Part shown: positions 1-64,000 of the stretch, in pieces | How positions within the stretch are numbered: position 1 is the stretch's first letter | Layout of the letters: each line of letters starts with the position of its first letter | Source of the DNA: Chloropicon primus | Taxonomy: Eukaryota | Reading direction: 5' to 3' | Length of the DNA stretch: 64,000 nt | Assembly (NCBI GenBank): GCA_023205875.1 | Contig: CP060756.1 | Span: 124,001-188,000, forward strand | Notes under the pieces: generated by a model | The model's input: the letters and a program-made list of their open reading frames with translations, nothing else | The model's database searches: none | Told to the model about the DNA's origin: nothing | Program-made: the position numbers and the translations under genes

Positions 1-828
1 GCACTCGTCCGCTGACTGAGCAAACGCGGGTGTCCCCATGTCCGAGACCATCGTCACGCCCATGCTGTTTGCGTAGGCCATTGCTTTCATGATCGAATCC
101 TTCCTTTCCCCCTTTGATGGTTTTGGTTGGAGGCTCCTCACCATCGCGATGGCCGTGTCCGTCAGAATTCCCGTCGGGCTGCCCCCAGCGTCTCTCTCGA
201 TCTTGCCCCCAAGCGGGTCCGGCCTTGAGGTTATGTTGGCCATTGCGAGGAGGTAGAAGTTGACAAGGGCTCTGTGGCCGTCCGCTCGAAGGATCAGCAC
301 CGGGTTGTCGGGCGTTGCTTGGCTAATCCAACCGGCGTTTGGCATCTCTCCCAGCTTTCTCTCGTCAAAACCATAGCCTATGAGCCACGCCCCGGGTTCG
401 AGATTCGCTGCTCGGTCGCGCACCCTCTCGATAAAGTCAGCTCTGCTGGTGGCATCACGAAGGTCCAATTGGGAGAGGAAGCTTCCTCCCATGATGAGGT
501 GGGCGTGCGCATCCACGAGCCCGGGAAACACGTACTTCCCTTCCAGATCCACTGCCTCGATAACGGATCCCTTTAGCCTCTCACGAACACCCGCCTCCTC
601 CCCGACATCTAGAATATCTCCCAGTGCGTTCGAGACAATCGCTCCTTTCCGCACAACTGCCTTCCCCGTGTTCAACGTGAAGTTGAAGAAGAATCTCGCG
701 GGGTGGTCTCTCGCTTCTGGTCCTCCTCCTCCACCTCCGCCCGATCTGTGCGACACAAACACGAGGACGAGGTACGAGACGCAAGCCACCAACCAAGTTG
801 TCCACGTCACCCACTTCGATCCCGCCAT
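1..828 (-). CDS. Amidohydrolase family 3 (YtcJ/LAF3-like), runs off the window start
   Basis: Manual translation (frame absent from ORF track): MAGSKWVTWTTWLVACVSYLVLVFV...VDLEGKYVFPGLVDAHAHLIMGG...RADGHRALVN...GKIERDAGGSPTGILTD; DxHxH metal motif, N-terminal hydrophobic segment. Confidence 0.85.
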   Translation of the reverse strand, partial: MAGSKWVTWTTWLVACVSYLVLVFVSHRSGGGGGGGPEARDHPARFFFNFTLNTGKAVVRKGAIVSNALGDILDVGEEAGVRERLKGSVIEAVDLEGKYVFPGLVDAHAHLIMGGSFLSQLDLRDATSRADFIERVRDRAANLEPGAWLIGYGFDERKLGEMPNAGWISQATPDNPVLILRADGHRALVNFYLLAMANITSRPDPLGGKIERDAGGSPTGILTDTAIAMVRSLQPKPSKGERKDSIMKAMAYANSMGVTMVSDMGTPAFAQSADEC

Positions 829-1003
829 CCTCCTCCACGCACTCTGGAGCAGCACCTTATATCTCGATGACCTCAAACGTGGTCCGTTTCCGCCAAGTTC
901 GGGTTCATTGCAAAGATCGCGAGACGAAGTTTCTCTGATGATCACACCTCCCTCGCCAACGCCCTCCTCTGTCGCGCTCAAACCGCCCCCCGAACTCGCC
1001 CCT

Positions 1004-1034
<31 letters not shown>

Positions 1035-1246
1035 CTCCAGCGCCTCGAAGTGACTCCATGAGTGTACCGAACGAAGGCTCTCTTAACTCTTGTTATGGTG
1101 TTCAGACATCAGATCAAAAACAGCACACAGAAAAGTCACGAAAGGACGGTAAGATAATCACAGTCAATACTGGAAGCACAAAGGCAAGTTCTCCTTTCCA
1201 CTGAAAGAGAGAAACACGGAGAGAACGGAGACCGGCCCCTACTTAC

Positions 1247-1400
1247 CTGTTAGTTTTCTGCAAAGGTCGTTTCACCGAGTTTGTAAGTTTCTCGGCAGGG
1301 TAATTCGGCCCTACCACGACCATTCCACCGTACATGAACGAATACTTCCGCCCACGCACGGCAGCCCGTACTAACAAACGTATGTGCAACCCTGAGGAGT
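1247..1400 (-). ncRNA. Putative Fanzor omegaRNA scaffold
   Basis: Directly downstream of the nuclease stop. 16-bp hairpin at 1327-1362 with six G-U pairs that form only on the minus strand; multibranch stem 1265-1321; long-range pairing 1370-1376 with 1248-1254. Confidence 0.65.
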
Positions 1401-3571
1401 TACACACTTTTTGGTTGACGCAAGTGCTTCAGGAGGACGTTGCGTGCCCCGTTCACATCCCGACCGCACTTGAAGCCACACTTCTGGCACTTGTACACCT
1501 CTGCTCCACCCAGGTTCTTCTTGATGTGTCCGCACCTGCCACAGGTCTTGGAGGTGTACTCCTCCGTCACGATCGCCAGCTCACTGCCGTGCAAGAGCAC
1601 CTTGGAAGCCAAGAACGTTCTGAACGCATAGTGCCTCAACGTCAAGAGCGTGCGAGCCGTCTTCTTCCTGATCACTCGGCGTCTCCCGTTGTTGTTCTTC
1701 TTCACCATGTCTTGGGACTTGAACTCCGGGAGGAGGATTGTGTCGAACCTCCTGCATAGATCGTTGGCTACCTTTTTGTGAAGCTCGTTCGTCAGACCTC
1801 GAAGTTTCTCCATGCAGGCGTATTGCTGTCTCTTCAAGTCGCGGCGGTCGAGGTAAGGGAGCTTCACCTTTGGGTCTTTGCGCTCGGAAATGATCTCATC
1901 AATCCTCCAGCAGAGGTTGAACAGCCTCGCGAAGCCTCGCTCGCCCTTGGCATACTCCCCGACGCCTTCTTGCGGCGAGTACGACGTCTGAAAGGTCCTG
2001 ACTCCCGGATCCAGGGCGACAACCTTCCGCTTGTTCTCAGGCTTCAGGGGTGGCAGGCGATCCCATGGCGTCGCGATGGGAATGTGCATGTGGAACTGCC
2101 CAAGGCGATTTCTTGTGATCTTCACGGCACCCTCGATCTTGCCCCCGGGGATCTCCTCCGTCAAGTACAGGGGCCCGCCGGCCATCTTCTTCTTGAACAC
2201 CTCCAGCTTGGTCCACTTGCGTCGTTTCTTGTGCTTCGTATCATCCTTGTGCCTCGTGTTTGGCCTTTCGATCGTCTCCACGTTCTTTAACTCTCTTGCA
2301 TCAATTTCAATAGTCCAAGAGCTCGGTTGCTGACGTTGACGATACTTGAGAACGAAGCGGTGCCCCTTCTTCTCGCCGCGCTCCTTCATCGCTTCCTGCT
2401 TCGCGGTGTTCGAATCCCATGCCTTGATGAGACTTCGCACGGCAGCTTGTCTGATGGCACAGGGGGTTTCCTTCAGCCAAGGATGCTTCTGATTCACAAA
2501 GGCCCCGCTAACGTAGTCCCGGTCCTTGGCCACTTGGAGGCGAAAAGCTCTGCCTCCAATTTGGCTCTCGAGTCTCTTCTCTCTGGCCGCGAAAAGCTCT
2601 GCCTCCTGTTTCGTCCATGGCCGTGGAGAGCATTGGATTTCTTTCAGCTCTTTCTCCAGGCCCTCAAAGACCTCAGGGCGTCGCGGTTTGGCCGTCACAA
2701 ATCTGTCCAGCAGGACGGTCCAAACCAGCGGAAAATCCTCCTTCTTGACCGCCTCCAAACACTTGTTGTATGTGAAACGCGCAGCTCCCATCCAGTTGCA
2801 AAGGCATTGCGCCTGCTCAGGGTTCAAGCGCATCCTCACCTTCCTCGTCCGTATCACCGTTCGCTCCGACAATAGCTTGGAGGTCTTCAGTTTCTGCTCC
2901 CTCTTCCTTTTGGCGGGCGACTGCAATGTCTCGACGGATACCACAGAATCTTCTGGAAGGTTCAAGCACGACCTCCATCCCGTCTTCGGACACTTTACCT
3001 CTACAAGTTCTCTCTTGATCGATGAGAACCAGGTCTTCTTCACGCTGTCGTCCGCCAAGCCACCCGGCTGCTTCCCTGCTTTCTTCCCCCTCTTGTTCTT
3101 CTTCTTCTTGCCCTTCTTCTTGTTCTTCTTCTTGCCCTTCTTGCGAGGCTTCTTGCGAGGCTTGCCTGACGAGCTCGAACTCTCACCCGCAGAGGCGTCC
3201 GCCTCCGGCCGCTTCCCCTTCCGCTTCCCCCCCCGCTTCTTGCGAGGCGTGCTCGAACCCTCCTCGAAAGCAGAGGCGGGGTCGTCCAGCGGCTTCCCCT
3301 TCCGCTTCCCCCCCCGCTTCTTGCGAGGCGTGCTCGAACCCTCACCCGCAGAGGCGGGGTCGTCCGCGGGAGGAAGCAGGCACAACGCGTAGAGCAACTG
3401 CAAGCCCTGATTCCAGAACGGAAGTAACGGCCGCTCCGTCGTCGGAGACTCCTGCCCCGACTTCGAAGCGCCCTGAGCATGACTCTCGCCAGAGTGCGAC
3501 CTCCTTGTGGAACTCGTCGAGCCACTCCCCTGCTTCTCCTTTTTCTTACGGCGCTTCCCTGATCGCGCCAT
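1400..3571 (-). CDS. Fanzor2 / IS607-type TnpB RNA-guided endonuclease (723 aa)
   Basis: HTH_OrfB-like RTRKVRMRLNPEQ...WMGAARFTYN; RuvC-I VVALDPGVRTF; ILLP plus relocated RuvC-II Glu in VTEEYTSKTC; zinc ribbon CGRCG...CQKCG; RuvC-III RDVNGARNV. Confidence 0.95.
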   Translation of the reverse strand: MARSGKRRKKKEKQGSGSTSSTRRSHSGESHAQGASKSGQESPTTERPLLPFWNQGLQLLYALCLLPPADDPASAGEGSSTPRKKRGGKRKGKPLDDPASAFEEGSSTPRKKRGGKRKGKRPEADASAGESSSSSGKPRKKPRKKGKKKNKKKGKKKKNKRGKKAGKQPGGLADDSVKKTWFSSIKRELVEVKCPKTGWRSCLNLPEDSVVSVETLQSPAKRKREQKLKTSKLLSERTVIRTRKVRMRLNPEQAQCLCNWMGAARFTYNKCLEAVKKEDFPLVWTVLLDRFVTAKPRRPEVFEGLEKELKEIQCSPRPWTKQEAELFAAREKRLESQIGGRAFRLQVAKDRDYVSGAFVNQKHPWLKETPCAIRQAAVRSLIKAWDSNTAKQEAMKERGEKKGHRFVLKYRQRQQPSSWTIEIDARELKNVETIERPNTRHKDDTKHKKRRKWTKLEVFKKKMAGGPLYLTEEIPGGKIEGAVKITRNRLGQFHMHIPIATPWDRLPPLKPENKRKVVALDPGVRTFQTSYSPQEGVGEYAKGERGFARLFNLCWRIDEIISERKDPKVKLPYLDRRDLKRQQYACMEKLRGLTNELHKKVANDLCRRFDTILLPEFKSQDMVKKNNNGRRRVIRKKTARTLLTLRHYAFRTFLASKVLLHGSELAIVTEEYTSKTCGRCGHIKKNLGGAEVYKCQKCGFKCGRDVNGARNVLLKHLRQPKSV
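3171..3370 (-). repeat. ~80-bp intragenic tandem repeat (about 2.5 copies) in the Fanzor N-terminus
   Basis: gcttccccttccgcttccccccccgcttcttgcgaggcgtgctcgaaccctc occurs at ~3211 and ~3292; encodes DDPASA..EGSSTPRKKRGGKRKGK. Confidence 0.9.
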
Positions 3572-3986
3572 GACGGTTATTAGGGTTTCACTCGCTGCCC
3601 TCCTCGTAACTCCTCGTAACTATAGATTTGCCTTGTCCAGCAAGTGAACACGAGAAAAACGCTTAGTGGGTTGTCCTTTGGGTGTGACCAAACTGGTATA
3701 CACTGGAATCCCACCAACAGGGGAAAACCTCCAACAACTCTGTGAACCTTTGACAGGAGGTCTTGGAGACCGTCGACGTCGACCGAGACAAGGAAAGGGA
3801 AGGGAAGTGGATTGTCTGGCGTGGGTTGTCTGGCCTTGGTTTGTGTCGAGTCCCCCCGAGGTGGGCATGCATTATGCCATCGTCGTTGTCGTTGTGACAA
3901 AGGAACGACCTCCTCCTTCCTTTTGACAAGACAGAAGACAGAAGACAACGCACATTGGGGGATTGAGTAGTGTTTTTGCGGACGCA

Positions 3987-6734
3987 ATGGGGAAGGTGCC
4001 TTTGCCTCCCATCTCGAGCTCGAGGGGGAGGGAGAAGAGAAAGGCGACCGCCACGCTTCCTGGGAGTCTGAGTGTTTACGAGCCGAAGCAGTCCAAGAGA
4101 GGGATTGACAGCAAATGCAAGGAGAAGTCCAAGAACAAGGAGAGCGAGGAGAGGCTCAAGCTCCTTCACAGCAGGAACAAGGCTTACATACAGCAGCTCG
4201 AGGAGAAGAGCAGGCAGATGCGGCAGCAGGCCGAGCAGGAGTCCGAGAGGGTGAGCGCCTTCCGGGACCGACTGCGGAAGCGCATCCTGAAGGAAGTCTC
4301 CCAGAGCAGCAAGGACTTCGCCATGATGAAAGCGGAGAGGATGCTCAAGGACAAGGCCGAGATGATGAAGCAGAGGGCCGATTCGAAGTCCAGCATTCAC
4401 AGGAACGACTCGGCCTCGCCCGGAGGGAGCCTGAGGAACAAGTTCGCGGCGTACAGGAGCGCCTCTCCCGGCTACTCGACGATTGGCCACCAGCAGAAGG
4501 TGAAGAGGCCGACGACGTCCTCGGGGACCGAGAGTCGGTCGCGGTCGAGGGTGACAGGCTTCGAGAATCTCAAGCAGCTTCAGCGGCCGCAAACGAGTCA
4601 TCCGAGCAAGCCCAGGTCCGAGCAGGTCCAAAGGCCGAACACGGCGCAGGACGACTCGGGGGAGGTCGCTCAGGGGAGCGGCAGGCAAATGGTTGCCAAG
4701 CTGAGAGCGAATCGCGTCATATCGAGCGCTTACGCGAGCACGCCGGCGACGACGAGCCCAACCGCCACGTCCCCGACCTTTGCGACCACGATAAAGATCT
4801 ACAGGTCCATCCAGTGCAACACGAACCCTTCCCTGAAGAGGTACCTGATGTGGAAGAAGCGGAACAACATCGCGTTCGAGGCAAAGGTGTTCACGATATC
4901 GGGGGAGAAGAACTTCTTCTACATGCGTCGCGCCTTGCTGGACCGGGGTTGGATCGAGAACAAGGACACCAACACGGAGTTCTTCGACCTGAAGTGGTCC
5001 CTGCACAGCGCGGACATCAAGCACATCAACCTGCGCCAAGACCAGTTCGTGAACCACTTTGAGCACGCTTCGAACATCACCACCAAGTGCGGCCTGCTCA
5101 AGACCTTCAAAGAGCACGCCCTCTCGGCCTCCGTGAACGCGTCCAAGTTCTACCCCAGGTCGTACGAGCTGAGCACGGAGGAGGGCAAGTGGGAGTTCGA
5201 CAAGGACTTCGAGATGACAGCGGCCTTGTCCATACTCAAGAGGGCCTGGGTCGATCTTCACACGGGGGAGAAGACTCGCCTGGACCAAACTGCCCTGGTC
5301 GCGATGAAGGCTTGGACGTTACGGCTGCAGCACGAGAGGAACCTGGTGGTAGAGGACTTGGAGGTGGACACGACCTGGCTGCCAAAGATAAGGAACCTGC
5401 AGTGGAACGAGATCCGGTCCTCTGACATCTTTTCCAAGCCCGTGGTGCCCAAGGAAGTTCTTGACGCCGCTGAGAAGAAAGTTCCCGTCAATCGTTGCAG
5501 CTGCCCTGCCCAGGACGAGGGGACCGAGGTGCTCGTGATAGAGGACAGCATGAGCACTGACTCGTCGAGTGCGTCCACGCAAGACGTCTTCCAAGCGCCC
5601 TGTCCAGTGGCCGAGGCCAATTCCTCGGAGGGCGAGGTCAACTCCTCGGAAAGCGAGCTCGACAAGCTTGGGAAGCTCCTGGGTGAAATCTACGAGAAGA
5701 ACCACCAAAGCTGCATGGACGGTATGCACAACATCTGGATCGTGAAGCCCGGGGGCAAGAGCAGGGGACGGGGCATCAGGTGTTTCAACAACCTGCAGGA
5801 GATCTGGAGTTACGTCAGACACGACCTGACCGAAAAGTGGGTGGCCCAAAAGTACATCGAGCGCCCATTGATAGTCCACAGGAGGAAGTTCGACATCCGC
5901 CAGTGGATCCTTGTCACGGACTGGAACCCGCTCACCGTTTGGATGTACGGCGAGTGCTACTTGAGATTCGCCGTCGAGAGCTTTGACTTGCTCAACTTGG
6001 ACGCTTACATCCACCTCTGCAACAACAGCGTGGTGAAGCACAGCGAGAGGTTCGACAGCGCGGCGAGCGAGATCGAGTCGGAGGGGAACATGTGGAGCAT
6101 GGAAAGGTTCGAGAGGTACGTTTCGGAAGAGCTCGGCGCGGGGAACGCGGTCAGGGAGGTCATCCTTCCCCAGATGAGGAAAATCGTGACCGACAGCCTT
6201 CGGAGCGCCCAGTGGGCCGTGAAGGACAGGAAGGAGACTTGCCAAGTTTTCGGGTACGACTTTCTGGTGGACGACTCCCTCAACGTTTGGCTCCTCGAGA
6301 TCAACTCGAGCCCGACGATGGAGGCCAGCAACGCCCTCACGGCTCGCCTCTGCAGGGAGTTCCAGGAGGACACCGTCAAGGTGATCGTGGACTTGCCGGC
6401 AGAGCAGCTGAGGAGGCAGAGGAGCGGCGAGCCGAGGCTCAAGCACGACGAAGCGCCCAAGGAGCTCGTCGGCAACTTCGAGATCCTGGTCTCGGACTCC
6501 GTCGTCGCCAGGCAGCCCAAGTACATCGGGCTCAACCTGGTGGTGGAGGGCAAGAGCCTGGCCAAGAGGTTTGCCCTGGAGAGGAGGAAGAGAAGGAAGA
6601 GCCAGATCTTCCTGGACCGGTCCGACCTCAACCTTCAGGAGAACAAGAAAGACGCTAGCCCCTCCAAGGACTTGTCCAGCAAAAAGATGGTGGACAACAA
6701 GCCCACTAAAGAGCCCCTTCAGACGGCCAACTAG
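3987..6734 (+). CDS. Tubulin-tyrosine ligase-like protein, probably TTLL3/8-type glycylase
   Basis: WIVKPGGKSRGRGI, VAQKYIERPL...KFDIRQW, HLCNNSV, FGYDF...WLLEINSSP; first ATG at 3987. Confidence 0.9.
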   Translation: MGKVPLPPISSSRGREKRKATATLPGSLSVYEPKQSKRGIDSKCKEKSKNKESEERLKLLHSRNKAYIQQLEEKSRQMRQQAEQESERVSAFRDRLRKRILKEVSQSSKDFAMMKAERMLKDKAEMMKQRADSKSSIHRNDSASPGGSLRNKFAAYRSASPGYSTIGHQQKVKRPTTSSGTESRSRSRVTGFENLKQLQRPQTSHPSKPRSEQVQRPNTAQDDSGEVAQGSGRQMVAKLRANRVISSAYASTPATTSPTATSPTFATTIKIYRSIQCNTNPSLKRYLMWKKRNNIAFEAKVFTISGEKNFFYMRRALLDRGWIENKDTNTEFFDLKWSLHSADIKHINLRQDQFVNHFEHASNITTKCGLLKTFKEHALSASVNASKFYPRSYELSTEEGKWEFDKDFEMTAALSILKRAWVDLHTGEKTRLDQTALVAMKAWTLRLQHERNLVVEDLEVDTTWLPKIRNLQWNEIRSSDIFSKPVVPKEVLDAAEKKVPVNRCSCPAQDEGTEVLVIEDSMSTDSSSASTQDVFQAPCPVAEANSSEGEVNSSESELDKLGKLLGEIYEKNHQSCMDGMHNIWIVKPGGKSRGRGIRCFNNLQEIWSYVRHDLTEKWVAQKYIERPLIVHRRKFDIRQWILVTDWNPLTVWMYGECYLRFAVESFDLLNLDAYIHLCNNSVVKHSERFDSAASEIESEGNMWSMERFERYVSEELGAGNAVREVILPQMRKIVTDSLRSAQWAVKDRKETCQVFGYDFLVDDSLNVWLLEINSSPTMEASNALTARLCREFQEDTVKVIVDLPAEQLRRQRSGEPRLKHDEAPKELVGNFEILVSDSVVARQPKYIGLNLVVEGKSLAKRFALERRKRRKSQIFLDRSDLNLQENKKDASPSKDLSSKKMVDNKPTKEPLQTAN

Positions 6735-7022
6735 CCGAAAAGAGACGTGTCATTGCTTGTGTAATGTATTGATCCATCACCACCTACATCGGGGAGAACG
6801 ACAATGAACAACGCACCCCACATCATCCAAAGGCCTCCTCCCCTTCCCGCCCAGCTCTGCAGCTGTCAACAATTTTTAGATGCTTTGGATGATGTTCAGT
6901 CCGCGTCGTCGCGGGAGACAGAGACGACGACGCGAAGAGGAAGAGGAAGAGAGAGGAGCCGGTGAGGGGGAAGAGAGAGAGAGTCGCACGCACTCCAGGG
7001 TCCACGGTCCACTCCTGCGTCC

Positions 7023-9908
7023 ATGGGGGCAGCGGGGTCTAAGCTCTCGGAGGGCGAGGGGGGCCAAGGGGTCTGGGAGGTCGTGGGTGCAGTGCAGCCG
7101 ACAGCGTCGAGACCCGAGTACATCTCGGACAGACTCCTGGCGTTCGCTTACGAGGACGTCCGACTCGGGGTGCCCAGCCTCGAGCGCGTGCTCACTTCCG
7201 GTAACGTGCAGTCCGCGAGCGATGGTTACGTGGACTGCCTCACTCACGCAGCGCAGTTTCTGCAGGAGCACCACAGCGGCTCGTACATGATGGTGAACCT
7301 CGGGGGGCTACTTCTCGAGCCCAAGCTCTACAGCCTCTTCGGAAATAGCTGTGTCGAGTTCGTGGTTCCCTGGAACGTCCCCATCGGCTGCGGTGTCGCT
7401 CCGATGGACATCCTGTTCGCGGCGTGCAGCTCGATACATAACTGGCTGAGCATGGATGACGACCACGTCGCGGTCCTTCACACGAGGACGGCTCCCGGGG
7501 GGCACGCGGAAAATTTTTTGCGCTTCGTGGCTGCCTGTTTTTTGACTTATTCGCTTGACTTCGACCACGTGTCGGAGGCCCTGGACGTCGTGATGCCGGA
7601 CAAGGCCAGGACGAACAGCCAGCAGGAGATGAGGAGGGGGTCCCTCGGGAGCATTGTCAGGTCTCCGCTCTCGATTACGATGAACTCCCCCCTGAAGAAG
7701 AAGTGGCTGAAGAACAAGAACGTTGAGGATGACAAGTCGCTGAAGGAGAGGCCAAGCGCCTCCCAAAGGCGTTACGGCCAATACTTTATGAACGTCCTCC
7801 ACTCGCCCGTGCTGCCCTCGTGGCAGAGGACCCCGGTGATGCTGAAGAGGGTCGTCCTCAGCTTCGAGCCCTTTGGCGGGGCCTGCGGAGCCGAGCACTT
7901 TTCTGTGGGGAGCCACTCCACTTCCGGGATGGGGGGCGAGCCGGTGCTGGTGGTGCACAGGAGGGGTCAAGAGATCTGGGCCGGCGTCGCGGACACTGGG
8001 GACATCATGTCGAAGAGGGACCTCGTGGGCTTCGAGCCCGACCTCCTCGTTGTGGGTGACATCGTCTTATCGCTCTGGGCCGGAGATAGGCAGAGGCAGC
8101 ACGAGATGCCGATTTTGAGCGTACCGCTGAACACCGCGTTCGTGGACAGGAGCATCATGCGATTGACGGGTCGCCAGGTTGAGCAGAGCGTGAACTTTCC
8201 TCTGCCGGATGACTTCTTCATCGACATCACCTTCGACGAAGTGAACAAGGAGGCTCTTGAGAGACACTCCTCCCTGCCTCAGGACGCTCTGATGACCATG
8301 GATGAGGCCAGGCACGGCTGGAAGAGTGTTCTGGCGGCCACCAGTGGGATGTCTGTGAACGACTTTTATGCGTACGACGATGTCGTCCACGAGATGCAAG
8401 CGAGGCATGCCTTGAGCCAGGGCAACAGTGAAGCCGGGGACAGGGCAGACTCAAACCTGCGCGAGGCGTTGAAGGCCGTTCAGACGGGGATGACGGTAAT
8501 GAACACGTCTCCTGGTAAGAGGCACGCCGAGGACGATGCAGAGTCCCCTCGCCTTGCGAGGCGGAGGTCGAGTCTGGACGAGGAAACGACCGTTTTAGTG
8601 CAGCAGGCTGAGACACGGGCGCCTCCAGACCCGCCCGTGCCTCCGCCTCCCCCAGCTGGAGGATCGATGCCCCCGCCTCCCCCTCCGCCGCCGCCTGGAG
8701 GGTCTGGCATCCCCCCACCCCCTCCGCCACCAGGGGTGCCCGGGGCCCCGCCCCCTCCGCCGCCGCCTGGGGGTATTCCAGGCAGGGCAAGGAAGGCGTA
8801 CACTGGGCCGAAGCTGCGGTCGTGGTACTGGCAGACGGTGAATAACACTCAGGGTACGATATGGCATTCCGTGAACCAGAATCCTTTGATCGCAGGAAAG
8901 GAGGCAGATTCCGTGAGGAGCGAGTTGATTAAATTGTTCCCGGCAAAGGCATCCGGCAAGCAGATGAAGATGGGTGGGGCCAAATCCAAGTCCGCATCTG
9001 TCGTGAAGTACATCTCCCTCGCGAGAGCGAACAACATCTCGATCATGCTCACGCAATTCAGGGGACACCACATCGATTTGAAGACTTCCATTATGACTGG
9101 CCAAGATTTCTCCTTGGAGCAGCTCGGCGTGCTGCTGCAGCTCATTCCCACGGATGACGAGCTGAGAATCATGAAGAGCATCCCAAAGAACGAGTTGGCC
9201 GATCTATCGGAGCCTGAGAGCTTCCTTGCGATGCTCTCAGAGATTCCTCGGCTGCGAAGCAAGATCCAGTGCAGGGTTTTCATGAGACAATTCGACAGCT
9301 GGGTTCAAGAGTTTCAGGATGGTCTGGACGCCAACCTCAAGGCTTGCAATGCGATCAGGAGCTCCAAGAACCTCAAAACGGTGTTGGGAGTCTCCTTGGA
9401 GGTGGGAAACTTGCTGCATGTAGGAACGAGCAGGCAAGGGGCAAAGGGCGTCCGACTGGAGTCCATGCTGAAAATGCGAGACTTGAGGGTGACCAAGAGT
9501 GCCGGGGACAGTGGGAAGGCCAGGAATCTCCTCGACTTTGTCATCCAAGAGGTCGCCAAGGTGAGGGGAGGAAAAGAGCCCCTCCGCGAATCCCTTCAAG
9601 CCGTTTCAAAGGCTTGCAATTACGCCCAAAGCGACCTTTTGGCGTTGATGAATCAGCTGGAAGCCGGACTGACGCTTGTGAGCGAGGAGTTGAAGCAAAG
9701 CAAGGATGAGTTAGGATGGCTTGAGAGCTTCCAAGCCAAAGCAAGAGAGGTCAAAAGCGGTTGCGAGCACCAGGCGGAGAAGGTGCTGCAAGAGGCTGGC
9801 CAGATTGTGACCTACATGGGGGAAGCCCGAAACGTGTCGTCCGAGGAGGTTTTCAGATTGCTCTGGAATTTTGTCCTGCAGTACGACCAAACTCTGAGAA
9901 GGATGTAA
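7023..9908 (+). CDS. Class II formin (PTEN-like N-terminus, FH1, FH2)
   Basis: PTEN-like YISDRLLAF...SQRRYGQYF; polyproline FH1 at ~8620-8770; FH2 RANNISIML, LEVGNLL...GAKGVRLESMLK. Confidence 0.9.
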   Translation: MGAAGSKLSEGEGGQGVWEVVGAVQPTASRPEYISDRLLAFAYEDVRLGVPSLERVLTSGNVQSASDGYVDCLTHAAQFLQEHHSGSYMMVNLGGLLLEPKLYSLFGNSCVEFVVPWNVPIGCGVAPMDILFAACSSIHNWLSMDDDHVAVLHTRTAPGGHAENFLRFVAACFLTYSLDFDHVSEALDVVMPDKARTNSQQEMRRGSLGSIVRSPLSITMNSPLKKKWLKNKNVEDDKSLKERPSASQRRYGQYFMNVLHSPVLPSWQRTPVMLKRVVLSFEPFGGACGAEHFSVGSHSTSGMGGEPVLVVHRRGQEIWAGVADTGDIMSKRDLVGFEPDLLVVGDIVLSLWAGDRQRQHEMPILSVPLNTAFVDRSIMRLTGRQVEQSVNFPLPDDFFIDITFDEVNKEALERHSSLPQDALMTMDEARHGWKSVLAATSGMSVNDFYAYDDVVHEMQARHALSQGNSEAGDRADSNLREALKAVQTGMTVMNTSPGKRHAEDDAESPRLARRRSSLDEETTVLVQQAETRAPPDPPVPPPPPAGGSMPPPPPPPPPGGSGIPPPPPPPGVPGAPPPPPPPGGIPGRARKAYTGPKLRSWYWQTVNNTQGTIWHSVNQNPLIAGKEADSVRSELIKLFPAKASGKQMKMGGAKSKSASVVKYISLARANNISIMLTQFRGHHIDLKTSIMTGQDFSLEQLGVLLQLIPTDDELRIMKSIPKNELADLSEPESFLAMLSEIPRLRSKIQCRVFMRQFDSWVQEFQDGLDANLKACNAIRSSKNLKTVLGVSLEVGNLLHVGTSRQGAKGVRLESMLKMRDLRVTKSAGDSGKARNLLDFVIQEVAKVRGGKEPLRESLQAVSKACNYAQSDLLALMNQLEAGLTLVSEELKQSKDELGWLESFQAKAREVKSGCEHQAEKVLQEAGQIVTYMGEARNVSSEEVFRLLWNFVLQYDQTLRRM

Positions 9909-10019
9909 AATAAGGACTTTTCCCTTTACATTAGTAGTGTATAAAATTTGTGTACAAGTGGTTGTTTCATGATTCTACTTCTACACCCCCAACCCACCCA
10001 ACTTGATGATGAGGTCAGG

Positions 10020-12575
10020 TCACCTGCTGCTTGAGTGCTTGTACGGCGACTTGGTCGCGGAATGCGCAAGAAACACCTTGACATCAAGCTTGTGAGAGAG
10101 TGCTTCGTCAAAGTGGGTTTTGAGCTCCTTCAACAGATCCAGGGCCTGGTGGTAGTCCATCTTCGTATTCAGCTTGTCCTCAAACGTCTCGTCCGCCTCC
10201 GCTGGGTCGCCTCGCACTGATTCCACTGATTCCAGGTTCTGCACGCGGTTGGAAAGCTTCGAGATTTCAGTGATGCAGATTTCATCGAAGTTTGCCATCT
10301 TCAAAACGGTTCTGTGAAACGACATCAACTTCTCCTCGACTTCCTCGCTCGCCTTGTTCCCCGGGAGCTTCTCGCCCAGGAAATCCACGAGGCTCTCTAA
10401 ACGGTCTTCGATTGCCGCGGCTGCCTTCAACCCGGCCTTGCTGTCTTCCACGTACCCATCGATTTGGCGTGCGAGTTCTCCGTACTGCCGAGTCATGGAA
10501 TCCTTCCAAGACGCCATTTCCGACTCGACAGCCACCGCACTGCCTTGTGAGAGAGCGCTCTCCTTGACGGATTCAAACTTTTCTTCAAGCCGGAAGAGTC
10601 TGGCGGCCAATTCCCTGTGACTCTCCGAATGGCTCGCGATGTCGTTCTGGAGCTCCTGCAGCAGGTCCAGGAGGCCCTCGTACCTTCCGTCATCTTGGAG
10701 CCGAGCGCCCGGGCTCACAACGTTACTGTTGGGAAGCCCCTTTGTGATTTTGATGCTCTCCTTGGTCACTTGTATGCTCTCCTTGAGCTGGTCAGCAATC
10801 TCTTTCCACCTCGATTCGATGTACTCCCTCAAAACCTTCACTTCGCCTGATATGAAGGACTTTCCCTGCGACTTGCTGAGAGTTTTCTTTGACAAGCTAT
10901 CGATGTTTTCCTTGTACTTGTCGTCGAGCTTGGAGAGTTCGGCAGAGACGCTCTGGATCAGCTCGGACTGCTTCGTTGCTTGGTCCGACAGCCTCTTGAT
11001 CTTCTCGGTCATGACCTTTGCGTTCCACTTCTTGTTTGATTCCAGGCTCGACTTGATGTCCTCGAGCTTTGATTCCAGGGATCGTATCTTTGACACCGCT
11101 TCCCCAAAGCTCATCTCTCTCACTCCGGGCCGGTCCGAAGCCTGTTTTCTCATGTTGGAGACTTCCGTCTTGCACTGCCTGAGCTTTGCCTTGCAGTCTG
11201 CGGAGAGGTCGTCCATCTTCGAAACCACGGCTTTGTTCGTCTCCATGTTCCTCGTGACTTGACCCGAGAGCGTCCTAATCTTTTCGCTCGTCAGCTTTCT
11301 GAACCTGTCCTCGGAGAGCGCAGCCTTTTTCCTAGCTGATTCTTGGTCCTTCTTCAGGGCCTCCATCCTCTCTTCCATCTTTGCCATCTTCTGGGCCAGG
11401 GCCTTGGCCGATGTGGGTTTCTTCAGCATAGCGTGGGTATCCTCGACTTGGGAGGCCAGGCCATCAAGCCTCGAGTTGATGTCTTTCACCTGAAGCTTCA
11501 ATATTTTGCCCTCCTCTTCTGCGCCGTCTGCTTCGTTGTCGTACAAGTTCATGCTGTTGGCTCGGGACGGGCTGGAAGAGACGGGCGTCGTTGTCTCCAC
11601 CCTCAGAATTCGCTCCTGGTGATCCAAGAGAGCTTTCTCGGACGCCCTGGCCTTCTCCTCAACCTCAGCGGTCCTCTCCTGCTGCCTGTCCAGAAGCTCC
11701 AGCACGGACTTCATCTTGTCGTGCAGGGAGTTCGTGGAGTGAATGAGGGAGCCTTCGCCCCCCTTGCTGCTGCCAGCCGAGACACTCGATCGAAGCCTTC
11801 GGCTTATCTCCTCCGCGGAACTCTTCTTCCCCTCTTTGTCCTTCTTGCTCTTGGAAGGTGAAACCACGACGCTGACTTTGGCCGATTTCGAAGGCGTACC
11901 GCTCTGCTTGCCGTACAGCTTCTCCACGAGAAAGTCCAAGTCTCCCCTCAGCAGGTTGAGGGACTTGACCATGTGCTCGTAATCCGCGCAGATGCTCTCG
12001 CTGATGGACTCGGTCGTCGAGGAGGCCACGGAGAGAACCTCTGCTGCCATCTTGGCAATCTCCGCCCGGCTCGCATCGCTGCAAGTCCTCTCGAGGCTCG
12101 CTTGCTTCTCGTGGTACCTCTTCAGGGCCAGCTTCGTCTTCCTCTTGTGCTCCTCGAGCATGCTGACGTCCACCAAGTTCGGAGCTTGAGCCTCCAGCGC
12201 CTCCAGCCTCTGGAAGATCCTGTCGTGCACTTTGCTCACAGACATGGGAGCCTCCTCCACCACCGCCGCCTCCATTTCATAGTCCCTTGGCACCACCGCC
12301 AGCCGATCCTCGATGCTTCTTACCTTGTCCTGGACGGAAGTCTTCTGAGGGTTTCTGCCCCCTCCCTTCGTGACCCCGAAACCGTTCCCCTCCCCACTCC
12401 CCTCGTTCCTGCTCGCCACAAGCTCGTTGATGACTTTGTTCTGGTTTCGCACCTGGACCACGAGCTCGGATATCACGCACGTTATGCTCGGGTGGAGCAT
12501 GGTGTTGTCCCACACCTTCTTCTCCTCCGGCCCGAACGCCTCCAGCACCTCCGACAACTCCACCGGTACCAACAT
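10020..12575 (-). CDS. Long coiled-coil protein, function unknown
   Basis: 850-aa ORF rich in E/K/L heptads with host-like codon use; first ATG at 12575. Confidence 0.7.
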   Translation of the reverse strand: MLVPVELSEVLEAFGPEEKKVWDNTMLHPSITCVISELVVQVRNQNKVINELVASRNEGSGEGNGFGVTKGGGRNPQKTSVQDKVRSIEDRLAVVPRDYEMEAAVVEEAPMSVSKVHDRIFQRLEALEAQAPNLVDVSMLEEHKRKTKLALKRYHEKQASLERTCSDASRAEIAKMAAEVLSVASSTTESISESICADYEHMVKSLNLLRGDLDFLVEKLYGKQSGTPSKSAKVSVVVSPSKSKKDKEGKKSSAEEISRRLRSSVSAGSSKGGEGSLIHSTNSLHDKMKSVLELLDRQQERTAEVEEKARASEKALLDHQERILRVETTTPVSSSPSRANSMNLYDNEADGAEEEGKILKLQVKDINSRLDGLASQVEDTHAMLKKPTSAKALAQKMAKMEERMEALKKDQESARKKAALSEDRFRKLTSEKIRTLSGQVTRNMETNKAVVSKMDDLSADCKAKLRQCKTEVSNMRKQASDRPGVREMSFGEAVSKIRSLESKLEDIKSSLESNKKWNAKVMTEKIKRLSDQATKQSELIQSVSAELSKLDDKYKENIDSLSKKTLSKSQGKSFISGEVKVLREYIESRWKEIADQLKESIQVTKESIKITKGLPNSNVVSPGARLQDDGRYEGLLDLLQELQNDIASHSESHRELAARLFRLEEKFESVKESALSQGSAVAVESEMASWKDSMTRQYGELARQIDGYVEDSKAGLKAAAAIEDRLESLVDFLGEKLPGNKASEEVEEKLMSFHRTVLKMANFDEICITEISKLSNRVQNLESVESVRGDPAEADETFEDKLNTKMDYHQALDLLKELKTHFDEALSHKLDVKVFLAHSATKSPYKHSSSR

Positions 12576-12935
12576 GGCTCCCTCCTCTTCCCAAAGCAAA
12601 ACGAGGCCAAGTCAAGGTCAGTCCCTCCTTCGCGACTTCCTCAATTTGGGGCCAAATTCCACAAACGAGGGCTTGAACGAAAGATCACACGACAAGCCTT
12701 CCTCCTGCGGTTCCCCTCACGGCCCTTCCCTCGTCCCCGTCTCCCCTCCCCTCACCTTTGTCCCTCGTTCGCCCCCTCCCGGTCCCCTTTTGTCCGGTTT
12801 CCCGCGTTTTTCCCAGAAATCGTAATTCCCTAAATAAGGGAAGACAGAGAAGACAGACAGAGAGAGAGAGAGAGAGAGAGAGGCGAGGCAGAGGGAGCCT
12901 TGGCGCCAAGGAGTCATCCTACTGCACGAGAACGT

Positions 12936-15900
12936 ATGACGGGGATGGAAGGACTCCGGCTTTGGGTCCTAGCCGTGGTCGTGCTGACGGGTGAGTGGAC
13001 GGAGGGCAAGGAAGGGTGTTTGGGGGGAAGGTGTTTAGTCGCTTTCGACGGAAAGGCCTCGCGACTAACTTTGTTTGTATGTGTTTCTGTGTGTCGTCTT
13101 TTGTTTCGCACCCGCGACAAGCAGGAGTTCTCGCCGCGGCGGACACGAGCTTCGACTACGTGAAGCCCTGCGCCGGGAACGAGTTCTTTGATATCCTGGG
13201 TCTCGAGTGCCTTGCCTGCCCGGAGAACTCGGCAGTATCTTCGGACGGGTACTCGTGCTCGTGCTCTCCGGGATACATCTTTCGACACAGCGCTCAAGTG
13301 AGCACGAACTACCTGAACGACCCTTTCACCACTTCCACTTGCGTGAGCTGCGCGGTGACTGGACAGGGGTCTTCTTCGACGGGGAAGTACTGCATCAACT
13401 GTCCTTCCTCGGAGGGGGTGCAGGCAGTGGGTGGCCAGTGCGAGTGCTTGGTGCCGGGCCTGGACGCCGTCGTGGAGTTCGACGAGCACGGGGAACCTCT
13501 GAGGGACGCCGTTACTGGCGAATATTATGCAAAGTGCGTGTCGTGCCCAGCAAACACCAGGCTGGTGGAAGGGAAGTGCGTTGGGTGCGACTATCCAAAG
13601 GTACTGAATGTGGGGACTGGGGTCTGTGCATGCCCCGCTGGCGGGGCGGGTGACCACTGCCTGGAGACGGACGAGAGCTCGATGATTTCCTTCCTGAGCT
13701 CTCAGCTGAGTCTGAGCATCCCGGTCTCTTCCATTTCCAGGGTGTCCTTCTACGAGACGGGGTCGTCGAGCGGCATCCCTCAAGCCAGGAACGTGGAGTC
13801 CCACGTGTTCAGGACGACCTTGATTCCAGCGGCCTTCTACTGCCTCAGCGAGGGCTACAGGGAGTCGTGCAACCAGCTGGCGAACCTGTGCGTCTTGACC
13901 ATGTACGACGACAGCCACTTGGCTTGCAAGCTCTACGACGCCATTTTGGACAAGAGGCAGGACACTCAGTACCACGAGGAGGACATCAAGCCCTCTGTTG
14001 GCTGGAAGGTCGGCCTCCCGTGGCTCTACTACCAGAGGACCCCGGCGCAGTACGCCGCCTTGACGGACTTGCAGCTGCAGGTGGGCTTCAAATCCACGGG
14101 GAGCGCGGCGAGTCAGCTGACTTACGTCGCGTCCGTGACCGGGCTGAATGGCACCTGGTACGGAATCCAGAATGTCACGGACCAGTTCATCATCTGCGGA
14201 ACCAGGCTGACGAGCGCGGGCGAGTGGACCAAGTTCGGGACGAACTTCGTGGCGAATTGCAACGTTGATTTGCCCTCTCTTTTGAAAAAGTTCAAGCTGA
14301 GCAAGCAGGTGACCGACGATGTCCTGTTCTACGACGTGTACCTTGTGGACCAGAACTACGAGTACTATCCCATCGGGGTCAAGCTCATGAATCTCGCTCG
14401 GAACGGGCAGCTGGTGAACAAGAACGCCAACGCAAATGGCTTGCAGGAGGTCCTCGTGCGAAGGTTTGTTGTCGTGGACTCTGTGAGCACCCTGAGATCA
14501 GCGTCCTCGGAAACTCAGTACCTCAATTATGCGTCTGAGGTGGGGTTCTCGATTGAGGTTCAGAGCGGCTCGAAGAAGAACCGGCTTTATCCACCGATGA
14601 TCACCGTTGAGATAGCGAGCGTGAACATGGAAATGCAGTCCTCCAGCAAGCTCAAGGCAAGCTTCTTGACGAGGTACACGATGAACTTGGGTGAGTTCTG
14701 GGACGCCTTCACGATCTTGCTGATCGTCGCCCTGATCGCGAGCTTCTTCGTGTGGGCCCAGTCCATTGTCGCGGTCCTGAGGAAGCGTCAAGACCTGCCG
14801 ATAGACATGAGTTTTTTCGCCTCGAGCATCACAACGTTGTCCCGCAATGTTGCGGTCCTCTTCTTCCTGGTCCTCTTCGCGGTTTCGATCTACTGGCTCC
14901 TCTTCTTCAAGTTCCAGAGCGAGGTGTACGCCATCTTGGCCACTGACAGCAAGATGGCCACCTTCAACGGCGTGGTCGTGATCACTACGATCCTGACCAC
15001 CGTAGCAGTCCTCGAGCTCCTGTGGAACCAGACTCACTACGACGTGTTTTTCATCGACTGGGAGAAGCCGTGGAGAATTCTGAGCCCGGGGGAGGAGAAG
15101 GAGACCGAAGCGCCCGTGAGCGCCTGGAGGACCCTCTTCGTGGGGAACGAGTGGAACAGACTGCAGACGAAGAGGATCGCTAGCTTTGAGCTCACCATCA
15201 TCGTCACCGTGCTGATCATGGTCGGGTTCCGGGTGGAGAGGCTGGCTCAGATCACGCCGGACCAGAGCGACCTGGATGCCCACAGTTACAACGAGGTCTC
15301 CACGATCTTGCGGTTCTCCCTCGTCTCGCTGTGCTTCATCGGGCTCACCACCGTCCAGGTGGCTTACAAGATCCTCTTCCACCACAGGTACATCGAGCAC
15401 CCCCTGGAGCAGTTCGTGGACTTGTGCTTCCTGGCCAAGATCTCGTGCATCTTCCTGGACGGGCCCTATAACGGCTACTACATTCACGGCAGGAACAAGA
15501 TGGCTCATGCGGACACGAGCCTTTCCGAGCTCAACAAGCAGTTCTTGAAGGAGGAGGAAGGAAGCGTGTCCTCGAGGGGCCTCGTCTCCCAATCGTCCAG
15601 GAAGGACGTGAACGAGAACCAGTCGTTCGAGATCTTCATTCCCAAGAAGATGAGGAACACTTACGACCAGAAGCTGCTGAGGAAGCTGCAGGCGGCCGCC
15701 TTGGAGCAGAGGGAGATGACGAGGATGGGCGTCCTGGGGAACCTCTCCTCGAGGCCGATCGGCCAGACGGAGAAGACCGTCAAGGCCCAAAAGGACCTCG
15801 CGACGGAGTTCACGAAGATGATTGCGGACGTGGAGAGCAACATCTCCAAGCAGGTGAGGGAGCAGATCACCATGCAGAAGCTGATGGGGATCGCCCCAGA

Positions 15901-16168
15901 CATCGACGTCGTGACCCAGGAGTCCAAGGCCATGCTCTTCCACGATTTCTCCAACACTTTCGGCAGGCTGACCTTCTACAAGCAAGAGTACCTGCTGATC
16001 ATCTGGAACCTCCTCGTGTTCGCGAGCATCGACGCCTCGGTCAAGAACACGGCCGTCTCCGCCGCCCTTTCCTGGATTCTTTACGGCGTTCTCATGTTCT
16101 GGAGAAAGAGCTACGGGTCCAACAACATCTCTCAGAAAAGCCTCATCGACTCCAGGTTCCTCGTTTGA
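12936..16168 (+). CDS. TMEM67: Meckelin (ciliary transition-zone protein); intron 12991-13124
   Basis: Signal-peptide exon spliced in frame; Cys-rich ectodomain; CNQLANLCVL; FFIDWEKP; SAWRTLFVGNEWNRLQ; GYYIHGR; C-terminal IDSRFLV. Confidence 0.92.
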
Positions 16169-16475
16169 TCGTATTGTTGAAGAGACATCTTTGTAATCTA
16201 ATTTCTGTCCGTTAATAAAAGTAATCATCCTTCTACGCTTTTCCTGTCTGAGTTCTCCACCTCCCACAAACGCACCGGGCACCCTTCTCGCCCATCATGA
16301 GTAGGAGAAGGCAACCCATGATGAAGCCGGAGCAGCCTCCCCTCCTCTCCCTCCTCCCATCTCCCTCCCTCCTCCCGTCCCTTCCCTTCCTCGCTCGCGA
16401 TTTTTCCCTCGGGTTCATCATCCTCTTCGCCTGGCGCGCGCCCTTGCTGCTGCTGCGGTCCTCGGGAAAGCAATC

Positions 16476-19400
16476 ATGGAGTCGTGCCTCGGGACGCTAG
16501 AGGGTCTCGCGAAAGGGGCGCCCTTGTCGAAGAAAGGGGCTTCTCTCGACCTGCCCCTTCAGGAGTCGCTATGGGACGCGGTGGCCGCGGCGAAGGAGAG
16601 GGCTGCCGGGGCGGAAAAGGAAGAGATCCAACAAAGCCAGAGGAAGCTCGAAGAGGTCTGCCTCAGCTTCATTAGGGTCGGGTGCGGGGCGCCGATCGCA
16701 TCGGCGACTGCCGAGCTCCTCATTCACCTCTACAACAGGGGCGACAACATCGCTCTGTATTCCTGCGTGGGTAAACTGCAAGACTTTTTGAATGGCAAGG
16801 AGGCGAGGAATATCTCCGATGCGGGGAGGGCGAGTATAATGCGTTGCCTCGGGCGACTCGTGGACGCCTTTGGGACCCAGCTCGGTTCCGGGTTTCAAGA
16901 GAGCCTGACGATAGCGCAGAAGATGTACAAGAGCCAGAGCAGCGTGGTGAGGGGGGAGGCCCTGCTGATGTTATCGAGTTATGTAGCCGTGTGCACCAGA
17001 GATAGGTTTGCTTGCCAGGCCCAGGAGGCCTCCCTGAAGCTCGCCGAGAGGGGCTCCAGGGACAAGACGGAGAACGTCAGGGTGGCCGCCTCTAGGCTTC
17101 TCGCGTCCGTTGGCTTCGCCGGAGGGCAGGGGCTGTATACGAACGGGACGGCCGGCTTCGACGAGGCGGTTCGCGTCTGCTTGAGGGGAATCGAGGACCC
17201 GTCCAACAAGGTCGCCACGGCTTTCTCGGACGCGCTGGGTCAGATCACCTCCTGCACCGCGAGCACGTCTGCCGCGAATGCGATGAAATCGTGCAAGGAG
17301 GCGAAGAAACCCCAACTGAAGCAAGTGCTGGATAACCCGAGCCAGATCCTATGCATGTCCTTCGTGAAGTCCGTGTCGGAGGGCAGGGGCAGAAGCTGCA
17401 TTTGCATCACGCTGGCGCTGAGAAAGTGCTTCCAGGACATGAAATCGCTTTACCATTGCGGGGACGAAAAGTTGTGCTTCATCGTGGTCCAGTCCCTGGA
17501 GATGCTGAACGGGCTGGGCAAGGTGAGTGCGAGCGTGGTGCCACTTGCCCAGGCCTGCCTGGTCTACTTCTTCCACTCTGGACCCCTTGAGCGTCTGGGC
17601 AACGTTTCCCACGTCTTCTTGCTGGGAAAGCTGATCAAACTCATGGAAAAGTACAAAGGCAAGGGGACGCTGCCGTTTCAGCTCGGCGTCCTTCAGTGCA
17701 GCAGGCTTCTGGTTCAAAAGCTGGGATCGGTGGAGGAGGAAGAGGCGGAGAGCCTCCTCAAGCTATTCTTGGTTCAGCTCAAGTCCAAATCCACCCACGT
17801 TCTGCAGCAGGCTGTGCTGGCAATATCGGCCCTGCTTTTCGCCTATCCCAAGATCTCGGAAAGCGTCATCTTGAGTTACCTCGAGAAGCTCACGAGTGCG
17901 AGCAGTGATCCGAAGGCCTCCCCCAGCGAGACCCTCGGGTGCGGGCTCGGGCTGGCGGCTGCCCTGTCCGTGGTCTCAAAATTGGAGCTAGGGATTCCAG
18001 AGAGGTTGATCCAGAGGTCGTACCAGTTCTGCGAGCTGGTCTGCAGGGCCGGGAGCAGCGCTCATGCGTCGAGGGCGGGGTACACCATCCTGACCTCGCT
18101 TCTGTCCATAGAAGATGCCCTTGACATTCCTCCAATGGACTTTCTGAAATTCTTTGACTTGCTCAAGGAGGACAAGAAGCTTGTGCACAAGAGATGGAAA
18201 AGCTACAAGCCCACGAGCCTCATGGAAGAGTTCTTGTGTCACAGCTCTGCCTTGCAGACGCTGGAGGGCTTTGCGAGGAACATGATGAAAGACGAGAGGA
18301 TGAATTCAGAGATCTTGCAGCACTTGTCGCAAATTCTCGTTCAATATCTATCCTTGCTCCTCGAAGCTCCAATTGGAGGAAAGCCGAGCGAGGAGTTCTC
18401 GAGCACTATCCAACAGTTGCAGCTGTCTCTGATCCAGGCATTCTCAGTTCTCCCAGCGCAAGCCAGTAGCTCGAAGTGCAAGCAGTCTTTCCTGAAGCTC
18501 TGCACGGTCTCTTTCCAGGTTTCCGATGTGAATGTACCGAGGTCCTCTTTGCTCAGGCACCTACTGAACGACACAGACTCATCCTTGGGGCCGTGGCATC
18601 ATGGTTACGATGAATTGGAGGACGAGCTGCAAGCGTACGAAGGAAGCTTGTACTCACCAAGCCTTGCCTTTGATAAGGAGGAAGTCCTGCAGAAAGTGTT
18701 TCATTATTCCCTGTCCACGGAGACTGCTCTCCTGGACGCATCGATTGGACTGGTTCGGAACCTTTTTGCCCACTTGAAGTGGAAAGAACAAAAGTACTTT
18801 CTAGAGTCAATCGTTCACTCGATGAAGTCCTCTTTGAATGTCGGAAGAAGTGAGAAGAAGAGGTACCACCGGGATACAATCTTCACGAACAGTGCATGCG
18901 CCTTGCTGGGATTAGTGGGTGAGCTTGGGAAGTGCAGATTCAAGAAAGAGAACAAGGCCGCGGTAGTTAATCTTCTTCTGCCCTGTGCAAAGATCCTGCT
19001 TGAGGAGGGTATTTCTGAGAGGGAGTACGTCAGGGCAAGCGCAGAGATTGCTGCAGGTGTTTGCGATTTTGGTGGAGAGAACATCGCAAAGTCTATCGTG
19101 AAGTCTTTGTGCCAGGAATCCCTCAGCGGCTGCTCGGCTGAAAGTTTGAAGGGCTTGATACTGTGGCTTGGTGCGATTGGGCGCTCCCTCGGTGGAATCG
19201 CATTGACTGGCCTCCAAGACAGCATGATCAAGAAGTTGCAACAGATCGTTGGTTCTGGAATCGATGAGACAACTCAAATTTGGCTCCTGCACTCGTATTG
19301 GCTGATCGCGAACGCCTCAGGTCCTGCGTTTATTCCCTACGTCAAGCAGATGTTGACAATTGCCACGCAGATTAGCATACTCTCGACTTCACACGAGACT

Positions 19401-22253
19401 GCTCTCCTGCAGACAGTAGCAAGAGTGGGGAATAGCGTGGTTGGTATACTTGGACCCGAGTTCTCGCCAGGCAGATTTGCGTTCCAGAGGTCAAATTTGC
19501 TGATCGATGGAACGAAAGGCTCGAGTGATGATTATGGCTCCCAGCTCGAGCAGGTCTTGCATATACAGCAGCTGCTGTTGTTTGCCCCACACGTGTCTAC
19601 GATGTCTGTTCTGCTGGACACGCTCAAGCGGTTCATTAAGACTGGGCAGCCCGGGGTTCGACTCGCGGCGGTCACAACACTTAGACACGTCGCAGAGACA
19701 AACCCATTTGCTCTGGCGGCGGAAGGCATAGAGCACGATGTGATTGCAGCGCTCGATCACGAGAGCGAACCAAAAATACAATCGTTGCTGAAGAGAGTCT
19801 TTTGCGTGGTCATGGAAATTGGCTGTGAGGAGAATCCATCCAAGTGGATCCAGTTCTGCCAAAACATCGTTCTCAACGAGAGCTCGGGCGCTGGTGGAAT
19901 GGGTTCTGACTTCATGGACGACGATGAGGATGGAGAGGGCTTTGGCGGTGGGGACGATGACAATGCGGAGGCAACAGAAGCAACCGGAAGCTGCCTGGAA
20001 ACCCGAGCATTTGTCATGGAGTGCCTCTGCTCAGTCTTCAAGTGGGTTGCTGAGGACGCCAGGCACTGGGACATCCTGAAAGCAAATCAGAGTCCGGAAG
20101 GAGACTGGATGATTCTCCAATTGCAGAATCTGGTTAATTCTGGTTACAAGATCTGCACAGGAAACTTGCCCACCGTCCGGCCCAAGGGAATTCACTTGCT
20201 CAACTTGGCCGTGGGAAGGTTTGGGGATGAGGAGGATCCAGATTACGAAGGGCATCAGCTGATGGAGCAGTACCAGGCGCAACTTCTCTCTGCGCTGAGG
20301 TCCGCCTTTGAGAAGTCTGCCCTCCCAACCATGACAACTGTGGGCTTGGAGCTGGCAGCGAATCTGATAGAAAAGAATATTTTAGGCAGCGACCTTGGCA
20401 CGATGAAGAGGGTGGTCAGCTTGATGTGCAATTGCCTGGATTACTTGAAGCCGGGATACGAGAGTCACTACTCTGAGCAGATCATTGACAAGCTGAAGAT
20501 CGGCACCATCGAATCGTTGTCCAGGTTCTTTTGCTACTGCCTGAAGTCTGGAGACTCTGACCCCAACAAGGAAGTCAATGATTCTCTTATTAGCTCTCTG
20601 TCTAGCGAGGAAAGAGCACTTGTCTCGCAAGGATGCATCGATCTCGCGTCCGATTACCTTGCGAAGGCGCTCATGGGCAAAGATGGAAGAAAGTACACTT
20701 ACAATTGCAAGTTCATCTCTTCCTCCTTGATGAAGAAATCACCGAGTTTCCTGGAGACGGCGCGGAGCTTGAGCTGGCTGTCGTTGATTAACGCCTTCCT
20801 CTTGTCTTCTGATGTGGAGACGATCAAGAAGAATGAGGTCTTTGTGTGCTCAAGCATCGAATATGCTTTCAGCGAGATCTTTAGGAAGCCAGAGGGGGCA
20901 CAAGAGGGGATGGACGAGCTGATGAGCAATTGCTTGCAAATTGTCACTCACCTCTTTCAAACCTCGAAGAAGGTGGGTCATGTTCTCACCCCCGCAAACT
21001 GCTCGCGCGTGCTGCACATTTTGGACGTGCTGCTGCACAAGCAGAGGCTGGTGTGGAGCAATAACATACAGAAGATGTTCCTGGAATGTGTTGCCCTCGT
21101 GTTCGAAGGCTTCCCGTCGGACTACCTTTTCAACATGGAGCTGCGAAACAAGATGTGCAAGCTTGCCTGCAGATGCGTGGTAGAATTTTGTGAGCTCGGA
21201 AGGGGTATGAATGGCGCCGAGCAGGCAGTAAAGAGTGACGTTGCGGTAACTTGCTGCGCCAAGGTCTGGGAAGCTTTCCTTTCCTTGTCCTTGACATCCT
21301 TGGGCGCCGGGAACGTGGACTCCTTCAGGTACTGTTTGCAAAACATTCACTTTGTGTTCAACAACACCACGAGTGATTCCGTCAAGAAAGTCTTCGCGGG
21401 CCTCCTTCTCAAGGCAATTCAGGAGATCAAGAAGGACGCGTCGCCAAGCAAAGCGAAGACAGCATCCTGCGGGCTCAGCTTTGCTCTTTCCTTTGTGGAG
21501 AAGGCGAAGGAAAAGCAGTTTCCCACCTTGTACTCGGATTCCACCGTGATTGCTGCGACGTTGTGCCTGTCCATCGCCCAGCAGATCACAAAGATCGACT
21601 TTCACGTTGGTCCAGGCGGCGCGGATTCCAGCACCTCAACGATTTCTGGGTTTGACTTGACGAGGGACTTCTACTACCAGTGTCTGGAGCCGAAGTCCAG
21701 TCCGAAATTGCAGTATCTGTTGCTGCAGATTTGGAACAAAGACGTCTCTCAGAACCTCTCCAACCCGGAGAAAGGCTGGATCGTCTCGTTTGTCACGAAC
21801 TTTGCTCCTGCGGTGGCGCAAGCTGCATCTCATGCTATACAATCCATTGGCAAGGGTGTCGAGGAAGAGGCATACCTGAACCCGGCTGTGGAGGGCCTCA
21901 AATTCTTTGGCGTCTGCCTTCAAGCCTTCGCCAGCGAGGAGGAGAAGGAGGCCGTCAGCTCCCTCGCCTTCCCCCTGCTGTACTTGGCTCTGACCAGCGA
22001 GTCCACTTCGAGGACAGCCAAAGCGCTTGCGATGGCAGCAAACAAGCTCTTCAACCTCTTTGCATCCAAAAGCGCGGCCTCGGCAAAGGCGTACATCCAG
22101 AGTCTGCCCTTGGACAAGAGGCAGCTGCTGACAAAGGGTTTGCAGGAATCCAACGCCGCTGCGCAGCCGGTGGCACCCGCGAGGGGTGGCAGGCTCCAGC
22201 AGCCTGGAAGGATAAAGAAGCCCACTATCACCTTGAAGAGCTTTGGCAAGTGA
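16476..22253 (+). CDS. HEAT repeat-containing protein 5 (SWEETIE/Laa1-like)
   Basis: 1925-aa helical-repeat protein; DPDYEGHQLMEQYQAQLLSALRSAF and LQQLLLFAP-like motifs typical of HEATR5. Confidence 0.85.
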   Translation: MESCLGTLEGLAKGAPLSKKGASLDLPLQESLWDAVAAAKERAAGAEKEEIQQSQRKLEEVCLSFIRVGCGAPIASATAELLIHLYNRGDNIALYSCVGKLQDFLNGKEARNISDAGRASIMRCLGRLVDAFGTQLGSGFQESLTIAQKMYKSQSSVVRGEALLMLSSYVAVCTRDRFACQAQEASLKLAERGSRDKTENVRVAASRLLASVGFAGGQGLYTNGTAGFDEAVRVCLRGIEDPSNKVATAFSDALGQITSCTASTSAANAMKSCKEAKKPQLKQVLDNPSQILCMSFVKSVSEGRGRSCICITLALRKCFQDMKSLYHCGDEKLCFIVVQSLEMLNGLGKVSASVVPLAQACLVYFFHSGPLERLGNVSHVFLLGKLIKLMEKYKGKGTLPFQLGVLQCSRLLVQKLGSVEEEEAESLLKLFLVQLKSKSTHVLQQAVLAISALLFAYPKISESVILSYLEKLTSASSDPKASPSETLGCGLGLAAALSVVSKLELGIPERLIQRSYQFCELVCRAGSSAHASRAGYTILTSLLSIEDALDIPPMDFLKFFDLLKEDKKLVHKRWKSYKPTSLMEEFLCHSSALQTLEGFARNMMKDERMNSEILQHLSQILVQYLSLLLEAPIGGKPSEEFSSTIQQLQLSLIQAFSVLPAQASSSKCKQSFLKLCTVSFQVSDVNVPRSSLLRHLLNDTDSSLGPWHHGYDELEDELQAYEGSLYSPSLAFDKEEVLQKVFHYSLSTETALLDASIGLVRNLFAHLKWKEQKYFLESIVHSMKSSLNVGRSEKKRYHRDTIFTNSACALLGLVGELGKCRFKKENKAAVVNLLLPCAKILLEEGISEREYVRASAEIAAGVCDFGGENIAKSIVKSLCQESLSGCSAESLKGLILWLGAIGRSLGGIALTGLQDSMIKKLQQIVGSGIDETTQIWLLHSYWLIANASGPAFIPYVKQMLTIATQISILSTSHETALLQTVARVGNSVVGILGPEFSPGRFAFQRSNLLIDGTKGSSDDYGSQLEQVLHIQQLLLFAPHVSTMSVLLDTLKRFIKTGQPGVRLAAVTTLRHVAETNPFALAAEGIEHDVIAALDHESEPKIQSLLKRVFCVVMEIGCEENPSKWIQFCQNIVLNESSGAGGMGSDFMDDDEDGEGFGGGDDDNAEATEATGSCLETRAFVMECLCSVFKWVAEDARHWDILKANQSPEGDWMILQLQNLVNSGYKICTGNLPTVRPKGIHLLNLAVGRFGDEEDPDYEGHQLMEQYQAQLLSALRSAFEKSALPTMTTVGLELAANLIEKNILGSDLGTMKRVVSLMCNCLDYLKPGYESHYSEQIIDKLKIGTIESLSRFFCYCLKSGDSDPNKEVNDSLISSLSSEERALVSQGCIDLASDYLAKALMGKDGRKYTYNCKFISSSLMKKSPSFLETARSLSWLSLINAFLLSSDVETIKKNEVFVCSSIEYAFSEIFRKPEGAQEGMDELMSNCLQIVTHLFQTSKKVGHVLTPANCSRVLHILDVLLHKQRLVWSNNIQKMFLECVALVFEGFPSDYLFNMELRNKMCKLACRCVVEFCELGRGMNGAEQAVKSDVAVTCCAKVWEAFLSLSLTSLGAGNVDSFRYCLQNIHFVFNNTTSDSVKKVFAGLLLKAIQEIKKDASPSKAKTASCGLSFALSFVEKAKEKQFPTLYSDSTVIAATLCLSIAQQITKIDFHVGPGGADSSTSTISGFDLTRDFYYQCLEPKSSPKLQYLLLQIWNKDVSQNLSNPEKGWIVSFVTNFAPAVAQAASHAIQSIGKGVEEEAYLNPAVEGLKFFGVCLQAFASEEEKEAVSSLAFPLLYLALTSESTSRTAKALAMAANKLFNLFASKSAASAKAYIQSLPLDKRQLLTKGLQESNAAAQPVAPARGGRLQQPGRIKKPTITLKSFGK

Positions 22254-22366
22254 GGATGATTCGACGATCTTCTTCCTTCAGAGAGAATCGAGAGAGAGAG
22301 AGAGAAAACGTACTTGTAACAAAATGCAAACAGTGTTTATTTGTCCATCTACTCGTTTTGCCGCGC

Positions 22367-23152
22367 TCACAACTCGTCGTGGGTCTCCTGCCCACTGGCC
22401 TCCTCGCTCCTGACTGCGTGAAGTCCCGCAGTCTCTAAAAGCTTCTTGATCTTCTCAACCGGGACACCGCTCTTGTAAAGCTCGTCGGCCCAAGCAGAGA
22501 TCTTGTCGACTCCCTCCTTAGCCTTCGCCAGGTCCGCTGCGACGTCCTCGGCATTGGGGTTCACCTTCTCTAGAGCGCGCATGAGGCCTTCCTGCAAGTT
22601 CTTGGTCAACTCCTGGACGGTCTCGCTGCCCAAACCAAGCTCCTCCAGCTGCTCCTCGCTCAACTCCTTCTCCCCGGCGGGGTCGCCGGAGGAAGCCTGC
22701 TTTGCGGTCTCCTTTTGGATCATGGACTCGCCCAACTTGGCCGTGATGGGGGCGAGCTGCTCCTCGAGGCTCTTCTGCACCTTTTCCGCGGCCTCCGCCA
22801 GCTTGGTGGCGAAATCCTTCGCGTCGGCCCGGCCGAAGAGCTCCTTCACCTTCCTCGTGACCGCGGCGAACCCCGCGGAGACGTCAACGCCGTTATCCTT
22901 CAGGAAACCTCCGAGGTTTTGACCCGTCACCTCCAAATGGTCCTTGATCTTCCTCGTCGCACCCGCGATCTTCTCCAGCACGGTCTCTCCGTCCACCCAA
23001 GTCACCTTCACCTCCTCGAAAGCCTTAGCACGGTCCCCCGACGAGGCCGCCCTCGCCTTGTGCTTCTCCGAAGCCGGCGCCGCGGACGCAGCCAAAAGGA
23101 GGCCCAACAAAACAAACCCCAAAACAAGACCTCTCCTCGACATCTTTCCCAT
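22367..23152 (-). CDS. ER-resident helical protein (signal peptide plus C-terminal HDEL)
   Basis: MGKMSRRGLVLGFVLLGLLLAASA... ends QETHDEL*. Confidence 0.75.
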   Translation of the reverse strand: MGKMSRRGLVLGFVLLGLLLAASAAPASEKHKARAASSGDRAKAFEEVKVTWVDGETVLEKIAGATRKIKDHLEVTGQNLGGFLKDNGVDVSAGFAAVTRKVKELFGRADAKDFATKLAEAAEKVQKSLEEQLAPITAKLGESMIQKETAKQASSGDPAGEKELSEEQLEELGLGSETVQELTKNLQEGLMRALEKVNPNAEDVAADLAKAKEGVDKISAWADELYKSGVPVEKIKKLLETAGLHAVRSEEASGQETHDEL

Positions 23153-23295
23153 CTCTCGCCCCTTCGTCTTCGCCCCTCGCGTCCGCCGTCGACTCAGTAC
23201 CCCGCCCTCTGTCGTCCCTCGTCTCGAGCTCGACGAGGCGTTTTTGAATTTCCTGCTCAAAAAACCCTAAAATAGAAAAAAACGCTCCAAAATCA

Positions 23296-24207
23296 AAGAC
23301 GGGGAAGGCTCTTCCTCTGAGGACGGACCTGAGACGCGAAAGGTTGTTCAAGCAGATGCCTTGCTTCAGCTTGGATTGGTTCCAGTGGGTGTTCCACTCG
23401 TTCGAATGGAGGAGGACACCAAAGCGTCCGAAAGGCAGGGGCGGCGACCACTTGTACGGCGCTGACCTGATGTACCTCGCCGCTTTCCAGGGCAGCAAGA
23501 AGGTGATGAAGTGGTTGGAACGCCAGCGCCAAGGGATCCCCTTGAATGCCGTAATCCCCTTGAATGTCGGAATGTCGAGTAGTCGAATGTTCGCAGCTAC
23601 AGCAGCTGCGGGGGGAGGTCATATTGAGGTGCTGGAATGGTTGAAGCGCCGGGGATGTAAGTTCGATGGCCTGGCGCTGGAGTTTGCAGCTCAAGGAGGT
23701 CATCTTAAGGTTGTGCACTGGCTCCGAAGTCAGGATCCGCCTTGCCCTTGGGGCGAGTGGCCTTGTGAAAATGCAGCTTCGGGAGGTCACCTTCACGTTC
23801 TGCAGTGGCTTCGAAATCAAAATCCGCCCTGTCCTTGGGACGTGATGACTTGTGGTGTGGCAGCTGCAAGAGGTCACCTTGAAATTGTGCAGTGGGCTCG
23901 AAGCCAGGATCCGCCTTGCCCTTGGAACGAGTCGACTTGTGGTCTTGCAGCTCGAGGAGGTCACCTTCACATTCTCCAGTGGGCTCGAAGCCAGGATTCA
24001 CCTTGCCCCTGGGACGAGGACACTTGTCAATTTGCAGCTGAAGGAGGTCACCTTGATATTCTCAAGTGGTTTCGAAGCCAGGATCCGCCTTGCCTTGGGA
24101 ACATGTCAGGATGCATAAGAGCCGCGATGGGGGCGGGGCACGGGCACATCGTCGAGTGGATTGAGAAGTCGAGAAAGAGGCAGCAGCGGCGGGGGCGGCG
24201 GCGGTGA
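23296..24207 (+). CDS. Ankyrin-like repeat protein (AAxGGHLxxLxWxRSQDPPCPW type), apparently 5'-truncated
   Basis: About five 27-aa/81-bp repeats at ~23680-24100; reading frame open from a stop at 23245 but no ATG until 23356. Confidence 0.75.
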   Translation, partial: KTGKALPLRTDLRRERLFKQMPCFSLDWFQWVFHSFEWRRTPKRPKGRGGDHLYGADLMYLAAFQGSKKVMKWLERQRQGIPLNAVIPLNVGMSSSRMFAATAAAGGGHIEVLEWLKRRGCKFDGLALEFAAQGGHLKVVHWLRSQDPPCPWGEWPCENAASGGHLHVLQWLRNQNPPCPWDVMTCGVAAARGHLEIVQWARSQDPPCPWNESTCGLAARGGHLHILQWARSQDSPCPWDEDTCQFAAEGGHLDILKWFRSQDPPCLGNMSGCIRAAMGAGHGHIVEWIEKSRKRQQRRGRRR

Positions 24208-24446
24208 AGTTCAAGAACTAGTTCGCGTGATGATGATGCCCGGAAGGATGCATGCATCAACAACAACAAAAAAGAGGGTGTTTAATCCCAATAAAGCGAG
24301 TCCCCCGTCGCCTGCTTCTCATCCCACCCTTCCTCTTCCTTTCTCTTCAACTGCTGACATTACATTCACTAAAGCTAAAAGCAAGTTGTTACCATGATGA
24401 TGCTGCCTTCGTGTTGTTGCTTTTCCTTATTTATTTCACTCCAGGT

Positions 24447-26587
24447 TCAGGCCATTCTGACGATGCCGGCGTTGACTAGCTTTTGAATCTTGGCCATGAT
24501 GGTTGGGTTGGAGGCGTGCTGCTGGGCTGCCTTGGGGTTCTCCTGGAAGTCCTGCAAGACTTGCCTCATCACGGGATCCGATAGGATGCCTTGGATCTCG
24601 GGATCGGCCATGGCGTGGGCTTGCCTCTCCTTCTGCTCCTCCTCGCTCAGCATACCGGAGTTGCCCATGTTGATCTTCTGGATGCACTTCTGAAGGCCAG
24701 CCTTGAGCTCGTCGTTGTTCGCGTCCTGCTCCAGTCCCAGCTTGTAGGTCTCCATGGCCTTGTCGAACTCCTTCATGAAGAACTGCGCCGTTCCCTTGCG
24801 GCTGTAGCCCTTTGCGAAGTCAGGCTTCAGTTCTATGCACTTGTCAGCATCCTTGACCGCCTCGGGGAGGGCCCCAAGCTTCGTGTAGCAGGCGGACCTG
24901 TTGCTGTAGAGCTTGTAGGCCTCGTCGTTCCTGCTGGGAGGTCCTCTCTTGAGGGCCTCCGTGTAGCACTTGACGGCCTCAGGGAACTTGGACTCCTTGA
25001 AGAATCCGTTGCCCTTGTCCTTCTCCTCGTTGCAGAGGTCCATGTTGATGTACTCCTCCTCCTTCTTCAGCTTGATCTCCTTCTCCACGTCGTTCAAGCG
25101 CTTGAGGGTGTCAGCGTTCCTGTGCTCCGTGAGGGACTTTTTGTAAACCTTCATGGCCCCCTCGAGGTCTCCCTTCTTCCTCAGGGCGTTGCCCTTCCTT
25201 GTGAGCGCACGGGCGATCATCTTGTAATCTGCCCTGAGGGCGGGGCCCTTCTCGGCCGCAGTGTCACAGTCCTTGATGCACTCGTCATACTTGCCCATCT
25301 CAAAATAAACTGCAGCCCTGTTGGTGAGGTACGAAATGTCCTTGATGTCCAGCTCCATGGCCGTGGTGTAATGCTTCAGCGCGGTGTCAAAGTCCTTCTT
25401 CTTGTAAGCCGCATTTCCCAGCTGCTTCTCCGCCTGAGCCTTCTCCTTGGCGTCCTTCTCCGCTTTCTCGTCCGAGCTCAGCTCCGGCGTGGACTCGGGA
25501 ACAGGCTCTGGCTTCGCTGGCTTTGGCTCCGGCTCGGCAGGTGGTGGAGCGCAGCAATCGCCCCCAGAACAGCAGCCGCCCTCCTCTCCAGCATCTTCCT
25601 GCCCAGGCTGCTTGCCGGACATCGCGTTCAGGCACATGCTGAAGACCTGCATCATCCTGGGATCTTGCAGGTAGCTTTGCAACGTCGAGGGGTCATTCTG
25701 CACGTTCTGGATCATCTGCACAAACGACTGGTCTTGCAAGTACGAGGAAGTTTGTGGGTTGCTGGCGATCCAGCCCCAAAGGGCGGGGTTCTTGAACATG
25801 TTTCCAAGATTACCCAAGCCGTGCAAACCGCTGCCCATGGCCTTGATGTCGCTCTCGACACCCTTGAGGGCACTGGTGAGCTGCTCGTTCGTTGGGTCAA
25901 ACTCCAAACCTCTCTTGTACCAGTTTACCGCATCCTCAAGCTCCCCGAGTCCCACACTCGCCGCCCCAAGACGCGAGTAGCCCTTGGGCCAATCGGGCTT
26001 CAACTCAACCGTCTTCTTCGCGTCATCGAGGGCCTCCTTGAATCGTTTGCAGCTCGCCTTGATCGTTGGCGGCGGAGATATTTCGAGCCGAGTGGTCGCA
26101 ACAAAAAGGGAGAACGCTCAGTCAGTCACAGCTCGCGGTTTGCGACACACCCGCCCCTCCGCGTCGGCCAGCCGCCCCTCCACTCACCTTTGCCGCGGAC
26201 CTGTTGCTGTACAGGACATGGTTGTTGGGATCAACTTCAATCGCCTGGGAGAAGAAACTGATCGCTTCATCGAACTTTCCGTTCTTGAAAGCGTCGTTTC
26301 CTTGCGCCTGGGGCGCGCCACAGCAAGAAAGAGAACGTGTCAGTACAATCGTCCAGTGCCCACAGTCTAACGACGACGACCTCGCCCCTCGCACACACAA
26401 GCTCTCTCTTGGATCACTCCTCCTCCTCCTCCTCCTCCTCTTCATCACGTCGTCTAGAACGCGAGCGAGCGACGGAGGTCGAGAGAGTGGGGACGGGAGG
26501 TCGAGGCGGAGATAAGGTGGCGTCCCTCCCCCCTCCCCCTCCGACTCCCTCCGCTTTCGCCCTTACCTTGAGTTCCGTCGCAGACAT
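24447..26587 (-). CDS. STI1: Hsp70/Hsp90 organizing protein; exons 26587-26567, 26307-26188, 26057-24447
   Basis: Three TPR domains (YSNRSAA, KGYSRLG, YLTNRAAVY) and DP domains (MADPEIQGILSDPVMRQVL); in-frame GT-AG introns. Confidence 0.95.
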
Positions 26588-26979
26588 CGTCGTGGGGTGC
26601 CGTCCTCTCTCTCTCTAGTCTGTCTGTTTTCTCGATCGATCGGCCCTGCTGGAGGGAGGGAGGCAATGGAAGCGGCGAGAGGCGAGAGCGTGGGCGCGCG
26701 GAGGGAGGGAAGAGAGTCTCACTAGGTGAAGGGTTATCTCAAGAGCTTTCGGTCGACACCTCGGTGGACTGTTTTGGTGGGCGGAGTCCTCGAGAAAGTA
26801 CGAATCAGGAGGAGGGGGAAGACGGCGATGGTAGCCGCCTGGAGGGAGGGGAGGTAGCCAAACACGCGCGCACGGGAGAGGACAGAGGCGCAAGGGCGCG
26901 AGGCATTGGTCAGGCCTGGTGGGGTGGTACGCTGAGCGAGGGAGAGGGTGAGGGAGGGGAAGAGGGTGAGGGGAGAAGG

Positions 26980-29931
26980 ATGGGGAGCAAGACTCCTCCC
27001 CAGCCGAGAAAGGGGCTGCTGTATCAGCCCGAGAGGATCAGGAACATGTGTATCCTGGCGCACGTGGACCACGGGAAGACCACGCTGAGCGATTACTTGA
27101 TTGCTTCGAATGGTTACGTCCACCCGAAGCTCGCAGGGAAGCAGAGGTTTCTGGACTGGCGCGAGGAGGAGCAAACGAGGGGGATAACGATGAAGTCCTC
27201 GAGCATAGCTTTGCTCCACGTGCCACGGGGTGAGAACGGCGAGCCCTCCGAGTCGGAGAAGTTCATTGTCAATCTGATAGACTCGCCGGGACACGTGGAC
27301 TTCTGCAGCGAGGTGAGCAGCGCCGCGAGGTTGGCAGACGGGGCGCTCCTGGTGGTCGACGCCATCGAGGGCGTCTGCGTCCAGACTCACGCCGTGATTC
27401 GGCAAGCCCTCTCGGAAAAGGTGAAGCTGTGCCTGGTCATTAACAAGCTAGATAGGCTGATTGACGAGCTCAAATTCTCGACCCTAGAGACTTACGTGAG
27501 GCTTGTTACGATAATACACGACGTGAACAACGTTGTGAGCTCGTTTACTTCTGAGAAATACATCGAGAGCCAGGACGACGAGGACCCCCTTGTCTTCGAC
27601 GTTTCCAGGGAGATCGACGACGACAAGATGCTGTTCTCGCCCTCCAGGGGAAACGTGGCTTTTGCTTGCTCCCTGGAAGGCTGGGCCTTCAGGCTGAACG
27701 ACTTTGCAAAGCTTTATGCCAAAAAACTGAATTGCAATTCAGAGAGTCTGCAGAAGGCCCTTTGGGGCCCTTACACGTACAACGCCAAGACCAAGAAGGT
27801 CACGAAGATCAAGGCGTCCGAGGAGCACAAGAAGCCGATGTTTGTGCAGATGGTGCTGGACCCCATCTGGCAGAGCTACCAAATTTTGGAGCTGCAAGAC
27901 AACCACGCCACGGCGGTGCGGGACCTCTCCAGAAAGCTAGGGATCAGCATCCAAGAGAAAGAGATCCAAAGGCTAGAGCCCGTGAAGATGCTCCAGCTTC
28001 TCTTGTCGAGGTGGCTGCCGCTCTGCGACAGCGTCATGAGCATGGTGATAGAGCACCTGCCAAACACTCAGATGGGTGCGAAGGCGAGGTTCAACGCTCT
28101 TTTGAACACCCCCGGGGGGGAGCAAATGTCTTCGGAAATAGAGGAGACGATCTCAAAGTTCAGGTTTGAGCCGGAGGACGAGGAGACTGTGGGGTTCGTG
28201 TCCAAGATGATCGTTGTCCCAACGGCGTCCCTTCCCCAAGACTTTCAGAATTCTGATAGCGAGAACACCTACCTGGCGTTTGGTAGGATTTTCGCGGGGA
28301 CGCTCAAGGTTGGCCAGACAATCCACGTCTTGAGTCCAAAGTACTCTCCCCGCAGCCCTGACGAGGGGAGGCAGGAGGTTGTTGTGACAGGCCTCTTCCT
28401 GATGAAGGGGAGGGACATCGATGCCCTTCCAGCTGCTGGGGCTGGAAACATGGTTGCCATTGCCGGGTTGGGGGAGGCCATCCACAGGAGTGCAACCTTG
28501 TCGTCCACAACGAGAATGTATCCGTTCAGCCCCATGACCTACCAGTCGGCACCGATCCTGAGGAAAGCGGTGGAGCCAAAGAACCCGGCAGATTTGCAAG
28601 TTCTGACGAGGGGACTGAAGCTCCTGTACAAGGCCGATCCTTTTGTGGAAATAGAGTCTTCCAAGGAGGGCGAGCACATCATTTGCGCCGCCGGAGAGGT
28701 GCACATGGAGTCGTGCATCAAAGAGCTGACCGAGTCCTTTGCGAGGATTGAGATTCTGACCTCTCCCCCCCTCGTCACCTTCAAGGAGACGGTCAGGAAT
28801 GAAGTGTCCTTCCACAAGGGCCTTACGACCCAGAACGGGATGTGCTCGTTTGTGGTAAAAACTTCGTACGTGTCCGACGATGTGGCCAAGCTCATCATGG
28901 GGGACAAGCAGGGGCTAAGCGAGGCACTTTCCTCGGTCGGAAGGGAGGAGGCCGACCCCTCGCAAAAGCTTGAGACAGTGAAAGCTTTGGAAGAAATCCA
29001 ATCGTCAGGGGACTCCTCCCTGGAGGCCGGCAAAATCTGGTCCCTTGGCCCCGAGTACGTCGGCCCTAACCTGCTTTGCACGGGGAGCATTGTTTTGGTG
29101 TCTGGGGAGGAGGCTGGCGAAAAGGTGGTGGCGGGCTCGATAGGAAAGCCCTTGATTTCAGAAAAGCTTCGGATTTCTTCGCAAAAGGGCAATGACAAGG
29201 GGAGCGATCCAGGTTTCGCATCGCCACTGGGTGATGGCAGCGCCATGAAGGCCGTGTCCAGCATCTTGAGCACCCTTGAGGACGGCATCAAGTCCGCCTT
29301 TCAGATGGTCACGGCTGCGGGCCCCATGTGCGACGAGGCCCTGTACGGGGTGGTCTTCACCGTGGACGTGGAAGTGAATCAGCGGAAGCTCACGGAGTAC
29401 AGCGAGGGTGGGCTGGCGTCGACGAACTTTGGCCCGTTATCAGGCCAAGTCATATCCGCTTGCAAGGAGTCCCTCCGGGGGGCGATCATGACTTCCAGTC
29501 CCAGGCTGGTGGAGGCTTACTTGAGGTGTGATATTCTCACCTCCTCCACGGGTCTCGCGGGGACTTACGCCTCCATCGGCAGCAGGCAGGGGTACGTGGT
29601 CCGGGAGGACATGCGGGAGGGCAGCGACATCTTCTTGATCAAGGCTTTCCTCCCCCTGGCGGACTCGTTTGGTTTCGTGGACGAGCTCAGGAAGCGAAGC
29701 AGCGGGATCTCCTCCGCGACTCTGTCCTTCAGCCACTGGCGGTGCAACGAGGAGGACCCTTACTTCGTGCCCAAGACAGAGGAGGAGAGGGAGGAGCACG
29801 GGGAGATATCAGTGCTGAAGAACCGGTCGAGGAAGCTCCTGGACGGCGTCAGGAAGAGGAAAGGCCTCCTGGTGGAGGAGAAGCTCGTGGCGTCTGCAAC
29901 GAAGCAGAGAACGCTCGCCAAGAAAGTCTGA
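26980..29931 (+). CDS. EFL1: Elongation factor-like GTPase 1 (ribosome biogenesis, RIA1)
   Basis: RNMCILAHVDHGKTT, RGITMKSS, NLIDSPGHVDF, NKLD; C-terminal EEKLVASATKQRTL. Confidence 0.93.
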   Translation: MGSKTPPQPRKGLLYQPERIRNMCILAHVDHGKTTLSDYLIASNGYVHPKLAGKQRFLDWREEEQTRGITMKSSSIALLHVPRGENGEPSESEKFIVNLIDSPGHVDFCSEVSSAARLADGALLVVDAIEGVCVQTHAVIRQALSEKVKLCLVINKLDRLIDELKFSTLETYVRLVTIIHDVNNVVSSFTSEKYIESQDDEDPLVFDVSREIDDDKMLFSPSRGNVAFACSLEGWAFRLNDFAKLYAKKLNCNSESLQKALWGPYTYNAKTKKVTKIKASEEHKKPMFVQMVLDPIWQSYQILELQDNHATAVRDLSRKLGISIQEKEIQRLEPVKMLQLLLSRWLPLCDSVMSMVIEHLPNTQMGAKARFNALLNTPGGEQMSSEIEETISKFRFEPEDEETVGFVSKMIVVPTASLPQDFQNSDSENTYLAFGRIFAGTLKVGQTIHVLSPKYSPRSPDEGRQEVVVTGLFLMKGRDIDALPAAGAGNMVAIAGLGEAIHRSATLSSTTRMYPFSPMTYQSAPILRKAVEPKNPADLQVLTRGLKLLYKADPFVEIESSKEGEHIICAAGEVHMESCIKELTESFARIEILTSPPLVTFKETVRNEVSFHKGLTTQNGMCSFVVKTSYVSDDVAKLIMGDKQGLSEALSSVGREEADPSQKLETVKALEEIQSSGDSSLEAGKIWSLGPEYVGPNLLCTGSIVLVSGEEAGEKVVAGSIGKPLISEKLRISSQKGNDKGSDPGFASPLGDGSAMKAVSSILSTLEDGIKSAFQMVTAAGPMCDEALYGVVFTVDVEVNQRKLTEYSEGGLASTNFGPLSGQVISACKESLRGAIMTSSPRLVEAYLRCDILTSSTGLAGTYASIGSRQGYVVREDMREGSDIFLIKAFLPLADSFGFVDELRKRSSGISSATLSFSHWRCNEEDPYFVPKTEEEREEHGEISVLKNRSRKLLDGVRKRKGLLVEEKLVASATKQRTLAKKV

Positions 29932-30046
29932 GAGCACGCACGCACGCAAATATATGTATTATTGAATGGGGAGCCGCCTGCCGGCTGGCGAGAAGAGTTT
30001 TTGTGTAATGTACAGAGATCGAACTCGCAGGCAACAACGGTAGCAG

Positions 30047-31045
30047 TTACGCGAGAGCCTTGAGCGTCCACTGCTCCACCACGCGATCGTCGGGATACTC
30101 CCTCGGGTCGAAGTCGTCGTCCTCCCTGGCTTCCACCATGTAGCCCGCGAACAAGCTCTCGATCGTCCTGGACGAGAAGTGCTGGGCGAAGCCCTGTTCC
30201 GTGAAGAGCTTCCTCGCGGAGGGCAGGATCACTGGGTCCTTCATCCAGTACTGGAAGGTCAGCTCGCCGGTCCGCTCGTAGATCTCCTCGGCGTTCTGGG
30301 GCCAGATCAGGCCGGAGTCCAGGACGTACCCCACTCTCACAAAGGCGTCCAAGACCTTGTCCAGGCTCTGTTGCATCTCGCGGAGGTCGCTCGGGTCCCC
30401 GCTCGGGTCCACCCCCGCCAGCTCTCTCATCATCGACAGGATCCTCTGGCCGGCCCTCTCCGTCAGGCCCCTCCTCTCCCTCCTTCCCTCGAGGATCTCG
30501 GCCGCCGCGGCGAACTGCGCGTACGAGTACGCGTCGAAGACCTCCGGCTGGCGCAAGTCCTCGTTCGACGGGAACAACGACCCGCCGTCCTCCTCCTCGT
30601 CGCCGTCGTCGTCATCAACGCGAGGTGGTGGTGGCGGTTCGAGGCCCAGGTCATGCGCCGCGAGGGAGTACAACTCGTTCACCCTTCCCAGCAATTCTCG
30701 CGCCACGGCCTTGTCCGTCTCCCCGGACTTGACGCCGCCCACGCTCGAGTCCTCGACGATCGCAGCAAAGCTTGCGCGGGCCACGAAGCCCGCGAACGTC
30801 GGGTCGAGGAGCCTCTCCCTCCTCGGTCCGGAGAAGCACTGCCAATCCCTCGGCGACCTGCACTCATCCGGAACGACTTTGGAACCGAGGTGGGTCGCCA
30901 GTCCCAGGAACACGGCGCCGAGGACCGCCACCAGGAGGGGCACGGGCGAGCGGCTCCGGTTCCCTCCCCTCCGACGAGGGCGCTCGGACGGCGGCCGCTT
31001 GGACGACGCCATGATCGATCGCAGAGAAGGATGAAGGGTGTCCAC
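30047..31045 (-). CDS. Hypothetical protein with N-terminal membrane anchor
   Basis: 332-aa ORF with GC3-rich host codon use; hydrophobic VPLLVAVLGAVFLGL; start uncertain. Confidence 0.6.
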   Translation of the reverse strand: MDTLHPSLRSIMASSKRPPSERPRRRGGNRSRSPVPLLVAVLGAVFLGLATHLGSKVVPDECRSPRDWQCFSGPRRERLLDPTFAGFVARASFAAIVEDSSVGGVKSGETDKAVARELLGRVNELYSLAAHDLGLEPPPPPRVDDDDGDEEEDGGSLFPSNEDLRQPEVFDAYSYAQFAAAAEILEGRRERRGLTERAGQRILSMMRELAGVDPSGDPSDLREMQQSLDKVLDAFVRVGYVLDSGLIWPQNAEEIYERTGELTFQYWMKDPVILPSARKLFTEQGFAQHFSSRTIESLFAGYMVEAREDDDFDPREYPDDRVVEQWTLKALA

Positions 31046-31238
31046 CCGACGAGGAGGGCGCAGATGATGAGCGTGAGGAGGGGAAGGGAGGAGGAACGTG
31101 GGCAGAGGGGTGAGTGACAGAAAACCGACGTCCTGATTAAGTTGGTTTGTGGATTCGTGCGAGCGCCCTCCTCACACTCAAAGAGGGAGCGAGAGAGACC
31201 GAGGGGTGACGGTTGGTGAGTAACTTCTAGTGCGTTGG

Positions 31239-31255
31239 TGGTGTTTAAAACACCA
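31239..31255 (-). terminator. Histone 3' stem-loop (H2B)
   Basis: TGGTGT-TTTAA-ACACCA followed by CCAACGCACTAG. Confidence 0.8.
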
Positions 31256-31321
31256 ATTTGGTTTTGAGAATATTCTTTTCTTTGTTTTTTTGTGGTTCAA
31301 GAAACGTTCGACACGACTGAC

Positions 31322-31681
31322 TTAGGCAGAGGTGTACTTGGTGACGGCCTTGGTTCCCTCAGAGACGGCGTGCTTGGCCAACTCTCCTGGAAGGATGAGC
31401 CTGACAGCGGTCTGGATCTCCCTGGAGGTCACGGTTGGCTTCTTGCTGTACCTGGCGAGCTTGGAGGCCTCGCCGGCGATCTTCTCGAAGATGTCGTTGA
31501 TGAAGGAGTTCATGATCGACATGGCCTTGGAGGAGATACCGGTATCAGGGTGCACCTGCTTGAGGACCTTGTAGATGTAGATCTTGTAGGTCTCGACCTT
31601 GGCCTTTCTCTTCTTGGTGCCGGAAGCTCCCTTCTTCACGGTCTTCTTGGCAGGCTTCTTGTCAGCTTTCTTTGGTGGCAT
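31322..31681 (-). CDS. H2B: Histone H2B
   Basis: [23 protein letters not shown]...[15 protein letters not shown]. Confidence 0.98.
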
Positions 31682-31710
31682 CTTGAATGAGGTTACTGTC
31701 GTTACGGTGT

Positions 31711-31739
31711 TGTGCGACGAGTGGTTCGTTTTTCTGACC
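31711..31739 (-). promoter_or_regulatory. Shared histone 5' motif (H2B copy)
   Basis: GGTCAGAAAAACGAACCACTCGTCGCACA about 30 nt before the ATG; similar copies precede H2A and H4. Confidence 0.65.
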
Positions 31740-32063
31740 GCCCACTCCTCGACGCCGCGCACCTAACCCCTCTTCCCTTGGCGATTCTCCCTCCTCGCGA
31801 AACCGAATTCCTCTTTTTCAAAAAATTCCGCAAAAAAAGAAAAGGAAAACATCCGGAATTCGGGGCGCCCTCATGTAGAAATTCCGTCTTGGGCGGAAGG
31901 AAACCGTCGTCGCTGGAATTTTGAACGAGGCGCGCGACAGCTGAGAGGAGAGGCTTTTGTTTTTTTCTTCCCCACTTCGGTTCGGTCTCACGGTGGGGAA
32001 GGGCGACGACGGCGAGGGTTTGGGGCGGGGTGTGTGTGGGCGTCCCGACCTCTTCCGAGGTCC

Positions 32064-32092
32064 GTCAGAAACACGAAACACTCGTCGCACAC
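32064..32092 (+). promoter_or_regulatory. Shared histone 5' motif (H2A copy)
   Basis: GTCAGAAACACGAAACACTCGTCGCACAC. Confidence 0.65.
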
Positions 32093-32126
32093 CACCGAGT
32101 CAAGTCAGTCACTACTACATTCAACC

Positions 32127-32498
32127 ATGTCCGGAAGAGGAAAGGGAAAGAGCGGCAAGAAGTCCGTGACCAAGTCCGCCAAGGCTGGACTCCAGTTCCC
32201 AGTGGGAAGGGTCAGAAGGTATCTGAAGAGCGGAAAGTACGCCACCAGGATCGGATCCGGTGCCCCTGTGTACTTGGCCGCCGTCCTCGAGTACCTCGCC
32301 GCTGAGGTTCTCGAGTTGGCCGGAAACGCCTCCAGGGACAACAAGAAGTCCAGGATCATCCCAAGGCACATCCAGCTCGCCATCAGGAACGATGAGGAGT
32401 TGAGCAAGTTGCTCTCCACCGTCACCATCGCCGCTGGTGGTGTCTTGCCAAACATCCACTCCGTCCTTCTCCCAAAGAAGTCCGGAAAGAAGGACTAA
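32127..32498 (+). CDS. H2A: Histone H2A
   Basis: [10 protein letters not shown]...[16 protein letters not shown]...GGVLPNIH. Confidence 0.98.
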
Positions 32499-32574
32499 GT
32501 TCGAAGACGAACCACGAGTTCACGAACGAAGACCAACAAGAAAAAAAAGAAAAGATATATTCTCAAAACCAAAT

Positions 32575-32591
32575 TGGTGTTTTTAACACCA
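32575..32591 (+). terminator. Histone 3' stem-loop (H2A)
   Basis: TGGTGT-TTTTA-ACACCA followed by CCAACGCACTAG. Confidence 0.8.
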
Positions 32592-32970
32592 CCAACGCAC
32601 TAGAAATGGTTTTCGCTTTCAGTCGCCGCTAAACAGTCACGCCTCTCCCTCTTCCAGTGATGATCTTGTTCGGCCTCCTTGTCCCTCAGAGAAAACACAC
32701 GCACACAAAAAGTCGTCGTTCTCGTCGAGAGCAGCGGCAGGGGTGCTCGCGTAGTAGTAGTAGTGTTCCAAATCTCTCTTCGTCTTCTTCTCGTGCGTCT
32801 CTCACTCTCGTCGTCGTTCGTTTCTCTCTCACGAGTCACGCTGACGATCGCGAAAAGAGAGAGAGACCGAAGCACTCAAACACGCTCTCTGGTTTTCTGG
32901 GGAGTCTGGAGATGAACAGAAGCCTCGGAGTCTTCTCGTAGTCGTTGTTCTTTGATTTCTAGTGGATGGG

Positions 32971-32990
32971 TGGTGTTAAAAAGAACACCA
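32971..32990 (-). terminator. Histone 3' stem-loop (H3)
   Basis: TGGTGTT-CTTTTT-AACACCA followed by CCCATCCACTAG. Confidence 0.8.
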
Positions 32991-33073
32991 TTTTTTTGTG
33001 GTTGCGAGAGGGAACCAAGCCCTCAGCCCATAGGCTTCATCATCTCGAAGTGTGTGCGTCGAGCTTAAAGTGC

Positions 33074-33535
<462 letters not shown>

Positions 33536-33724
33536 TTATGAACCCCGTCCCTCATCTCGCCGCTTCTCCCTGCGTCTTTCGGGTTCGAGTTCAATTCAAA
33601 TTTCCTTTCAGCTGTCGCACGCGGGAACGACGCGCAAGATGGGATTTCTACACGAGGCCACGCGAATTCGGGCGCCAGATTCAAAATTCAAATTCGAAAA
33701 CCGCGAGAGACGCGCGAGGCGTGA

Positions 33725-34195
<471 letters not shown>

Positions 34196-34300
34196 GGTGC
34201 CCCCTGAGAGAGGCAGCTTTTCCTTTGCCGTGCTCTGGATCCAGCAGAGCACGGACGAGAAGAGACAAGACAAAAAAAAACAAAAACATTTTTACCCAAC

Positions 34301-34318
34301 TGGTGTTCTATTACACCA
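34301..34318 (+). terminator. Histone 3' stem-loop (H4)
   Basis: TGGTGT-TCTATT-ACACCA followed by CCAACGCACTAG. Confidence 0.8.
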
Positions 34319-34771
34319 CCAACGCACTAGCGAAAGCTTATCAAACTGGAACCCCAACAGCATCTCCGCGGAGCGCTCCCCTCGTCCCTTTCCTTCTTGC
34401 CGCCTCGTCGTCGTTCTCCCCGCGAGCTCGTTTTCGCGCGCTCTCTCCCCGTCGACGGGTGGATTTCAAACCCGAGAGAGTGAGGGGGAGGGGCTGGATC
34501 CATCTTCGCGCAGTCGATCGATCCTTCGTCTTCGAGGCCTCGCTCGTTCGTTTAAAACAAGGAAAGGAACGCTGAATTACACAACAACACGAATAGGTGG
34601 TGGTGGTTCAGAGAGCACACAATTATACTCCTCCTCCTCCTCTTTATTCCGTCCAACGAAAAGAGGTTGGTTGGTTGTTCGTGAACCCCGTCCACTGCGC
34701 TCTCGCCGCCCCACTCGCACGTTGCGGTCCTCCCGCGTCGGCTTCGCTAAAGCCCTCCGCTCTCTCTCTCT

Positions 34772-35161
34772 CTACTTCTTCCTCTTGGTGGTCTTCTTCT
34801 TTGGCGCCTTCTTCTTGGGGGCAGCCTTCTTCTTGGGGGCGGCCTTCTTCTTGGGCTTGACTCCCTTCTTGGTCGCGGTCTTCTTGGCCACGGCCTTCTT
34901 GGCGACCTTCTTCTTCTTCTCGCCGGTCTTGAGGGAACCCAACTTGTAGGAAGCCTTGACCTTGACCAGCTTGCCGCTCTCCACGAACCTCTTGAGCAAT
35001 CGAGAGAGGGTCTTCGTGAAGTTCTCAGGCAAGTCGTAGTTCGCCTTCATGTACTTGGCGATGGCGTAGGTGCTCGAGCCGGTGCGGTCCTTGAGGTCCA
35101 CCAAGGCCGCCTTCACCATCTTCTCGTACGGTGGGTTCGCTGACTTCGCTGCCGCTGGCAT
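34772..35161 (-). CDS. H1: Linker histone H1 (short, 129 aa)
   Basis: Globular domain PPYEKMVKAAL...RTGSSTYAI...KVKASYKL plus K/A/P-rich tail. Confidence 0.92.
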   Translation of the reverse strand: MPAAAKSANPPYEKMVKAALVDLKDRTGSSTYAIAKYMKANYDLPENFTKTLSRLLKRFVESGKLVKVKASYKLGSLKTGEKKKKVAKKAVAKKTATKKGVKPKKKAAPKKKAAPKKKAPKKKTTKRKK

Positions 35162-35968
35162 TGTTTCTCTTCCTTTTGCTTGCTAGGTTTTTTTTGATTT
35201 TCTTTTTTTTTTTGGGTTCGCGTGCCGAATTCGAACCCCCAAAACAACGAACGAGAACAAAAAAAAACGTCGACGTCAGCGCCAAGCGTTCGACCAACCC
35301 TCGATCCGTCCCCCTCCCCCTCTCTCCCCCTCCCCGTCCCCTGACGCCCTTTCTCCTCCCTCCTTACCTTTGACTCGTGCGCGCGCAACGATCGCTTTGC
35401 TTTGTGAGAGCCTTCCCTCCTCCCTCGCTCGAACCCCGAGTCGTAACGCCAGGTTCTTCGCGCCCTCGGGCACAACCCGTGTACTAAACAGGTCTTGCGA
35501 ATCCCCGAGACTCGATCCTTTTTTCAAAAAAGAAATTCAAAATCTTTGTGTGGACATTCAACGCAGAGCCCGAGGAGCTTGCGTCTTACGGTGAAACTAC
35601 GTTACCACGCGGGTTCGAGTCTCGCGTCCTGCACAAAAGGACTTTGGGAGATCCTGCCTTTGGCCTCCCCTCCCTCCCTCTTCCCAACCCAAGGTCATCG
35701 CCCGTCTTCTTCTTCTTCTTCTTCTTCCTTCACCACCACCCGCTGCTGCTGCTGCTGGTGTTGCTGCTCAACAGAGGATGCAAGAGCGCTGCAAACTGCA
35801 AACTGCAACAAGAACACCTAGCAGCAGCAGCAGCAAAGTGTTGAATGGACGGGTACTTGGGAAAGGCCAGAAAAAAAGAAAGAAAGATGTAATAAACAAG
35901 AAGAAAACTTCTTCCCCCTCCTCCTCAACTCAACTCTCTCGCGATTCTCAGCTCTCCTCACGACCACC

Positions 35969-36910
35969 TCAGCCGCAGCAAGAGTAGTACCGGTTGTCCC
36001 AGATCGTCTCCCGGGCCCTGGCCTCCTCCAACTCCAAGCGCGTGGGGATGGAGCTCTCCAGGCTCTGGCAGAAGAAGCTTCGGAGGTTCTGCCACGCCCC
36101 CCGGTCGAAGGGGTTCACCCCCGGGGGGTAGGCCTCCAGGTACCAGATCTTCTCCCGCGCCAGGACCTCGTAGGTCGTCACGTTGGCCAGGACCAGGTAG
36201 GTGTGGAACGCGAAGAGGGGCGCAAGGACGAGGAGGGTGGCGGTGATCACGAGGGCCACCAGGATCGGCAGCCCGTTCGCCACGACCCAGTCGCCCTGGG
36301 CCTGCCTGCTCACGAAGCACTGGGAGTTGAGGCCCCCGGCGTACGCGCACAGAACGTTCTGCGCGAGGAGGAAGAGGTAGAACGTGCGGTGGTTGCCGAG
36401 GCCGATGCAGCCGCCCAGGAAGGGGCAGTGGTGGTCGTGCCTCAGGACGTAGGCCTCGCACCTCTTGCAGTACTTGGTCCGGAGCGGCAGCGCCAGGTCG
36501 CCGACCTCCAAGTCGGGCTGCCTCCTGGCGGAGAAGCTCGAGCTGCTGCCCCGCCCCCGGCTCGCCTGCAGCGGGTCGTCCTCACTCTCCCCGGGCAACT
36601 CCCAGCTGGGATCCCCGGGCCGCGCTTGTCCTCCCTCCTGCTGCTTGTCCTCCCCCGAGAAGCTCGACAGGGCCACGTCGTCCGGCTGCCTCCAGACTTC
36701 GGGACTGCTCTGGAGGGTCTTCAAGTACAGTGCCGTGTTCAGGGCGATCAGCGACGCCGTCAGGAACGGGCGGACGACCCCCCTCTCCTTGGAGACGTCC
36801 TGGCAAAGGGAGCAGTCTCGGTTCAGGAACAGCCAAAGCGTTATGACCAAATGCAAGGTGGACCACAAAGCGAAAGGTCCTGGATTTCTCTTGATCTCGT
36901 CCAACAGCAT
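35969..36910 (-). CDS. DHHC protein S-acyltransferase
   Basis: KYCKRCEAYVLRHDHHCPFLGGCIG, NVTTYE, NPFDRG; 5' end uncertain. Confidence 0.92.
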   Translation of the reverse strand: MLLDEIKRNPGPFALWSTLHLVITLWLFLNRDCSLCQDVSKERGVVRPFLTASLIALNTALYLKTLQSSPEVWRQPDDVALSSFSGEDKQQEGGQARPGDPSWELPGESEDDPLQASRGRGSSSSFSARRQPDLEVGDLALPLRTKYCKRCEAYVLRHDHHCPFLGGCIGLGNHRTFYLFLLAQNVLCAYAGGLNSQCFVSRQAQGDWVVANGLPILVALVITATLLVLAPLFAFHTYLVLANVTTYEVLAREKIWYLEAYPPGVNPFDRGAWQNLRSFFCQSLESSIPTRLELEEARARETIWDNRYYSCCG

Positions 36911-37446
36911 GTGTCCCTCTGGTTCAGTCTCCACCCCTCAACCCAAAGTCCTTACCCGTTCCCAACGGCGGCAGGGAACATCAAACAAAGTCCTTCCCAT
37001 CCTCCATCCTCCATCCTCCCGCCCACCTTGCTGCCCTCCGTCCACCCTTCCCCTTCCTCTCCGCTGCAGACCTTTCGTCCAGGCCAGCCAAGGTCAAGGA
37101 GGACAAGTCAGTCCCGGTCGTCACGGCAAGGAAAGTGAAGTAAGGAAGCCAGAACCCTCAAGTCACCCTCTTGCCATCGCCACCCTCGCTTGTCCTCGTC
37201 CGCGCCCTCTCCTCGAGCTCGAGCGCGCGCTCCGTCCGTCGTACAGCGGAACGGAGAAGGGGAAGCGGGAAGCGAGGAAACAGATCGATCGCGCGATCGA
37301 GGGAGCAAGAGGAGGCGGCGAGGAGGCGGCGAGGAGGCGGCGAGGGGGGAGGGAGGCGGGAGCAGACCGTGCTGCGTCCAGGCGATCGATCGATCGAAAG
37401 AGACAACGCAGGGGTGAGGGAGGGTTACCTTGATAGAGGAGGAACG

Positions 37447-37484
<38 letters not shown>

Positions 37485-37487
<3 letters not shown>

Positions 37488-37652
37488 GCGAGTAGTTGGG
37501 AAAAGTTTGGGGATAGTCCGGGAGGAGGGGGAGGAGGGTTCGAGTCAGATGCTTTTGGGAGCATGGGGACCACGTCGGAGAACCCAGGGAACACCAAGGC
37601 TGGGAAGGAAACGGACGTCATGTTTGACCTTCTCGATGGGTTTGTGAATAAC

Positions 37653-37686
<34 letters not shown>

Positions 37687-40600
37687 TGCCAGCGAAGCAG
37701 CCGGCGGGAGGGGTGGGAACGGGGTCGATGGCGCCGATGGGGGGAAACACAGCGAATCCTTTTGGGAACGACGCCGCCTTCGACTTCCTCAACCCATTTC
37801 CTGCGAACACGAACACGGGCCCTCCTGTTTTGGCTCAAGGGGCAAGCGGCACGCCACCCAAGCCACCGGTGGAGAGGGGGGCGGGGCAGTTCAACCCCAT
37901 CGAGGACGAAGCGAACCCCTTCGTGGACGACGTGCTGTTCCCCGTGACGAAAGAGGGCCTGGAACTGGAGCGCAAGATAGAAAGCGCGGAAGTCATCCCA
38001 GGCTTTGACGAGTTTGTCAGCGAGCAGCTGAAGCAGGTGAATATTGAGCCCCCGGCAGCCCCCGCTCCTGCGCCTGTCGTGGCCGACAAGAGGAAGGAGA
38101 GGAAAAGCTTGGTGACCAGCACGCCTTCCCTTGTGCCAAAGATAGCAGCGGATGTGGCCGCCAGGGCAGCTCCAACTGAGCTCCCGCCACCCCCCGCGTA
38201 CGACGACGTGGTGCAGGCAGCGCTACCCCCAGCGTACGACGACGTGGCGAAGGAGTCGAGCCCTCCAACTGCCGGGCGAGGGCGAAGCGGCAGCACGAAG
38301 GCAGACCTTCAGTACTTGTGGCCAATGCCCTTTGTGAAGGCGAGGCTCAAGCCCATGCAGAGGGACCAGGCGGCCAGCTTGCAGTTGCTCGCAGGAAGTG
38401 ATACGACGTTGGTGTCGGCACCCAACAAATATGGCAGCCTCCGTGTCTGGCAGAACGCGGACACGTCTCTGGACATGACAACGGCAGAGCTTCAGAGGTA
38501 CAACTCTTACTTGGTGAGGGAAGACGGCGACTCTTCGCCAGCTATTGACATCCCAAACAGGGTCGAAGGGAAGATCACCTGCATCACGGTGGACAACAAG
38601 TCCAACAGGATATGGGCTGGGCACGCTACCGGAGAGGTTACGTACTGGGATTCTGTCTCCCTCAAGTTCCTGCACATGTTCCAAGCGCACAGGAACGGCA
38701 GCGTGAATGCGATAATCGTCACAGCGTATGGGGATGTCTGGACTGGATCGTCGAGGGGATCCCTGAGAATATGGAAAGACGGGGGGAAGGTCCTCCCAAG
38801 GTCGGGTCAAAATTCATTTGAGTTGAGGAGATCAAATGGAGATAGGGCTCACGGCCGCATCAAGGCCTTGTTGTACGTTCCAGCTGCAAACGTGGTATGG
38901 AGCTGCGGTATCCACAGCTTGGCACTGTGGAACGCTACGACGGGAGCTTACATAAGCAGTGTTGGGGAGCTCGAGAAGCGAGTGCTGAACGATTTGGAGA
39001 ATTCCTACGACGAGATTTGGTCTGGCTCAGGTTCCGTGCGGTCCCCCTCCCTTCAAAGGAAGAGCTCCATGGCCTCCGATGCCGGCTCTGACTTCAGCTA
39101 CGGGGACGGTTGGGCATCTGGATCAGACCTTGGATCTGCGTCGTCTCGGTATGACTACAAGGGCACCAAGAAAGCGACGCAGCAGCTGGGGAGCATCACA
39201 AGCAAGGCCTCCTATCTGCTGGGAAAGGGCCTCAAGCTTGGCAAAAAAGCTGTGGCAAAGTCTGTCGACAAGGTCTACAACGCGACCAGCGGCATGGCTC
39301 CCGAAGAAGGTGCGACGCCCGGGCAAACCCTTGCAACAATTCTTGATGCAAGAAACAATGTCTGGGTGGTGTACAACAACAGGATCGTGGAATTGTACTC
39401 AAAGAACGGGAAAATCGTGAAGACGTGGGAGGAACCCCAAGCCATCACGTGTATTTGCACCGTGGGAAAGTACGTTTGGGCGGGGCTGACGAACGGTCAG
39501 ATAAAAGTGTGGGACAGCTCGTACGATGTCAGTGCCCTCTGGAAAGGGCACCATAATGCAGTGGTGAGCATCACCGCGGTGTCCTCAAGAATTTACACTC
39601 TGTCAGCTGATGGGTGTGTGAGCGGATGGCACTACAAGTGCCCCATCGAATGGAACGAGAAGTACGCCTCCTGGATTTTGAACCAGGCAAGCAAATTTGT
39701 GAACACAGTTCAGGTGACAGTATTCGCAGGAACTTGGAATGTAAACCAGATGGACTTGGCGGGCATCAGGAGCGCTCTCCCGAGGTGGGTTGAATCGGGT
39801 GCCAAGAACGCAGACATAGCAATCCTGGGGCTGCAAGAGGTTGAAATGGGGGCCAGGACTGTGGCAGAGTCCATCGTCAAGGAGACTTTTGCCAAGAGCA
39901 TGCAAGAGAAGGGAAACCTTGCGGCTCAGACTTGGTTCCAAGAAATGCTGGGGGCGCTCTGCAGAACGACGAACAACCAGTGGCATCGAGTTGGCACACG
40001 CCAGCTCTCAGGAATCCTTCTTGGGGTCTATGTTCGCGATCACCTCAAGACTGCCGTGGGGGAGGTTGACACCTGCTCAGTTGCGCGCGGTGTGATGGGG
40101 GTAGGAGGAAACAAGGGCACGGTCGCGGTGTCCTTGTCAATCTATCGGAGGAAGTTCTTATTCCTTTGTTCCCATTTTGCTGCACACCAAAATGCCGTGG
40201 CGAAGCGCAATGAAGACTATATGGCCGCCGCAAGGGAATTGAAGCTGAGCAACGGGGAGGACCAGGAGGACATCGGCGGGTCGTACCAAGAGAGCCCGCT
40301 GCTCAGGGATACGGACTTGATGATTTGGGTAGGGGATTTCAACTACAGGGTAGAAATGCCGTACGCCCAAGCTTGTGAGGCGTCTTACAATGGCGACTTC
40401 AAATCCCTGCAGTCTTGCGACCAGTGCCTCAAGGAAATGAGCAAAGGGAACACATTTGTTGGTTTCAAGGAGGGGGTTCTGAACTTCCCTCCGACTTACA
40501 AGTTCGACAAGCGCACCAGCACGTATGACACCAGCGAAAAGCAGAGGATCCCGGCATGGTGCGACAGAGTGCTGTACAGAGCAAAATCTGATCCTCGCCA

Positions 40601-41192
40601 AGTGCTTCCTGGGTATGGCAATCTCGGCCCCAAGTATGTGAAGGGCTTCCCAAGCGAGCCAGTGACCTGCTGCTTGCAGACGTACAGCTCCTGCCACAAC
40701 ATCGTGGAGTCTGACCACAAGCCTGTTTATGCGGTCATGAACCTTGGTCTGCGCAGCGTGGATGAGGGCTGCCACAGGCAGCTCTCCGTTCAGGCGATGA
40801 AGAACCTGGACAGCGAGAAGCCCGCAGCCGGGGACCTTGGCGTTGAATTTGACGAGAGCCCCCCAAAAGACTCGCAAACGGGTGGCTTCACCATTATCAA
40901 CAACGGTGACCACGACGTCGTGTACGAAATCTTGAACGAGGATGAGAGGAGCGGGGCCTTTTTGCCCAACTTGGTGCTTCTGCTACCAAACGGAGGCCTC
41001 CTGGAGCCAAAAACCTCAGGGGCGATCGCGGTCGGCGTGAACTCGGACCCATCACTGAGCGAGAACATCCACAGGCTGGAGTCGATCTGCTTGAGGGTCA
41101 ACTATTGGGTCTACGGACGGAGGAGCACCACCGCGAAATCGAAAGTAATTACGACTCAGATGAGTTACGAGAGATACTTTCATTCGATATGA
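37485..41192 (+). CDS. WD40-containing type II inositol polyphosphate 5-phosphatase
   Basis: WD-like repeats, GTWNV, GLQEV, GNKG, WVGDFNYR, PTYKFD...PAWCDRVLY, SDHKPV. Confidence 0.92.
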
Positions 41193-41314
41193 TACGACGG
41201 CAAGACTTTTTTGATGTACTTTAGGTTTGAATTACACGAATTATTTCCTCTCCTCCCCTTCTTGGCTTGCGCTCTCTCTCTCTCTCTCTTATCCTACAAT
41301 TTACGGGCCCTGCC

Positions 41315-42074
41315 TTACATGGCAGTCTCCCCGGCGGCCTCGGTCGCCATGGTCGCCGCTGGCGCTGGGACCTCCTCCTCGATGACCGGGGCGGGGGCGG
41401 GCTCGCTGACGGCCTTCACAACCGGTGGTGGTGGTGGTGGTGGGGCAAACTTAGTCTTGTAGGAAGACAAGGTGGCGCCGCTCTCGTTAAGGTAGGTCAG
41501 GTCCTCGTCCACCTGGGAGAGCTGGTTGTTGATGAGAGTGTATCCCAAGCCGAAGGCCGCGGCGAGGCCAACAGCAGTGACGCCGAAGACCAGAGCCGTG
41601 TTCTCGTCCTTTTGAAGGTAGACCTGCGGCTCGACCGCGAAGATGTTCGCCTGGCCCGCAGAGTCCTTCTCGGTGTACCCGAGGTTCCGCCTGAACTCCT
41701 TCTCGGACACAGGGACCTCTCCCTTAATCTTCGCCTGCGTCACCACGCGGCATCCCCTCGAGGCCGCCGGCGCTGCCCTCACCTTGCGCCCGAAAACTAA
41801 CACACACGCACAGAGAATCAGAAGAAGAAAAAACGACACACAAACACAGAGAGAGAGAGAATGAGGTCAGCCCAATACTCCCTCAACCACAAAAACAAAA
41901 CAGAGAAGAGAGTTCCGTCCTCAAGTCCTAATTCTATTCTTCCCCCGAGCGAGCGAGCGCGTCGAACCAGAAGTGGAATCCTTGTCCCTCGTTCCGTCTC
42001 AATCCCCATCCTTTCTCTTTCTCTTGCTTCGTCCCCTTACCTTTGTTCGCCGTGTTCCTCATCGTGGTCGCCAT
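41315..42074 (-). CDS. Small plastid single-pass membrane protein, Ssl1498/Psb34-like motif; intron 42040-41797
   Basis: Spliced transit peptide MATTMRNTANKVFGRKVRAAPAASRGCRVVTQA; YTEKDSAGQANIFAVEPQVY then one TM helix. Confidence 0.6.
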
Positions 42075-42480
42075 CGTGGTCCTCGTTCTCCCTGAGCTTT
42101 TATCGTATCGTATCGGATCTCCTCTCAGCTCCTTTCTGGTCCACACAAAAAAAACCCGCAATATGAGTGCAAAGAGAGTACACTCGCTGGAACGCAACAG
42201 ACGAGAGCGACGAGAGCGAGGCTCACCTTGTCTGTTTCGTAACGGCCGAGTGCGAGGGCCGAGCGCGAGAGGGAGAGAGGGAGGGAGAGGGTGAAGGTGG
42301 AAGCATCGTCTTCGTCTTCTTCTTCGTCTTCGTCTTCGTCTTCGTTTTCGTTTTTTCTTTCGCAAGAGCGGGAGGCCTGGCTTGGTCGGGAGAGGGTTTT
42401 AGGCTTGGACAGCGTTGCAAACGAGAGAGAGGAAGGGGCAGGCCTTGTGTTTGTTTGTTTGTTTGGAAGGGAGAGGAGAG

Positions 42481-43238
42481 ATGAAGGAGGAGTTGGATCC
42501 GAGCTTGAGGCTGACGGGGGCGAAGGCCATCAGCGAGCTGAGGAAGTTGGAGCGGAGGAATTCGCTGGACCTCGAGGTGAGTGGAGCCAAGGCCGCCGCG
42601 AGACTCGAGGGTGAAACCTGACCAGACCCACGTACGTTCTTGATTCCCTGTCGCAGGAGGAGGTGGCCCAGCAGACCGACAAGAGGAAGGCCAGGAGGAG
42701 GGCCCTGACGAAGGGGAGGGTCAAAGCGGCGACGACTCATTTTGCGCCCGTCGCGGTCCCCCTGAGCGTGAAGCTGCTGTGGGACGGGAGCAGGGGCCTT
42801 GGGCTTGCCCTGCGTGGTCGGGTCGGCGAGGGCAGCGTGGGGGCCACTGGCCTCCTCCTCCTAGCCGCCCAAGCGATACTGGGCCTGGCCATTCTCCTCG
42901 TGCTGCACGCGATCTTGCGGCCGAGGGGAGCGCACCAGAGCTACGACGGCCGGGGAAGAGAAGGCAGCGCGGCCCGGTCTTTGCTCGGGGGAAGCTTCGC
43001 CAAAGGCCGAGGGAACGACCTGGGGGTGATGACCCAGAAGCTCAAGGTGATCGTTCTGATCTTGTTCGGGGAGGAAAACATGAGGAGGGCGTATAGAAGG
43101 CTGAACAGCCACAAAGAGGTGCACGAGATGCTCTCCTGGATCTGCAAAGTTGTTGGTTTGTCGGAGACAGACACCATGCAGAAGAACGAAATGCTCGAGA
43201 AGATCGAGGAAGTCGAACGAGTCGTTGGCATTCAATGA
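42481..43238 (+). CDS. Hypothetical membrane protein; intron 42577-42656
   Basis: GT-AG intron joins exon 1 (MKEELDP...) in frame to the 42663 ORF; one hydrophobic segment. Confidence 0.55.
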
Positions 43239-43659
43239 GGGTCGCGCTTGGTGCGAGTTCCTTTACACTACAAACTCAAAAGTCGTGCCATTTATGAACG
43301 CACAAGACTTGTCTGTCCTGTCGCCGAAAGTGCAAACTGAGTCAAAGCGAAAGGCGGGGAGATCGTTTTGTCAGCTACTGGGTCAGCAAAGGCTGGGGAG
43401 AAGGTTCAAACCCCTTTCTTCTCTCTCTCTCTCTCTGGCACCGCAAGGAAAGGCTAGATTGGCTCAGATCAGTATGCCTTTTGTAAGCAGCGGCCGGAGT
43501 CTTTGCTCGCGGTCCTATTGATCTACTATCTAGGGATGGTCATATATCATCACTGCCGTGTTCTCGCCTTTCCCTCTCTCCGCGTGCAAGCAAGCCCCAC
43601 TCTTCTTCCAATCGAAAACGTCACCAGACCTGAACGTACCTCGAGAGGCGACAACCTCT

Positions 43660-43765
43660 GCGCGCTCCATGCCAAGCATGAGACCCTTGCCTCTGCAATG
43701 GCCAATGATGTCATACTTCGCCTCCAAATCGGCGAACCTTCCGTTTGCAGTTCTATTCCATGCCC
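43660..43765 (-). pseudogene. Fragment of class-III aminotransferase (AGT2-like) C-terminal region
   Basis: RFADLEAKYDIIGHCRGKGLMLGME matches the ..IIGDVRGxGLMxGxE motif; flanks do not resemble the enzyme. Confidence 0.6.
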
Positions 43766-44284
43766 TCCTCCACCGCCAGAGGCAGGGCAAAACCTAACTC
43801 CACGGCCTCTGCCTTGTCGAATCTCGCAAAGCCGCCGCCACACACCACACCTTGAATGTGATGTTGGCACTGTTCCGCGACGGAGACGTGGATAGACGAG
43901 AGAGAGAGACGAGGGACGTGCCGACGACGACCTCTGACCCCTCCATCACCGCGACCGCCAACCTCTGACCCCTGAGCCGCCGCGCCGATGCGATTAGCGA
44001 TGCCTCGCTGCTTTACCTTTACACTTCTCGACCGACCCCAAACGAGGGGCTGAGAACGAGGGAGATCTTTGCGCTGCAGGGCTATCCGGAAGACGGTGAG
44101 TGATGGACGCTGTGCACGACGAGGGAGAGGGGGTGCAGGGGAGGAGAGGTTGTCGATGGCATTGGCATTGTCTTCCTGTTTCCAAAGAGCCCTCTCTTGA
44201 AGGAAACGACGCTGTGGTGAGGTTTCTGAGCCAAAGGAACTGACTGAGACTCTGTGTGATTAGGATTGAGTGCTGGAGACGAGG

Positions 44285-45301
44285 ATGGGGAAGGAGGCCT
44301 GCGGAGGGGTGAGGGATGCGATGAGGGGGCAGGGGCTGAGGAGGATCGCCCCTTCCATGAGGAGGAGGACTGCTGGGACGAGGGTGGCCGCGAGCTGTGC
44401 CCCGGTCGGAGGCAGTGCCTTGACGAGGACGGGAAACGCTGCTGCTGGGAGGATGAGGACGAGGATGGGGGCCGCCTCGAGGGGTAGGAGCGTGGCCATG
44501 GCTTCCGGTTCGAACGGTAACCTCGAGGCTCTGATCTTCGACTGCGACGGCGTGATCCTCCTGTCCGAGGAGTTGCACAGAACGGCCTACAACAAGGCTT
44601 TCGCGGAGTTCGGGATCGAGATCGAGGAGGGGGAGCAGCTGGTGTGGACTGTGCCCATTTACGACCTGCTGCAGAACACCGTGGGCGGGGGAAAGCCCAA
44701 GATGCGCTGGTACTTCAACAAGCACGGGTGGCCCCACCAGAAGAGGGACGGCAGGCCCCCGCCGGAGAGCCAGGAGGACCGCGAGGCCCTCGTCGACTCC
44801 CTGCAGGACTTCAAGATCGAGGCCTACAAGGACTTGATTGCCAACATGGCCGAGACGAGGCCGGGCGTTCTGAGGCTCATGAAGGAGGCGAGGGAGGCGG
44901 GCATCCTCGTCTCGGTGGCGTCCGCCTCGGCCAAGCCCTCCGTGATCTTCTGCCTGAACAACTTGCTCGGGGAGGAGCAGTTTGGCCTGCTGGACTGCTT
45001 CTTGGCGGGGAGCGACGTGACCAACTTGAAGCCCGACCCCGAGATCTACCTGACGGCTGCTGACATGCTCAAGGTCGATCCGAGCAAGTGCGTCGTCATC
45101 GAGGACAGCATGGTGGGCCTGAACGCCGCCCTCGGAGCCAAGATGGATTGCGTCATCACGTACCACAGCGGAACCAAGGCCGAGGCGTTCGAGGGCGCCA
45201 AGATGATCGTGAACGACTTGAGCGAGATTCAACTGAGTGACTTGGTCGCTCTGAAGGAGGCGGAGAAAGTCATAGACGACAGGGTGGTGAAAAGCTCCTA
45301 G
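44285..45301 (+). CDS. CbbY-like HAD hydrolase, plastid-targeted
   Basis: ALIFDCDGVI, VGGGKPKMRWYF, KPDPEIY, CVVIEDS. Confidence 0.9.
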   Translation: MGKEACGGVRDAMRGQGLRRIAPSMRRRTAGTRVAASCAPVGGSALTRTGNAAAGRMRTRMGAASRGRSVAMASGSNGNLEALIFDCDGVILLSEELHRTAYNKAFAEFGIEIEEGEQLVWTVPIYDLLQNTVGGGKPKMRWYFNKHGWPHQKRDGRPPPESQEDREALVDSLQDFKIEAYKDLIANMAETRPGVLRLMKEAREAGILVSVASASAKPSVIFCLNNLLGEEQFGLLDCFLAGSDVTNLKPDPEIYLTAADMLKVDPSKCVVIEDSMVGLNAALGAKMDCVITYHSGTKAEAFEGAKMIVNDLSEIQLSDLVALKEAEKVIDDRVVKSS

Positions 45302-45348
45302 ATTTATACACATACAATACGTTCAATTTTTGTTGCTGGGCATAACCA

Positions 45349-46105
45349 TCACCTCTTTCTCTCCTTCTTCCACCGATACACTGGGATTCCCTTCCCTCCC
45401 AGGGAGGTTTTGCGCACCTTCCTCTTCCTGCCTTTCCCCATCGCGGCCTTCTCCATGTCCATCCTCAGTGCCACGCTCTCCAGCTCGCTCTTCCTGTGCT
45501 TCCTCTGCTCGAGCTCCTTATACAGCTTGGACTTCTTCTTCTCGTGGACGCTGGACACGGTCCAAGCGTCCTCGTCCAACTGTTCTCGGGTGGGCCGGTG
45601 GAAAGCGCTGTCGAGGTACTCCGGCGACGTGTTAAAGTAGTCCGCGGGGCTGAATTGCCGCTGATCCTCCTCGTTGTCGACGAACACGATGTGCTTGTTC
45701 GCAGGGGCGTCCCTGAGCTGGTGAAGCGAGGCTTGAAGCTTCTCCACCTTCTTCCTCTCCACCTGGGCCTTCATCTCGACATACTTCCTGTCCTGCGTCT
45801 TCATCAGCATGAGCTGTTCATGGGAGTACTGGGTGGGATCCGAGTCCCCGACGTGGACGCCACCCACCGTCTTCGACTTTTGCATTCCAAAGTAAAACTC
45901 ATCTGGGTTGCGGAACTCTGCCTTCTCTCGGAGCACTTCCAGTGCCTTCTCCTTCTTGTGAAAGTCTCGCGCACGCAAAACATAGTCCTTGTGCTTCTCC
46001 AGAAACCCGAGCTTCTTCCTGTCGGAACTGAGAAGCGGAGACACGCAAAGCGCTTCGAGTCAGTCGCGGCCGGGCTCGTGCAGCAGCCCAACCCCTCCCT
46101 CTCTC

Positions 46106-46147
<42 letters not shown>

Positions 46148-46311
46148 CAACCAGCAGCAGTCCTGGCATGGAAACGCGCGCGAGAGAGAGAGCGAGAGAG
46201 CGAGAGCGAGAGAGCGGCGAGTTGAGGGCAGAGGCGTGTTGTTTAGACTTACGGTTGTGAACGCTCCTTATGCGTTCGGCCCTGGATGGCCTTCTTGTAG
46301 GTGCTTGACAT
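45349..46311 (-). CDS. UTP11: U3 snoRNA-associated protein 11; intron 46252-46028
   Basis: RTHKERSQP|SDRKKLGFLEKHKDYVLRA...RNPDEFYF...YRWKKERKR. Confidence 0.93.
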
Positions 46312-47041
46312 GATGCGATGGTGTACTTCCCCTCCTTCGTGCTTGTCGGCGGAGAACTGAGGGGAACTAATTCGATCATCACACCTTTACGACGGTGGAG
46401 GTGGAGATGGAGGTGTTTGTCGAGGACCTTGTGCAAGAACGGTGACGAGGAAGGGGAGGAGGTGTTGCATAAACGGAAGGGCGTCTCACGAGCTTTCGAT
46501 TGATACCTCGGCTGGGGGGTTGACCGAAGGGAGTGGAACGTCTCGCTCATCCCTTTGAAACGACAGGCGTTAGAAGAGGTTGCCTCAAGGTCTGTTATGT
46601 GAGTTTGACTCGCTTGGTGAAGAGGAAGAGGAGGGAACCCGTCGAGCAGAGCGCAGTGTGGTATGGTGGTGCTGGATTCGATGAGGAGGCGTCCCACGAG
46701 ACAGAGTCCCAGGACACGCACCAGAGCGACGACTGGTGAGGATGCCGAGGGAGGACCAACCACCCGCAATATAATATAATATTGTATATTCTGATCAACG
46801 CCTTCGTCGTAGCCGACACGAGAGACCGCCGCGTGCGTCACAAAGCAAACGGGAATCCATTCATTTCTTGAACAACCGAAAGCTTGAGAGAACAAGCAAG
46901 TCCTTCCTTGAATCCTGTGTTCTCTCTCTCTCTTCGTGGTGGTGGTGGTGGTGGTGGGGACGGAATCGACGACGAGCAGGAAGGAATCGATCGTCACCAA
47001 GCGGTCTTGTTCTAGAGATGAATCAAAGGCAGCTGTTACTT

Positions 47042-48451
47042 TTATGGGTTATTTCCGGTCAGCAAGCCCACGGTCTCCTTCGCGACGTAGTTCTCGATGT
47101 CCCGCAAGAACGCCCCGAAGGCGACGGCCTCGAGGACCACCCTCCTCTGGGCCGCGACTGTGAGGGTCAGAGACTTGACCTCCCCGCTTGCGATGACCTC
47201 CTGCAGCTTCAGCAGCAGGTCCTCTGGCGAGGAGAGGACGTCGTTGCCTGCGTCCCCGAGGGCCCTCTTGATCTCCTCCTGCAGCTCGTTGATGTCGCCG
47301 AAGAGGCCCCTGGTCTGCCTCTCCACCAAGGTTGAGCCCTCCTTGGACAAGATCTGTGCCGTCTCCTGCAAAGTCTGCTGATCAAAGGTCTCGATGTACT
47401 CCTGGAGCTTGCTCCTTGGCTTGGCCACGGGGACTTCCTTTGGCTGCTCGGCTCTGCTTTGGACGAAGGCTTCGGCGTCCTCGTCCCAGCTTTCGGCGGC
47501 AGAGGCCTGGCCAAAAATGTTCTCGAGCCTCTCCACCGCGTCGCTGTTTATGTCGTTCAGCAGCCCCATGGCCTTCTCCAGCTGGAACCTGGCGTCCACC
47601 CGCCTCAAAAAGTAGCCGAACATGACGGAAGCCGCGTAGACCTGAGCGGCCTGCAGCTTGCTTATCTTCAACACGCTATTCAGGTTTGGGGGCGGACTTC
47701 CCGTCGGTCCCGAGAGAACCTGCATGAGGTGGCTCCTAACCATTTCCAGGGACTCGACCGAGTGCACGCCCTTGGTCAGGTTCTCCAAGTCCGAGTTCCC
47801 GTCAATGTCCACGACGTCGTTCAGGGGGGAAAGCATCGAGACCCCGAGGCTGGTGAAGCGCTCCACGACCGCAAAGTACATCAAGTCCTCCAGGTTTCGC
47901 GTCATTTCCAAGTCCCGCACCTCGTCCATCCTCTGGTACAGGACCATCTCCGACGGATCCGACTTGTCCTTGTCCTTCTTCTTGTCCTTAATCTCCTCTT
48001 TCTCCGTCTCCAGGAGACGCAGCTGCTCGTCCACCGCGTCCTGGAACAGGTGGGGCTGCTCCGACAGGTAGTACGACAGCATCTCGCCCGCGGGGGTCTG
48101 GGGCTTGTACACGAGGTCGACGCTCTTCTCGCCCTCCTCGCCCCCTTCCCCCGTCGCGCAACAGGCCGTCGTCGGGACTTCGTACTCCGCTCGCCCCCTC
48201 CCGAGGTCGAACACCACCTTCGCCTTCCTCCCGCGGGTCACCGCTCTCGAACTCCTGCACGACCTCGGCGCGGCGGGGAGCATGCCTCTCGCCCCTCCCC
48301 TCTTCGCCGCCCCCGCCACCCTCCTCGCCCCTTGCCCGCCCACTCCTCGCGTCGTCGTCGTCGACTCCATCTCCTTATCCTTTGGCTTTGCTTTTGGTGG
48401 CTGCAATCGTCCGACGAGACAGGGTCGGGCTCGGCTCGCTTTGGATGACAT
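47042..48451 (-). CDS. DUF760 / UV-B-induced plastid protein-like
   Basis: AQVYAASVMFGYFLRRVDARFQLEK; VLEAVAFGAFLRDIENYV. Confidence 0.85.
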   Translation of the reverse strand: MSSKASRARPCLVGRLQPPKAKPKDKEMESTTTTRGVGGQGARRVAGAAKRGGARGMLPAAPRSCRSSRAVTRGRKAKVVFDLGRGRAEYEVPTTACCATGEGGEEGEKSVDLVYKPQTPAGEMLSYYLSEQPHLFQDAVDEQLRLLETEKEEIKDKKKDKDKSDPSEMVLYQRMDEVRDLEMTRNLEDLMYFAVVERFTSLGVSMLSPLNDVVDIDGNSDLENLTKGVHSVESLEMVRSHLMQVLSGPTGSPPPNLNSVLKISKLQAAQVYAASVMFGYFLRRVDARFQLEKAMGLLNDINSDAVERLENIFGQASAAESWDEDAEAFVQSRAEQPKEVPVAKPRSKLQEYIETFDQQTLQETAQILSKEGSTLVERQTRGLFGDINELQEEIKRALGDAGNDVLSSPEDLLLKLQEVIASGEVKSLTLTVAAQRRVVLEAVAFGAFLRDIENYVAKETVGLLTGNNP

Positions 48452-48487
48452 TGGCAGAAGAGGACGACGACGAGGAGGATTGTGGGT

Positions 48488-48569
48488 GGAGGGTTGTGGA
48501 TGGAGGAGAGATGGTGGATCCTTTCGCAGCTGTTGGTGCTCTCAACCTCTCCGAGAAGTCAGCCAGAGT

Positions 48570-48607
<38 letters not shown>

Positions 48608-48757
48608 ATCTTGGTCTGGGTCTTGGGAGTGAGTGATTCTATCCTTTGGATTGTGATGCATATGGCAGAGAAGGAGGAGGGTTGTGGATGGAGGAGAGAT
48701 GGCGGATCCTTCCGCAGTTGTTGGTGCTCTCACCCTCTCCGAGAAGTCAGGCAGAGT

Positions 48758-48794
<37 letters not shown>

Positions 48795-48827
48795 GGAGGG
48801 AGAATCTTGGTCTGGGTCTTGGGAGTG
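48488..48827. repeat. Direct duplication of ~145 bp (48488-48631 and 48676-48827) including CA/GA microsatellites
   Basis: Two near-identical copies visible by eye. Confidence 0.92.
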
Positions 48828-49135
48828 TTTGTACACAGAAGAAAACAGAAGGCAAAGAGGGAGGAAAGAGCGTGTCCATGATGCAGCAAGAATGCGATGG
48901 CTTCGTCACTGCGAGAGGCGTGCGAGAACGAGCGACTTCCATCTTTTCTGTGACCGTGCGACCATGCGATGCCTTTCCGTTCCAAAAGACTCCAAGACTC
49001 CATCTTGGATAAGGAAATATCCTATAAAAAAGGTAAAACCCAAGATTGCCACGTGAGCACACTCGCTAGTGCTCGCGAGGACCACCGGAGTAACATCGTC
49101 TTGCTTGGGCTGGGAGAGGAGACATCATCATCATC

Positions 49136-50426
49136 ATGAGGACCAGACTCTTCCTTCCGATGGTCCTCATCGCTGGTAGCGTCCTGATTATGACTCGAAC
49201 GTGCGTCTTCTTTTGCTTGTCCTCAACCAACGAACCCCATCATCATCATCATCATCCAACAGACAGAATCTCTCGACAATCCTCTGCGCCTCTGGGGACC
49301 GAGTTGTGCAAGTCCACGTCTTTGCTAACTTCGTCGCGTTGGTCTCTTGCAGGCTCTTGTTCCATGTGCACCGCTCCGGTGACCCGAACGACAACATGAT
49401 GCTGGAGTTGAGGGGCTCGATAGCCCTGCGACAGTCCTCCAAGTTGGGTGGCCTCGCCGAGCCCGGGGAGCAAAAAGCGAAGACGGTGGAGGAGCAGAGC
49501 AGAGCAGAGCCAAGGGTCCTCCCCAAGCACGAGATTTACCAGCTCCTCGAAAGCATATCGTACAAGCGAAAGCACCAGAATTGCAGCGTCGTCGGCAACG
49601 ATTCTTCGATGAGGCACTCCAAGTTGGGCAAGTTGGTGGACTCGGCGGAGACGGTGTACAGGATGAACTTCGCGCCTGTCAAGGAGTACGTCAAGGACAT
49701 CGGGAGCAGGACGCACACGCAGTGCCTGAATCCGCAAAAGTTCCGGTACAACAAGGCGAAGAACAAGGACTGGAAGACCGATACGGGCTCGAGGCCGAGG
49801 ATTGTTGTGGTCGGGGACACCAAAGGAGACGATGCCCAGGGCAATGACGGGCCCTGCATAGAGCGCTCCCCCGGCGGAAGCTGCATCAAGAGGCTCGAGA
49901 GCAGCAAAGGCCGAGTTCGGGGGATGGATTACGCGGTGCAGACGCTCACCGAAGAGCTTCTCGCGACAGTCCAGTCTGGGGTTGGGGAGGTCGACGGAGT
50001 GCCAACGACCGGCTTGTACTGGTGAGTGCCTCACTGTCCATTCGCGTATCTGTCGATCGATCTCCCCGCGGTCTGCGAAGCACGCGCGGGCTTGACTCAC
50101 TCATCGCACCTCCTTGTCTGTCCAGTCTCGTTCTTGCGCTGATGGAGTGCTCCCACGTCGACGTCTACGGCATGGGCGTCGGCACCATCAATCACAACGA
50201 TCTCTCCGACTTGGAGTACTTCAAAGATCCAGCGTTTCAGGGCTGGGACGAGAGGCACAACGCCGAGGCGGAGAGAGCGTTGCTGAGGATCTTGGCCTCC
50301 CACGTGTGGACCACCGGCTTGGTGCAGTACTTTGGGGAGCTGAGATGGCACAACCCATTGAAAGTTCAGGTCAGAAATGAAAACTTGCTCAGCAGGGGGC
50401 CTTGCACCAGTGGAATCAACTGCTAG
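49136..50426 (+). CDS. Glycosyltransferase family 29 (sialyltransferase-like); introns 49201-49352 and 50022-50125
   Basis: Sialylmotif L CSVVGN...IGSRT; S motif PTTGLYCLVLALMECSHVDVYGM; VS motif HNAEAE; N-terminal anchor. Confidence 0.88.
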
Positions 50427-50509
50427 CAGCTCAGGGATACGACGGGGTTGTGGAGATCTTCTATGTATAAAACAGCTTGACTATCTATATCTTGTAGAAC
50501 ACTTGCGCT

Positions 50510-51206
50510 TCACTTCTTGCTCTCCTTCTTGCCCTCCTTCTTGCCTTCGTCCTCCTCGTCCTCCTTGGGCTTGGGCAGGAACGGGATGACTCTCCTGATC
50601 TGTGTGTACTCGATCGCCCAAGCCAGCGTGGCCGTTGGTACGAAGTCCGAGAAAGGCAGGCCCTCTTCCAGAAGGTCGAGCGCGGTCAGCCAGTACGTCC
50701 CGTAGATGAGCTGCACCAAAGTCGCACTTATCGGGGCCCACACGACGTCCTCCGACTCCCCGATCCCAGGCAGGGCGTAAGACGACACCCCGATCGCGTC
50801 TATCGCAACGGACGCGAACAATTTGGGCCACTTCACCTGCTTCTTCCTGAACTTCTTGTCGACGCCGAGCCTGCGCAACCGTTTTCGTTTTGGATGGAGA
50901 GAAAGAGAGGCACAACAGTTGGCACGAACCCGTGGCGTGAGACCGAGGCAGACAGCAAGCCGCGAGCGCGAAGAACTCTTACCTCCCGAACTTGATCAGC
51001 GTATACGCTGCAGTCGAAACGGCCCCTGCCGTCTGAAAGGTGTGAATGATCCCTGACCCGTCCGCGTCCGTTGCTCGCGTCGTGATGGGTCTCTTTCGAA
51101 GCAGCGGACCATGCCGCCGCGTTGTCACGGAGCACGCCCCCCCTCCGACCCGCCTCTCCTCCACGGAGGCCCGCCCGAGGTTCGTTCCCCTCCTCGTCAT
51201 CGCCAT
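50510..51206 (-). CDS. Conserved-looking small membrane protein; intron 50982-50871
   Basis: In-frame splice FGR|LGVDK; IDAIG...DVVWAPIS...EEGLPFSDFVPTATLAW. Confidence 0.65.
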
Positions 51207-51438
51207 CCAGCAGTGAGTGGCTGAGCTTCACTCAACGCGCTGAGACTGAGATCGCTGAGACGGGGTCGAGGGAGAGGGAGAGGCGGTCGAGGTTGAGGGG
51301 GTCCAGGACGAGTGCGAGGGACTCGGGAACGGAGAGAGCGATACGGTGCGGCGGATCGAGTCGCGATCTTTCATTTGACACCTCTCTCGTGAAGTTTGAC
51401 GCTCGGAGTCGCCGGTGAAGGTCGATCGATCGATTAGG

Positions 51439-52878
51439 ATGGCGTCGAGGGTGGAGGCGTCGCGAGGCCTTGGGAGCGGCGATCCCGGAGGCAGGGGGAC
51501 GAGTCCGAGCGGGTCGGTGGGGTCGACGGCGAGGCGGTGGAGTCCTGGGACGAGGGCCGGCGGGGGATCCCGGACGGCAGCGGGGCGAGGGACGTACCTT
51601 GGTCTGGACTTTGGGACATCGGGCGCGAGGGCGATAGTGATAGACGACTCGGAGGAGGTCCTCCACAGCGAGAAGGTCGACTACGCGGCGTCGGGGCTGG
51701 ACCAGGAGGAGGCAGCGCGGAGCACGTCCGTCTGGGAGGGGGCCCTGTTCAGCCTGCTCGGCAATATCCCGAGCGGCCTGGCGAGCAGCTTGAGAGCGAT
51801 CTGCATCGACGGGACGTCCTCCACGTCGTTCCTGGTCGATCGGGAGACTTGGTCGATCGAGTCGAGGCCCCTCCTGTACAATTTCGCGGCAGAGGCCTCC
51901 GTCGTCGAGAGGGTGAAGGCGATCGCCCCGGAGGGCAACATCACCTGCTCGCCCACCTCGACGCTCTCCAAGCTGTTCACCTGGCTCTACGAGGACTCGC
52001 TCGATGTCGAGGCGGGGAACCTCCTCTTGCTGCACCAGGCGGACTGGCTCTCGTCGCTTCTGCTGCAGAACCCGGACAGGCGGGGGGTTTCAGACTACAA
52101 CAATGCGCTCAAGCTCGGTTACGACCCCCAGGAGAAGGACTACCCTCAGTGGATGAAGTCGCAGGCGTGGCGGTCGGTGCTCCCGGCGGCGGTGGTGGCG
52201 CCTTCGACGCCCCTCGGAGTCGTCTCGGACAAGATCTCGGACACGTTCCGAATCCCTCGGGAATGCAAAGTAGCGGCGGGCACCACGGATTCCATTGCCG
52301 CTTTTCTCGCTGCCGGAGCCAGCGAGCCCGGGGAGGCTGTCACCTCCCTCGGGAGCACGCTGGCCATCAAAGTTCTCAGCACGAAGCGCGTGGACAACTT
52401 GGAGCATGGGATTTACAGCCACAAGCTGTGGGGAGACCTGTGGCTCGCTGGAGGGGCGTCCAACACGGGCGGCGCCGTAATTCGAAAGTACTTTCCTGAC
52501 GACCAGGTCGAAGAGTTGACGAAGAGCATGGATACCAGCGCCCCGACCGGGTTGGCGTACTACCCCCTACTGAAGGCCGGGGAAAGATTCCCAGTCTCGG
52601 ACGCAAAGCTGGAGCCCAAGCTCAATCCTAGGCCAAGCGAGGACAGCGTTTTCCTCCAGGGCATTCTGGAAGGCATCGCTGACATCGAGAAGCGCGGCTT
52701 TGAGCTCCTGCACAAGGAGGGTTGCTCGACCCTGACCCGGGTGATGACCTGTGGCGGAGGGTCCAAGAATGACAAGTGGACGGAGATGCGGCGGCAGAGG
52801 CTTAAAGTTCCGGTCGAGACGGCCGCGGAGGTGGAGGCCGCCTTTGGATCAGCCAGGCTTGCCCGAAGGAGCGATTGA
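51439..52878 (+). CDS. FGGY carbohydrate kinase (D-ribulose kinase / plant XK1-like)
   Basis: YLGLDFGTSGAR, IDGTSST, HQADWL, SDYNNALKLGYD, GTTDSIAAF, GGASNTGG. Confidence 0.92.
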   Translation: MASRVEASRGLGSGDPGGRGTSPSGSVGSTARRWSPGTRAGGGSRTAAGRGTYLGLDFGTSGARAIVIDDSEEVLHSEKVDYAASGLDQEEAARSTSVWEGALFSLLGNIPSGLASSLRAICIDGTSSTSFLVDRETWSIESRPLLYNFAAEASVVERVKAIAPEGNITCSPTSTLSKLFTWLYEDSLDVEAGNLLLLHQADWLSSLLLQNPDRRGVSDYNNALKLGYDPQEKDYPQWMKSQAWRSVLPAAVVAPSTPLGVVSDKISDTFRIPRECKVAAGTTDSIAAFLAAGASEPGEAVTSLGSTLAIKVLSTKRVDNLEHGIYSHKLWGDLWLAGGASNTGGAVIRKYFPDDQVEELTKSMDTSAPTGLAYYPLLKAGERFPVSDAKLEPKLNPRPSEDSVFLQGILEGIADIEKRGFELLHKEGCSTLTRVMTCGGGSKNDKWTEMRRQRLKVPVETAAEVEAAFGSARLARRSD

Positions 52879-52926
52879 TCGAAATCCCGCATTGTACATT
52901 ATGCATAATATATATATATATATACT

Positions 52927-53862
52927 TTACAACAGGCGGTGCTCCGCCAGATGGTCCGGGACGTACAGCTGCCCCAGCTCCACGGATCGCTCCCAGGACT
53001 CCTCCATCGCGCTCTGCAGGGTTTTCTCACGCCCGCCCCCTTCGTCTTCGTCGGACCCCCCCTCCCTGATCCGCAGCGCGCGGATCAGGGAGTGCGTCAG
53101 GCTCTCGCACCTCCACGTCGAACCTTGGCCGTTCGAAGCTTGGAGGAGGTGCGTCGCCCCCTCCTGCTGGACACGGAAGCCAAGGGCTCTTATCTTGTCC
53201 ATCCGAATATCGTTGCCCGCCTCCGTCCGGTACATCTCGTCAGGGACTGGGTGCGCACCCGGCGAACTTCCCGTGCCGAGCTTTGGGAACTGCTTCAGCA
53301 GCTTCGCATCCTCGTCGTGCGCCGGCTGGTCCGTGAACCAAAGCGAGAGGGTGTACCTGCGACCGCTCTCGACTCTCCGCACCCGGTGAATGTTGGACTC
53401 GTTCGAAAAATACGCGACAACGCGGCCCTCCCGTGGACTCACCCCCCGCGTTTCTCCCTCCTCGAACTCGAAACTTCCGCCAGTAAAGTCCCTGCCTTGG
53501 TCGTTCAGGTACGCCACCGCAGAGACGACCCTCTGCTTCAGATAGTCCTCATTGTTCGAGTCGTAGTGCCAACCTATCTCCGATCCCGGCAGCCAAACCA
53601 TCAGTCCGCTCCACTCCAAGTACAAGTATCTGTTGAGCTGCAGTCCAAAGTGATCCTGCACGAGACCAGATATGATCTCCCGCGCCTTCAGGATGGGCAG
53701 AGCGAGGTGCGGTCGCTCGGACACGAGCACGTGGTTCAAGTGCAGCGCCTCCGTCCTCGCGCGGTACCCTCGCATCCCCAAGCAGTCGTGAACGAACCTC
53801 AAATCCCTGCAGAGGTCTCTCGAAAGCTCTCCATCCCAGACGCGACGCTTGTCTTCCTCCAT
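52927..53862 (-). CDS. 2OG-Fe(II) oxygenase (prolyl hydroxylase-like)
   Basis: WHYD...SAVAYLN...FTGGSF...NIHRV...GRRYTLSLWFT. Confidence 0.85.
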   Translation of the reverse strand: MEEDKRRVWDGELSRDLCRDLRFVHDCLGMRGYRARTEALHLNHVLVSERPHLALPILKAREIISGLVQDHFGLQLNRYLYLEWSGLMVWLPGSEIGWHYDSNNEDYLKQRVVSAVAYLNDQGRDFTGGSFEFEEGETRGVSPREGRVVAYFSNESNIHRVRRVESGRRYTLSLWFTDQPAHDEDAKLLKQFPKLGTGSSPGAHPVPDEMYRTEAGNDIRMDKIRALGFRVQQEGATHLLQASNGQGSTWRCESLTHSLIRALRIREGGSDEDEGGGREKTLQSAMEESWERSVELGQLYVPDHLAEHRLL

Positions 53863-54055
53863 CGTGCGCCAAACAAGTCAAGCGAGGGCACATTCGAAAG
53901 CTCGCGAGATATTCTTTCCCCTGGTCTCGCTCCCACGCACCCCTCCTCCTCCTCCGCTTCGTCGTCCTCCTCGTCGTCGCCGTCGTCGTCCTCGTCGTCC
54001 TCGTCGTCTTGGCGCCAAAAAAAGCAAAAAGTGACAGACGAGAGGAGCGTCAGTC

Positions 54056-54820
54056 ATGGCGTCGTCGTCGTCGTCGTCGTGCGTGTCTGTGTTGCGGATG
54101 ACGCGGCAGTGCGTGTACAGGATGCTGCAGCTGGAGGAGGACCTGCTGAGGCAGGACAAGGGAACGTCTTGGCTGATCGTGAACGACGGGATACCGAAGC
54201 CGACGGTGGTGATGGGGATCTCGGGAAAGGAGGAGAAGCTCGTGGACGTGGACGTGGCGAGGCACCAGGGGGTGGACCTCGTGAAGCGGTTCACGGGGGG
54301 AGGGACGGTGGTGCTGGACGAGGGATCGATACTGGTGAGCTTGATCTGCGAGGCGGACCGGACGCCAGACGTTCCGCTGTTTCCTCGACCCCTGATGCGG
54401 TGGTCGAAGGAGTTTTACGATCCCATCTTCTCGACCTGCGGGGACTTCAAGCTGAGCGAGACGGACTACACGTTCGGGGACCTCAAGTTCGGAGGGAACG
54501 CCCAGTACATCTCCAAGAGGAGGTGGCTGCACCACACGAGCTTCCTTTGGGACTACGACCCGGAGAGGATGAAGTGTCTTCTTCACCCGCCCAAGGAGCC
54601 CGAGTACCGGAAGAAGAGGACGCACTTGGACTTCCTGTGCAAGCTCAAGGACTATTACCCGGGCAGCAGGGAGGCGTTCATTGGGGGGATCACGGACGCG
54701 CTCGAGCACGCGGGCTTCGAGTGGCAGGACGTCCAGGAGGAGGAGGTTCGGGCCCAGCTGGCAACCGAGGGGATGGGGGGGAAGAAGAGACTGCAAAGCA
54801 CAAAAAGGATACCTATTTAA
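54056..54820 (+). CDS. Lipoate-protein ligase A family protein
   Basis: VVMGISG, KRFTGGGTV, KFGGNAQ, LHHTSFLWD, PEYR...HLDF. Confidence 0.9.
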   Translation: MASSSSSSCVSVLRMTRQCVYRMLQLEEDLLRQDKGTSWLIVNDGIPKPTVVMGISGKEEKLVDVDVARHQGVDLVKRFTGGGTVVLDEGSILVSLICEADRTPDVPLFPRPLMRWSKEFYDPIFSTCGDFKLSETDYTFGDLKFGGNAQYISKRRWLHHTSFLWDYDPERMKCLLHPPKEPEYRKKRTHLDFLCKLKDYYPGSREAFIGGITDALEHAGFEWQDVQEEEVRAQLATEGMGGKKRLQSTKRIPI

Positions 54821-54878
54821 TTAAATCGTCAGCACCCACGTGTGTTACTACAAGGGACTGGGACTGCAATTACAAGGG

Positions 54879-55610
54879 CTACGAGCTCGGGCTCTTCGGT
54901 TCTTTCTGCGCAGGATCTGGTGGATCGAGCGCGCCCCGCCCCGCCGGACTTTCCCCGGCTTCGTCCTTCGAGGCCTGCTCCTCGTCCTTCGAGGCCTGCT
55001 CCTCGTCCTCTGTTTCACTCAGGCAAGGGTTTTGCCGGCCGCTGCCCCTCCTGTCCGATCCAACCTGGAGCTCCCCTAGCTCACTGTCGCTGCCCTCCAA
55101 CCCTTCCGAGCTGTCGTCAAGCTTATCGCTCCACCGCTGCCTCTTGGCGTTGCCCCCCGCCGAGGCGCCTGACCTTCTCCTGGCACCAAGCTGCACCTCG
55201 ACGACCCCCTCGTCGTCCTCGTCGTCTTCGCTATCGAGGACCAAACTCTTCCTCCTTCGAGACTTCTCCTCCTCCTTGTTTCCCTCCTCGCTCTCCTCCT
55301 TGCCCTCCCCCTCCTCGCTCCCCTCCTCGCTCTCCTCGCTCTCCTCTTCGTGTGCGATGAAGTCCCTCAGGTCATCCGCGCCCTCGTCGTCGCTATGGGG
55401 CTCCTCGAAGACTCCGCTCACCCGCCTGCGGTAGTCGTACCGCTTCTTCTGTGGCTGCGCCTTGGCACCCTGCCAGTCGAGTCCAGCCCGGTAATCCGAA
55501 GGAAACAACGCCCTCTCCCTCTCCTCTTCCATCTCGAGCACATCGTGGGGCGCCCTCCTCGTCACAGGTTCCTCGTCCTCCTCGTCCTCGGACCACTCCC
55601 TCAGACCCAT
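54879..55610 (-). CDS. Acidic low-complexity hypothetical protein
   Basis: D/E/S-rich ORF with DDLRDFIA motif. Confidence 0.5.
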   Translation of the reverse strand: MGLREWSEDEEDEEPVTRRAPHDVLEMEEERERALFPSDYRAGLDWQGAKAQPQKKRYDYRRRVSGVFEEPHSDDEGADDLRDFIAHEEESEESEEGSEEGEGKEESEEGNKEEEKSRRRKSLVLDSEDDEDDEGVVEVQLGARRRSGASAGGNAKRQRWSDKLDDSSEGLEGSDSELGELQVGSDRRGSGRQNPCLSETEDEEQASKDEEQASKDEAGESPAGRGALDPPDPAQKEPKSPSS

Positions 55611-56096
55611 CACACCACCGCGGCCCCTCAAAGTCAATCCAATCCGAGAGACCCCCTCGGCTTCTTCCACAAGGACGAGCTCGCAACGTTTTCGTCGCTC
55701 AATTCCTCACCAGAGCTCCATTCCTTTCGAGAGTGAGCTCTTTCGAAAGAGGAAGAGACACCGGTTCCGCCCTCCCGTCGCCTTCCATCTCGTTCTTCTT
55801 TGGTCCTCGGCCTCGTCGCGCGCACCTCGGTCGTCTCCCCCCCTCTGTCAGGGGATCGGTTAATTTTTACGAAGCCAGAGAGCCAAAGCAAAAACTTTTG
55901 TTGGATCGCGATCGATTGGTCACTCCCTCGCGACACGGACCAAGACCGTGACTTGGCGGTGAAGGGCCTCGGTCTTGGTTTGGTTTCCTGACACTCTGCA
56001 AAGGCGAAGGCTCTTCGGGGTCCGAGTTTTTGTGTCATCTTTGGTTCGTCTTGAGTAGGGTTGTTGAGGAAAGAGACGGTTTGCTTTGTGAGGAGG

Positions 56097-58310
56097 ATGG
56101 TCGTGAACGAGGCCAGATTCAGCACGCAGAGGGACAAGCACTATCCTGAGGACACCATGGAAGGTGGCTGCTCGCCCTTGTCGCACATGTCTTTGCCGAA
56201 GACGGAGAAGCAGAACCCCCAGGTGTCCTCCTCCTCCACGTCTTCCTCGGCCGAGTACTGCAGCTGGAATATCAAGTCAGAGACGGTCACGCCGGGACTT
56301 CCCGGGAGGAGCGGGACGTGTTATCCAGTATGGTAAGCGAGGAGAGCCCTGGCACCCCGCTTCCTGCGCTCGCACGTCGTGCGGACTCCGCTGACGGAAT
56401 TGTTTTCTCCTCTTGTTCTTGTCTTTTCCTTGCCTTGTCTTGTTTCTCCTGCTGTCTGTAGTCTGTGCCCGCCCAGCTTGTCGAGGTCGGTCAAGCCGCA
56501 GAAGAGGGAGCCCATGGCGGACACGAACGACCAGCTCGTGAGGGACATGATGCTCCACGACGCGGAGCGGATGTCCCACCCGGATGCCGTGGTGAACCGG
56601 CTCGTGTACGACTCGCACGACTGCCCTAGCTCGCAGTCCCAGCCGTGGCGCACGATCAAGCCGGACGCCTGGCCCTTCAAGAACATGAAGATGAAGCGGG
56701 ACCTCCTGGAGCAGCACGCGGGGGAGATGCTGATGAGTTTCGTCACCAAGACGATGCAGCCGTGGTATGCCCCCGAGAACGAGAGTGACAAGACTCTTGT
56801 CTTCGAGAGCAGGTTTGAGTCAGGCAACTTGAGGCGAGCCATCCAGGTTTACAACACCGAGTACGACCTCATCCTTCGGCCGGACATCAACACGAGGGGG
56901 CACACCCAGTGGTTCTTCTTCAGCATCTCGAACACCAGGAAGAATGTACACTACAAGATCAATATTATCAACATGCAGAAGGACGAGTCACTGTACCATA
57001 TCGGGATGCAGCCCATCATTTACTCGGAGAAGACTGCGGCTGCGGAGGGCAGGCACTGGCACAGAGCGGGGCACAACGTTTGCTACTACCAGAACAACAT
57101 CAAACGAAAGAACGGCAAGTTCTACTACACGCTCACCATGACCTTTGAGGCGCTTCATGACAACGACACCATCTACGTGGCGCACTGCTACCCTTACACG
57201 TACAGCGAGCTCCAGAAGTACATCTATGGCCTTGAGGTGGACCCGAAGCGGTCGCTCCGGGTGAAGAGGGAGATCCTGTGCAAGACCCTGGCAGGGAACA
57301 ACTGCGACCTCCTGACGATCACGAACTTCAACCTGCACCCCCAGATTTTGGACAGCAGGAAGCACGTGGTCATCACCGGCCGGGTGCACCCGGGCGAGTC
57401 CAACGCCAGTTGGATGATGAGGGGAGCTCTAGAGTTCCTCACGGGGGACAGCCTCGAGGCGAAATTGCTGAGGGACAACTTTGTGTTCAAAATTGTCCCC
57501 ATGCTCAACCCCGACGGGGTGATTAATGGCAACTACAGGTGCAGCCTCGCGGGGGTGGACCTGAATAGGGTCTGGCACTACCCCTCGAAGAAGCTGCACC
57601 CCACGATCTTCTACACCAAGGAGATGATCGGCAGGCTTCAGGAGGACCACAAGGTTTTGCTGATGGGCGACTTTCACGGGCACTCGAGGAAGTGCAACGT
57701 CTTCATGTACGGCTGCGAGAGGAAAGCCACGGACAACTCGAACTTCAAGATCTCCGGGATACCTGGCTTTGGCGTAACCGACTCGATGAACTTCAGGATA
57801 CAGGAGAAGATTTTCCCGTGGCTGCTGAAGAAAAACGCTCCAGACATCTTCTCCTTCGAGATGTCGTCCTTCAAGGTGCAGAAGTCCAAGGAAAACACCG
57901 CGAGGGTTGTCTGCTGGCGGGAATTCGGACTGATCAACTCCTTCACCCTGGAGGCTTCCTTCGGGGGGCCCTCGGAAGGGGCCAACGCGTGGATGCACTT
58001 TGGGATCCAAGACTTCGAGGAGATGGGAGCCAAGTTTGCGGAGACCATACTCGACTTTTGCAATCCCGACCAGACCCTCATCAAGGAGGTGTGCCTGGAG
58101 CTGGAATCACAGTACCCCGTGTCCAAGCAAAGCGCCGCCCTCGCCATGAAGTTGGAGTTCGAGTCCAACAAGGACTCGGACGACAGCGGCACCGATTCCG
58201 ACGACAGCGGAGACGAGGACAAGGAATCGAAGAAGGCAAAGAAGCCTCAAAAGAAAAAACCGGTTCGGAAGCGGAGAGCCTCCCTGGTGGAGAGGCAGAC
58301 CGTGAAGTGA
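56097..58310 (+). CDS. Cytosolic carboxypeptidase (CCP/AGBL tubulin deglutamylase); intron 56333-56461
   Basis: FESRFESGNL, QWFFF, YPYTYS, RVHPGESNAS, NPDGVINGNYR, DLNR, DFHGHS, FTLEAS. Confidence 0.93.
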
Positions 58311-58400
58311 AAGCAAACAAACCATAAACATAAACACATTCTTGATCAAGTTTTCTTTTCTCAATCCAGATCTCGTGGATCCGCAATCACAATCGCTGCC

Positions 58401-59369
58401 ATGGCTGCTGGAGCGGCTGGACGACGAGTCGCAAGCACTAGTGCGAGTGCGAGGGGTTCGGAGGACGAGAGGCGCGCAAGAGGGGGGCCACGGCCGCGAC
58501 AGGCGAATCGCCGCGTGGTTGTCGCGGCGCCGAAGCGAAGAGCGACGGCAGCGCGGATTGCTTTGGAGGACGAGAGGTGCTCGAGAGGGAGGAGGCCAAG
58601 CCCGCGGCAGGCGCGGACGCGAAGAGTGGCGGCAGCGCGGAGCATGGCGGGCTCTTTGGGCTTCGAGCTCGACAGGAGCAAGCACTTCGATGAGATCTGG
58701 AGAACGTCTCCGGGGGAGGGGGACAACATTGTCGGCGTGGTTGGGTTTGGGAGCCTCCTGTCTGAGAAGTCTGCTCGGTCCACCTTCGACTCGGTCCTGA
58801 ACTTTCGGCTTGGTAGGGTGACAAACTACAGGAGAATCTTCTCGCACGTCGCGCCCATATTCCTGGAGCGCGGGATCGCGAAGAGGGAGACCAAGGAGAT
58901 GGCGTCCCTCTCGGTGGAGGAGGGCACGGAGGCCGACTCGATCGTGGTGTCTCTCTTCGACATGAAGGCTGAGGAGGTTCCCGCTTTTATCGCCAGAGAG
59001 GAGGAGTATCGCTTCGTGGCGGTCCAGCCGAAGGAGCTGGATGGCACGGCTTCGGAGGGACTTCACGTGATGTGCGTGGCGTCTTGCGACGAGGACTTCA
59101 TCTCTAATTATGGGAAGGAGAGATTCATGGAGAGGTACGGCCGGTACGACATCGAGAGGGTGTGGGCGGATGACTTGCTGCCGTGCCCCGTCTACCTTCG
59201 TCACTGTGTTCTTGCCGCTGAGAAGATGGGATCGGCGTGCCACGACAGCTTCTTGGACTACACCTACCTCGCTGACAGGAAGACTAGCATCAGGAACTAC
59301 TTGGCGGACCGGCCGGAGATACTCACGGAGCTTCCGCCGGATCACCTCGCTGAGAGGTACGGTGGGTGA
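58401..59369 (+). CDS. Conserved plant-type protein, gamma-glutamylcyclotransferase-like motif, probable transit peptide
   Basis: VVGFGSLLS...RRIF...REEEYRF...PCPVYLRHCVLAA. Confidence 0.65.
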   Translation: MAAGAAGRRVASTSASARGSEDERRARGGPRPRQANRRVVVAAPKRRATAARIALEDERCSRGRRPSPRQARTRRVAAARSMAGSLGFELDRSKHFDEIWRTSPGEGDNIVGVVGFGSLLSEKSARSTFDSVLNFRLGRVTNYRRIFSHVAPIFLERGIAKRETKEMASLSVEEGTEADSIVVSLFDMKAEEVPAFIAREEEYRFVAVQPKELDGTASEGLHVMCVASCDEDFISNYGKERFMERYGRYDIERVWADDLLPCPVYLRHCVLAAEKMGSACHDSFLDYTYLADRKTSIRNYLADRPEILTELPPDHLAERYGG

Positions 59370-59459
59370 GCGGTGCGCCGATCAAAAGCTGTAGTACACG
59401 TACACTGTTGTTGTTGTTGTTGTCGTTGTTTATACAGTACAATAAAGCAAGGAACAGAA

Positions 59460-61226
59460 TCAGCCGTAGATCTTCGACTGCTTCTTCCTCATTCTCGCTT
59501 GCATGACCTTAGCGGTCGCGATGGTCGACACGGAGGACCTCCGCCGAGCCACTCCACCACCGCCCTCCTCGTCCTCGCTGTGCTTGTTGAGCTTCCTGTT
59601 CATAATTTCGAGCTTGGCCTTCGTCTGCATGTGAGTTCTCTTCTCCTGGTAAATCTCCGTGCGGAGCTCGGAGATTTTCTGGTACAAGCCATTGATGGTC
59701 TCGTCTTCCAAGTCCTTCTGAGTCCCGACGTGGATCTTGGGGACCTCCTCGACCAGGGTGGCCTTCTCCACCACCACCTTTTCCTCGCTTTCGGGTTCAC
59801 CACCACTCGCTGCCACGGCGGTGGCCCCCTTCTCGAGGGGTCTTGCTCGCTCCAAGTTCGCTTTCATGGACTCGACCTTTGCCACGATTCCCCTCGCCTT
59901 CTTCGCTTGGGCGTTCTCGAAGAGGTCCAAGGCGACGTTGACCTTGCTGGAGAATGCGGCGAAAAGATCGTCGATACTTGCCTGAAGCTGCAGAATGGAC
60001 AAATTTTCCTGCAAAGGAATGGGTTCCTTGAGCATCTCCCTCGCCAGTTCGACCTCCCCCTCGCCGTCCTTGGGCTCGGGCTCGGACTCGGGCTCGGATT
60101 CGGACTCCCCGCCAGGTACGGCCCCGGGGATCGCCCCGGGGATCCCTGGATCCTCACCCCTTCCCCGTCTCTGGCTCTTGGAGAGCTCCAAAATTTTCGT
60201 CACCGCCTCAACCTCGTTTTGAGTAGCCCCGTCTCCAGAACGCTGCACCTGCAGGGTAGGACGCTTGAGCTGCTCTCCAAGAACAGCATCAAGAGACTTT
60301 TGCACTTTTTTCGTTGAAGTGTGGACGTCAAACACACCGATGACTGGCCTGTGGTCCGAAGACTTCATGCCTCTCACCGCGTCGTAGAGCCACAGCACCA
60401 CCTCCACATTCTGGGCCGCACCGCCGTCGCACACTTTCCACAGGATTCGGTCCGTCCAGGACGGCACCCGCTGCTTGGAGGACGTGTCGTAGTTATCCGT
60501 GCCATTGTCGAACTTGTAGGTTGGCAAGAAGTTTATTCCGCCCTCCACGTAGTCCACGAAAGCGCGCTTGCTGGCAATCTCGTTCTGCAGCTGGTCGTTC
60601 GCGAGGAGGACGTTCATCATCCCCTTCTTCAGCAGGTAATCCACGCTCTTTCTATTTCCCTCGATCCTGTAGTTGAAGTCCCCGCACCAGAAGATCAGGT
60701 CAGCGAGGTCCTCGATGTTTGGCTTCGTACCCGGTTCGGCCTTTTCTTTGAAAAGCTCTGAAGTTATTCTGTGATAGTCCTGATTTCGCTGATCCACTTT
60801 GTCTTGCTGCGCGGCCAAGTGGCTGTTCACGAACAGGAGCTTCAGCGACTGGATCTTCACCAAGAACCCAACAGCTCCCTTGTTCCAGTAGATGTTGCCT
60901 ATGCCGCACGACACGATGTCCGTCTCTATGTCGAACTCGTAGTCCTTCACAATGTCCTCCGTGACAAAGATAGCCAGGTGTATTCCGCCTATGTTCCCTT
61001 CCCCGATGAGCATGAACGGGTCCCCCAGCTCACTCAATACGTACTCGGACCACGTGCCCACCTGGCTGCCCTCCTGCACTCCGACGGCGTACACGCACCG
61101 CTCCAGAGTCTCTGGGTCCTTGGACAGCATAAGCAAGCTCTCCGGTATCCCATCACTCGGCAGGCGTGAGTTCATGTTCCAGGTCACCACGTGAATTCGA
61201 AGAGATAAGTCCCCCATGGCTGCCAT
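59460..61226 (-). CDS. Inositol polyphosphate 5-phosphatase (possibly INPP5E-like) with coiled-coil tail
   Basis: VTWNMN, GVQE, NKGAV, WCGDFNYR, PTYKFD...SKQRVPSWTDRIL, SDHRPV. Confidence 0.9.
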   Translation of the reverse strand: MAAMGDLSLRIHVVTWNMNSRLPSDGIPESLLMLSKDPETLERCVYAVGVQEGSQVGTWSEYVLSELGDPFMLIGEGNIGGIHLAIFVTEDIVKDYEFDIETDIVSCGIGNIYWNKGAVGFLVKIQSLKLLFVNSHLAAQQDKVDQRNQDYHRITSELFKEKAEPGTKPNIEDLADLIFWCGDFNYRIEGNRKSVDYLLKKGMMNVLLANDQLQNEIASKRAFVDYVEGGINFLPTYKFDNGTDNYDTSSKQRVPSWTDRILWKVCDGGAAQNVEVVLWLYDAVRGMKSSDHRPVIGVFDVHTSTKKVQKSLDAVLGEQLKRPTLQVQRSGDGATQNEVEAVTKILELSKSQRRGRGEDPGIPGAIPGAVPGGESESEPESEPEPKDGEGEVELAREMLKEPIPLQENLSILQLQASIDDLFAAFSSKVNVALDLFENAQAKKARGIVAKVESMKANLERARPLEKGATAVAASGGEPESEEKVVVEKATLVEEVPKIHVGTQKDLEDETINGLYQKISELRTEIYQEKRTHMQTKAKLEIMNRKLNKHSEDEEGGGGVARRRSSVSTIATAKVMQARMRKKQSKIYG

Positions 61227-61765
61227 CTTGCCCCTGCCCCAATGCCAGCGAGCCAATGTTCAAACTACAACCCGCTGCAACGACTGGGCACAAGTCTCGA
61301 TTGAATCCCACCCCTGAACTTTGAGTTCACAATCTCATCCTCCTTCACGAGTCAACAAAACAAGAGGGGCACGACCAAGTGACGCAATGGCCGGCAATTC
61401 AACCATTCCTCTCACAACAGGGAAGCAAGCGTATCGTGTATCACACAATGGGACCTCACAATGGGACCTCACAATGTCTTCGTCTCAGACTCTCTCCCTC
61501 AGACTCCCGAGACCTCGTCGTATTTCTCTAATTGAGTACCAAAATTCGAAAATCTCGAGCAAAGATGAGGAGGAGGAGGGCACATGATGGATGGATGGGT
61601 GATGTGCTGGTTAACACAAAGCGCACCGGAGACGGAGGAGGATAGGTCTCGACGGTTTTCGATTCATACCTCGGTCGACTCTCGACTCGAATCGTTTGAC
61701 GTTTGACATCATCCCATCCCGGGGATCGAGCACTGTGGGGCAGAGCAAGGGGTGAGACAGAGAGG

Positions 61766-62479
61766 ATGGCCAAGGGGCTGGTGATGATGAACGTGGTCGG
61801 GGTGGTGTTCCTGTTCCTCGTGCTGGGGGTGGTTGGAGCTGAATCGATACGGTTGAGTCCTGATCCTCCGAGCCCAGTCTTGCCTGCAACCTTCACGGCT
61901 GGCTTCGACGAGACCATGGATTACTTCGGCCTCACGGGGGCGACCCAAGGGGTCTTGTACTACGACTCTTTGAAAGGGTACGAGAGGATGGACAGAGAGA
62001 ACGGCGAGGCTGACAGGTACTGTGGCACGGCGCACCTCTTCTCCAAAACTCCGTGCACTCACCTGATCGTGGATTCCACGAGGTGGCTGATCTTCCCACA
62101 GAGGCAGTCGTGCTGCTATTGCTGTGACAGTGCGGACGGCTGCGGCATAGTGAAGAGAGACTTCCTTGCCAACGCCACCTTTGTTGGATATGAGGAGGTA
62201 AATGGGACCAGCGTGCAGCATTGGAAGGAGGAGGGCCTCCAAGAGAACGATTACTGGCAGACCGACGACCAAAAGCCCGTCAGACTCTACCAGAAGCCCA
62301 ACGATGACATGCGGTTCAAGGGCACCGACCTCAAGCCTATCGACCCTTCCGTCTTCCAGGTTCCAGACTATTGCAGCAGCGACAAGCAGTGCGGGGGGAC
62401 CTGCTCCTTCCTGCGCAAGCGGGCGTCCAGGTCCGTCAGCAAGTCAGGGGGTCGCCCAAAGGGAATCCTCGTGGAGTGA
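61766..62479 (+). CDS. Secreted Cys-rich protein, ependymin-related-like
   Basis: Signal peptide; G.LYYD...ERMD; CCYCC...CG; VFQVPDYC. Confidence 0.6.
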   Translation: MAKGLVMMNVVGVVFLFLVLGVVGAESIRLSPDPPSPVLPATFTAGFDETMDYFGLTGATQGVLYYDSLKGYERMDRENGEADRYCGTAHLFSKTPCTHLIVDSTRWLIFPQRQSCCYCCDSADGCGIVKRDFLANATFVGYEEVNGTSVQHWKEEGLQENDYWQTDDQKPVRLYQKPNDDMRFKGTDLKPIDPSVFQVPDYCSSDKQCGGTCSFLRKRASRSVSKSGGRPKGILVE

Positions 62480-62548
62480 GAGAACGCGACCTGTAAAAAC
62501 AAAGCTTCTTGTTTTTTATCCTAAATATACTAGTTTAGCTGGTTGGTT

Positions 62549-63967
62549 TTACAATAGAATGGAAAAGCTCTTGGAGCAAGGGCTTGGAGGACCCATGTCG
62601 TGACCGCAGGTGGGGCACGGGTACACGTAGCACTCTTGCTCCGATGACGACGCATTCTCGGCCAAGTTCTCGTCGAAATCCGACATTCTGACGCTCTCCC
62701 CCCTCGTTCGGAGCTGCCGGTGCTGCAGAACAGTCCTTACGTTCCCCCTTGCCATGCTTTCGCAACCCAGGCAAATCACATGCCCGCACTGCAGGAGTTG
62801 CAGCTGCGACATGGCGTCATCCCCGTCGCCAAGGCTGCAGAACGGCGCCTGGCACATGGTCTGGTCGGTGTTCAGAGGGATGTCCTCGAGCTTCCTCATG
62901 CACATCCGGAAGAAGAGCTGCGTGCTGCCAACCGAAACGTTGGGGTGCTTCATGAGGAAGCTCTCCGTCTTCTCGGCGATGACCTCGAAGCTCGACCGAG
63001 ATATCCGATGACACACCCCGCCCATGTAAGCGATGCCCAGGCGCTGCAAGTTGTTCGCCAGAGGCGTGCCCGATATGATGTCGAGAGTGTCCTCCAGCAT
63101 GATTCCGCTGCACCTCGACATGTTCAAGTGCATCAGCTTGGGGCAGCACTCCACGATGACCTCCAGCACTCGCTTTGTCAGCAGCCAGCACCCGGAGACG
63201 TCGAGGTACGTCAGGTTGGCCCCGCAGCACCTCAGGATGGGCAGCAGGGACTTTTCCGTGACCTGGACGCAGGACGGAAGAGATATGGACGAGACTTTGG
63301 ATAAAGCCTTGTCGCTTCCCAGCAGCACGAGGAGCTCATGGTCCGCCACCGAGTGCGCCAGCTTGTTCAGGTGCAGCGCCCTCCAGACGTCCGCGCTCCT
63401 CACCAACTTCCCCCACCTCTTGCACACCCGAGAGAGGGACATCATGGAGGTCGGGCAGTTGTCCGACTGCTGGAGAACTTCTGTGAAGATCTTACGGAGC
63501 TGGTCGTCCTCCAGGTCGTTCAAGCCGGGAACAGTCGTCGTCACCGACAGCGCGAAGTCCACGTACTGTATCTGCTGGGCGAGAGCCGTGCTCGACCCCG
63601 AGAACGAGCACATCTGCCGCCTCAACTTCCTTGCCTTATCCAGCAGCGTCCTCTTCTGCTGGCTCAGATTCTTGTAGTACTTGAGGTCGGTTCGACACGA
63701 GCACCGCCTGAGGGCCACCTCCACTGCCGCGAGGTTGAGGCAGGCCTTCTCGATCTCTTTCAGGACGACCAACTCCGCCTCCCCCAGCTTTCGTACCTCT
63801 TGCACGCCATCCACAGTGCCCGACCCCGCAGCCTCGAGGCCCGTCTTCTGCCTCTTCTTCACCACCTGAGCGGGCGGCGTCAAGAACTCCGGAGACTCCG
63901 GCGCGCAGTTTCCCTTCGGCGTGTCCGCAGCCATGGTGGTCGCGTTATCTTTGTACTCCTCCGTCAT
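62549..63967 (-). CDS. F-box/LRR protein with C-terminal RING-like Cys cluster
   Basis: LNDLEDDQLRKIF...LSRVCKRW; LRRs LTYLDVSGC and LMHLNMSRC; CGHVIC..C...CPTC. Confidence 0.8.
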   Translation of the reverse strand: MTEEYKDNATTMAADTPKGNCAPESPEFLTPPAQVVKKRQKTGLEAAGSGTVDGVQEVRKLGEAELVVLKEIEKACLNLAAVEVALRRCSCRTDLKYYKNLSQQKRTLLDKARKLRRQMCSFSGSSTALAQQIQYVDFALSVTTTVPGLNDLEDDQLRKIFTEVLQQSDNCPTSMMSLSRVCKRWGKLVRSADVWRALHLNKLAHSVADHELLVLLGSDKALSKVSSISLPSCVQVTEKSLLPILRCCGANLTYLDVSGCWLLTKRVLEVIVECCPKLMHLNMSRCSGIMLEDTLDIISGTPLANNLQRLGIAYMGGVCHRISRSSFEVIAEKTESFLMKHPNVSVGSTQLFFRMCMRKLEDIPLNTDQTMCQAPFCSLGDGDDAMSQLQLLQCGHVICLGCESMARGNVRTVLQHRQLRTRGESVRMSDFDENLAENASSSEQECYVYPCPTCGHDMGPPSPCSKSFSILL

Positions 63968-64000
63968 CTCGCCGCTCTCCTTCTGCTGGCTGGCCGAGGG

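Follow-up and report, generated by a model that had tools for sequence, protein, structure and literature searches.

The Fanzor2* nuclease gene described here, in a 64,000-nt stretch of DNA from the alga Chloropicon primus (the window), lies in a cut-and-paste transposon whose predicted omegaRNA scaffold ends at 1247, exactly at a splice donor and 156 nt inside the element's right end. We propose that the spliceosome joins this scaffold to the host flank, and that the joined RNA would be a working guide against the empty allele; reasoning from sequence comparisons, we put the probability of this reading at roughly 0.6. The full case, in which the acceptor AG derives from the TSD, the TAM ends in AG, homing is active in the diploid alga, and deletion-bearing empty alleles resist cutting, would fall a little short of even odds. 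The protein family is known. The scaffold that ends at a splice donor, with a guide proposed to be joined to it by splicing, is new.

The window locus is one of about 25 C. primus Fanzor2* copies, already published by Yoon et al. 2023. Their text describes C. primus Fanzor2* as a non-autonomous element for which no autonomous partner was found, its terminal repeats being degenerate and its 5-nt TSD variable (PMC10711439), and Lemieux et al. 2019 report 25 C. primus 'IS605 transposase' genes with RNA-seq depth (PMC6731263). The present copy likewise is non-autonomous and multicopy, with degenerate repeats and the variable 5-nt TSD. Its protein cluster has 46 members, and the 14 others listed are all named Chloropicon primus proteins; over the core, identity to the cluster representatives is 97-99% for three of four. 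Because these two papers describe the family, the headline of the preliminary description, an intact Fanzor2 nuclease locus, was already in print. Nor is the locus of a new type. Near-identical C. primus proteins stand in the curated Fanzor table of Yoon et al. (PMC10711439), in support of the Fanzor2 identity; the passages of that text examined concern the same family as the window copy and give no activity data for it. What of the splicing? The words 'splice' and 'intron' are absent from the main and supplement text of Yoon et al. (PMC10711439), the search having covered text and not figures (Fig. 2, S3). In the parts of Saito 2023 and Jiang 2023 that were searched, Chloropicon is not named and 'splic' occurs once in each; introns in Fanzor genes are a topic of Jiang 2023. 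No report of a spliced Fanzor guide turned up in the literature searched, a scope that leaves aside figures, preprint supplements and subscription papers.

The element and its setting are as follows.

1091..3736, minus strand: cut-and-paste element, non-autonomous, with Fanzor2* as its only cargo (from TGTT...AACA ends, TSD and empty-site joint)
3737..3741, plus strand: left TSD, 5 bp, ACTCT, reading AGAGT on the element strand (TSD and terminal-repeat search)
1086..1090, plus strand: right TSD, 5 bp, ACTCT (same search)
1..1059, minus strand: host amidohydrolase-3 gene, downstream of the element (Pfam)
3963..6734, plus strand: host tubulin-tyrosine-ligase-like gene (TTLL), on the other side of the element (Pfam)

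The two ACTCT copies, with TGTT...AACA, form the top-scoring pair of TSD and terminal repeats in the search. Contigs from runs X1 and X2 branch at 3736, and they also contain a joint that bypasses the whole element, an empty site. At 2646 bp the element reaches on both sides beyond 1247-3571, the extent first given for the locus; that extent leaves out both ends (1091 and 3736) as well as the 156 nt that separate the scaffold from the right end. Three heterozygous insertions in print, measuring 2664-2707 bp, begin with the same ends (PMC6731263). The termini share TGTT and match at 7 of 11 letters, with TGTTG at the left and TGTTA at the right; a long degenerate terminal repeat is marginal (alignment z 1.8-1.9 global, about 1 local). 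A domain scan of window ORFs finds eukaryotic genes around the element (formin, TTLL, meckelin and others), and these neighbours and the empty-site joint support a eukaryotic genomic context. A perfect 10-nt tandem repeat at 3601-3620, about 30 nt ahead of the Fanzor start codon and also in the published chr17 copy, is a possible promoter element.

Is this an IS607 element? Fanzor2 identity holds, as detailed below, and the IS607 element does not. IS607 elements are defined by GG ends without TSD or terminal repeats (PMC13565253), and the present element has a 5-bp TSD and TGT...ACA. A six-frame search of the element gave no TnpA or relic, with matches only at E of at least 3; a relic hidden in another frame of the Fanzor N-terminus is rejected by the same search. 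Among related loci, 64 of 101 have a TnpA ORF; TnpA or a relic occurs in five of the six closest loci with upstream sequence, the two closest, L001 and L002 (55-56% identity), carrying relics. In both of these the Fanzor2 N-terminal extension overlaps the decayed IS607 tnpA, in another frame. TGT termini with a 4-5 bp TSD are shared with the Ginger2/Tdd transposons (PMC2836005, PMC10045372), and from these ends and the 5-bp TSD a Ginger2/Tdd-like integrase may be the mobiliser. Ginger2 has terminal repeats of 50-180 bp and a TGTNR pattern (PMC2836005); such long repeats were not found in the C. primus element. None of the 21 long ORFs scanned in the 64-kb window is a gypsy-like DDE transposase, and the window holds no second copy of the element or of the Fanzor protein. 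Metagenome and viral contigs gave no match in single-protein scans, and the right-end 20-mer is absent from the viral and prokaryotic contigs searched. The donor 17-mer occurs in 34 viral loci; none encodes a Fanzor, and we set them aside as chance.

The protein carries the following features.

1400..3571, minus strand: Fanzor2* ORF, 723 aa, uninterrupted (ORF call, Pfam, PDB match, fold model)
3047..3367, minus strand: K/R-rich low-complexity insertion in the N-terminal domain, residues 69-175, with 81-nt repeats (sequence)
2009..2011, minus strand: RuvC-I D521, in the ALDPG / DPG motif (motif and alignment)
1727..1729, minus strand: P615 (ILLPE), at the canonical RuvC-II position (motif and alignment)
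1562..1564, minus strand: relocated RuvC-II E670, aligning with the Glu ahead of the ApmFz2 zinc finger (alignment)
1478..1543, minus strand: zinc finger CxxC...CxxC, with CGRC and CQKC knuckles (Pfam and motif)
1457..1459, minus strand: RuvC-III D705 (motif and alignment)

Motifs, alignment, PDB sequence match and fold model together support the identification of the ORF as a Fanzor2. Across 109 aligned sequences (alignment numbering is offset by 171 from ORF residues), no variation occurs at D521, P522, G523, P615, E670 or D705, or at three of the four zinc cysteines. The uninterrupted ORF, the zinc ribbon, the proline at the canonical RuvC-II position and both aspartates of the preliminary description are all borne out, and its catalytic Glu, placed within 1559-1564, narrows to E670 at 1562-1564, because E671 varies among the aligned relatives. 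A Glu about six residues ahead of the zinc finger is among the Fanzor2 fingerprints of Yoon et al., and E670 lies there. The profile searches and structure prediction proposed at that stage agree: Pfam HTH_OrfB_IS605 and the TnpB zinc ribbon match, NCBIfam TnpB models match below their cut-offs, the top PDB sequence match is 9B0L, the mimivirus Fanzor2 ApmFz2 (E 4e-19), and the fold model (pLDDT 88) has 9B0L as its Foldseek top match (E 6e-20, TM 0.67 by target). The codons are GC3-rich and host-like, as had been noted: at 0.74, GC3 falls toward the low end of the 0.69-0.92 spanned by neighbouring long genes. The K/R-rich insertion, whose length differs from copy to copy, likely provides nuclear localisation signals. 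The IS607 Fanzor2 ApmFz2 (9B0L, PMC11832414) and NlovFz2 and MmeFz2 (PMC10432273) have, as described, the same DPG, relocated Glu, zinc finger, fold and 3' structured RNA; unlike them, the C. primus element has no TnpA and has a long basic insertion in the N-terminal domain. Two metagenome proteins, P0031 (947 aa) and P0058 (921 aa), place XPG/Exo1-type nuclease domains ahead of a Fanzor2-like C-terminal half.

A more basic difference lies at the 3' side of the gene. In ApmFz2, NlovFz2 and MmeFz2 the guide starts at the end of the DNA element, whereas here 156 nt separate the scaffold from the end, and a guide directly at the element's end, as in OMEGA systems, would arise only after the likely splice. 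The features concerned are these.

1247..1414, minus strand: predicted omegaRNA scaffold (folding z -4.6/-4.7; layout common to L001, L002, L004 and L005)
1089..1246, minus strand: likely spliceosomal intron of 158 nt, comprising donor GTAAGT at 1246, the entire right subterminal region, and an acceptor AG outside the element (inferred here; shown at another family copy)
1090-1089, minus strand: predicted 3' splice site AG, the first two letters of the right TSD on the element strand (the same position is the acceptor at another copy)
1108..1112, minus strand: the intron's sole branch-point-like motif (CTRAY), 20 nt ahead of the acceptor (motif search)
1069..1088, minus strand: host flank predicted to act as guide once spliced, and as target in the empty allele (the guide at the window site would read 1088-1069)

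The adjacent structured RNA of the preliminary description is upheld, as 1247-1410 outfolds all 200 shuffles (z -4.6). The scaffold consists of a hairpin over the stop codon and a closing stem that pairs 1370-1376 with 1248-1254, and ends in CAG at 1247. The same layout, in which a hairpin spans the stop, the closing stem shows compensatory pairs and two letters come last, recurs in four of the seven closest loci, L001, L002, L004 and L005, whose scaffolds fold with z of -4.9, -3.2, -2.9 and -1.5; stem arms in this five-sequence comparison were picked by eye, and L003, L006 and L007 were omitted for want of a stem recognisable by eye or of 3' sequence. The final letters of L001 and L002 are GG, as is usual for IS607, the ends being set by the layout and not by an empty site. 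By eye no convincing pseudoknot partner for the scaffold's 3' end appears across the five sequences, and an Rfam search gave three matches, all at chance level. L003 (51% identity, without a TnpA relic) is organised otherwise: a 78-nt inverted repeat just after the ORF matches two upstream copies (749-826, 1335-1412 and 3316-3393), with a 247-nt direct repeat around the post-ORF repeat, so that L003 is either another captured Fanzor2 or a rearrangement.

Might the omegaRNA instead lie at the true right end, 1091-1250, with the guide running straight on from the flank? Tested Fanzors are built in this way, according to PMC13565253. The sequence past the scaffold is unstructured in all five loci compared; here 1091-1260 does not outfold its shuffles (z -0.5) and shows no resemblance to L001-L101, and 1247-1414 both outfolds shuffles and resembles related loci. 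We regard the ordinary layout as highly improbable. Nor would the 20 nt at 1227-1246 be the natural guide, because the sequence after the scaffold is likely an intron; as 156 unstructured letters follow the scaffold, an unspliced guide that simply read on would be nearly fixed and would lie inside the element.

The intron is, in our judgement, very probably real. At 1247/1246 the sequence reads CAG|GTAAGT, a perfect splice donor on the last letter of the scaffold, and CAGGTAAGT occurs once in 128 kb (the 64-kb window, both strands), exactly there. At 1244-1247, contigs of X3, X5, X6 and X7 (studies P1-P4) pass from the element into foreign sequence, five different ones in all, one of them common to X6 and X7. 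The partner in X5, with 46 foreign letters against 375 from the element, equals, letter for letter, the X4 flank past the element end plus AG, so that the skipped piece is 1246-1089 in window numbering, GT...AG, 158 nt; this removal is seen at one other copy of the family, in runs for which 'RNA' is a guessed label (X3-X7, with X3 marked 'DNA?'). The mean predicted intron in C. primus is 152 bp (PMC6731263). All three genomic right ends visible in full (the window and two published rows, PMC6731263) have both the donor and the subterminal region. No AG occurs in the element's last 79 nt, 1091-1169, so that the first acceptor must be supplied by the host. That stretch also holds a single CTRAY, a combination found in 3.9% of shuffles and 1.2% of window stretches; CTRAY is a branch-point consensus that may not be this alga's, and CTRAY-like motifs follow many GTRAGT sites of the window as well.

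Other observations are less tidy. Of the five junction partners one matches a flank, and of three unspliced flanks in RNA-like runs one has its spliced form listed; the other partners may reflect splicing to farther host acceptors, giving useless guides. The joint 1088-1247 was not seen for the window copy in the runs examined, and neither were two joints that had been expected, one for an intron of 46 nt using the strong-looking acceptor at 1201 and one for the acceptor at 1170. Past 1247 the summed contig depth drops about 4- to 18-fold in X4, X6 and X7, is zero in X5 and stays level in X1 and X2, and the RNA-like runs leave 979-1071 uncovered; depth and holes prove little. The right flanks read AGAGT (window), AGGAT, AGAGA, TGGAT and ACAGA (noisy, published), so that AG starts three of five (p 0.0035, in a small sample partly selected by RNA).

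Could the junctions at 1247 be DNA, that is, deleted or ancestral copies ending at the old IS607 boundary? They are known as contigs with a guessed RNA label, X3 being marked 'DNA?', and 107 loose-end rows lie outside the listing, so that DNA copies ending at 1247 may be among them. The skipped piece has exact GT...AG ends and takes in two letters of the flank, however, and the same flank is joined both ways, unspliced in X4 and spliced in X5. Further, among the loose ends listed for X1 and X2 none falls at 1244-1247, and coverage by the contigs of these two runs is alike over 1108-1234 and the scaffold. DNA junctions thus seem very unlikely. A second alternative accepts the intron and makes it an incidental 3' UTR intron, serving mRNA maturation or read-through, with the nuclease unguided, guided by the fixed unspliced 20 nt, or a mere passenger. 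The four unmatched junction partners fit this view, as do the two flanks without a leading AG and the letters following GTAAGT, which differ among copies. Against it, the donor coincides exactly with the letter that closes the scaffold in related IS607 loci, a family of many copies has retained catalytic residues and scaffold, the fixed 20-mer matches at most 15 of 20 letters elsewhere in the window, and the apparent deletion considered below falls in the target of the spliced guide. We therefore hold an incidental intron to be unlikely and favour the spliced guide.

Family copies vary near the donor. At 1238 and 1240, X1-X3 contigs and the flank-matching published insertion differ from the window, and another published copy has the window letters; gene conversion between copies is possible. 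A diverged subfamily, about 7-10% different over 1360-1547, appears in X1, X3, X4, X7 and X8, where its loose ends fall at 1360 or 1412, and it may have another or a shorter 3' end. Among gene models, known as protein models alone, P0005, P0146 and P0135 fuse Fanzor to foreign exons. P0135 joins Fanzor to a SET-domain protein that stands alone as P0136 in another assembly, the insertion lying at the 5' part of the host gene; at this site the splice could yield chimeric transcripts too.

What TAM would a spliced guide demand? The predicted target also exists at the filled junction, so that the TAM must discriminate filled from empty. The letters ahead of it are ACAAG at the filled junction and CACAG in the intact empty site, and a 3-nt TAM such as CAG would, we infer, separate the empty site (CAG) from the filled junction (AAG). 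As the guide starts after AG, the TAM is predicted to end in AG; tested Fanzor2 TAMs, given as GGG, CCG and TAG, are 3 nt and end in G (PMC11832414, PMC10432273). In the noisy chr6 row, however, filled and empty sites would look alike to a 3-nt TAM.

The empty-site joint, 1068 to 3736, skips 2667 letters, that is, the element, the TSD and 16 nt more. Its shorter side counts 24 letters and adjoins a masked repeat, and the joint carries the flag 'between: not known'. The extra 16 nt, 1069-1084, are positions +5 to +20 of the predicted target and are seemingly missing or replaced in the empty allele. Fanzor2 cut positions, as reported, fall within +5 to +20 (PMC10432273). The published long-read insertion whose flank matches the window site starts with 25 noisy letters matching 1070-1090, not 5; the chr6 insertion starts with 26 flank letters, and chr17, seen from its left end, with only 3 (PMC6731263; hand-counted from the first 400 letters of each, with noisy long-read breakpoints). 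The gap would fit cut-resistant empty alleles left by cleavage. Alternatively the guide model holds and the gap stems from imprecise excision by the transposase or from breakpoint error, with no sign of cutting. Cut-and-paste excision can leave deletions in flanks, and this origin gains thereby, as it does from the flag on the joint and the noise of long-read consensus. On the other side, the break in short-read contigs coincides with that in the long-read call, the TSD and the left flank are both preserved, and the excess occurs at both visible right ends and not at the single visible left end. Excision or breakpoint error is somewhat unlikely in our view. Heterozygous insertions do persist, which we count against homing by a spliced guide.

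How might such a system have arisen and how would it work? In the spliced-guide scenario, an IS607 Fanzor2 lost its TnpA and became wrapped in new transposon ends, and the old IS607 right end (stem plus CGG in relatives) would have turned into a splice donor (stem plus CAG|GT). A single transcript would encode the protein and, toward its 3' end, carry the scaffold. The new right end, 156 nt long, would be removed as an intron, with the first AG past the element as acceptor, often the first two letters of the TSD; with the acceptor AG so derived, splicing would set both the start of the guide and a TAM ending in AG. Host flank would thus be placed behind the scaffold as guide, its target being the uninserted copy of the site. 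Cutting of the empty homologue or of the excision site would then result either in the element being copied or in a small deletion making the site resistant. Cleavage of the empty allele in favour of element copying has been proposed for OMEGA systems (PMC13565253). In IStrons (IS605/IS607 with a group I intron; 10.1101/2023.11.20.567912) splicing likewise takes place at the right end and omegaRNA. As that work describes it, the ribozyme excises the whole element and severs scaffold from guide, whereas here the splicing is likely spliceosomal, takes out the end only and would join the two.

A Fanzor guide must come from the flank, yet cut-and-paste transposons keep their protein-binding ends there, and variable TSDs, unlike fixed ones, cannot be folded into the scaffold. 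If true, a spliced guide resolves this conflict without change to the scaffold, and offers a concrete route from IS607 Fanzor2 to the Fanzors in eukaryotic transposons. Some Fanzors scored as having no guide RNA, or a wrong one, would then have introns after their scaffolds. The TAM would be testable, and in the scarred empty alleles one would have a rare trace of a Fanzor cutting in its own host.
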